From contig JBHLMQ010000056.1 of the NCBI GenBank assembly GCA_048938005.1, positions 1 through 20,211 on the forward strand: 20,211 nucleotides of DNA, read 5' to 3'. The notes beneath the pieces are model-generated. The model worked only from the letters and a program-made list of their open reading frames with translations. It had not been told where the DNA came from and did not search any database. The DNA is from Promethearchaeota archaeon. Its GTDB lineage: Archaea > Asgardarchaeota > Lokiarchaeia > Sigyniarchaeales > SOKP01. This document shows, piece by piece, positions 1 to 20,211 of this stretch. Both the position numbers and the translations under genes were made by a program. How positions within the stretch are numbered: the stretch's first letter is position 1; each line of letters starts with the position of its first letter.

Positions 1-188
1 CTATTAGAGAATCCTTAAAATTAACTTCTCAAACTATTAAAGAAGCTAGTGAAAAATTTTCAAAAGCTTTAGAGGATACTATGGCAAGGATGTCAGATTT
101 AACAATACAGATGAATATAAGAGATACTATTTTAAAGAGTCTCGGAATTGATGGAATAATTCCAGATTTTCTAAAAAAAAAGAAGTAA
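1..188 (+). CDS. 3' end of a hypothetical helical/coiled-coil protein running in from the left edge (not in ORF track)
   Basis: Frame starting at nt 3 is open to TAA at 186-188: IRESLKLTSQTIKEASEKFSKALEDTMARMSDLTIQMNIRDTILKSLGIDGIIPDFLKKKK*. It converges on 192..386. Confidence 0.7.
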   Translation, partial: IRESLKLTSQTIKEASEKFSKALEDTMARMSDLTIQMNIRDTILKSLGIDGIIPDFLKKKK

Positions 189-191
189 TTG

Positions 192-386
192 CTAAATTTT
201 TTTTTCCTTCTCATATCTCTTAAAAACTAAATATGCGATTGTAAGTGAAATGATATAAATAATAGTAAATGATGACCATAAAATGATTTCATTTACATTA
301 TTTTCAATTACTCCCATAATAGCTTTATATATAAAAAAAATACTAAATAAAGATAGTAACAGTATTCTTGATTTTACTTTATCCAT
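192..386 (-). CDS. Small membrane protein (2 TM helices)
   Basis: 64 aa with two hydrophobic segments (ILLLSLFSIFFIYKAIMGVI; IILWSSFTIIYIISLTIAYLVF) and a basic C-tail. Confidence 0.6.
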   Translation of the reverse strand: MDKVKSRILLLSLFSIFFIYKAIMGVIENNVNEIILWSSFTIIYIISLTIAYLVFKRYEKEKKI

Positions 387-484
387 GTTTCTTTAAAAAG
401 TTATAATTAGTAATTAAAATAATATAATACTTAAAATTAAAAGTATAATAAAGAATAATAGAAAAAAAATTGTTATTTTGAAAA

Positions 485-688
485 ATGTCTGAAAGAACTC
501 CTCCTGTTTGTTTTGTGTGTGGTAAAAGCTGCAAAAATACGATGGAAAATACACATTACTGTATATGTGATGTAGCCATATGCCATGATTGTATAAATTC
601 TGTTAAGAAGAATGATAAAGTCTGGATTTGCCCACATTGTAAAGAAGAAAATGATATTGAAGAAAGTAGGTTGTTCAGAACAAATTAA
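485..688 (+). CDS. Stand-alone C4C4 RING-type zinc finger protein
   Basis: C-x2-C-x13-C-x-C-x4-C-x2-C-x12-C-x2-C, ending in the RING-typical CPxC(K/R). Confidence 0.8.
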   Translation: MSERTPPVCFVCGKSCKNTMENTHYCICDVAICHDCINSVKKNDKVWICPHCKEENDIEESRLFRTN

Positions 689-765
689 TTCTTTATATTC
701 TCACAAAAATAAAAAGCTATCTTTATTTTACCTATTTAAAAAAATAATAATATTTTTGATTTTCG

Positions 766-1257
766 ATGTCAACTAACATAATTTCAAAAGTTTTAGAAAT
801 AGACAACTGTAATAAAGATGGATTTGTTAAAGCTCTCTATAAACCAGAGTTTTGGTTAACTGTTAATCCTTCCAAAAAAATGGAAGCAGAATTTATAGCC
901 CCAAACGTATTATATACTAAAATTATAGAGGAAATTATCGGTTTTAAAGTTGAGATGGAAGGAGAACTGGTGTTACAAGACAAAGGAGAGCAAGAAGGAG
1001 GAAAGGGGCGACTAATTGAATTAAATGTTCGAAATAATAAAGATGTTAGAGAATTAGAAGGACGTATACGTGTAAAGGAAATTTCAACCAATAAATCAAA
1101 AATAGGAGTTTTTATAAACAGTTTCACACTTGGAAGTGATTTTCTTAATTTAATTGGAAAGAGCGCTGCAGAATTAACATTGAGGAATAAAATTACTGAA
1201 ATGTTGAGAAAATTAGAAAAATGGTTAAAAACAAACTCTTTAGATGATTTAATTTAA
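766..1257 (+). CDS. Probable SRPBCC/START (CoxG-like) ligand-binding fold protein
   Basis: 163 aa. N-terminal strand-helix (ALYKPEFWLTVNP), a run of alternating beta strands, and a long C-terminal amphipathic helix (LRNKITEMLRKLEKWL). Fold call is inference. Confidence 0.55.
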   Translation: MSTNIISKVLEIDNCNKDGFVKALYKPEFWLTVNPSKKMEAEFIAPNVLYTKIIEEIIGFKVEMEGELVLQDKGEQEGGKGRLIELNVRNNKDVRELEGRIRVKEISTNKSKIGVFINSFTLGSDFLNLIGKSAAELTLRNKITEMLRKLEKWLKTNSLDDLI

Positions 1258-1331
1258 ATTTCAGATACAATATATTAATTAATATTAAAGACTAATATAT
1301 ATTGGAGATTTTTGAAAAAACGGGTTAAAAA

Positions 1332-2177
1332 ATGAATATATGGATTATGGAATCAGATAGTGGTATTACTCTTGTCTACAAGCCGTACATGGATTTTCCT
1401 GTAAATGAAGACTTAGTATCGGGACTTTTGACAGCACTTAATCAATTTACTATTGTAGAATTCAAACAGGGTATAGAATCTATTGAGATGGGGGGTTTAA
1501 GGTGGGTTTACATACAGGATAAAGATACAAATCTTTTATTTATAGGGGCAGATTCTAAAGATGTAAAAGCGGATATATTAAGAGCACGTCTAGATGTGAT
1601 ACGTCAGACTTTTATTCAACAATATCATAATGAAAAAAATCGTTGGGGTAGTAAATGGGCTGGAAATGTTGAAATTTATAAACCTTTTGAACAAGTTATT
1701 GATGAGTTCTATACTCAATGGAAACAAGCAGAGCGTATAACTACAGTAGCTGAATTTTTTGATATTTTAGGAATATTTCAACAAATATTAAATTTAGTTA
1801 TCAATGTAATAGAAGGCCATTTAGATGAAAAGAAAAAGGAGATTATGTATGATAGAGTTGAAGAAATGTTTAAAAACTATTCAAATCTCGAGATTGTTCA
1901 AGATAATCCTGAATTGAGTAAAATCACATTTGTAAGAAATGTAGGATTTAATGTCATTAGTATAGATCCTATGAACAGTGATATGTACCTTGTCGAAAAG
2001 CAAATAATAAACTTGATTCGTCGAATTGTTGAAATTCTTAAACAAGAAGAAGGGTATTTTCCAAGTTTAAAATATTTTATTAAAGAGAATATCTTTGATT
2101 ATTTATTGTCAAACTTTAACCTCTTAAATGATTTAAACTTATTCACATTTTTACTGCAACTTTTTTTAATTAAATGA
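1332..2177 (+). CDS. Longin-domain protein with helical C-terminal region
   Basis: N-terminal ~120 aa match the Asgard longin pattern: IWIMESDSGITLVYK, EDLVSGLLTALNQF, IESIEMGG, LLFIG, LDVIRQTFIQQY. Confidence 0.75.
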   Translation: MNIWIMESDSGITLVYKPYMDFPVNEDLVSGLLTALNQFTIVEFKQGIESIEMGGLRWVYIQDKDTNLLFIGADSKDVKADILRARLDVIRQTFIQQYHNEKNRWGSKWAGNVEIYKPFEQVIDEFYTQWKQAERITTVAEFFDILGIFQQILNLVINVIEGHLDEKKKEIMYDRVEEMFKNYSNLEIVQDNPELSKITFVRNVGFNVISIDPMNSDMYLVEKQIINLIRRIVEILKQEEGYFPSLKYFIKENIFDYLLSNFNLLNDLNLFTFLLQLFLIK

Positions 2178-2350
2178 TTTAATTTCAATTTATTCATTAT
2201 TGTTAAGGATTTATTGGTATATTTCGATGATATCATTGAAATATGCGATGTAATCCTTATAAAAGTAAAATGGACTTATTTTAAATAGATTTATTAAAAG
2301 CTGATTATTTAAGTTATTTATTGACCTCAAATAACTAAATTCGTAAGATA

Positions 2351-3661
2351 ATGGAACCCATTCTGCTTATAATAATTTTTATTTTATTCATCGTAATTAT
2401 TTTGAGTTATTCGAAATCTGGTCTTGATTTTGTTGCTATTTCTTTAATCTGTTGTTTTATTGCTGCTACAATTACTGGATTAGTGAAGGGTATCGGTATT
2501 AATACTTTTATTTTATCCATTGAATGGGAAGCGATTATTATTATATTAAGTATGAGTATTATAACAAAAATAGCCCAAGATTCAAATATTTTAGAGTTTG
2601 TAGCAGTGAAACTTTTCAAATTTTCACGTGGTGAACAAAGAATTTTTTTTTGGTACCTCTGTATTATTACTACCCTTTTAGCTGCGATAATTAGCGATGT
2701 TGTTGTAGTTTTAATTTTGGCCCCTATTGTGATAAGGCTTTGTCATTTTCTAAAAATTAGAGCTGGAACGTATCTTTTGGGAATGACTATTTGCATTAAT
2801 ATAGGCTCAATACTAACTCCGTTCTCAAGTGGAGAAAATATTATTATTTCTACTGCAATTACTGCAGCAGGGATTGCAAAGCTAGATACACTTTATTTTA
2901 TTCAGTATTATTGGGGATTTTCATTCTTTTTATTATTTGCGACGATTTTTTTAATAGACAGATTTGTTTTGAGAAAAGAGCCAAAAATTGAAGATCTTCA
3001 AAAAAAATATGTTATAGACTTAATAAACACAGATATTATGGTAAAAAATAAGAAAATGTTTTACTTCAATAGTATTGCAATAATAATAACAATTATTTTA
3101 TTTGCTGTTCTTCCGTTATTATATTTAACAGCCGCCATTTCCGCATTAATTCTTGTATTAGTGAACAGAAGTTATACAAAAAAGCCAATGAGCGAACTTT
3201 TAAAAGATATTGAATGGGAAATTATATTTTTTTTTATAAGTTTATACGTCGTTATAGAGTGCCTTTTGCAAGCAGGATTTCAAGATTTAATTACACAAAT
3301 TCCGTTCGAAATGTTCAATCCTTTTTTAATATCGTTTTTCTTACTTATAGTAGTAAGTTTCATCTCAGGAGTAGTCGCTAACACACCAACAGCATTGATC
3401 TTCATTCCAATAGTACAAACTCTAGCTAATAATTTCGGATCAGTTCCTTTGCTTTTTTCTTTCATAATTGGTATCAATATTGGAGGTAATTTCATTCCTC
3501 AAGGTGCCGCTTGTGATATGATGACTTTAAAAATAGCTCGAGATTCAGGTGTTGAAAATATGAGTTATAAACGTCTATTAAAGATGGGTGGTGCTTTTGC
3601 CTTAATTCATCTTGGATTTTCAATAATATTTTTATTAATTCTAGTACCGATTTTTGGATAA
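2351..3661 (+). CDS. ArsB/NhaD/SLC13 (CitMHS, P-protein-like) ion-transporter superfamily permease
   Basis: 436 aa, about 12 hydrophobic segments, internal repeat (IEWEAIIII / IEWEIIFFF), loops NIGSILTP..ENIII and NIGGNFIPQGA. Confidence 0.85.
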   Translation: MEPILLIIIFILFIVIILSYSKSGLDFVAISLICCFIAATITGLVKGIGINTFILSIEWEAIIIILSMSIITKIAQDSNILEFVAVKLFKFSRGEQRIFFWYLCIITTLLAAIISDVVVVLILAPIVIRLCHFLKIRAGTYLLGMTICINIGSILTPFSSGENIIISTAITAAGIAKLDTLYFIQYYWGFSFFLLFATIFLIDRFVLRKEPKIEDLQKKYVIDLINTDIMVKNKKMFYFNSIAIIITIILFAVLPLLYLTAAISALILVLVNRSYTKKPMSELLKDIEWEIIFFFISLYVVIECLLQAGFQDLITQIPFEMFNPFLISFFLLIVVSFISGVVANTPTALIFIPIVQTLANNFGSVPLLFSFIIGINIGGNFIPQGAACDMMTLKIARDSGVENMSYKRLLKMGGAFALIHLGFSIIFLLILVPIFG

Positions 3662-3874
3662 CGATAACTTTAAAAAAAGAAAATATGAAATATTAATTAT
3701 CTATAAATAATCTCTCATGCGCAGTAGGTCAATCACGCGCTCAAGCGAAATTATATATGCTCTTCTTCGATTATATTATTACATTTTTGAGTAAGTTCAA
3801 AAATTGATTTCCCATATGAAACAATTATATATAAAAAAACTTAAAAATTTTGATATTTATAATATTTTAATAGT

Positions 3875-4038
3875 CGAAGAGAGTTCATTTTTTAACAATT
3901 TCCCCCGCACATTATACGGTATTTAATATTATAACCGAACTTTCTTCGATATGTTTAAATATTATTTATTACATATATCATATTAGAGAAAACAAATTAA
4001 TTTAAAATTAATGAAAAGGTAAAAATGAACCTTATTCA
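3875..4038 (+). promoter_or_regulatory. Phased array of 13-bp palindromic operators plus TATA box upstream of the Cys/His-Lrp gene
   Basis: CGAAGAGAGTTCA 3875-3887, degenerate CGCACATTATACG 3906-3918, CGAACTTTCTTCG 3936-3948, TTTAAATA 3954-3961, TGAACCTTATTCA 4026-4038. Confidence 0.65.
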
Positions 4039-4077
4039 GATTTATAAGAAATTTGAATTTCAATTAATATAGACGAG

Positions 4078-4671
4078 TTGATTGTGATGGTAACCTGTCC
4101 GAAATGTGGAGAAGAGTACTCATTAGGTAGAAAAATTTATCACAGCTGTGAAGGGTTTTCAATAGAACACGGTGTTATTTTTAATGACGATCGTGTAAAT
4201 CGTCCTTGGAATTGTCATTCAATGGATGAAGTCGATAAAAGAATTTTAAATATATTACAAAAAAATGACAAAATTTCATATCGAGAGTTAGCAGAAAAGT
4301 TGAAATTAGCAGCAAGCACAATTCATAATAGAGTAAAAAAGATGATTGAAGAGGAAATAATAAAACAATTTGGAGCTATAGTAGATCCAGTGAAAATTGG
4401 CTATAATACTATAGCTATAGTAGGGCTCTCAGTTGATCCAACAAAAATGAATAAAATTGCAGAGAAAATAGCATCATATAATGAAACTCAACTTGTAGCG
4501 ATATCATCTGGAGATCATGATATTATAGCTCAGATCATCGCTAAGGACGAAAAGACACTCTGGAACTTTATAAATATAAAAATCAAGACAATAAATGGAA
4601 TAAAACCTCAAATTCATGTATCTAACTTTTTAGATATATATAAATCAACGCAATCAATAAAAATTGTATAG
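4078..4671 (+). CDS. Lrp/AsnC transcriptional regulator with N-terminal Cys/His (putative metal-binding) domain; ATG at 4087 is the likelier start
   Basis: DEVDKRILNILQKNDKISYRELA..LAASTIHNRV HTH, VDPVKIGY linker, SSGDHD RAM domain. N-terminal CPKC..HSC..WNC. Confidence 0.9.
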   Translation: MIVMVTCPKCGEEYSLGRKIYHSCEGFSIEHGVIFNDDRVNRPWNCHSMDEVDKRILNILQKNDKISYRELAEKLKLAASTIHNRVKKMIEEEIIKQFGAIVDPVKIGYNTIAIVGLSVDPTKMNKIAEKIASYNETQLVAISSGDHDIIAQIIAKDEKTLWNFINIKIKTINGIKPQIHVSNFLDIYKSTQSIKIV

Positions 4672-4696
4672 CAATACTTCTATTTTTTCTTCCCAT

Positions 4697-5158
4697 TTAT
4701 TCATCATCAAATTGTTTTACAATTGTAAACCAAAAATTCACTATTGAATTAATAATTCTATAAAAATCCTTCATTTCTAAAGGTTTGATTACATAACAAT
4801 TAGCATGGAGATTGTAAGCTTTTATTAAATCTTCTTTTGCATCTGATACTGTTAAGATTACCACGGGAATCCGTTTTATTTTATCATCATGCTTGAGTTC
4901 TTTTAGTACCTCAAATCCATTCATCTTTGGTAAATTTAAATCTAAAATGATTAGGTTAGGGGGTTTGGCATTAGAGAATTTTCCTCTCCTCTTTAAAAAA
5001 TCAATAGCTTCAACGCCATCCCTAACAATATCTAAAGTACTGACAATTTTATTCTCTTTAAGAACTTGCTTAGTAAGTTGAATGTCTGCAGCATTATCTT
5101 CTACGAGTAAGATGTGAGCCTTAATTCTTGTATATTCATTTACCATAATATATACCAC
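4697..5158 (-). CDS. Single-domain response regulator, Rcp1/RcpA type; start may be ATG at 5146
   Basis: LLVEDNAAD, DGVEAIDFL, phosphoacceptor IILDLNLPK, VVILT, ANCYVIKP, FWF tail. Abuts the kinase stop (TAGTG overlap). Confidence 0.92.
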   Translation of the reverse strand: MVYIMVNEYTRIKAHILLVEDNAADIQLTKQVLKENKIVSTLDIVRDGVEAIDFLKRRGKFSNAKPPNLIILDLNLPKMNGFEVLKELKHDDKIKRIPVVILTVSDAKEDLIKAYNLHANCYVIKPLEMKDFYRIINSIVNFWFTIVKQFDDE

Positions 5159-6225
5159 TAGTCTTTAATTTTTTCTGGAAAAATTGTAAAGAAGAAGGTT
5201 GATCCTTTCCCAATTTCTGATTCTACCCATATTTTTCCACCATATCGTTGAACTATCTTTTTACATATAGGTAATCCTATCCCTGTACCTGGATATTCTT
5301 CTTTAGTATGTAGCCGGTAAAAAATGTTAAAAAGCTTACCAAAATAGTCTGATTCAATACCTATACCATTATCTTTTACAGAGAATAACCACTTATTATT
5401 AGTTTTGGTTACCCCTATATGTATTCTAGGTGTTTCTTGCTTTCGGAATTTTATGGCATTACTAAGTAAATTCTGAAATAATTGTATAAATTGAGATTTA
5501 TCTACTTTTAATATTGGCATTTCATCATAAGTTATAATTGCACCACTTTCTTTTATTGATTCATGTAAATTAAACAGGGCATCCTGTAAAATAACCTCAA
5601 GGTTAGTTAATTTAGGAGGTTGAGCGTGTGTTGTGATTCTTGAATATGATAATAAATCTTTTATAAGGGTATTCATTTTTTTTGCTCCGTCTGTTATAAA
5701 GTGTATAAATTCTTTACCATCCTTATCAATTTTATCTTGATATTTATCTTCTAGAAGTTGAGAAAAGCTTACAATTGCTCGTAAAGGTTCTTGCAGATCG
5801 TGTGATGCTACATAAGCAAATTGCTGTAAATCTTCGTTAGAGCGTCTTAAATCCTCCATAATTTCATTAAATTCAATTTCTCTTTTTGAAATATGCTCAG
5901 ATAGGAATGATACTACTATTCCAACAATAATTAATGAAATACCTCTCAGAAAATTATTTATTGTCTCTAGATTAAAAATCCCATAATCCTGAATGATATG
6001 AAAAAGTATTAATATTACAGCTAAAAAAGCAGGAACAATTAAACCTGTCTTTTTCCACCAGAGACTTGCCAAAATTGAAGGGAAATAGAAAAAATGCGCC
6101 ACTAGGATAGAAGTTTTAAATATTAACTCGAAATAATAAATTAATAAACACGAGAGGATAATTAATATTAAAATAATCACAATTCTTATTCTTTCTTCTT
6201 TAAATTTCGAATTCATTACAATCAT
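5158..6225 (-). CDS. Membrane-bound sensor histidine kinase with Cph1/bacteriophytochrome-type kinase core but no photosensory module
   Basis: About four N-terminal TM segments, H-box LQQFAYVASHDLQEPLR, N-box QNLLSNAIKF, G1 DNGIGI, G2 GTGIGL, GKGSTF. Confidence 0.93.
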   Translation of the reverse strand: MIVMNSKFKEERIRIVIILILIILSCLLIYYFELIFKTSILVAHFFYFPSILASLWWKKTGLIVPAFLAVILILFHIIQDYGIFNLETINNFLRGISLIIVGIVVSFLSEHISKREIEFNEIMEDLRRSNEDLQQFAYVASHDLQEPLRAIVSFSQLLEDKYQDKIDKDGKEFIHFITDGAKKMNTLIKDLLSYSRITTHAQPPKLTNLEVILQDALFNLHESIKESGAIITYDEMPILKVDKSQFIQLFQNLLSNAIKFRKQETPRIHIGVTKTNNKWLFSVKDNGIGIESDYFGKLFNIFYRLHTKEEYPGTGIGLPICKKIVQRYGGKIWVESEIGKGSTFFFTIFPEKIKD

Positions 6226-6447
6226 TTCTCTTATTTTATTATATATTCATTAATTTGATTTTTTTTTAAAATTGAGAAAAAATCATGGGAAATATTCTTT
6301 ATTAATAAAAATATTGTCCAATGGAAAATAAATTTTATCGAACAAAAATATTATAACTTCTAATTCAGAAAATGAGATTTCAGTTTAAAATTTACAATCA
6401 AAATTATTCTTTCTAAATTATAAATAAAATAATTATTTATATTAAAA

Positions 6448-6460
6448 TGAATATTATTCA
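6448..6460. promoter_or_regulatory. YGAA-N5-TTCR palindrome in the divergent kinase / REC-Lrp intergenic region
   Basis: TGAATATTATTCA. Confidence 0.5.
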
Positions 6461-6534
6461 GAATAAGAGAAATTAAGATGAAAAAGATTTTAATTTTAAA
6501 AAAATGCATAAAAAGTATTTTCAGGTGAATAAAA

Positions 6535-7419
6535 ATAGAGGATAAAAAACTCAATCTACTATTAATTGAAGATAATACTGCTGATGTGCGTCTTATTGAA
6601 GAATTATTAAAAACTTCCGCAGAATTCAAATTTGATTTAAAATCATATCCTAGACTATCTGAAAGTTTGAATAGTCTTAAAACTAGAAGCTTTGATATTA
6701 TTATATTAGATTTAACTTTGCCAGATAGCGATAGAGAGACTACTTTAGAAAGAGTTTTAAGTGTGATAGACACAATACCTATAATTATTTTAACTGGGTT
6801 GGATGATAAGGAATTTGCATTGCAATCTCTTCAAAAAGGAGCACAAGATTATATGGTAAAAAGTGAGCTTAATGGACCAAGTTTAACACGGGCGATCTTG
6901 TATGCTATTGAACGGCACAGAATTGAAAGTGAAAAGTTAATGGGAAAGGTTATAAAAATACCACTTGATAAAAAAGATAAAGAAATCCTTAATCTACTAC
7001 AAAATAATTATAGAATCTCTTATAAGGAATTAAGTAAAAAAGTGAATCTTGCCGCTAGTACTATACATAATCGAGTACAAAATATGATAAAAGAAGGAAT
7101 CATAAAAAAATTTGATACTCTCGTAGATCCACTTAAAATCGGATTTGAATCTATAGCCATTCTTGGTCTCTCTGTTGATCCATTGAGATTGGACGATATA
7201 GCAAAAAAACTAGCCATTTATGATGAGATACAATTAGTTACATCCTCAACTGGAGACCATAATTTATTAATAAAAATTATTGCGAAAGATGAGAAAAATC
7301 TCTGGAGATTTATTAATGAAGAACTTAAAACACTAGATGGAATTCAACTACCAATACATGTGTCAAGTTTTATAGATATTTTTAAAATGACTCATAAGAT
7401 TAATTTTAGAATTGAATAA
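6535..7419 (+). CDS. Response regulator with Lrp/AsnC DNA-binding output (REC-Lrp fusion); true start is upstream of the track's GTG 6586, probably ATA at 6535
   Basis: In-frame upstream codons give EDKKLNLLLIEDNTAD (REC beta1 and acidic pocket). IILDLTLPD, ILTG, GAQDYMVK follow, then a full Lrp domain (LAASTIHNRV, VDPLKIGF, STGDHN). AGGTGA at 6523-6528. Confidence 0.88.
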   Translation: MEDKKLNLLLIEDNTADVRLIEELLKTSAEFKFDLKSYPRLSESLNSLKTRSFDIIILDLTLPDSDRETTLERVLSVIDTIPIIILTGLDDKEFALQSLQKGAQDYMVKSELNGPSLTRAILYAIERHRIESEKLMGKVIKIPLDKKDKEILNLLQNNYRISYKELSKKVNLAASTIHNRVQNMIKEGIIKKFDTLVDPLKIGFESIAILGLSVDPLRLDDIAKKLAIYDEIQLVTSSTGDHNLLIKIIAKDEKNLWRFINEELKTLDGIQLPIHVSSFIDIFKMTHKINFRIE

Positions 7420-7421
7420 AA

Positions 7422-7442
7422 AGGATAAATTATTTTTATCCT
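7422..7442. terminator. Short hairpin directly after the REC-Lrp stop, between convergent genes
   Basis: AGGATAAA-TTATT-TTTATCCT, a perfect 8-bp stem. Confidence 0.35.
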
Positions 7443-7650
7443 ATGAGATCTCTGTTTCTAGATATATTTTCTTCCTTTCTATACTAAATCTTGCACATTT
7501 TTCTCAGCAGTAGGTTTAACAGGTCTTATAAATTATATTCTTCCATCTCTGGTTTATAGATTGATTAATATTTTGTAGGATAATTATTAATTATATCGCT
7601 TGCCGACTCTTACATTTTTTGTTTTAATAAAGAATTGCTTAAAAAATAAT

Positions 7651-8988
7651 TTAAGGGAAAATTCCTCTCAACTCAATTGCTCTGGCTAATCTTGAAATAG
7701 CAATAATATATGCGGCTATTCGAAGAGTAATATTCTTTTCTTTTGATAGATTATAAACTTCCTCAAATGAACTTACAAGAATATTTTTTAACTCTTGGTT
7801 AATTCTATCTAATTTCCAAAAATAACTATGAATATCTTGAATATACTCAAAATAAGAGACACATAAGCCTCCAGCATTAGCAAGAATATCAGGGACTATT
7901 ATTATCTCCTTTTTTTTCAAAATATTATCGGCTTCTGGAGTAGTTGGTCCATTAGCACCTTCTAATATAATTTTACAATTAATTTTAAAAGCATTTGATT
8001 GGGTTATTTGGTTTTCTACTGCTGCTGGGATTAAAATGTCACATTTAAGCGTTAATAAATCTTCATTAGTGATAAATTTATAATTTTTATTTTGAAAATC
8101 TTTGAAATAGTTATTCCTATCTCTCCATTCTAATAACTCTTTAATATTTAAGCCTCCTTCGGCATATAAACCTCCGGTAATATCCGACACAGCAATAATC
8201 TTACAACCTTTTTCATATAAAATATTAGCAATATGTCCCCCAACATTGCCAAATCCTTGAATTACAATATTCTGGGTTCTTAGATCTATATCTATTTTAT
8301 TGCATAAAGCTTCGAGAACAAAAAATAAACCCATCCCTGTTGCCGTTTCTCTCCCAACTGAACCTCCTATTTCTAATGGTTTCCCCGTCACTACTCCAGG
8401 AATAGCTCTCCCTTTATGCATAGAATAGGTGTCCATAACCCAAGCCATAATTTGCGGACCTGTATTAATATCTGGAGCAGGAATATCCATATCCGGTCCA
8501 ATAATATTTATGATTTCTGTTGTATATCTCCTAGTTAGCCTTTCTAATTCCTCTTTTGATAATTTTTTTGGATCTACACATACACCTCCTTTTGCTCCTC
8601 CAAGAGGTAATCCCAATAAGCTGCTTTTCCAAGTCATCCAAGTAGCTAGTGCTTTAACTTCATCAAGATTAACATTTGGTGCAAATCTAATACCTCCCTT
8701 GCCAGGACCCCGAATAGTTGAATGTTGTACTCTGTAACCTTCAAAAATCTCTAAATCTCCATCATCCATCTTAATTGGAATTGAAACAATTAAAGAACGT
8801 TCTACTCTTTTGAGATATTTCCTAATATTATTACTTAATCCAATTTTTTCGGCAACAATATCGATTTGCTTTTTTGCCATTTCAAATAGGTTTGTCTCAA
8901 TTAAAATTTCTTTCTCTACAATTCCAGAAACATCAATTTGATCAGGTGTAACAAGTGTTATTTGATCCTTTTTTTTATTTTCTAGCAT
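7651..8988 (-). CDS. gdhA: Glutamate dehydrogenase (Glu/Leu/Phe/Val family), paralog 1 with ~30-aa N-terminal extension
   Basis: GPGKGGIRF, MTWK, GGAKGG, PAPD, TGKP, QGFGNVG, EGANGP, NAGG.CVSYFE. Confidence 0.93.
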   Translation of the reverse strand: MLENKKKDQITLVTPDQIDVSGIVEKEILIETNLFEMAKKQIDIVAEKIGLSNNIRKYLKRVERSLIVSIPIKMDDGDLEIFEGYRVQHSTIRGPGKGGIRFAPNVNLDEVKALATWMTWKSSLLGLPLGGAKGGVCVDPKKLSKEELERLTRRYTTEIINIIGPDMDIPAPDINTGPQIMAWVMDTYSMHKGRAIPGVVTGKPLEIGGSVGRETATGMGLFFVLEALCNKIDIDLRTQNIVIQGFGNVGGHIANILYEKGCKIIAVSDITGGLYAEGGLNIKELLEWRDRNNYFKDFQNKNYKFITNEDLLTLKCDILIPAAVENQITQSNAFKINCKIILEGANGPTTPEADNILKKKEIIIVPDILANAGGLCVSYFEYIQDIHSYFWKLDRINQELKNILVSSFEEVYNLSKEKNITLRIAAYIIAISRLARAIELRGIFP

Positions 8989-8991
8989 TTC

Positions 8992-9155
8992 CGAATAGAA
9001 TTCAGTTTTGATTTTTTCATTTTAATTGATTAGATTATATCTCTTCATCTTATATATGTTGTATAATATTTATAAATTTGCCGAATTTTATCCTAGCATT
9101 ATGCTCTCAAAGCGAAAACATTTCGAACAATAAAAAATCAGATGACTTTCATTCG
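8992..9155 (-). promoter_or_regulatory. Phased array of 13-bp palindromic operators plus TATA box upstream of gdh paralog 1
   Basis: TGACTTTCATTCG 9143-9155, CGAAAACATTTCG 9113-9125, degenerate CGAATTTTATCCT 9082-9094, TTTATAAA 9069-9076, CGAATAGAATTCA 8992-9004. Confidence 0.65.
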
Positions 9156-9385
9156 GTTAGTCTATTAAATCTTTTTCATAATAATTTAGGATGCTTTTCG
9201 AATAAAGATAAGAATATTCTTTAAAGAAAAGAGATTAAAAGATTTCAGAGATTTTGAAAATTAAATTTGATGAATTCTTCACAGGTTAATCTCTATTAAC
9301 GAAAATATCAAGAGTATTTATAAAGTTAGGCCACAGAAGGTAAGATCAAGAAACGCTTTATAATATAAATTAAAAATTTAATTAG

Positions 9386-9398
9386 AAAAAAAAAGAAA
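9386..9398 (-). terminator. Oligo-T archaeal-type terminator after gdh paralog 2
   Basis: TTTCTTTTTTTTT on the minus strand a few nt after the TGA. Confidence 0.4.
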
Positions 9399-9403
9399 TA
9401 TTA

Positions 9404-10654
9404 TCATAACCATCCTCTCAACTTCATAGCTTCTATAACTCGGTCAATAGCTATTATATAAGCTCCCATTCTGTTATGTGTTTCGTATTTTTTAGATTGT
9501 TCTACAGTAGAACGGTAAGCTCTTGTCATAACTCTATCTAATGCTTCAAACACCTCTTTTTCGGTCCAAAAATAACGGTAATAACCTTGAACCATTTCGA
9601 AGTATGAGACTGTAACTCCTCCTGCATTGCATAAAAAATCAGGAATAACATCAATGCCTTTCTCAAAAAGGATTTTATCTGCATCTGGAGTTGTAGGACC
9701 ATTGGCAAGTTCAGCAATGATCTTACAATTAATATTGTTTGCGTTTTTATTAGTGATAACATTTTCAAGAGCGGCTGGAACTAATACATCACATTCTAAT
9801 TCTAATAATTCTTCATTTGAAATTTCATCAGTTCCTTTTAAACCAACCACCGATCGTGTTTTCTCTTTAAATTCTGCTGCTACCCAGGGATCAATTCCAT
9901 CTTTATTAAAAATGCCACCTTTCGAATCAGAAACTGCAATTATTTTACAATTAAAGTCATCTTTTAATAGTTTTGCTGCCCATGATCCAGCATTTCCATA
10001 TCCTTGAATTACTGCTGTTGCCCCATTTAAGTTTAAACCAACATCTTTAGCTGCCTCCCTAATACAATAAACACCACCTTTAGCTGTAGAAATTGATCTA
10101 CCTGCACTACCACCTAATGGTAAAGGTTTTCCAGTGATAACGGAGGGTGCATGATGACGTACTATGCGTTCATACTCATCTTGCATCCAAGCCATGATTT
10201 GCGGATTTGTATAAACATCTGGAGCTGGAACATCAATATTAGGGCCAATAAAATCAGCAAGTTGTCTAATATAGCTTCTTGCCAGAATTTCAAGTTCTCG
10301 ATTACTCATAGTTCTTGGATCACATATTATTCCACCTTTTGCTCCTCCTAGAGGAATATCAACACAAGCTGTTTTCCAAGTCATCCAAGCACTTAAAGCT
10401 TTTACAAGAGAAGCGCTTTCATCTGGGTGCCATCTAATTCCTCCTTTCATAGGACCTCGAGCAGAATTATATTGAGATCTAAAGCCTTTAAACGTCTTTA
10501 AAGACCCATCGTCCATTTTCATTGTAATTTTTATCACTATAAACCTCTCGGGTTCACTCAGAGCGTTGTAAACCTCAAAATCGGTATCACTGATCTTACA
10601 AGCGTCAGAAAGTTGTTTCTGAGAAATTTTGAAAGGGTCTAAAATTTCACTCAT
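9404..10654 (-). CDS. gdhA: Glutamate dehydrogenase, paralog 2 (resembles Thermococcales-type GDH)
   Basis: GPMKGGIRWHP, MTWK, GGAKGG, PAPDVYT, QGYGNAG, AVSDSKGG, NAGGVTVSYFE. Confidence 0.95.
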   Translation of the reverse strand: MSEILDPFKISQKQLSDACKISDTDFEVYNALSEPERFIVIKITMKMDDGSLKTFKGFRSQYNSARGPMKGGIRWHPDESASLVKALSAWMTWKTACVDIPLGGAKGGIICDPRTMSNRELEILARSYIRQLADFIGPNIDVPAPDVYTNPQIMAWMQDEYERIVRHHAPSVITGKPLPLGGSAGRSISTAKGGVYCIREAAKDVGLNLNGATAVIQGYGNAGSWAAKLLKDDFNCKIIAVSDSKGGIFNKDGIDPWVAAEFKEKTRSVVGLKGTDEISNEELLELECDVLVPAALENVITNKNANNINCKIIAELANGPTTPDADKILFEKGIDVIPDFLCNAGGVTVSYFEMVQGYYRYFWTEKEVFEALDRVMTRAYRSTVEQSKKYETHNRMGAYIIAIDRVIEAMKLRGWL

Positions 10655-10706
10655 ATTAATTTCACTCGTTTTTATTAAATTTCATTTGTTTTTATTTCTC
10701 TTAGAA

Positions 10707-10721
10707 TTGAATTTTTTTCAA
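10707..10721. promoter_or_regulatory. YGAA-N5-TTCR palindrome upstream of gdh paralog 2
   Basis: TTGAATTTTTTTCAA, about 53 nt before the ATG at 10654. Confidence 0.5.
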
Positions 10722-10870
10722 CATAAGCAATAAAAATAAATATTTTCTGAAGAAATTTTATGTTTCTTTTTAATTAAATTGAATAGTAATTAATTAAATA
10801 AAATAATAACAATAAAAGTTTGCTGTGGGAAAGATCTGGGAAACTAATGAGTATTTTTAAATACCTATTC

Positions 10871-13603
10871 TCATTTCTCAATGTGGGCAAATTTGTTTTT
10901 TAAATATTCATGAATAGCTTTTGCTGCTCGTTTTCCTGACCCCATTGCCGAAATCACAGTAGCAGAACCCGAAACTATATCTCCCCCCGCATAAACTCCT
11001 TCTATATTGGTTCTACTATTTTCATCAGTTTCGAGATATCCCCATTTAGTTAGTTTTAAGTCAGGAATTGATTTAGTTAAAATAGGATTAGCAGTAGTAC
11101 CAATACCTAATAATACAGTGTCAGTTTCAATGAAAAATTCAGAATTTTCAATTGGTATGGGTCTTCTCCTTCCTGAATCATCTGGTTTACCTAAACGCAT
11201 TTTAATAGCTTGAATCTGTTTTACATTATCATTTTCGTCTCCTATAAACCTTAAAGGACTAGATAAGAAATGAAATTCAATTCCTTCTTCTAATGCATGG
11301 TGGTATTCTTCTTTTCTTGCAGGCATTTCTATTTCCGATCTTCTATAAACAACTATCACTTTTTTTGCCCCTAATCGCTTAGCTACTCTGGATGCATCAA
11401 GAGCGGTATTTCCACCACCAATAACAGTTACGATTTCTCCTACTTTAATTGGTGTATCATATTCTGGAAATCTGTAAGCTTTCATTAAATTAGCTCTTGT
11501 GAGGAATTCATTAGCTGTTAAAACCCCATTTAAAGTCAATCCAGGGATTTTAGGAAACATAGGGAGTCCTGCTCCTACTCCGATGAAAAAAGCTTCGAAT
11601 CCCATATCCCTTAAATCTTGAAGAGACAAAATTTTGCCAATAATTTTATTATACTTTACTTTAACATCAAGCATTTTTAATGTTTCAATTTCATCTTTAA
11701 CAATCTCTTTTGGCAATCTGAATTCTGGAATACCATAAGTTAATACACCGCCACCTGCATGGAATGCTTCAAAAATAGTGACATCATACCCTTTTCTGGC
11801 AAGCTCTCCTGCACAAGTTAGTCCTGCGGGTCCTGAACCGATAACAGCAACTTTAATATGATTCGGAGCTTTACACTCTGGGCATTCCTTTAACTGATTT
11901 TCTCGTTCCCAATCAGCAATAAATCTTTCCAAATATCCGATCGCGATTGGTTCTTCTAACTCATTCATTAAACATGTTTCTTCACATTGAACTTCTTGAG
12001 GACAAACTCTTCCACAGATAGCGGGTAATAAATTATAGTCTTTCATCACTCTAAGTGCATCAATGTATTTCTCGTCTCTAAGTAATCTTATAAATCGGGG
12101 GATATCAATATTAACTGGACATCCAGAAACACAGTGAGGAAAACCACATTGTAAACACCTCTTAGATTCCAATTTTACCATTTCTAATGTTAATCCTTTG
12201 GGTACTTCCTGAAAATTAGTAACTCTTATATTTGGATATTGTTCCGGCATTTTTGGCCTTCTTAGCTCCTTATAGAACTTTTCTTTTGATAGACTAACTC
12301 TTTTTAATCTATTAAAACTCTCATCTTCCTCACTTATTTCTTTTGATTCAATTAAGTGAAGATCTAATGCTTTTTGGAATAAATCCGCACCTTTTTTAGT
12401 TCTGATAATGACTGTTGACCAATCTGACTCAGATCCGAGAGAACCAACAGCAATATCTGCTTGTTCGGATGTAAAATCACCACAGAAAAAACATCCTAAT
12501 CTACTATAAGTTTTGAGTTTTTTTACAGGTATAGTATAAATGGAATGATCTTTATGAAAAGCATAAAAGCGTCCTTTATCGATATCCATTTTTTTAATAA
12601 CATTAGGAGATATTTGAAATTCAATTTTTAAAAGATTTTTTATATTTTCATAATCAAATGATTCCATACAGAACAGTCCAATTTTTAAAGCAATATTATC
12701 ATAAAAAGGTTTGTTAAATGGATAGAAACTTATTTTTTTTAAAGCTTCCATCATACAGGGCGTACCAACTATTGCAATATTCTTGTAATCTCTTGAGCTA
12801 TGCAATAATTTCAAAGATGGGGTATTAGTGTATTTTGTACCAGCTGTTCTTAATAATTCCTCTTCATTATCAATTAGGACTGGTAAGGGTTTGTGCGGCT
12901 CATCTGAAACGCTGACAGCTATAGCAGCATCTATGAGTTTTTCTTGGAATGCGGTTTTAAGTAAAGATGTGACAATCCCACCATTTTGAGCCAATGTTTT
13001 AATATTCTCATTAGTAGTTTGAGCAGAATATATGTTATAATAATGGTTTATTTGCTCTGCAAACTTTAAGTCTGCATCCTTACTCTCAATATATTTTTTT
13101 AATATTTTAGGAAAGAATGATCTTGGACAACAAGAAAAGCATAGACCACAATTGAGACAAAGATCTTCATTAATATCAAATGAGCTACTTGTGTAATTGA
13201 TAGCATTTACAGGACAAACTGAATCACATAAACCACACCCACAACATAAATTTTTGTCTCTAATTATTGAAACATTCGGGAATAATCCTTTGTTTTCATT
13301 GGATTCTATAAACTTATGAAAAAATCTTGATTGTTCTCCTAAGAATTCTAATGACCCTAATTCTCTTAGATATTCAATATTATAAATCAGATTTTTTTCG
13401 GGAACATCTAACTCACTATTCAATTTCTGAAGATCTAAAGCCCCAATCTCTTTAATTTTTTTTAGGATTTCCTGTCTTTCTTTTTCAGCTTCCTTTATTG
13501 AATTGATGAATGCATTATATTCACCTTCATTGTATCTAGCCTGTTGTAGAATTCTATCCTTATTTTCTATGAATACCTTAACCAATGGCGTTTGTTCTTC
13601 CAT
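10871..13603 (-). CDS. Fusion protein: helical/wHTH-like N-terminus + 2x[4Fe-4S] + FrhB/FpoF-type F420-binding domain + NfnB/SudA/GltD-type FAD/NADPH oxidoreductase
   Basis: CCGCGLCDSVCP and CLNCGLCFSCCP. FrhB motifs AQNGGIVT, AGTKY, VGTPC, IGLFC, GCFFCGD, ADIAVG. NfnB motifs CLQC..CVSGCP, CGRVCPQE.QCE..C, GSGPAG, GIPEFRLP, GGGNTALD, VYRR, AGGD. ATG at 13603 is preferred to GTG 13618 because AGGTGA lies at 13620-13615. Confidence 0.9.
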   Translation of the reverse strand: MEEQTPLVKVFIENKDRILQQARYNEGEYNAFINSIKEAEKERQEILKKIKEIGALDLQKLNSELDVPEKNLIYNIEYLRELGSLEFLGEQSRFFHKFIESNENKGLFPNVSIIRDKNLCCGCGLCDSVCPVNAINYTSSSFDINEDLCLNCGLCFSCCPRSFFPKILKKYIESKDADLKFAEQINHYYNIYSAQTTNENIKTLAQNGGIVTSLLKTAFQEKLIDAAIAVSVSDEPHKPLPVLIDNEEELLRTAGTKYTNTPSLKLLHSSRDYKNIAIVGTPCMMEALKKISFYPFNKPFYDNIALKIGLFCMESFDYENIKNLLKIEFQISPNVIKKMDIDKGRFYAFHKDHSIYTIPVKKLKTYSRLGCFFCGDFTSEQADIAVGSLGSESDWSTVIIRTKKGADLFQKALDLHLIESKEISEEDESFNRLKRVSLSKEKFYKELRRPKMPEQYPNIRVTNFQEVPKGLTLEMVKLESKRCLQCGFPHCVSGCPVNIDIPRFIRLLRDEKYIDALRVMKDYNLLPAICGRVCPQEVQCEETCLMNELEEPIAIGYLERFIADWERENQLKECPECKAPNHIKVAVIGSGPAGLTCAGELARKGYDVTIFEAFHAGGGVLTYGIPEFRLPKEIVKDEIETLKMLDVKVKYNKIIGKILSLQDLRDMGFEAFFIGVGAGLPMFPKIPGLTLNGVLTANEFLTRANLMKAYRFPEYDTPIKVGEIVTVIGGGNTALDASRVAKRLGAKKVIVVYRRSEIEMPARKEEYHHALEEGIEFHFLSSPLRFIGDENDNVKQIQAIKMRLGKPDDSGRRRPIPIENSEFFIETDTVLLGIGTTANPILTKSIPDLKLTKWGYLETDENSRTNIEGVYAGGDIVSGSATVISAMGSGKRAAKAIHEYLKNKFAHIEK

Positions 13604-13604
13604 C

Positions 13605-14489
13605 TTAAGGTGCTTCACCTTTTGATTTTTCTAATGCTCTACATTCCTGTTCATATTGTTCTAATGATTCTTTCTCTTGATCAAGAAACCTATTAGCACG
13701 ATTTAAAAGATTATCAAAATCAATAATGTGCCCATCTACATCTGGACCATCAACACATGCAAATTGAATTTCTCCAGAATGAGTTGAAAATCGACATCCT
13801 CCACACATCCCTGTGCCATCAATCATTATTGTATTTAAAGATACAAAAGTTTTTACCTTCGGTAATTCCTTATTACCATTTGTCATAATGGAAACATTTT
13901 TCATCATAATCAAAGGTCCAATCGCAATAACAGCACTTATTTTCTCTTTTTTTAATAAATCTTGAAGTGGTTTAGTTACAAATCCTTTTATTCCCTCGCT
14001 TCCATCATCTGTACAAATAATAAATCTGTCACTAACAGCAGCTATTTTATCTTTCCAGAATATTAAATCTTTCGTACGAGCACCAATAATAGAAATAATT
14101 TTGTTTCCTACCCTTTTTAATTCTTTTGCTTGGGGATAACATTCAGCTATTCCAACTCCCCCACCAATAATTATAACAGGAGATTCATATTTTTCAATGT
14201 GAATTCTATTACCTAATGGCCCAACAACATCTAGAATATTGTCACCTACATTTTGATTTGAGAGAAGTTTTGTAGTTTTTCCTACCACTTGAAAGACAAT
14301 CGTTATTACCCCTTGATCTGCATTATAATCCGCTATTGTTAATGGAATTCTTTCTCCTGTTTCATTTATTCTAATGAGTATAAAATTCCCAGCAAATGCC
14401 TTTTTAGCAATTATTGGAGTTTTTAGGTCCATCTCAAATAAAGTCCCACTATTACCTAATTGGATTTTTTTTAGAATTTTGTAGGGCAC
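13605..14489 (-). CDS. nfnA: NfnA/SudB (PyrK-like) FAD/NAD-binding [2Fe-2S] small subunit
   Basis: GERIPLTI, VGKTT, GPLGN, GGGVGIA, TDDGSEG.KG, GPLIMM, DGTGMCGGCR..ACVDGP (Asp + 3 Cys cluster ligands). GTG start; stop is 1 nt from the next ATG. Confidence 0.9.
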   Translation of the reverse strand: MPYKILKKIQLGNSGTLFEMDLKTPIIAKKAFAGNFILIRINETGERIPLTIADYNADQGVITIVFQVVGKTTKLLSNQNVGDNILDVVGPLGNRIHIEKYESPVIIIGGGVGIAECYPQAKELKRVGNKIISIIGARTKDLIFWKDKIAAVSDRFIICTDDGSEGIKGFVTKPLQDLLKKEKISAVIAIGPLIMMKNVSIMTNGNKELPKVKTFVSLNTIMIDGTGMCGGCRFSTHSGEIQFACVDGPDVDGHIIDFDNLLNRANRFLDQEKESLEQYEQECRALEKSKGEAP

Positions 14490-14604
14490 GATAGATCCTC
14501 TTGATTTTAAATTTTATTACGTATAGTAGTTCTATTCAAAAATTCAATTTCTAATTGAAGGAATAATCTAACATAAAAAAATTGTATGTAAATTGCCATT
14601 GTTA

Positions 14605-14619
14605 CGGGAATTATTTCCC
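14605..14619. promoter_or_regulatory. GGGA-N6-TCCC palindrome in the divergent nfnA / guaA intergenic region
   Basis: CGGGAATTATTTCCC, 13/15 identical to 19185-19199. Confidence 0.5.
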
Positions 14620-14848
14620 CAGTTCTGGTAATTCCAAGTAATTAAAGTATCTCGAATTTAGATTTTTTTTGAAATATGGTTTACATTTATCAATTTATAC
14701 AAGATTTACAAGTTAAAAAAGCAAATGGTTAATAAGAAAAATTAATTTCTATGGAAGGATTTTTATTAATAAGTAGAAAAAAATTTGTATGTACCTTAAG
14801 ATATTTGAGCGTAATTTATAAACTTGATTTTAAAATCTGTTAAAAGTA

Positions 14849-16414
14849 ATGTTTATGGATACAATAATCGTTTTAGATTTTGGTGGGCAATATGCACATC
14901 TAATAACTCGCCGAATAAGAGATTTAGGAGTGTATTCTGAAATCTTACCATTTGATGTTGATCTTGAAAGAATAAAAACTATTAAACCTAAAGCAATAAT
15001 TCTTTCGGGTGGACCAGGCAGTGTATATGAAGAAGGGAGTCCCCAACTCAGAAGAGAATTTCTTAATTATACAATAAACAATAAAATTCCCGTTTTGGGA
15101 ATATGTTATGGTCATCACCTAATTATGCAAATTCAAGGAGGAAAAATTGAACTTAAGCAAACTAAAGAGTATGGCAGAGCTAATCTCAAGATATTAGAAC
15201 CAAACTTATTATTTGACTCATTAGATAAGGAAGAAATCGTGTGGATGTCACATGGAGACCAAATCACAGAAATAGCTAAAGGATTTAAAATATATGCTAA
15301 AACTGAAACTTGTCCTATTGCCGCTTATGGAAATCAAGAAAAATTATTATTCGGTGTCCAATTCCATCCAGAAGTTGCAAATACTCCAAAAGGAAATAAA
15401 ATTTTAGAGAATTTCATATTTATAATTGCCAATTGTAAAAAAGAATGGAAATTAGAAGGATGGATAAATACTGCAATTGAAGAAATCAAAAAAGAAATAG
15501 GCCCAAATAATAGGGCTATTCTGGGACTAAGCGGTGGCATTGATTCTTCAGTAACTGCTGTTTTGCTACATAAAGCAATAAGTGATCGATTACATTGTAT
15601 CTTTGTAAATAATGGAGTATTAAGAAAAAACGAAGAAATTCAAGTCCAAAAAACATTTAAGGAGAAATTGAAATTTGAGAACTTCCATTATATAGATGCC
15701 GTAGATATTTTTCTAAAAAGGCTTTCTGGTGTTGAAGATCCTGAAGAAAAACGTCGAATAATTGGCCATACATTTATAGAAGTATTTGAGGATAAAACCA
15801 TTGAATTAGAAAAAGCTTATCCAGATATTAAATATCTTGCTCAAGGTACTATCTATCCTGATCGTGTAGAAACAAGTGCTACGAGTAAAGCTTCAGTGAA
15901 AATAAAATCTCATCATAACATAACACTCCCCGAAAATATGAAGTTGGAATTAATCGAACCATTAAAAGATTTATATAAAGATGAAGTAAGAAGAATTGGC
16001 ATGAAATTAGGCATCCCAAAAGAAATCATCTTAAGACATCCATTCCCTGGGCCAGGATTAGCCGTTAGAATTATTGGTTCTATTGATAAAGAGAAGCTGG
16101 ATATACTCCGAAAAGCCGACGAAATATTAATTGAAGAAATCAAGAAAGCTGGAATTTATGAAAATCTTTGGCAAGCTTTTTGTGTATTTCTACCTTTAAA
16201 GACTGTTGGTATTATGGGTGATTACCGAACCTATGAATATATATGTTCAGTTCGAGTAGTTGAATCTTTAGATGCCATGACTGCTAATTTTGCTAAATTA
16301 GATTGGGATTTATTGGAAAAGATCGGAACCCGGATTATAAATGAGGTTAAAGGGATAAATCGTGTTGTTTATGATATATCACATAAACCACCAAGCACCA
16401 TAGAATATGAATAA
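14849..16414 (+). CDS. guaA: GMP synthase (glutamine-hydrolysing), single-chain
   Basis: LDFGGQY, ILSGGP, GICYG (catalytic Cys), QFHPE, SGGIDS, IKSHHN, HPFPGPGLA, KPPSTIEYE. Confidence 0.97.
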   Translation: MFMDTIIVLDFGGQYAHLITRRIRDLGVYSEILPFDVDLERIKTIKPKAIILSGGPGSVYEEGSPQLRREFLNYTINNKIPVLGICYGHHLIMQIQGGKIELKQTKEYGRANLKILEPNLLFDSLDKEEIVWMSHGDQITEIAKGFKIYAKTETCPIAAYGNQEKLLFGVQFHPEVANTPKGNKILENFIFIIANCKKEWKLEGWINTAIEEIKKEIGPNNRAILGLSGGIDSSVTAVLLHKAISDRLHCIFVNNGVLRKNEEIQVQKTFKEKLKFENFHYIDAVDIFLKRLSGVEDPEEKRRIIGHTFIEVFEDKTIELEKAYPDIKYLAQGTIYPDRVETSATSKASVKIKSHHNITLPENMKLELIEPLKDLYKDEVRRIGMKLGIPKEIILRHPFPGPGLAVRIIGSIDKEKLDILRKADEILIEEIKKAGIYENLWQAFCVFLPLKTVGIMGDYRTYEYICSVRVVESLDAMTANFAKLDWDLLEKIGTRIINEVKGINRVVYDISHKPPSTIEYE

Positions 16415-16493
16415 TTTTTTTAAAATTTCCTTCACATGATCCTTTTTTTGCTTATCAAAACCTCCTAATAAATTAAAAAACCTTTTTTATTTC

Positions 16494-16508
16494 ATCGAAT
16501 TATTCGAT
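16494..16508. promoter_or_regulatory. Perfect inverted repeat 5 nt upstream of the pepF start
   Basis: ATCGAA-TTA-TTCGAT. Confidence 0.35.
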
Positions 16509-16513
16509 TTATA

Positions 16514-18304
16514 ATGACTGAAAAAGAAATTTCATGGGATTTAACAGAAATATTTTCAAGCCCGAATGATCCAAAACTATTTAAAACAATGGAAAACCTA
16601 ATGAAAAGAGCTGAAGAATTAGTAAAAAAATATAAAGGAAAAATAAATTTACCAAATTTTATTGCTCAAAATTTGCTTGAATTATTTCAAGAAACAGAAG
16701 AATTATGGTCTACTGTTGAGGAATTAGAGGTATTTTCAGAAAATTCGTTTAATGCGAACATGACCCTTCCTGAAACCCAATCTCTAAATAATAAATTTCA
16801 AGAGTTTGAAACTGATATTTCAAAAAAATTAGCATTTATCGAATTAGAAGTTGGAAAATATGTCTATGAGAATGAAAAAATAATTTCAAATCCAATATTA
16901 GCAAATTACAAACATTTATTAAAGAAGATTCGAAGAGAATTTCCTCACAAATTATCTGAAATTGAAGAACAGTTAATTTTGGAAAAAGATCAATTTGGTG
17001 TGAAGGCATGGAGTCAATTGCAAGCTACTTGGTTAAATACAAGAAAATTTAAGGTACTGGTTGAAGGAGAAGAAAAAGAACTTTCTTATGGTGAAGCTGA
17101 TAGCTTAATTAAACATCCAGACAGAGCCACAAGAATTTCAGCAAATAAATCTATTTATGGTCTATTAGGGAAAGATGAAGATATTTTCTCATCCGCCTTG
17201 CGAAATATTTGTGGAAATTGGGTAAAAAATTCTAAACGGAGAAAATTTAATAACCCAATGCACGCTAGTTTTATAGCTAATGACACAAATCAAGAAATTA
17301 TTGACAATCTAATGAAAACAATAGAACTAAATGCTAATGTATATCAAAGATATTTGAAAATAAAAGCAGACATTTTAAATTTGTCTAAATTAACCTGCGC
17401 AGATGTTCGTGCTCCATTACCAGGTTTAACAGAAAAACAATATGGTTGGGATAAAACTAAAGAATTGATATTAGAAGCGTATAGTAAATTTGATAGTACT
17501 TTTGAAGGATATGTGAAGGATATGTTTAAGAGAAATCATATTGATGCTAGCATAAGAATAGGTAAAAGAAATGGTGCCTATTGTTCTCCTTGGTTTAGTG
17601 GTAAATCAGCTTACATTTTATTATCCTTTACTGGAAAAATGAATGAAATTTATAGTCTCGCACACGAATTTGGACATGCTATACATAGTTATTTATCATC
17701 TGAAGAACAAACGTACTTTAATTATCATCCAGGGGCTTCAGTTGCTGAAACTGCGTCTATATTTGGGGAATTGCTTATGACTGACCTTTTATTAAGTAAG
17801 GCTGAATTAAAAGAAGAAAAAATAGCAATTTTGGCTCATGTATTAGATGAAGCGGGTCAAGCAGCATTTCAAGTAAGTGCGCGAGTATGGTTTGAACAAA
17901 GTTTGTATGATGCTATAGAAAAGGGCGAAAATCTTAATGGAAAAACAATTTCAAAATATTGGTGCGCGGGAAGAGATAAAATATATGGAGATTCAGTTGA
18001 ATGGTTTGATGAATTAATATGGGAATGGACGATGAAATCTCATTATTATATGCCAAATTTTCGATTCTATAATTATCCTTATGTATATGCTCAGTTATTC
18101 GTCTATGCCTTGTATCAAGTTTATAAGAAAGAAGGAAAAGATTTTGTTCCAAAATTTAAAAAATTATTAAGAGAAGGGGGGAGCTTATCTCCTGAGGAAT
18201 TAGCCAAAATTGTTGGGTTGGATATAACAAAACCTGATTTCTGGAAACTCGGGATTAAACAATATGAAGATTTTGTAAATCAGTTAGAAAAATTAACAAA
18301 ATAA
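16514..18304 (+). CDS. pepF: Oligoendopeptidase F (peptidase M3B)
   Basis: N-terminal WDL, GKRNGAYC, zinc motif HEFGH, AETAS third ligand, HYY...FYNYPY. Confidence 0.93.
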   Translation: MTEKEISWDLTEIFSSPNDPKLFKTMENLMKRAEELVKKYKGKINLPNFIAQNLLELFQETEELWSTVEELEVFSENSFNANMTLPETQSLNNKFQEFETDISKKLAFIELEVGKYVYENEKIISNPILANYKHLLKKIRREFPHKLSEIEEQLILEKDQFGVKAWSQLQATWLNTRKFKVLVEGEEKELSYGEADSLIKHPDRATRISANKSIYGLLGKDEDIFSSALRNICGNWVKNSKRRKFNNPMHASFIANDTNQEIIDNLMKTIELNANVYQRYLKIKADILNLSKLTCADVRAPLPGLTEKQYGWDKTKELILEAYSKFDSTFEGYVKDMFKRNHIDASIRIGKRNGAYCSPWFSGKSAYILLSFTGKMNEIYSLAHEFGHAIHSYLSSEEQTYFNYHPGASVAETASIFGELLMTDLLLSKAELKEEKIAILAHVLDEAGQAAFQVSARVWFEQSLYDAIEKGENLNGKTISKYWCAGRDKIYGDSVEWFDELIWEWTMKSHYYMPNFRFYNYPYVYAQLFVYALYQVYKKEGKDFVPKFKKLLREGGSLSPEELAKIVGLDITKPDFWKLGIKQYEDFVNQLEKLTK

Positions 18305-18504
18305 TTATTATAAAAATTAATTATTTTTTTAGATTCAAATCAATAAGTTATTAATCTTTTGAAATCTAAAGGTATTTCTAATTATTTAATCAGCAACAAT
18401 AGTTTTATTAAATTTATTTATAATTACCTGATTAAATTTCTTTCTTTACTAACTCAAAATCGAGAAATTCTTGAGATTTCGTCATTTTCATCATCTACCT
18501 TTTT

Positions 18505-18822
18505 TTATTCATAGATATGGAGAGGATTAAATTTTGGTCCATGTGTTTGAATACCATTAATTCTCATATTATAATCACAATTCCACTTATAGTTTGTATT
18601 TTCTTTTAGTTCTATATCACTAGCTTTTTCAATAATAGATTCAATAGATCTTAATTCTCTTTTCATTAGTTCCATTGGTATTATACTTGAATTACAATTC
18701 CATTTGTATATTTTATGCTTCTTCTCAAAGATTTTACCAAAAACAATCGTATTGTTTTCACAATCATGACAAATAAACCTCCCATAAGAATATTCTGCTT
18801 CACAAACAGGACATTTTATCAA
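18505..18822 (-). CDS. Small Cys/His-rich protein homologous to the N-terminal domain of the Lrp at 4078
   Basis: CPVCEAEYSYGRFICHDCE..FGKIF..KWNC with a second YKWNC. TTG start preceded by GAGGT. Confidence 0.8.
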   Translation of the reverse strand: MIKCPVCEAEYSYGRFICHDCENNTIVFGKIFEKKHKIYKWNCNSSIIPMELMKRELRSIESIIEKASDIELKENTNYKWNCDYNMRINGIQTHGPKFNPLHIYE

Positions 18823-18892
18823 TTTTACTTGACCTCATACCCATATTTTTATTATTTCATTTTAATTAAATATAAATTTTCTTAGAAATTTC

Positions 18893-19105
18893 TCATACAG
18901 CTTCATATTGTCGCGGTTTTCTGTCGTAATGCACCTTTAATTTTCCTGGCATGGTATTTTTGATTCTTTTTATTACTTTACATAAACCATTGGGACTACC
19001 ATAACCCATTGCTAATGACCACTCTGCAGCGGAAGAAATTCCAATTTCCTTTAATTTATCCAAACATATTTGCTCATATGTTCGATATACTTTTTGTAAA
19101 GTCAT
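18893..19105 (-). CDS. Small basic winged-helix-like protein
   Basis: 70 aa: helix (EQICLDKLKEIG), SAAEWSLAMG turn, helix (GLCKVIKRI), beta wing (KLKVHYDRKPRQYEAV). Confidence 0.65.
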   Translation of the reverse strand: MTLQKVYRTYEQICLDKLKEIGISSAAEWSLAMGYGSPNGLCKVIKRIKNTMPGKLKVHYDRKPRQYEAV

Positions 19106-19184
19106 ATTATTTCCTTTTCCTAGTTATGCATTTATTTTTTAAATATTAACCTCCATGTTTAATTGAAACATTTTTTAATAAAAG

Positions 19185-19199
19185 CGGGAAATATATCCC
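19185..19199. promoter_or_regulatory. GGGA-N6-TCCC palindrome upstream of the wHTH / Cys-His gene pair
   Basis: CGGGAAATATATCCC. Confidence 0.5.
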
Positions 19200-19350
19200 A
19201 TTTTACTTTATAATAATTTTATTTCTAGTTGTATTTATATTTTAGGGTAAAAAATTAAACGTTTTTGTATTTTTTTATTAATAATTTAAAAGGTTGGACA
19301 AATTCTTATAAGAATTATATAAAAGAAATATAATTAATTATAGATTTTAT

Positions 19351-19363
19351 TGAAAAATGTTCA
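19351..19363. promoter_or_regulatory. YGAA-N5-TTCR palindrome upstream of the wHTH / Cys-His gene pair
   Basis: TGAAAAATGTTCA. Confidence 0.4.
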
Positions 19364-19537
19364 CTAGATTCTTATCTTGTATAAATACTTTGCGGAAGCG
19401 ACCTAAACAAATTTTAAAAATGACTTCCCATAATATGTATCTTTAATCGAATAAAATAACATATTAGGGTAAGAAAAAATATGTTTTTTGTTTTGATCCA
19501 TTAATAAACATAAAGATAAGAAAAAAAAATTATGGAT

Positions 19538-20211
19538 TTATTTGTAATCAATTCTCAGACTTTTTCGTCTTCTCCATAGAACAAGAAATGTTATTATTCC
19601 GATTAAAGGCAATACCAGTAAAATTTCAAATGCGGGAATTACTCCTGGCCCTCCGGAAGGCGAGAACATATTCGTTTTCGTTAAATCCAAAGTATAAAAT
19701 CCTGCAAACCATTGAAAAGTTCCATTAATGAGCAGTCCAGTAGTCTTTTCATACCAAGCAAGAGTAGCATACCAATCATCTTGCAAAATCCATACATTTA
19801 TATTCCCGAATCCAGGATAATTTACTAATGTTTCACCGGTGACAGTATAAGGATGATCACCAATATCACCAACTGCAATTGAAGTAGAATTTCCTATCGA
19901 CACATTTGTAAATATCCATAGTGGTGTATGAGCTCCATTACTAAATGCGCCGCTAGAACTTGAAATAAGTCGAGTTTGTGTATCTTCAAGCCAAGAAGCG
20001 ATAATACCACCACCTTGATCCCTCCATGTAACATTATAAAGAGTACCCGAATCATAGCTATATGTGAAACTTGAATAACTGGCAACCATTCCAGTTCCAG
20101 TATAATTAGCATACAATCCATTAAAAATGTGAGCTTGAGAAGTTTTTAAGTTGTTCTGCGCTCCAAGGCTATATGATGCGAAAGTTAAGAATATAGAACT
20201 ACATAATAAAG
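19538..20211 (-). CDS. Secreted/surface protein with C-terminal Loki-CTERM/PGF-CTERM-like anchor; 5' end lies beyond the window
   Basis: Frame stays open from 20116 to the edge (LLCSSIFLTFASYSLGAQNNLKTSQAHIFNG, signal-peptide-like). S/T/G/Y/W-rich beta body with N-x-S/T sequons. C-terminal GGPGVIPAF + TM helix + RRRK. Confidence 0.85.
   Translation of the reverse strand, partial: LLCSSIFLTFASYSLGAQNNLKTSQAHIFNGLYANYTGTGMVASYSSFTYSYDSGTLYNVTWRDQGGGIIASWLEDTQTRLISSSSGAFSNGAHTPLWIFTNVSIGNSTSIAVGDIGDHPYTVTGETLVNYPGFGNINVWILQDDWYATLAWYEKTTGLLINGTFQWFAGFYTLDLTKTNMFSPSGGPGVIPAFEILLVLPLIGIITFLVLWRRRKSLRIDYK

Follow-up and report, generated by a model that had tools for sequence, protein, structure and literature searches.

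Probable operator arrays in two promoters of one gene cluster

The question raised by this locus is whether two promoters of one gene cluster, P1 before the gene of an Lrp with a Cys/His N-terminal domain (Cys/His-Lrp, hereafter Zn-ribbon-Lrp) and P2 before the glutamate dehydrogenase gene gdh1, follow the same operator plan and, if so, which protein binds them. The window, i.e., the whole analysed stretch of 20,211 nucleotides from a Promethearchaeota archaeon, had been the subject of a sequence-only reading that assigned four 13-bp sites of the form YGAA-N5-TTCR to each promoter. A sequence check found all eight sites (Table 1) and reproduced the steps toward the gene, 31/30/90 bp in P1 and 30/31/90 bp in P2; in both promoters, the TATA box starts 5 bp past the third site and is followed by TATTAT. 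The sites at 3906, 9082 and 9143, which had been called degenerate, do carry mismatches. The common architecture of the two promoters is also borne out by a gapless alignment of P1 and P2, where sites 1, 3 and 4 and the TATA box occupy identical columns. On a lattice of ~30 bp, the sites take positions 0, 1, 2 and 5 in both promoters, and the conservation profile contains no recognisable site at positions 3 and 4.

Table 1. Coordinates of promoter elements and genes of the cluster (sequences of the P1 sites are given as the + strand)
Feature	Coordinates	Strand	Sequence and remarks
P1 site 1	3875-3887		CGAAGAGAGTTCA; perfect
P1 site 2	3906-3918		CGCACATTATACG; 2 mismatches; half-sites YGYAY, not YGAAY
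P1 site 3	3936-3948		CGAACTTTCTTCG; perfect; adjoins BRE/TATA region
P1 TATA box	3954-3961	+	TTTAAATA
P1 conserved block	3972-3992	+	CATATATCATATTAGAGAAAA
P1 site 4	4026-4038		TGAACCTTATTCA; 90 bp past site 3
Zn-ribbon-Lrp gene	4087-4671	+	Cys/His N-terminal domain, HTH_AsnC, RAM (Pfam)
Stand-alone receiver (REC) protein	4697-5158	-	Pfam; conserved in cluster
Membrane histidine kinase	5158-6225	-	HisKA, HATPase_c (Pfam); conserved in cluster
P3 site	6448-6460		TGAATATTATTCA; upstream of receiver-Lrp gene
Receiver-Lrp fusion	6535-7419	+	REC, HTH_AsnC, RAM (Pfam, translation)
gdh1, glutamate dehydrogenase	7651-8988	-	Pfam, NCBIfam
P2 site 4	8992-9004		CGAATAGAATTCA; 3 bp 5' of gdh1 ATG
P2 conserved block	9038-9058	-	CATATATAAGATGAAGAGATA
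P2 TATA box	9069-9076	-	TTTATAAA
P2 site 3	9082-9094		CGAATTTTATCCT; 2 mismatches; toward gene, AGGATAAAATTCG
P2 site 2	9113-9125		CGAAAACATTTCG; perfect
P2 site 1	9143-9155		TGACTTTCATTCG; 1 mismatch in window
gdh2	9404-10654	-	
Lone perfect site	10708-10720		TGAATTTTTTTCA; 54 bp upstream of gdh2

The Zn-ribbon-Lrp gene more likely starts at ATG 4087 or TTG 4078; at the position of 4087, its orthologs have ATA, ATC or TTG, preceded by a conserved GAGTTGAT. The Zn-ribbon domain gave no match in Pfam or NCBIfam. The probable start of the receiver-Lrp is ATA 6535, placed after GGTGA, and not the listed GTG 6586, and the orthologs contain ATG, ATA or ATC at this position. The gdh1 ATG at 8988 is conserved among close relatives. 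The receiver-Lrp has a Response_reg Pfam match and the motifs IEDN, ILDLTLPD, ILTG and MVK, which we take to be the canonical acidic pair, phospho-acceptor Asp, Thr and Lys of a receiver. Judging from this receiver pocket and the adjacent HisKA/HATPase_c kinase, which also shows a weak DUF4118 match below the Pfam cut-off, the receiver-Lrp fits a two-component response regulator.

Conservation in relatives

Within one family of Asgard archaea, the sites, their spacing and the TATA box are preserved and the sequence around them has drifted. P1 was judged in 24 orthologous promoters and P2 in 16, and the relatives are kin, so that the conservation counts overstate independence. In P1, site 1 is perfect in 20 promoters, site 3 in 23 and site 4 in all 24; the 5-bp gap between site 3 and the TATA box was found in 24/24, and sites 3 and 4 are 90 bp apart in 20/24 and 89 or 91 bp apart in the others. 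The third base of each half-site of P1 site 2 is not A, and columns A8, A10, T14 and C16 are kept in 23–24 of the 24 promoters; these columns mark it as a weak or alternative site that is conserved. The P2 counterparts are perfect in 11/16 (site 1), 14/16 (site 2) and 16/16 (site 4) orthologous promoters. P2 site 3 is perfect in none of the 16, with TTC retained in all of them: its proximal TTCG half is kept and its distal half is always degenerate, the AGGA half being itself conserved. P1 site 2 and P2 site 3 are conserved non-canonical variants that a single-protein model does not explain.

Conservation amounts to 0.75–0.99 in the specified site columns and 0.96–0.99 in the TATA boxes, against 0.67–0.71 in all other columns; the P1 TATA box has a mean top-base frequency of 0.99 (24 promoters) and the P2 TATA box a mean conservation of 0.96. 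Two blocks downstream of the TATA boxes have mean values of 0.83 (P1, 0.67 for the rest) and 0.92 (P2). The P1 block CATATATCATATTAGAGAAAA is conserved, and its spacing from the TATA box is canonical; we infer that it is probably a promoter-proximal element with the initiator, and transcription is predicted to start at ~3985; the P2 block CATATATAAGATGAAGAGATA would be the corresponding start-site region, with a predicted start at ~9045.

The architecture search (a site with at most two mismatches, 5 bp, TTTAWWWW and a perfect site 84–107 bp downstream) yielded 55 distinct array instances when close and distant relatives were pooled. Site 4 follows site 3 at 90 bp in 41 of them, at 91 bp in seven, at 89 or 92 bp in two and at 102–103 bp in three.

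Frequency of the sites and of the layout in the genome

The window contains 10 perfect matches versus 2.42 expected, and none of 100 shuffles gave at least 10. Genome-wide (3.72 Mb), there are 375 perfect matches, about one per 10 kb, and no excess of the N5 spacer over the N0–N12 spacers was found. Clusters with at least two sites within 130 bp occur only five times in the genome, and two of them are P1 and P2; the remaining spaced pairs inspected are all located within coding frames. The architecture search of the same genome matched P1 and P2 only, and further arrays for an independent motif test were not found in it. The genome has a G+C content of 30%, where GAA and TTC are common words, and this, along with the N5 spacer lacking a genome-wide excess, might suggest that the likeness of P1 and P2 is a duplication remnant or a chance product of A/T-rich DNA, with no function. 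We give this view next to no probability, as it is already contradicted by the conservation pattern, in which half-sites and spacing are kept and the N5 centres and linkers diverge over receiver-Lrp identities of 53–100%, and the whole genome offers two architecture matches only.

Relation of the sites to Lrp-type regulators

The suggestion that these are archaeal Lrp/FFRP-type operators is supported, by inference, by their form, by the core they share with the FL11 SELEX optimum and by the reading residues of the local proteins. Passages of a review describe the operators of archaeal Lrps as imperfect inverted repeats of 13 to 17 bp with an A/T-rich centre, which occur in clusters with their centres two or three helical turns apart; spacing by three turns and cooperatively bound triple sites are documented in passages of this review and of the Ss-LrpB paper. 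The sites described here have the form YGAA-N5-TTCR with A/T-rich centres, and the steps of 30/31 bp (three helical turns) next to the TATA box are kept in relatives. A feast/famine regulatory protein of Pyrococcus OT3/horikoshii, FL11 (PH1519), has been solved in complex with DNA (PDB code 2E1C); according to the passages on its specificity, the SELEX optimum is CCGAAA[AAT/ATT]TTTCGG, and bases a–c are read with Ala34, Thr37, Ser36 and His39. The likeness comprises the 13-bp palindrome, the YGAA half-site, which is the core of the FL11 SELEX optimum, and the A/T-rich centre; the module consensus, of the FL11 type, is YGAAY-WWW-RTTCR. Ala34, Ser36, Thr37 and His39 are present in the receiver-Lrp and the Zn-ribbon-Lrp alike, the reading residues of both paralogs fitting the half-site, and the remaining 13 of the 15 HTH_AsnC hits that were inspected in this genome lack the set.

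Unlike FL11, the local Lrps have Tyr24 for Leu24 and Ala35 for Glu35, and membership in an FL11-type group with all six contacts (Leu24, Ala34, Glu35, Ser36, Thr37, His39) was rejected because only four of the six are shared. The fifth half-site base is Y or variable here, not A; the local regulators have a receiver or a Zn ribbon at the N-terminus; three sites are followed by a single one at 90 bp; and the regulon is local, not global. FL11 itself, according to the passages on it, binds four sites in its own promoter and in those for lysine synthesis, and represses its own promoter as an octamer. The phmmer E-values between the local Lrps and the FL11 chains are only 5e-24 to 7e-24, and the local Lrps are described here as proteins that would work like FL11, not as FL11 orthologs.

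A binder other than an Lrp, either the Zn-ribbon protein itself or an unlinked NrpR-like nitrogen repressor, seems very unlikely. The array is always accompanied by a Zn-ribbon gene, gdh is a gene of nitrogen metabolism, and the NrpR operator, GGAA-N6-TTCC, is superficially similar. The NrpR operator was rejected, however: the NrpR domain (PF01995) has no match in the genome at 95% completeness, with control genomes giving hits, and the spacer is N5, not N6. DNA binding by the Zn-ribbon protein is unsupported since its domain has no Pfam or NCBIfam match, while the motif, the A/T-rich centre and the 30–31-bp phasing fit the Lrp contact code.

The candidate binding proteins

The sequence-only reading had also proposed that the arrays are DNA-wrapping sites of the local Lrp oligomer, with autoregulation. 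The sites do look like Lrp-type operators, but autoregulation by the Cys/His-Lrp is not supported in this form. Distant relatives, with a receiver-Lrp 53–68% identical, have the four-site array before a stand-alone Zn-ribbon gene (no Lrp domain) and before gdh1, from which it follows that the array is older than the Cys/His-Lrp fusion; one distant locus, L079, contains four perfect sites with steps of 30/30/90 bp and the 5-bp TATA gap. Searches of two genomes of this kind, G001 and G002, with the Cys/His-Lrp protein did not reveal a fusion, nor any further Lrp that exceeds 33% identity, and the only close Lrp there is the receiver-Lrp fusion beside the kinase. The receiver-Lrp was found in every relative, adjoining the histidine kinase and the stand-alone receiver, and its reading helix LAASTIHNRV is present in 19 of the 20 distant loci. 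Since arrays exist without the fusion, and the receiver-Lrp is the sole close Lrp in the two genomes searched, it appears to be a likelier primary binder than the Zn-ribbon-Lrp.

That the Zn-ribbon-Lrp is the regulator after all, its oligomer wrapping both promoters and autoregulating, is unlikely in our estimate. Its reading residues are the same as those of the receiver-Lrp, P1 stands before its own gene, its ligand-loop Asp is retained (GDHD in 22/22 sequences), where the receiver-Lrp mostly has Asn, and in L026 and L027, which lack the fusion, the canonical gdh1 sites 1 and 2 are missing. Nevertheless, genomes that lack the fusion have full arrays before gdh1 and before stand-alone Zn-ribbon genes, so that the Zn-ribbon-Lrp cannot be the ancestral or only binder. 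In the window's lineage, this paralog, with identical base-reading residues, probably shares the sites with the receiver-Lrp.

Strict autoregulation would be better assigned to the receiver-Lrp and its single near-invariant site at 6448 (P3). This site, of the form TGAAT[ATT]ATTCA, lies directly 3' of a conserved TATA-like A/T block (about 6419–6447) and is TGAATATTATTCA in 21 of the 23 close promoters and CGAATATTATTCA in the other two; a perfect site is present upstream of the receiver-Lrp gene in 15/20 distant loci. The 10708 site before gdh2 is a possible member of the array system, but the case is weak; the gdh2-upstream region of one relative (L002) has an N6-spaced look-alike in place of a site of this type.

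Comparison with other known systems

The middle box of the Ss-LrpB array of Sulfolobus solfataricus is the weaker one, as in P1. Passages on Ss-LrpB describe three regularly spaced palindromic boxes upstream of the regulator gene, to which three dimers bind cooperatively, wrapping the DNA and regulating neighbouring metabolic genes. Ss-LrpB differs in its consensus, given there as TTGCAAAATTTGCAA, in the reading residue Arg39 and in having no receiver domain, and those passages mention no fourth site on the downstream side of the start. Among solved structures, the local Lrp module is matched best by PH0140 (DARP/FL5) of Pyrococcus horikoshii (E-value 1.3e-26). According to the passages on this protein, its four dimers form an octamer, and the amino-acid ligand sits at the interface between dimers. 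Its reading residues are different (PESTVRARV), its targets are a racemase cluster, and it has neither a receiver nor a Zn ribbon. The combination of a two-component kinase and a response regulator with HTH output, rare in archaea according to the census passages, is also found in the DNA-binding regulators FilR1 (Methanothrix harundinacea) and LtrR (Methanococcoides burtonii). Their outputs are described there as wHTH-DUF1724 or plain HTH domains, the HTH preceding the receiver, and no operator array is described in those passages; the present protein begins with the receiver, which is followed by a complete Lrp (HTH_AsnC + RAM).

Proposed module and mode of action

The reading we favour, with reasonable but limited confidence, is a cis-regulatory module conserved in one family of Asgard archaea, with four FL11-type palindromes per promoter, bound by a cluster-encoded Lrp, in the first place the receiver-Lrp. 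Dimers of the cluster-encoded Lrp-type proteins would occupy the sites: three would bind with cooperativity on the upstream side of the BRE/TATA region, right up to its edge, and a fourth at about +45, with the predicted transcription start inside the 90-bp gap ahead of it. The four dimers may come together as a single octamer-like complex, bending or looping the core promoter. A continuous DNA wrap is not required, because 90 bp, though equal to 3 × 30 bp, corresponds to only 8.6 turns if one turn takes 10.5 bp, no recognisable site occupies lattice positions 3 and 4, and three instances have 102–103 bp.

Full occupancy would shut off, or switch, the transcription of gdh1 and the Zn-ribbon gene. 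The sign could be the opposite, since the entire triplet is located 5' of the TATA box, an arrangement that is usual for archaeal activators; the triplet would then be an activating sequence that recruits TBP/TFB (as for Ptr2, LysM and Ss-LrpB at low level), and the +45 site would modulate. Archaeal Lrp activators and dual regulators are documented in passages of the review and the Ss-LrpB paper, and an induction of gdh1 by amino acids is plausible. Activation nonetheless seems to us less likely, as the position of the fourth site, downstream of the predicted start and fixed at 90 bp, the extra perfect site over the predicted start in L084 and L085 and the P3 site inside the core promoter are all typical of repression.

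Under the favoured reading, the trigger would be phosphorylation by the kinase and/or an amino-acid effector. If it is the receiver-Lrp that binds, the sensor kinase may act directly on the expression of glutamate dehydrogenase.

Two arrays of common layout in the window and in the genome

The sequence-only reading had described eight 13-bp palindromes of the YGAA-N5-TTCR type, numbered 1 to 4 towards the gene in the promoter of the Cys/His (Zn-ribbon)-Lrp fusion gene (P1) and in the promoter of gdh1 (P2), and all of its coordinates and sequences for these sites proved correct. Five of the sites are perfect, those at 3906 and 9082 have two mismatches each and that at 9143 has one; the described steps of 31/30/90 and 30/31/90 bp, and the start of the TATA box 5 bp past the third site at both promoters, were likewise borne out. 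The alignment of P1 and P2 is gapless over their common part; sites 1, 3 and 4 and the TATA box occupy identical columns, and site 2 is offset by one column.

The window contains 10 perfect matches to the palindrome against 2.42 expected, a number reached in none of 100 shuffles. The genome as a whole contains 375 perfect matches with no preference for the N5 spacer, so the palindrome is not a genome-wide word; clusters of at least two sites within 130 bp occur only five times in the genome, two of them being P1 and P2, and the histogram of site-pair distances revealed no genome-wide 30-bp periodicity. An explicit search for the architecture returned exactly P1 and P2, and a whole-genome regulon search using a position weight matrix and spaced pairs (30, 31, 61, 90, 121 and 151 bp) found no further array; the other pairs inspected were treated as chance, because each lies within a coding frame. 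In a survey of TATA positions, the frequency of TATA-like words peaked at 30-40 nt and at 60-100 nt ahead of start codons; the leader of P2 is ordinary and that of P1 long, which says nothing about function; the genome-wide profile of BRE/TATA contexts was noisy on the overlap of site 3 with the BRE consensus.

Two further sites in the window were considered. The perfect site in the Zn-ribbon coding region is probably not an operator and was not counted as one, because the protein sequence explains its conservation: it encodes C-E-G-F-S with preferred A/T-ending codons. For the site upstream of gdh2, the related locus L002 has no conserved N5 counterpart, and the site was therefore ranked as a possible member only.

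Features of the window discussed in the text
Feature	Position	Strand
Zn-ribbon-Lrp gene	4078/4087-4671	+
Zn-ribbon-like part of the Zn-ribbon-Lrp gene	4087-4230	+
Perfect site in the Zn-ribbon coding region	4149-4161	
Ligand-binding loop, Zn-ribbon-Lrp	~4510-4525	+
Stand-alone receiver	4697-5158	-
Membrane histidine kinase	5158-6225	-
Conserved element with a single half-site	6339-6351	
137-aa ORF (probably not a gene)	6360-6773	-
Receiver-Lrp fusion	~6535-7419	+
Ligand-binding loop, receiver-Lrp	7300-7330	+
gdh1	7651-8988	-
gdh2	9404-10654	-
Site upstream of gdh2	10708	
Oxidoreductase fusion and Fe-S protein	10871-14489	

Genes around the arrays

The window is an entire contig (C95; 20,211 bp) of a 3.72-Mb assembly with a G+C content of 30%. 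Past gdh2 it encodes a GltA-like fusion protein, the C-terminal half of which scores above the NCBIfam cut-off for NADPH-dependent glutamate synthase GltA; a homolog of oligopeptidase F is encoded as well. The fusion, 915 aa long, combines parts that are ferredoxin-like, FrhB-like and of the GltA-type NADPH oxidoreductase kind, and its gene overlaps by 14 nt with that of a 294-aa protein containing a DHOD-B-type Fe-S domain; together with the two adjoining gdh paralogs, these genes look like an island of glutamate/redox metabolism. The 137-aa ORF overlapping the promoter and start of the gene for receiver-Lrp (a REC + HTH_AsnC + RAM fusion) is without a family match.

Weak start codons are apparently used by both Lrp regulator genes. 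From the stop at 6526 up to the receiver domain, the frame of receiver-Lrp contains no ATG, GTG or TTG; in relatives (L002-L025), the position corresponding to 6535 is ATG, ATA or ATC and follows a conserved GGTGA at 7-9 nt. Where Zn-ribbon-Lrp has its ATG at 4087, the same relatives have ATA, ATC or TTG past a conserved GAGTTGAT. Distant gdh1 genes likewise have an apparent ATA start past GGTGA or GGGGAG.

Conservation in close relatives

With the Zn-ribbon-Lrp protein as query, 28 loci were fetched, the records of close relatives being labelled as Asgard archaeal MAGs (Promethearchaeota, Hodarchaeota and Hermodarchaeota); every locus of sufficient length retains the order Zn-ribbon-Lrp, receiver, kinase, receiver-Lrp, gdh1. 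Comparison of the orthologous promoters bore out the array: among the 24 of 26 P1 promoters that were judged (of the other two, one is truncated at a contig end and one masked by N), a perfect site 3 occurs in 23, a perfect site 4 in all and a perfect site 1 in 20, these being counts among kin and not independent events. The TATA gap of P1 is 5 bp in 24/24 of them, and sites 3 and 4 lie 90 bp apart in 20, 91 bp in three and 89 bp in one. Site 2 of P1 is a conserved variant with half-sites YGYAY, not YGAAY. All 16 P2 promoters judged have a perfect site 4, 14 of them a perfect site 2 and 11 a perfect site 1; none has a perfect site 3, but this site always keeps the TATA-proximal TTC and has a conserved AGGA-like distal half.

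Kinship notwithstanding, the linkers have diverged freely around the fixed sites. With site 3 as the anchor, conservation is 0.75-0.99 in the TATA box and in the specified columns of the sites, versus 0.67-0.71 in all other columns, the N5 centres being no better conserved than the linkers. A further block of conservation (CATATAT, then AGAGA) is found 36-56 bp beyond the start of site 3, the expected location of a promoter-proximal element and an initiator, and is consistent with the predicted starts near 3985 and 9045.

The receiver-Lrp gene has one upstream site, TGAATATTATTCA, placed directly past a conserved TATA-like block in its promoter (P3). Of 23 close promoters, 21 have this site unchanged and two have C as its first base; of 20 distant promoters, 15 contain a perfect site. 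The intergenic region between the kinase and receiver-Lrp also contains, in most relatives, a conserved CGAACAAAAATAT with a single CGAA half-site, approximately 109 bp upstream of the P3 site.

Distant relatives and the age of the array

Full-length matches to receiver-Lrp number about 55 in 400 genomes of the phylum, all of them in the window's own family. In the 20 distant loci fetched, where receiver-Lrp identity is 53-68%, the kinase, receiver, receiver-Lrp and gdh1 stay together, and the reading helix of receiver-Lrp is unchanged in 19. The Zn ribbon is a stand-alone gene in these loci, as it is in L026, L027 and L030, with the match limited to residues 1-54 of the fusion; searches of two such genomes (G001 and G002) with the Cys/His-Lrp protein found neither the fusion nor any other Lrp closer than 33% identity. 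One distant locus, L079, has four perfect sites with steps of 30/30/90 bp and a 5-bp TATA gap before the Zn-ribbon gene, and arrays precede gdh1 in L078 (31/90 bp) and L081 (30/90 bp). Since arrays are present where the Zn ribbon stands alone, the array is older than the Cys/His-Lrp fusion.

The pooled architecture search over all loci gave 55 distinct instances, in which sites 3 and 4 are 90 bp apart in 41, 91 bp in seven and 102-103 bp in three, with 89, 92, 85 and 87 bp occurring once each. The downstream gene encodes the Zn ribbon or Zn-ribbon-Lrp in 30 instances, gdh1 in 17, an ORF of 84-109 aa in three and a GltA-like protein in one; the remaining four, to which no gene was assigned, look false. 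Membership of the predicted regulon varies among relatives. The array before the small ORF (conserved ...FYQHL..SNFPFDA...) was seen in L017 (1094-2686), L018 (~1800-3010), L043 (6395-7917), L080 and L091, the ORF being divergent from a TauE/SafE-type permease in L017 and L043, and in L016 an array precedes a homolog of the GltA-like gene.

A pattern-scan match in L035 (4100-4300), a MAG labelled Heimdallarchaeota, was rejected as the same system: two identical copies of TGAACACTGTTCA, 67 bp apart, lie around a TATA-like box, and each is flanked by G...C to give a different, 15-bp palindrome, which looks like the target of a different regulator system. Six bacterial matches of the scan were put down to chance.

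Candidate binder of the array

Among solved structures, the local Lrp module is best matched by PH0140, FL11 (PH1519) and LrpA, all from Pyrococcus. According to sections of the FL11 study (Yokoyama et al. 2009, PMC2715240), the SELEX optimum of FL11 is CCGAAA[AAT/ATT]TTTCGG and its natural consensus is TGAAA-WWW-TTTCA; in the contact code, base a (C or T) is recognised by Ala34 and Thr37, the G at b by Ser36, position c by His39, and d and e by Leu24. In an alignment with FL11, the two local Lrps have Ala34, Ser36, Thr37 and His39, together with Tyr24 and Ala35, a set of residues that fits YGA(A) with a relaxed fifth base, as in the sites. Among 15 translated members of the genome's 20 HTH_AsnC matches, only the two local Lrps have the Ala34/Ser36/Thr37/His39 set; their modules are 52% identical and the reading helix LAASTIHNRV is common to both.

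The motif and the reading residues thus argue for predicted Lrp operators, which is the part of the earlier attribution to a local, autoregulating Lrp oligomer that stands; the Cys/His-Lrp as primary binder is disfavoured by the greater age of the array, and receiver-Lrp is more likely to be the primary binder. NrpR was rejected as a candidate because no NrpR domain was found in the genome, which is 95% complete, whereas control genomes did give matches.

The N-terminal Cys/His region (CPKCGEEYS...HSCEG...WNC) forms a small domain of its own, similar to a Zn ribbon, for which no Pfam or NCBIfam match was found. It stands alone (75-86 aa) in distant relatives (L026, 3194-3451; L030, 5692-5919), is tandemly duplicated in L028 (~5900-6700) and is fused to the Lrp module only in the window's lineage.

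Proposed mechanism

As described in parts of a review (PMC2995911) and of the Ss-LrpB paper (PMC4046817), palindromes of this type are bound by archaeal Lrps as dimers, with a spacing of two or three helical turns, cooperatively and with bending or wrapping of DNA, and these proteins can repress, activate or do both; an excerpt of PMC13628549 states that the FL11 octamer represses its own promoter. The module can therefore be read as four dimer sites for one four-dimer assembly. Three dimer sites would abut the BRE/TATA region and one would lie near +45, so the core promoter would fall within the 90-bp gap. Passages on the geometry of the helical cylinder of FL11 (PMC8157908) gave no number of dimers per turn, and none is used here. 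A simple wrap of DNA over the array, as proposed in the sequence-only reading, is disfavoured on three grounds: lattice positions 3 and 4 are without a recognisable site, 90 bp corresponds to 8.6 B-DNA turns (10.5 bp each), and the three instances with 102-103 bp depart from the 90-bp distance.

Full occupancy would lead to repression, which is favoured by the fixed downstream site, by the extra perfect sites over the predicted start in the relatives L084 and L085, and by the location of the P3 site inside a core promoter. Activation from the upstream triplet is a serious rival to repression.

The signal would probably be phosphorylation of the receiver by the adjoining kinase, and the receiver of receiver-Lrp has the canonical residues. 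In the ligand-binding loop, Zn-ribbon-Lrp has GDHD, with the Asp kept in 22 of 22 sequences, versus GD(H/Y)N in 32 of 38 receiver-Lrp sequences; Asp111 of PH0140, at the equivalent position, is described as holding the amino group of the ligand. These differences hint that the fusion paralog may sense an amino acid and receiver-Lrp the kinase signal, and receiver-Lrp may therefore have lost classical amino-acid binding.

A joint reading, which is tentative and on balance doubtful, is that the receiver fusion would place a complete Lrp under a two-component kinase, and that a phospho-controlled octamer or short filament would clamp the core promoter on a lattice of six positions ~30 bp apart, whose two empty positions would hold the TATA box and the transcription start. 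Zn-ribbon-Lrp, which in the window's lineage keeps the amino-acid-binding Asp, would use the same operators, and one array would combine the signals of the kinase and of the amino acid, possibly via mixed oligomers.

Novelty and significance

To our knowledge, transcription control in Asgard archaea is almost unstudied. The cis-elements here would work like the operators of FL11 and Ss-LrpB, so this kind of operator is already known; what is unusual is the architecture of the regulator, the presence of a putative DNA-binding response regulator in archaea and the fixed 3+1 geometry. The REC + HTH_AsnC + RAM architecture is very rare: of the 150 best matches in a set of 1.84 billion representatives (clusters at 50% identity), only one other has it. 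According to sections of a two-component census (PMC5847659), DNA-binding response regulators are rare in archaea, where two-component systems are thought to act mainly via protein-protein contacts; these sections do not mention a receiver-Lrp fusion, and no prior description was found in the portions of the literature covered by our search.

If the joint reading is true, the cassette would provide a direct route from phosphorylation to DNA in Asgard archaea, of a kind barely known in archaea. It forms a complete testable circuit composed of a membrane kinase, receiver-Lrp and predicted operators of fixed geometry, with a small predicted regulon that includes glutamate dehydrogenase, the Zn-ribbon protein and the regulator itself and, in relatives, the small ORF and a GltA-like oxidoreductase; the fixed 3+1 geometry makes promoter clamping by an Lrp assembly testable.

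Follow-up and report, generated by a model that had tools for sequence, protein, structure and literature searches.

A receiver domain fused to an Lrp/AsnC regulator beside a histidine kinase and a glutamate dehydrogenase gene in an Asgard archaeon

The regulator and its gene neighborhood

We analyzed a 20,211-nucleotide stretch of DNA from a Promethearchaeota archaeon, hereafter the window. It encodes a regulator, which we refer to as REC-Lrp, in which a response-regulator receiver domain (REC) is followed by an AsnC-type helix-turn-helix (HTH) and a RAM domain (Table 1). Its gene is divergent from those of a membrane histidine kinase and a receiver-only response regulator and convergent with the glutamate dehydrogenase gene gdh, as the first-pass annotation had described. 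A zinc-ribbon Lrp paralogue is encoded beyond the receiver-only gene.

Table 1. Genes, domains and candidate regulatory elements around REC-Lrp (window coordinates)
Feature	Positions	Strand	Remarks
Candidate operators upstream of the paralogue	3875..4038		Three: 3875-3887, 3936-3948, 4026-4038; spaced 61 and 90 bp
Zinc-ribbon Lrp paralogue	4078..4671	+	Cys/His-rich N-terminal extension (CPKC...HSC); Pfam
Receiver-only response regulator	4697..5158	-	Start overlaps kinase stop by one base; Pfam
Membrane histidine kinase	5158..6225	-	Four-helix membrane part, HisKA, HATPase_c; Pfam
Second conserved block, kinase side of the divergent intergenic region	6299..6350		Box-like element 6308-6320 and a CGAA half-site
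Candidate operator TGAATATTATTCA in the REC-Lrp promoter	6448..6460		Directly downstream of TATA-like TTTATATT at 6436-6443
AGGTGA, Shine-Dalgarno-like site	6523..6528	+	Its TGA is an in-frame stop upstream of REC-Lrp
REC-Lrp gene	6535..7419	+	294 codons and stop; start taken as ATA 6535, placed by alignment with relatives and by GGTGA 6 nt upstream
Receiver domain	6559..6864	+	E14, D15, D61, T89, K111; Pfam, conservation, AlphaFold
Long helix α5 and short linker to the HTH	6874..6963	+	Helix is model residues 116-138; AlphaFold
AsnC-type winged HTH	6964..7107	+	Recognition helix LAASTIHNRVQN; Pfam
RAM domain (Lrp/AsnC ligand binding and dimerization)	7168..7395	+	Matches to AsnC_trans_reg and AsnC_trans_reg_3
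Glutamate dehydrogenase gene gdh	7651..8988	-	Convergent with REC-Lrp; Pfam, NCBIfam
Candidate operator array of gdh	8992..9155		Full: 8992-9004, 9113-9125; degenerate: 9082-9094, 9143-9155; centers 30, 31 and 90 bp apart

Pfam analysis confirms the earlier proposal that a receiver is fused to a full Lrp protein with HTH and RAM domains. In the order Response_reg, HTH_AsnC and AsnC_trans_reg, all three matches exceed their cut-offs. Residues are numbered along a 296-aa translation counted from position 6529. Residues 11-112 match Response_reg at 53.1 bits (cut-off 30.2; profile positions 2-100 of 111). Residues 146-193 match HTH_24 at 61.6 bits and an HTH_AsnC-type model at 51.2 bits (cut-off 27), and residues 214-273 match AsnC_trans_reg at 37.0 bits (cut-off 25). 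No Pfam match to the OmpR/PhoB or NarL/FixJ outputs (Trans_reg_C, GerE) was found in the protein. None of the NCBIfam models reached its cut-off; weak response-regulator matches, far below it, covered only the receiver.

The receiver motifs reported in the first-pass annotation are all present, with ED in LLLIEDN, Asp in ILDLTLPD, Thr in ILTG and Lys in YMVK. Across 120 aligned database relatives, E14 and D15 are found in all 96 proteins covering these columns and the phosphoacceptor D61 in all 116 covering it, while T89 and K111 each occur in 120 of 120. The invariance of all five catalytic residues argues against a pseudo-receiver that works independently of phosphorylation. R182 in the HTH is present in all 120 relatives, and the recognition helix is also fully conserved. 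In the RAM domain, G242 is likewise kept in 120 of 120 together with neighboring S/T residues. They belong to a conserved Gly-containing loop, which we take to be the ligand-contacting loop. An ERH motif (E128, R129 and H130) is conserved in α5.

The AlphaFold model of the receiver contains five strand-helix units, E7-13/H17-28, E34-40/H43-52, E57-61/H69-79, E85-89/H91-102 and E107-110/H116-138, with pLDDT of 83-93 across residues 11-90. Linker residues 139-142 have pLDDT below 50. The mean for the monomer is 68.3, and the Lrp half is low at 44-77. Prediction of the homodimer gave an ipSAE of 0.53, compared to 0.00 for the best of three controls; this score may, and probably does, reflect likeness to solved Lrp dimers. 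In calibration, the 0.53 mark was reached by 20 of 30 proteins solved as one-chain pairs, but by just 1 of 23 whose structures were solved as a single chain. Prediction runs agreed in 84% or more of their contacts, and the partner pLDDT was at least 77. The predicted interface is formed by residues 190-294 only, and a confident receiver-receiver contact was not found in it.

REC-Lrp is restricted in distribution. The family is present in 62 of 134 genomes of one Loki-type Asgard family and in none of 266 genomes from 32 other families of the phylum. The Response_reg, HTH_AsnC and AsnC_trans_reg architecture is thus not widespread, answering a question raised in the first-pass annotation. The best 120 of 742 database matches are relatives 57-83% identical to REC-Lrp with the same three domains, and the family is named in databases only automatically. 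Among the 150 best HMMER matches listed, which are representatives of 50%-identity clusters, one, P0113, is full-length. Ten more distant candidates among them, with matches extending into the HTH region, proved on inspection to be REC-HisKA, REC-GerE or GGDEF proteins. Two Chloroflexota protein clusters in the ESM Atlas (55 and 99 members; 278 and 274 aa) have the same three Pfam domains, similar length and feature scores of 0.89. They are bacterial and known by domain annotation only. Their absence from the 150 best HMMER matches suggests distant or independent fusions, and the related architecture is a lead only.

The gene neighborhood was compared across 50 related loci. The kinase adjoins REC-Lrp in 47 of them, divergently in 44 and on the same strand in three; the kinase, receiver and REC-Lrp genes have one orientation in L049, L052 and L054. 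Two of the remaining three have no room upstream and only L033 truly lacks the kinase, giving 47 of 48 loci with room. The kinase matches HisKA at 45.9 bits and HATPase_c at 94.0 bits. No recognizable sensor domain was found in it with Pfam, the match to DUF4118 being weak and below cut-off. The receiver-only gene is present in 39 of the 50 loci, and its product is 35% identical to the REC-Lrp receiver. The paralogue, found in 25, shares 52% identity with the REC-Lrp Lrp half and has an identical LAASTIHNRV recognition stretch. Among NCBIfam models, gdh matches GdhA_Arch best, with 519.6 bits, which falls short of the cut-off of 750. This gene is convergent with REC-Lrp within 1.2 kb in 35 loci. 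It is absent within this distance in 10 loci that have at least 600 nt downstream, and in two of the 10 it is located 3.7-3.9 kb away.

The start codon of REC-Lrp

The coordinates 6535-7419 assigned to the gene in the first-pass annotation hold. A canonical start at 6535 does not, since codon 6535-6537 is ATA. This codon is located 6 nt past GGTGA (6524-6528) and is aligned with the Met of relatives. Contigs from two sequencing runs, each belonging to a different study, have the same three letters here and no others; one of the runs is possibly the source sample. The 20 sequencing runs listed in a search for this sequence included no RNA data set. The first in-frame ATG, GTG or TTG is GTG 6586. 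A start there would cost 17 residues, comprising strand β1 and the ED pocket. The database gene call P0001 (284 aa) starts at ATT 6565, is 10 residues short and is missing β1. The start codon therefore matters in practice, since public gene calls shorten REC-Lrp.

A gene without ATG, GTG or TTG before the first strand of its receiver could be a decaying or N-terminally truncated copy. The in-frame TGA at 6526-6528, the position of the first canonical start and the disagreement among public gene calls on the start would all fit such a copy. However, of the 50 related loci, 25 have ATA and 5 have ATC as the start-aligned codon, and 24 have no canonical start before β1. GGTG is found within 16 nt upstream in 38, with a spacer of 5-6 nt in 36 and 8 nt in two. 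The residues ahead of GTG 6586 are conserved among relatives. Genome-wide, 39 ATT, ATA or ATC candidate starts are located 5-7 nt after GGTGA, compared to 33 canonical ones, and in 7 of 8 genes tested in the same genome no canonical start precedes the beginning of the Pfam domain. These comparisons largely refute decay or truncation, which we consider very improbable. Judged from these patterns, ATT, ATA and ATC starts are common in this genome. Like many of its genes, REC-Lrp would be translated from such a codon, here AUA, behind a strong ribosome-binding site.

Two other readings of this region were rejected. Read-through or recoding of the TGA is not indicated, as comparison of the loci shows no protein-level conservation upstream, and the TGA itself belongs to the conserved GGTGA. 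The GTG within GGTGA does not share the reading frame of the gene where the spacer has its usual 6 nt; it does so only in the few loci whose spacer is 5 nt.

Conserved palindromes at three promoters

A 13-bp palindrome, YGAA-N5-TTCR, is conserved in the promoters of REC-Lrp, gdh and the paralogue. It is found in 43 of 45 intergenic regions between the kinase and REC-Lrp, L053 and L058 being the two without it, and the exact 13-mer TGAATATTATTCA is present in 38 of these. Upstream of gdh, all 34 regions have at least one box, and 29 have two or more. These conserved sites add to the link between REC-Lrp and gdh noted in the first-pass annotation. The layout upstream of the paralogue is the same in 24 of 24 related loci and in the window. 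Across species, the half-sites are kept and the central five bases vary. Columns of the kinase-side block are conserved in 75-90% or more of the 37 regions aligned.

The boxes are enriched at this locus. The window contains 10, compared to 2.42 ± 1.56 expected, and none of 100 shuffles reached 10. In the 3.72-Mb genome 375 boxes are found, 51 of them outside ORFs of at least 120 aa, and 8 of these 51 are located in this 20-kb contig. Clusters of at least two such non-ORF sites within 250 bp occur only in the paralogue and gdh promoters here, across the whole genome. The box at 10708-10720 precedes a second gdh; genes of this gdh type in six related loci have no such box upstream.

Other search patterns gave less. 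TGAATATTATTCA alone with up to two mismatches had nine matches compared to 4.9 expected; 10 of 100 shuffles reached nine, which is not significant. The half-site pattern, rather than TGAATATTATTCA with mismatches, is the informative search. The palindrome ATATTGTCCAATAT of the kinase-side block was rejected as a regulon motif, as 14 matches with up to three mismatches, compared to 9.2 expected, are not significant. A search with an FL11 consensus gave 0 occurrences.

As described in a review, targets of the Lrp family, including FL11, are clustered, phased 13-bp palindromes near promoters (PMC2995911). The clustered, phased palindromes found here fit the Lrp family because such sites are reported there as its targets. 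The boxes are likely binding sites of REC-Lrp. The position of the site in its own promoter, directly after the TATA-like element, suggests autorepression.

Control of gdh by REC-Lrp and alternative readings

REC-Lrp combines elements of several known systems. Its best PDB sequence matches are the archaeal Lrp proteins 7fby_A, PH0140, FL11 (PH1519) and LrpA of Pyrococcus, with E values of 1e-28 to 4e-19. They share the HTH_AsnC and RAM domains, and a RAM dimer is predicted for REC-Lrp. The palindromes at the REC-Lrp locus resemble those reported as targets of FL11 and its family (PMC2995911). These proteins of ~140-180 aa are amino-acid-responsive and have no receiver, whereas REC-Lrp contains a complete N-terminal phospho-receiver and is encoded beside a histidine kinase. 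OmpR/PhoB and NarL/FixJ regulators also have an N-terminal receiver followed by a C-terminal DNA-binding domain. Unlike their Trans_reg_C or GerE outputs, the Lrp output self-dimerizes and adds a ligand-binding domain.

Archaeal two-component systems with a DNA-binding regulator, as proposed here, include FilI-FilR1/FilR2 of Methanosaeta harundinacea and LtrK/LtrR of Methanococcoides burtonii, according to a survey (PMC5847659). FilI serves two regulators, one DNA-binding and one receiver-only (PMC5847659), which resembles the trio of kinase, receiver and REC-Lrp. However, FilR1 (wHTH-DUF1724-REC) and LtrR (HTH-REC) are described there with a C-terminal receiver and without an Lrp/RAM module (PMC5847659), whereas REC-Lrp has the order REC-HTH-RAM and an oligomerizing Lrp output. 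REC-NitrOD1 of Nitrosopumilus (Thaumarchaeota), compared by description only, belongs to another lineage, and no HTH is described for it in the survey (PMC5847659).

According to the same survey, archaea rarely have receivers that bind DNA (Galperin et al., 2018; PMC5847659), in agreement with the first-pass statement that most archaeal response regulators have no DNA-binding output. Almost none of the archaeal two-component systems has a known target gene (PMC5847659). A receiver-Lrp fusion does not appear in the main text, and Table S3 of the survey, which covers regulators of unfinished Asgard genomes, may include REC-Lrp (PMC5847659). Our literature search returned no paper on a receiver-Lrp fusion, nor on Lrp control of gdh in Asgard archaea.

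The locus analysis makes it reasonably likely that REC-Lrp is a phosphorylation-gated Lrp protein controlling gdh, its own gene and the paralogue. REC-Lrp would be the DNA-binding output of a three-protein two-component system that also comprises the membrane kinase and the receiver-only regulator. It would dimerize in the manner of Lrp proteins through the RAM domain, and the dimers would come together on the phased sites. The neighboring kinase would phosphorylate Asp61 and thereby alter DNA binding or higher-order assembly. The phosphorylation-gated protein would then set transcription of the cassette gdh and feed back on both regulator genes. The receiver-only protein may compete for phosphoryl groups or drain them, and the RAM domain may contribute an amino-acid input.

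A different partner for the kinase would change the input of this model. The kinase could signal only to the receiver-only regulator, while the REC-Lrp receiver obtains its phosphoryl group from another kinase or from acetyl phosphate, or acts as a phosphorylation-free assembly domain. The receiver-only gene is the operon partner of the kinase, overlapping it by one base on the same strand, and REC-Lrp is divergent from this operon on the opposite strand, a point against our model. The two receivers are just 35% identical, and the predicted dimer has no receiver contacts. However, adjacency of the kinase and REC-Lrp in 47 of 48 loci with room upstream, three of them in a single orientation, and the invariance of the five catalytic residues of the REC-Lrp receiver speak against this reading, and we regard it as rather improbable.

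The boxes could also be read by the paralogue, with REC-Lrp acting mainly as a phosphorylation-dependent anti-regulator through mixed oligomers or competition. This too counts against our model, as the two Lrp halves are 52% identical and share the LAASTIHNRV stretch. The most regular array is in the paralogue's own promoter, with three boxes in most of 24 loci, and Lrp proteins are known to build higher oligomers (PMC2995911). However, the paralogue is found in only 25 of 50 loci. Distant loci (e.g. L034-L058) keep boxes in both the REC-Lrp and gdh promoters without a paralogue nearby, which could lie elsewhere in the genome. R182 and the recognition helix are fully conserved in REC-Lrp also. 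On balance we think it unlikely that the paralogue is the main reader.

Beyond control of gdh by phosphorylation-gated REC-Lrp, we tentatively consider a two-input nucleoprotein switch. Receiver phosphorylation and a RAM-bound amino acid would jointly decide the assembly of Lrp dimers, possibly mixed with the paralogue, on operators phased by 30 and 90 bp, wrapping the gdh promoter. Glutamate catabolism would thereby be gated jointly by a signal from the membrane and by the internal pool of amino acids, and the system would be a lineage-specific invention of one Asgard family. Should such a switch operate, REC-Lrp would be the first Lrp protein shown under two-component kinase control.

The cassette brings together, within 5 kb, a kinase, two receivers, a defined 13-bp candidate operator and three putative target promoters. 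Recombinant proteins would suffice to test each step in vitro, and culture of the organism is unnecessary. If the model is true, REC-Lrp represents a new mode of Lrp control, in which phosphorylation supplements or replaces control by amino acids. Judging by the genes present in the window, we infer that glutamate catabolism is central to the fermentation of amino acids in Loki-type Asgard archaea. In this archaeon, the breakdown of amino acids is probably under the control of a kinase signal. If true, this would provide a first circuit that regulates the catabolism of amino acids in the archaea most closely related to eukaryotes.

Domain architecture and range of REC-Lrp

REC-Lrp, the fusion of a receiver to an Lrp protein, matches three Pfam families above their gathering scores. 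These matches confirm the first-pass annotation of a receiver joined to HTH and RAM domains, and the receiver motifs named there are present in the translation. In an alignment with 120 database relatives, the five catalytic positions of the receiver are invariant wherever the column is covered. E14 and D15 are kept in 96/96 covering relatives, D61 in 116/116, and T89 and K111 in all 120. G242, located in the Gly-containing loop of the RAM domain, is also kept in 120/120; in the Lrp family this loop has a role in ligand binding, and the RAM domain of REC-Lrp may still bind an amino acid. By every sequence-level membership test run, REC-Lrp is both a receiver and an Lrp protein. It falls outside the OmpR, NarL and other classical output families, and no NCBIfam model fits it.

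Coordinates of features in the window (REC-Lrp residues are numbered from 6529)
Feature	Position	Strand	Remark
REC-Lrp frame	6529 to stop 7417-7419	+	open frame
Response_reg	residues 11-112
HTH_24/HTH_AsnC-type	residues 146-193
AsnC_trans_reg	residues 214-273
Upstream closure of frame	6526-6528	+	TGA
Predicted start codon	6535-6537	+	ATA
Start of public gene call	6565	+	ATT; database entry P0001
First canonical start	6586	+	GTG
Short upstream ORF	6478-6528		MKKILILKKCIKSIFR
Own-promoter box	6448-6460		TGAATATTATTCA, perfect palindrome
Kinase-side block	6299-6350
Full gdh boxes	8992-9004, 9113-9125
Degenerate gdh boxes	9082-9094, 9143-9155
Cassette-linked gdh	7651-8988	-
Lrp paralogue	4078-4671	+
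915-aa flavoprotein gene	10871-14489	-

In an AlphaFold monomer model built from a 20-row alignment, the five units of the receiver are predicted confidently (pLDDT 83-93). Its last helix extends to residue 138, and a short linker of low confidence connects it to the HTH. As a monomer, the Lrp half is modelled poorly. Because Lrp dimers have already been solved, the homodimer prediction (ipSAE 0.53, versus 0.00 for the best of three controls) indicates likeness rather than proof. The ipSAE mark is reached by 20/30 proteins solved as one-chain pairs and 1/23 solved as single chains. At least 84% of contacts agree between the runs, and pLDDT is at least 77. The predicted interface is formed by residues 190-294 only, in the RAM domain and C-terminal strand, and gives no receiver-receiver contact.

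A word-indexed search with REC-Lrp returned 742 matches. The best 120 of the 742 are 57-100% identical, and nearly all of them have all three domains. The relatives come from Asgard MAGs and, where named, carry automatic names, 'winged helix-turn-helix transcriptional regulator' and 'response regulator' among them. In the search of 50%-identity cluster representatives, P0113 is the sole full-length match among the 150 best and represents the whole family; below it come fragments, plain Lrp proteins and multi-receiver kinases. Ten candidate distant fusions from the representative search proved to have other architectures.

The first-pass annotation had called for the distribution of this architecture. 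In a survey of 400 genomes from the phylum, matches with E <= 1e-60 are confined to one family (62/134 genomes, 5/13 genera), with 0/266 genomes matched in 32 other families. About 53 matched genomes have a full-length copy, and six have an Lrp-length match only. Two Chloroflexota clusters in the ESM Atlas (55 and 99 members, 278 and 274 aa) list the same three Pfam families. The architecture is therefore probably not unique to Asgard archaea; these clusters, identified by their Pfam listings, are a lead. Contigs carrying REC-Lrp of 75-96% identity (L009-L059) bear the labels of several Asgard phyla (Hod-, Hermod-, Thor- and Odinarchaeota, Promethearchaeota). Since the genome survey places all carriers in one family, some of these public taxon labels must be wrong.

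Start codon of the REC-Lrp gene

The initiator Met of relatives aligns with the ATA codon, and GGTGA is located 6 nt before it. Use of the first canonical start would remove strand β1 and the acidic pocket. In 50 related loci, the aligned codon is ATA (25), ATC (5), ATG (11), TTG (2), GTG (2) or other (5), and 24 of them lack a canonical start before β1. GGTG is found within 16 nt upstream of the start in 38/50 loci, with a spacer of 5-6 nt in 36 and 8 nt in two. The same letters at the start are present in contigs from two sequencing runs and two studies, one of which may be the source sample.

Such starts are a habit of the whole genome. We scanned it for codons located 5-7 nt past a GGTGA that open a frame of 100 codons or more, requiring a nearby upstream stop and the absence of any canonical start in the interval. 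Among 120 sites, 39 have ATT/ATA/ATC and 33 have ATG/GTG/TTG; the two kinds of start are about equally frequent behind GGTGA. With five permuted control motifs, ATT/ATA/ATC is found at 26/233 sites. The spacer is exactly 6 nt in 33 of the 39 candidates, which include C37:24260(-), C31:134547(-), C63:21973(+), C29:6219(-) and C56:9112(+) (contig:position). When eight of these genes were translated from ATT/ATA/ATC, a Pfam domain began upstream of the first canonical start in seven (Usp twice, Ras-like GTPase, thiolase, ThiF, FAA hydrolase and ribosomal L16). In the available text of a review, PMC12993045, Shine-Dalgarno sites are described as uncommon in Lokiarchaea, so a strong site may be retained mainly where the start codon is weak. 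Considering the aligned relatives, GGTGA and the genome-wide habit together, the REC-Lrp gene is intact, and its translation most likely begins at AUA.

A short upstream ORF begins 17 nt past the own-promoter box and ends in the TGA of GGTGA. About 21 of 43 box-bearing loci, each from a close relative, have ATG or TTG at this position and a peptide M[KE]K[IV]L.., and lengths and stops differ among loci. It may act as a regulatory uORF, or the conservation may just be that of the DNA around the transcription start.

Gene neighborhood and predicted operators

The divergent kinase and convergent gdh noted in the first-pass annotation recur in most related loci. In 50 loci from species-representative genomes that carry the fusion, the kinase is upstream and divergent in 44. 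Three have the one-strand order kinase, receiver, REC-Lrp (L049, L052, L054), two have no room upstream for a kinase, and L033 has none. The receiver-only gene is found in 39/50 loci and the Cys/His-rich Lrp paralogue in 25/50. A gdh of the cassette-linked type is convergent within 1.2 kb in 35/50. It is absent from this range in ten loci with at least 600 nt of downstream sequence, and lies 3.7-3.9 kb away in two of the ten. L063 (7971-13613), a locus in a related genome, has the flanking genes as well as three gdh genes; a plain Lrp replaces paralogue, receiver, kinase and REC-Lrp, and no YGAA-N5-TTCR boxes precede gdh. This layout points to an older Lrp-gdh neighborhood beside which the cassette, or the fusion, arose.

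The remaining window genes fit amino-acid catabolism; among them are genes for a second gdh, an M3 oligopeptidase and a CitMHS transporter, and one encodes a large iron-sulfur flavoprotein that has an FrhB-like domain. In the 915-aa flavoprotein, FrhB/FdhB N- and C-terminal domains are joined to 4Fe-4S domains, Fer4_20 and Pyr_redox_2, the last two resembling the glutamate synthase small subunit or NfnB. Its gene overlaps that of a 294-aa DHODB-type iron-sulfur protein, directly upstream of the gdh genes. A role as electron-transfer partner in glutamate oxidation is possible. The cassette-linked gdh has about 27 additional N-terminal residues. Matches starting at query residue 1-13 are mostly copies beside REC-Lrp; in other gdh paralogues of these genomes the match mostly begins at residue 20-35. 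Contig C70 of the window's genome carries a further gdh copy.

Alignment of 37 kinase/REC-Lrp intergenic regions revealed two conserved blocks in otherwise diverged AT-rich DNA. The REC-Lrp-side block contains a TATA-like element directly followed by the own-promoter palindrome. The exact 13-mer is present in 38/45 regions and a YGAA-N5-TTCR box in 43/45, usually 82-88 nt ahead of the start codon. In the kinase-side block, the CGAA half-site is strongly conserved, and relatives have a 6-2-6 inverted repeat (ATATTG-TC-CAATAT) adjoining a minus-strand TATA-like element; the repeat is degenerate in the window.

Boxes are found upstream of gdh in 34/34 loci. One is right before the start codon, and most loci have two more at about 140 and 170 nt upstream, with a spacing of 30 bp. 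The centers of the gdh boxes in the window are 30, 31 and 90 bp apart. The paralogue promoter has two or three boxes in 24/24 loci, mostly three at 61/90-bp spacing as in the window. The GAA and TTC half-sites are constant across species and the central five bases vary, the pattern expected for the site of a dimeric HTH protein. The window contains 10 boxes, compared to 2.42 expected, and 0/100 shuffles reach 10. Genome-wide there are 375 sites, 51 of them outside long ORFs, and 8 of the 51 are in this contig. Such sites cluster at just two places in the genome, the gdh and paralogue promoters of the window. In the available text of PMC2995911, a review of archaeal Lrp proteins, FL11 has a 13-bp palindromic site, clusters of imperfect sites are the rule for the family, and neither phosphorylation nor fusions occurs as a word.

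The paralogue has a 45-residue Cys/His-rich N-terminal extension (CPKC ... HSC ... CH), probably a zinc ribbon. Because it shares the recognition stretch LAASTIHNRV with REC-Lrp, it may recognize these boxes too, either by itself or as part of mixed oligomers. One cassette thus holds two Lrp proteins that have this stretch in common and differ in their N-terminal sensor modules.

Proposed mechanism and comparison with known systems

A probable mechanism can be built on what is observed: the order of the domains, a phospho-acceptor site that is intact, a kinase neighbor that is conserved, and conserved predicted operators at three promoters. The kinase would phosphorylate D61 and thereby change how tightly REC-Lrp binds DNA or how its dimers assemble on phased sites. 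The own-promoter box, immediately past the TATA-like element, would serve autorepression, and the boxes flanking the gdh core promoter would switch gdh. The receiver-only protein may be a competitor or phosphate sink.

The closest archaeal systems in the available text of PMC5847659 are FilI-FilR1/FilR2 and LtrK/LtrR, which differ from REC-Lrp in domain order and HTH types. Another close system, REC-NitrOD1, has its receiver attached to a RAM-like domain and lacks an HTH. We found no description of the fusion in the literature searched, and Table S3 of PMC5847659 may list it. Our sequence analysis suggests that REC-Lrp is a response regulator with a complete Lrp as its output, restricted to one lineage, and that its predicted regulon is unusually clear.

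Follow-up and report, generated by a model that had tools for sequence, protein, structure and literature searches.

An open reading frame in the 20,211-nucleotide stretch of Promethearchaeota DNA analyzed here (the window) encodes an NfnB large subunit that is fused at its N-terminus to an F420-type module. The data below confirm that this fusion is real. We lean slightly toward the view that it and the adjoining nfnA form a two-gene operon for an NfnAB-type bifurcating oxidoreductase with its low-potential branch hard-wired to F420, the electron path, substrates and direction all being inferred. Nfn is a model enzyme for flavin-based electron bifurcation and, to our knowledge, the low-potential branch of every characterized form ends at free ferredoxin. 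If true, an Nfn branch wired to an F420 reductase would show how bifurcated electrons can be redirected in evolution. Such an enzyme would also be a defined candidate for linking NADPH from amino acid oxidation to F420H2 for CO2 reduction in uncultured Lokiarchaeia, a link that bears on models of Asgard syntrophy.

The long and short ORFs listed on the reverse strand (10871-13618 and 13605-14489) comprise 915 and 294 open codons, respectively. The likely start of the fusion is the ATG at 13603, which is M6 of the listed ORF and nearly invariant in an alignment of 85 full-length homologues. Since this ATG is located one base past the nfnA stop codon (TAA, 13605-13607), the two genes do not overlap (Table 1). 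Pfam matches follow one another in the order Fer4 dicluster (residues 118-167 of the listed ORF), FrhB_FdhB_N (196-272; PF04422, 75 bits), FrhB_FdhB_C (279-430; PF04432, 144 bits), Fer4_20 (465-575) and Pyr_redox_2 (589-895). Several Fer4 models matched the ferredoxin domain (best E-value 1.2e-5), although only PF00037 reached its gathering score. ORF and Pfam results together bear out the claim of a preliminary description that FrhB-family and NfnB halves share one uninterrupted frame; its coordinates for the halves, about 13250-12270 and 12260-10871, correspond to residues ~118-452 and 453-915.

Table 1. Features of the nfnA-fusion operon and its neighbors in the window.
Feature	Position	Strand	Description
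fusion gene	10871..13603	-	winged-helix-like (wHTH-like) domain, ferredoxin domain, FrhB and NfnB; 910 aa from ATG 13603
N-terminal domain	13283..13603	-	ORF residues 6-112; long helix, then winged-helix-like fold
2x[4Fe-4S] ferredoxin domain	13118..13267	-	residues 118-167; Fer4 family matches
FrhB-type F420-reductase domain	12263..13048	-	residues 191-452; predicted FAD and [4Fe-4S]; PF04422, PF04432
NfnB N-terminal domain, two [4Fe-4S] clusters	11894..12226	-	Fer4_20, residues 465-575; PF14691, 131 bits
NfnB FAD and NADPH domains	10934..11854	-	Pyr_redox_2, residues 589-895; PF07992, 135 bits
nfnA	13605..14489	-	small subunit, FAD/NAD-binding, [2Fe-2S]; 294 aa
gdh1	9404..10654	-	glutamate dehydrogenase downstream, same strand; PF00208, PF02812
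gdh2	7651..8988	-	second glutamate dehydrogenase paralogue
guaA	14849..16414	+	GMP synthase, divergent; marks the syntenic locus

Both halves are conserved, with mean column identities of 0.74 for FrhB, 0.79 for Fer4_20 and 0.84 for Pyr_redox. Conservation of the cofactor motifs was judged in the same 85-sequence alignment. Two CxxCxxCxxxCP motifs N-terminal to FrhB (residues 125-135 and 154-164) were invariant. Invariant or nearly so were the cysteines of the ferredoxin domain (C125/128/131/135 and C154/157/160/164), the FrhB cluster (C288/317/376/379) and the NfnB clusters (C488/491/496/500 and C535/539/545/549), together with GxGxxG-type motifs at 594-599 and 734-737; the cluster cysteines and flavin/NADPH motifs expected in both halves are thus present. 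The junction is exact, residue 452 being the last to align with FrhB (residue 269 of the 281 in 3zfs_C) and residue 453 the first to align with NfnB (residue 4 of 4ylf_B); the segment 433-464 is 32 residues long in 84 of the 85 homologues. The AF2 model of the fusion protein had a mean pLDDT of 84.2 and a pTM of 0.80.

The C-terminal half, initially described as a complete NfnB/SudA-type domain, proved to be so. It matched Thermotoga maritima NfnB (4ylf_B, residues 4-462) at 568 bits, Foldseek gave TM-scores on target of 0.90-0.92, and its cysteine motifs aligned with those of 4ylf_B and 5jca_L; TIGR01316 ('gltA') gave 576 bits, above its cut-off of 472. The short ORF encodes an NfnA-like protein (NCBIfam NF004862, 360 bits versus a cut-off of 220), scoring 301 bits to the Pyrococcus furiosus NfnI small subunit 5jca_S and 253 bits to 4ylf_A, with which its motif DGTGMCGxCR...FACVDGP aligned. 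The fusion's position immediately downstream of nfnA, already remarked upon, was found in 29 of 29 related loci. The large and small subunits meet the architecture criteria for NfnAB, with bifurcation of NADPH electrons being an inference from sequence. Relative to characterized NfnAB (large-subunit scores of 568 and 525 bits, small-subunit scores of 253 and 301 bits), the Asgard operon has in common NfnA, the whole of NfnB, all cluster and nucleotide motifs, and the order nfnA then nfnB. Its NfnB, however, carries about 450 extra N-terminal residues (winged-helix-like, 2x[4Fe-4S], and FrhB with FAD/[4Fe-4S]), and F420 probably takes the place of free ferredoxin as its low-potential acceptor.

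The added module had been assigned to the FrhB/FpoF type, an assignment that its closest solved relatives support: 8riu_B ranks first at 187 bits and genuine FrhB next (3zfs_C, 184 bits, over its residues 5-269 of 281). Its ferredoxin domain aligns to the ferredoxin domain of 8riu_B, and its four FrhB-cluster cysteines, which we take to be the cluster ligands, align with 3zfs_C, 6qii_B and 8riu_B. The FrhB part scored below the curated equivalog cut-offs for frhB (TIGR03289, 227 versus 331.5) and FpoF (NF040616, 149 versus 475), and is therefore a family member and not the orthologue of a tested F420 enzyme; its PRK09325 score was 252 against a cut-off of 269. As defined in PMC3448663, the FpoF/Fsr-N type is an FrhB with two extra N-terminal [4Fe-4S] clusters, a criterion met here by the two ferredoxin-type clusters. 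An N-terminal part consisting of a complete ferredoxin plus FrhB module is thus supported; its binding and turnover of F420 are inferred.

Several known systems come close to this architecture. The best solved matches, CODH zeta and FwdI of Ca. Ethanoperedens thermophilum (8riu_B and 8rja_E; 187 and 163 bits), share its layout, with a 2x[4Fe-4S] ferredoxin domain at the N-terminus and an FrhB-like FAD/[4Fe-4S] domain after it. According to PMC11493965, FrhB-like subunits of this layout dock through the ferredoxin domain onto the distal cluster of CODH or Fwd and make these 'ferredoxin' enzymes reduce F420; the Asgard protein follows the same principle, with an F420-reductase module attached at an enzyme's ferredoxin end. 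There, the module is a separate subunit, whereas the Asgard module is covalently fused to NfnB and carries an extra N-terminal domain. Fsr (7np8, 7npa; 150-153 bits) joins an FpoF-like half (ferredoxin domain plus FrhB) to a reductase half in one chain, but that half is a siroheme sulfite reductase, and Fsr has neither a bifurcating flavin nor an NfnA-type subunit. Stn/NfnABC-type transhydrogenases (8oh5, 9bov, 9n5u; 263-339 bits) are bifurcating NAD(P)H enzymes built as long fusions with an NfnB/GltD-like module; this is fused to formate-dehydrogenase-like or other modules and works with NuoE/F-like subunits, without an FrhB domain or a link to F420. In ANME-1, an NfnB/GltD domain is inserted in HdrA, recombining an NfnB-like module with a different FeS flavoprotein in archaea rich in FrhB paralogues, but the host protein is HdrA and the FrhB proteins are separate genes (PMC9012536, PMC12054007).

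Other metagenomic proteins combine the same two Pfam families as the Asgard fusion but in another domain order: P0233 (855 aa) has a GltD-like part followed by FrhB, and in P0163 (821 aa) the GltD-like part is inserted within FrhB. About nine clusters are of the P0233 type, labeled by JGI 'glutamate synthase beta subunit-like oxidoreductase/coenzyme F420-reducing hydrogenase'. Their GltD-like parts are only 34-39% identical to the Asgard fusion, with a truncated Fer4_20 match, and we know of no characterization of such proteins. The preliminary description had regarded the Asgard architecture as uncharacterized; consistent with this, a literature search retrieved no published description of this architecture, and no enzyme of this build is known to have been characterized.

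The fusion occurred in 53 of the 135 genomes of one Lokiarchaeial family (58 full-length matches) and in none of the 265 other Asgard genomes in a phylum-wide search that scored only the two best candidates per genome. Among the 120 protein clusters listed, 90 were full-length fusions (at least 93% query coverage, 57-91% identity). Six of six genomes of the same genus that lack the fusion have the gene order guaA, nfnA, ordinary nfnB (70-72% identical), gdh at this locus; gdh is directly downstream in these six and in 15 of 29 fused loci, and guaA flanks nfnA in fused and unfused loci alike. The fused large subunit therefore replaces ordinary nfnB at an orthologous, syntenic guaA/gdh locus. 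Inside genera, fused forms alternate with unfused ones, and the F420 module has been lost from one subclade that branches among the fused forms; the module is thus dispensable, a point against the F420-wired reading. The tree is consistent with one gain of the fusion and one later loss. Because this one locus holds the fused operon in some close relatives and the ordinary operon in others, these genomes form a natural 'with and without' pair, making the question directly testable.

F420 synthesis genes, another point on which the F420 reading depended, were present in the source genome (cofG 381, cofD 310 and cofE 280 bits, each above its curated cut-off), as was F420-dependent Mtd (354 bits); cofE exceeded its cut-off in 133 of the 135 family genomes. 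Neither FrhA nor Fno was detected in the genome at curated cut-offs, so that F420H2 must come by another route. About ten diverged FrhB paralogues occur in the genome, and FrhB modules are also attached to Hdr clusters and to a 2-oxoacid:ferredoxin oxidoreductase cluster.

In the mechanism that we propose, an FpoF-like module, complete and without an extra linker, was gained at the N-terminus of NfnB and is probably the route of NADPH electrons to F420. NADPH, for example from the adjacent glutamate dehydrogenases, would reduce the bifurcating FAD of the NfnB part. One electron would pass to NAD+ through the [2Fe-2S] cluster and FAD of NfnA. The low-potential electron, after crossing the two NfnB clusters, would not be released to free ferredoxin but would continue by way of the fused ferredoxin domain and then the FrhB cluster, reaching the FAD of FrhB. 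That flavin would gather two electrons and hand a hydride to F420. The predicted net reaction is 2 NADPH + NAD+ + F420 -> 2 NADP+ + NADH + F420H2. Re-oxidation of NADPH in this way would be strongly favorable and would pull amino acid oxidation, and the F420H2 could feed the F420-dependent steps of the H4MPT Wood-Ljungdahl pathway. Whereas the architecture, its conservation, the orthologous nfnAB locus and the F420 genes are observations, this mechanism, like the redox hub of the preliminary description, is an inference made without activity, cofactor, expression or geometry data. Thermodynamically, F420 (E0' about -340 mV, as given in PMC11493965 and PMC10667645) needs no bifurcated low-potential electron, and a Fno-type enzyme could exchange electrons between NADPH and F420, so that the selective logic is reasoned here, not demonstrated.

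A bolder version, which we regard as possible but doubtful, is that this is the first Nfn-type bifurcating enzyme with F420 as obligate partner: one complex with three flavins, five [4Fe-4S] clusters and one [2Fe-2S] cluster, coupling the NADPH, NADH and F420 pools and possibly ferredoxin, that arose once by insertion of an Hdr-type FrhB subunit between nfnA and nfnB. If true, it would be a natural re-targeting of the low-potential branch of a bifurcating enzyme, and the missing link between amino acid oxidation and F420-dependent Wood-Ljungdahl steps in Lokiarchaeia.

Electron exchange between the fused ferredoxin domain and free ferredoxin is still possible, which counts against the mechanism proposed above. 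In a reading that is unlikely yet deserves serious attention, the enzyme retains ferredoxin as a partner through its added 2x[4Fe-4S] domain, and FrhB provides an extra, alternative site of entry or exit. Depending on redox state, such an enzyme could also link F420H2 to ferredoxin or NADP+, or confurcate F420H2 and NADH to NADPH, although by estimate this last reaction is uphill at usual in vivo ratios. The added domain is of the clostridial 2x[4Fe-4S] type, and the fusion may have to cover the ordinary Nfn role because it is the only close NfnB in genome G000, where the next best is 38% identical; retention of fused and unfused copies in genomes G216 and G168 suggests related, not identical, roles. 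Nothing in the analysis reveals a ferredoxin-binding surface, however, and in the structurally solved precedent the FrhB-like subunit uses its ferredoxin domain as a docking wire and not as a ferredoxin site (PMC11493965). It is improbable that the FrhB-like domain does not use F420 at all and is instead a flavin/FeS transfer or storage module for another acceptor, or mainly structural. The scores below the FrhB and FpoF equivalog cut-offs, the diversity of FrhB paralogues in the genome and the inclusion in this family of 7-hydroxymethyl chlorophyll a reductase (5dqr_A, a weak match) leave that door ajar, but the module matches proven F420 reductases end to end at 184-187 bits with FrhB motifs conserved, in a genome with F420 biosynthesis and Mtd and a family with cofE throughout.

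We attach very little weight to a non-bifurcating enzyme, whether one that simply exchanges electrons between NADPH and F420 or one that serves as the electron-input subunit of a glutamate synthase dependent on F420 or NADPH. The 'gltA' score above cut-off, the source name 'NADPH-dependent glutamate synthase' and the neighboring glutamate dehydrogenases point that way, and putative F420-dependent glutamate synthases (FGltS) have been proposed (PMC3448663). The proposed enzyme, however, pairs an FrhB-like subunit with a GltB-type subunit, a different architecture. Neither the operon nor the window contains a GltB-type gene, FrhB is joined to NfnB, and nfnA is the partner gene in all 29 loci; we therefore rejected membership in FGltS. 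Among solved structures, the three Nfn/Xfn large subunits come closest, at 495-568 bits versus 274 bits for true GltD. Practically no probability remains for two genes joined by a chimeric contig or sequencing error. We found no evidence for such an artefact, which is refuted by recurrence of the fusion in many independent assemblies, by the fixed junction length, and by contigs from four of four runs, each from a different study, that bridge positions 12226-12331.

Upstream of the ferredoxin domain, residues ~6-112 (~105 aa) form a conserved domain absent from the preliminary description and confidently folded in the AF2 model (pLDDT about 90). It had no Pfam match and no Foldseek match at E <= 0.001. 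VIA-align gave a middling score to Lrp/AsnC HTH domains (Z 6.9, rmsd 1.7 A over 50 residues), and Atlas a lead of 0.85 to wHTH clusters. The same domain is present on two stand-alone FrhB paralogues of the source genome.

The FrhB-NfnB fusion of this window (about 29% G+C) is real, conserved and lineage-restricted. The preliminary description, made from the sequence alone, held that a 2x[4Fe-4S] plus FrhB-family part and a complete NfnB share one frame after nfnA, and the order of Pfam domains (Table) and near-full-length alignments bear this out. Translation likely begins at ATG 13603, one base past the nfnA stop and just downstream of GGTGA; the corresponding Met is nearly invariant among homologues. 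Residues 4-462 of Thermotoga maritima NfnB align end to end with the C-terminal 463 residues (568 bits), and this half also matches the large subunits of Pyrococcus furiosus NfnI and Xfn (525 and 495 bits, respectively); true GltD scores 274 bits. Residues ~118-452 match the F420-reductase subunits of Ca. Ethanoperedens CODH and Fwd (187 and 163 bits), genuine FrhB (184 bits, reaching FrhB residue 269 of 281) and Fsr (150-153 bits). The fusion is thus a complete FpoF-like protein joined directly to a complete NfnB. The partner claimed alongside it also holds: nfnA lies directly upstream in 29/29 fused loci, and the window's NfnA ORF, with its cluster motif conserved, scores 301 bits against the P. 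furiosus NfnI small subunit. The Nfn clusters are bound by Asp plus three Cys and by Glu plus three Cys.

Table. Positions of the nfn genes, their neighbors, the fusion's domains (codon numbering of the 915-codon ORF) and two related stand-alone genes of the same genome.
Feature	Position	Strand	Remark
nfnA	13605-14489	-	small ORF, NfnA
Fusion frame	10871-13618	-	915 codons, open frame
Glutamate dehydrogenase gene	9404-10654	-	
Glutamate dehydrogenase gene, second	7651-8988	-	
guaA	14849-16414	+	divergent, upstream of nfnA
2x[4Fe-4S] ferredoxin domain	residues 118-167		Pfam
FrhB_FdhB_N	residues 196-272		Pfam
FrhB_FdhB_C	residues 279-430		Pfam
Fer4_20	residues 465-575		Pfam
Pyr_redox_2	residues 589-895		Pfam
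Stand-alone FrhB paralogue	C12:47831-49333		42% identical over residues 13-456; beside Hdr-type genes
Stand-alone FrhB paralogue	C18:19793-20968		near Hdr-type genes

The two-part reading given initially was sound for the ferredoxin/FrhB and NfnB parts and missed a third, a conserved domain at residues 6-112 without a Pfam match. This domain is predicted with a pLDDT of about 90, in the whole-chain model and alone, as a long helix and, after it, a unit of three helices. This unit resembles Lrp/AsnC-type winged helices at a middling level (VIA-align Z 6.9, rmsd 1.7 A over 50 residues), the domain's Atlas score is 0.85, and Foldseek returned no match for it at E <= 0.001; on these models, a winged-helix-like fold is a lead only. 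In the two stand-alone paralogues of the Table, this extension likewise stands ahead of the ferredoxin and FrhB domains. The whole-chain model has a pTM of 0.80, and among the Foldseek matches listed for it, only the NfnB half was matched. A two-chain prediction of residues 453-915 against 1-452 scored 0.00, lacked controls and is evidence for neither side.

A chimeric assembly, named at the outset as an outcome that would overturn the claim, is ruled out by contigs that bridge the junction, by recurrence and by conservation of both halves. Contigs from four runs in four studies, drawn from sediment and mangrove metagenomes, span positions 12226-12331 with 0-6 differences each. A word-index search listed 120 protein clusters, of which 90 match the query over 93% or more of its length (57-91% identity); those with a named source derive from Promethearchaeota or Lokiarchaeota metagenome-assembled genomes and carry the label 'NADPH-dependent glutamate synthase'. 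Mean column identity is 0.69-0.74 across the ferredoxin and FrhB domains and reaches 0.79-0.84 in the NfnB part, and the segment at the junction (residues 433-464) is 32 residues long in 84/85 homologues. Mapping the contigs also yielded four short 'joints', each in a single contig and with a side of 20-23 letters, as well as many loose ends; we attribute these to other strains or to related organisms in the metagenomes and do not count them as evidence of rearrangement. Only assembled contigs were mapped, so that the result carries no information on depth, transcript ends or rare variants.

To define the distribution of the fusion, 400 genomes of the phylum were searched and the two best candidates per genome were scored. 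Full-length matches numbered 58 and came from 53 genomes, each of them in the window's own Lokiarchaeial family (53/135 genomes, 7/13 genera), and none among these candidates in the other 265 genomes of the phylum. A few further genomes of the family contain copies cut by contig ends. In two closed genomes from a sister family (L061 and L062; about 4.4 and 6.0 Mb), the only form present is an ordinary nfnA-nfnB pair (58% identical). Among 150 entries listed from a library of 1.84 billion representatives (50% identity clusters), P0082 was the sole full-query match; P0136 and P0194 are short, match at the N terminus only and are probably fragments. A Pfam scan of 10 longer representatives, picked by length and number of stretches with the other 140 left out, found FrhB domains in other arrangements in two.

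In 6/6 same-genus genomes without the fusion, the layout is guaA / nfnA - nfnB - gdh, where nfnB shares 70-72% identity with the C-terminal half. It follows that the added module entered a pre-existing operon between nfnA and nfnB. A glutamate dehydrogenase gene follows within 1.5 kb in 15/29 fused loci, and one of the 29 has an isocitrate/isopropylmalate-dehydrogenase-like gene in its place. Loci L052 and L053 (genomes G194 and G182) have two to three tandem gdh paralogues downstream of nfnAB; the window has two. In a maximum-likelihood tree of NfnB parts, built from 50 rows of our own choosing (one from the window's genome, 29 from the best fused loci and 20 from fetched loci), all 31 fused rows fall in one clade (support 100/99), within which three unfused rows from a single genus are nested. 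The window's genus contributes six unfused rows, which group with good support in a clade of their own; on this topology there are two changes, which fits one gain and one loss. Beyond the fusion, the window's genome contains no close NfnB, and identity drops to 38% for the next match. Two fusion copies occur in each of genomes G175 (in tandem, G175:C211:65363-70870), G225, G208, G265 and G239, and G216 and G168 have both fused and unfused nfnB. A short contig of G057, a genome from a different family (f16), carries an nfnB with 70% identity to the C-terminal half (G057:C205:817-2223), which could reflect binning contamination or gene transfer.

The lack of an F420 pathway would likewise have refuted the initial proposal, and F420 synthesis genes are present: cofG (381 bits), cofD (310 bits) and cofE (280 bits) each exceed their curated cut-offs in the window's genome, and a cofH-like gene adjoins cofG. 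These genes are ruled out as a marker that tracks the fusion, since cofE is above cut-off in 133/135 genomes of the family. The genome also encodes an F420-dependent Mtd (354 bits) and four Mer-like genes, all below cut-off; neither FrhA (best 147 vs 392.5) nor Fno (100 and 83 vs 149.8) was found at cut-off. About ten FrhB paralogues are present (contigs including C12, C63, C78, C18 and C4; loci L002, L006 and L008), several adjoining HdrA/HdrB/HdrC/MvhD-type genes and others subunits of 2-oxoacid:ferredoxin oxidoreductase. PMC11493965 describes this pattern for Ca. Ethanoperedens, where FrhB-like subunits that begin with a ferredoxin domain dock onto CODH and Fwd at the distal cluster and enable these enzymes to reduce F420.

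By homology, the NfnB FAD would take hydride from NADPH and bifurcate, sending one electron via NfnA to NAD+. The other would pass through the two NfnB clusters, the ferredoxin domain of the fusion, the cluster and then the FAD of FrhB, and so to F420, for a putative net reaction of 2 NADPH + NAD+ + F420 -> 2 NADP+ + NADH + F420H2. The potential of F420 is about -340 mV (PMC11493965 and PMC10667645); ferredoxin is much more negative, so that the net reaction would pull strongly on NADPH oxidation. Such a pull would suit the adjacent NAD(P)-linked dehydrogenases, and the reaction would supply F420H2 for the methyl branch. The weak point of this mechanism is that F420 reduction does not need bifurcation, and the main alternative is a hub in which electron exchange with ferredoxin is retained. 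An Nfn wired to F420 thus remains an inference, without measured activity or cluster distances, and a testable prediction.

Sequence, partner and operon place the fusion in the Nfn family, and its Pfam domains place it in the FrhB family; by curated model scores it is below the equivalog standard for FrhB and FpoF. It differs from Fsr, Stn and NfnABC, from the proposed FGltS, in which the FrhB-like subunit is paired with one of GltB type (PMC3448663), and from the HdrA-NfnB fusions of ANME-1 (PMC9012536, PMC12054007). The pairing of FrhB with a GltD-like domain is not unique, because other orders occur in metagenomes: P0233 (855 aa; about nine clusters of this type) has a GltD-like part followed by FrhB, and P0163 (821 aa) has one inserted between FrhB_N and FrhB_C. 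Both are distant from the fusion, and we know of no characterisation of either. Prior characterisation had also been raised as a check, and no description of an FrhB-NfnB fusion was found in the literature searched by full text, with supplements and subscription papers outside its scope; the accessible parts of PMC9012536, PMC3448663, PMC11237513, PMC10667645, bioRxiv 10.1101/726976, PMC12054007 and PMC11493965 contain none. Outside that scope fall the supplementary FrhB trees and tables of PMC9012536 (S16 Fig, S1 Data) and of PMC11493965 (Suppl. Fig. 17), where such fusions could be mentioned. Within these limits, the fusion is an unreported variant of the Nfn kind of enzyme, with a specific, testable mechanistic prediction.

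The same genome (G000) encodes a second, different FrhB fusion, as judged from its predicted domains: a 605-aa FrhB_N/C plus DHODB_Fe-S_bind protein (G000:C5:4495-6312, minus strand; L007:712-2526) whose DHODB part is NfnA/PyrK-like. The genes immediately upstream of it encode subunits of 2-oxoacid:ferredoxin oxidoreductase (POR gamma and others). Two more large GltD-like fusions lie at G000:C53:2210-4741 and G000:C13:2753-5515 (loci L003 and L005); one, of 843 aa (Fer2_4, Fer4_Nqo3, Fer4_20 and Pyr_redox_2), adjoins Etf-like genes, and the other, of 920 aa, combines Fer4, Fer4_20, Pyr_redox_2 and an HdrB-like CCG domain.

Elsewhere in the window, ORFs 766-1257 (+) and 1332-2177 (+), of 163 and 281 aa, match no Pfam family at E <= 1e-4. 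Two Lrp/AsnC-type regulators (4078-4671 and 6586-7419, both +) have unusual N termini, one a Cys-rich zinc-ribbon-like segment and one a response-regulator receiver domain. Genes in their vicinity include a histidine kinase (5158-6225) and a receiver-like ORF that stands alone (4697-5158). The Cys-rich N-terminal pattern recurs in a small ORF (18505-18822, -). Split GuaA genes are common in archaea, and the fused form is the bacterial and eukaryotic arrangement; guaA of the window encodes a single 521-aa polypeptide in which the GATase and synthetase parts are fused.
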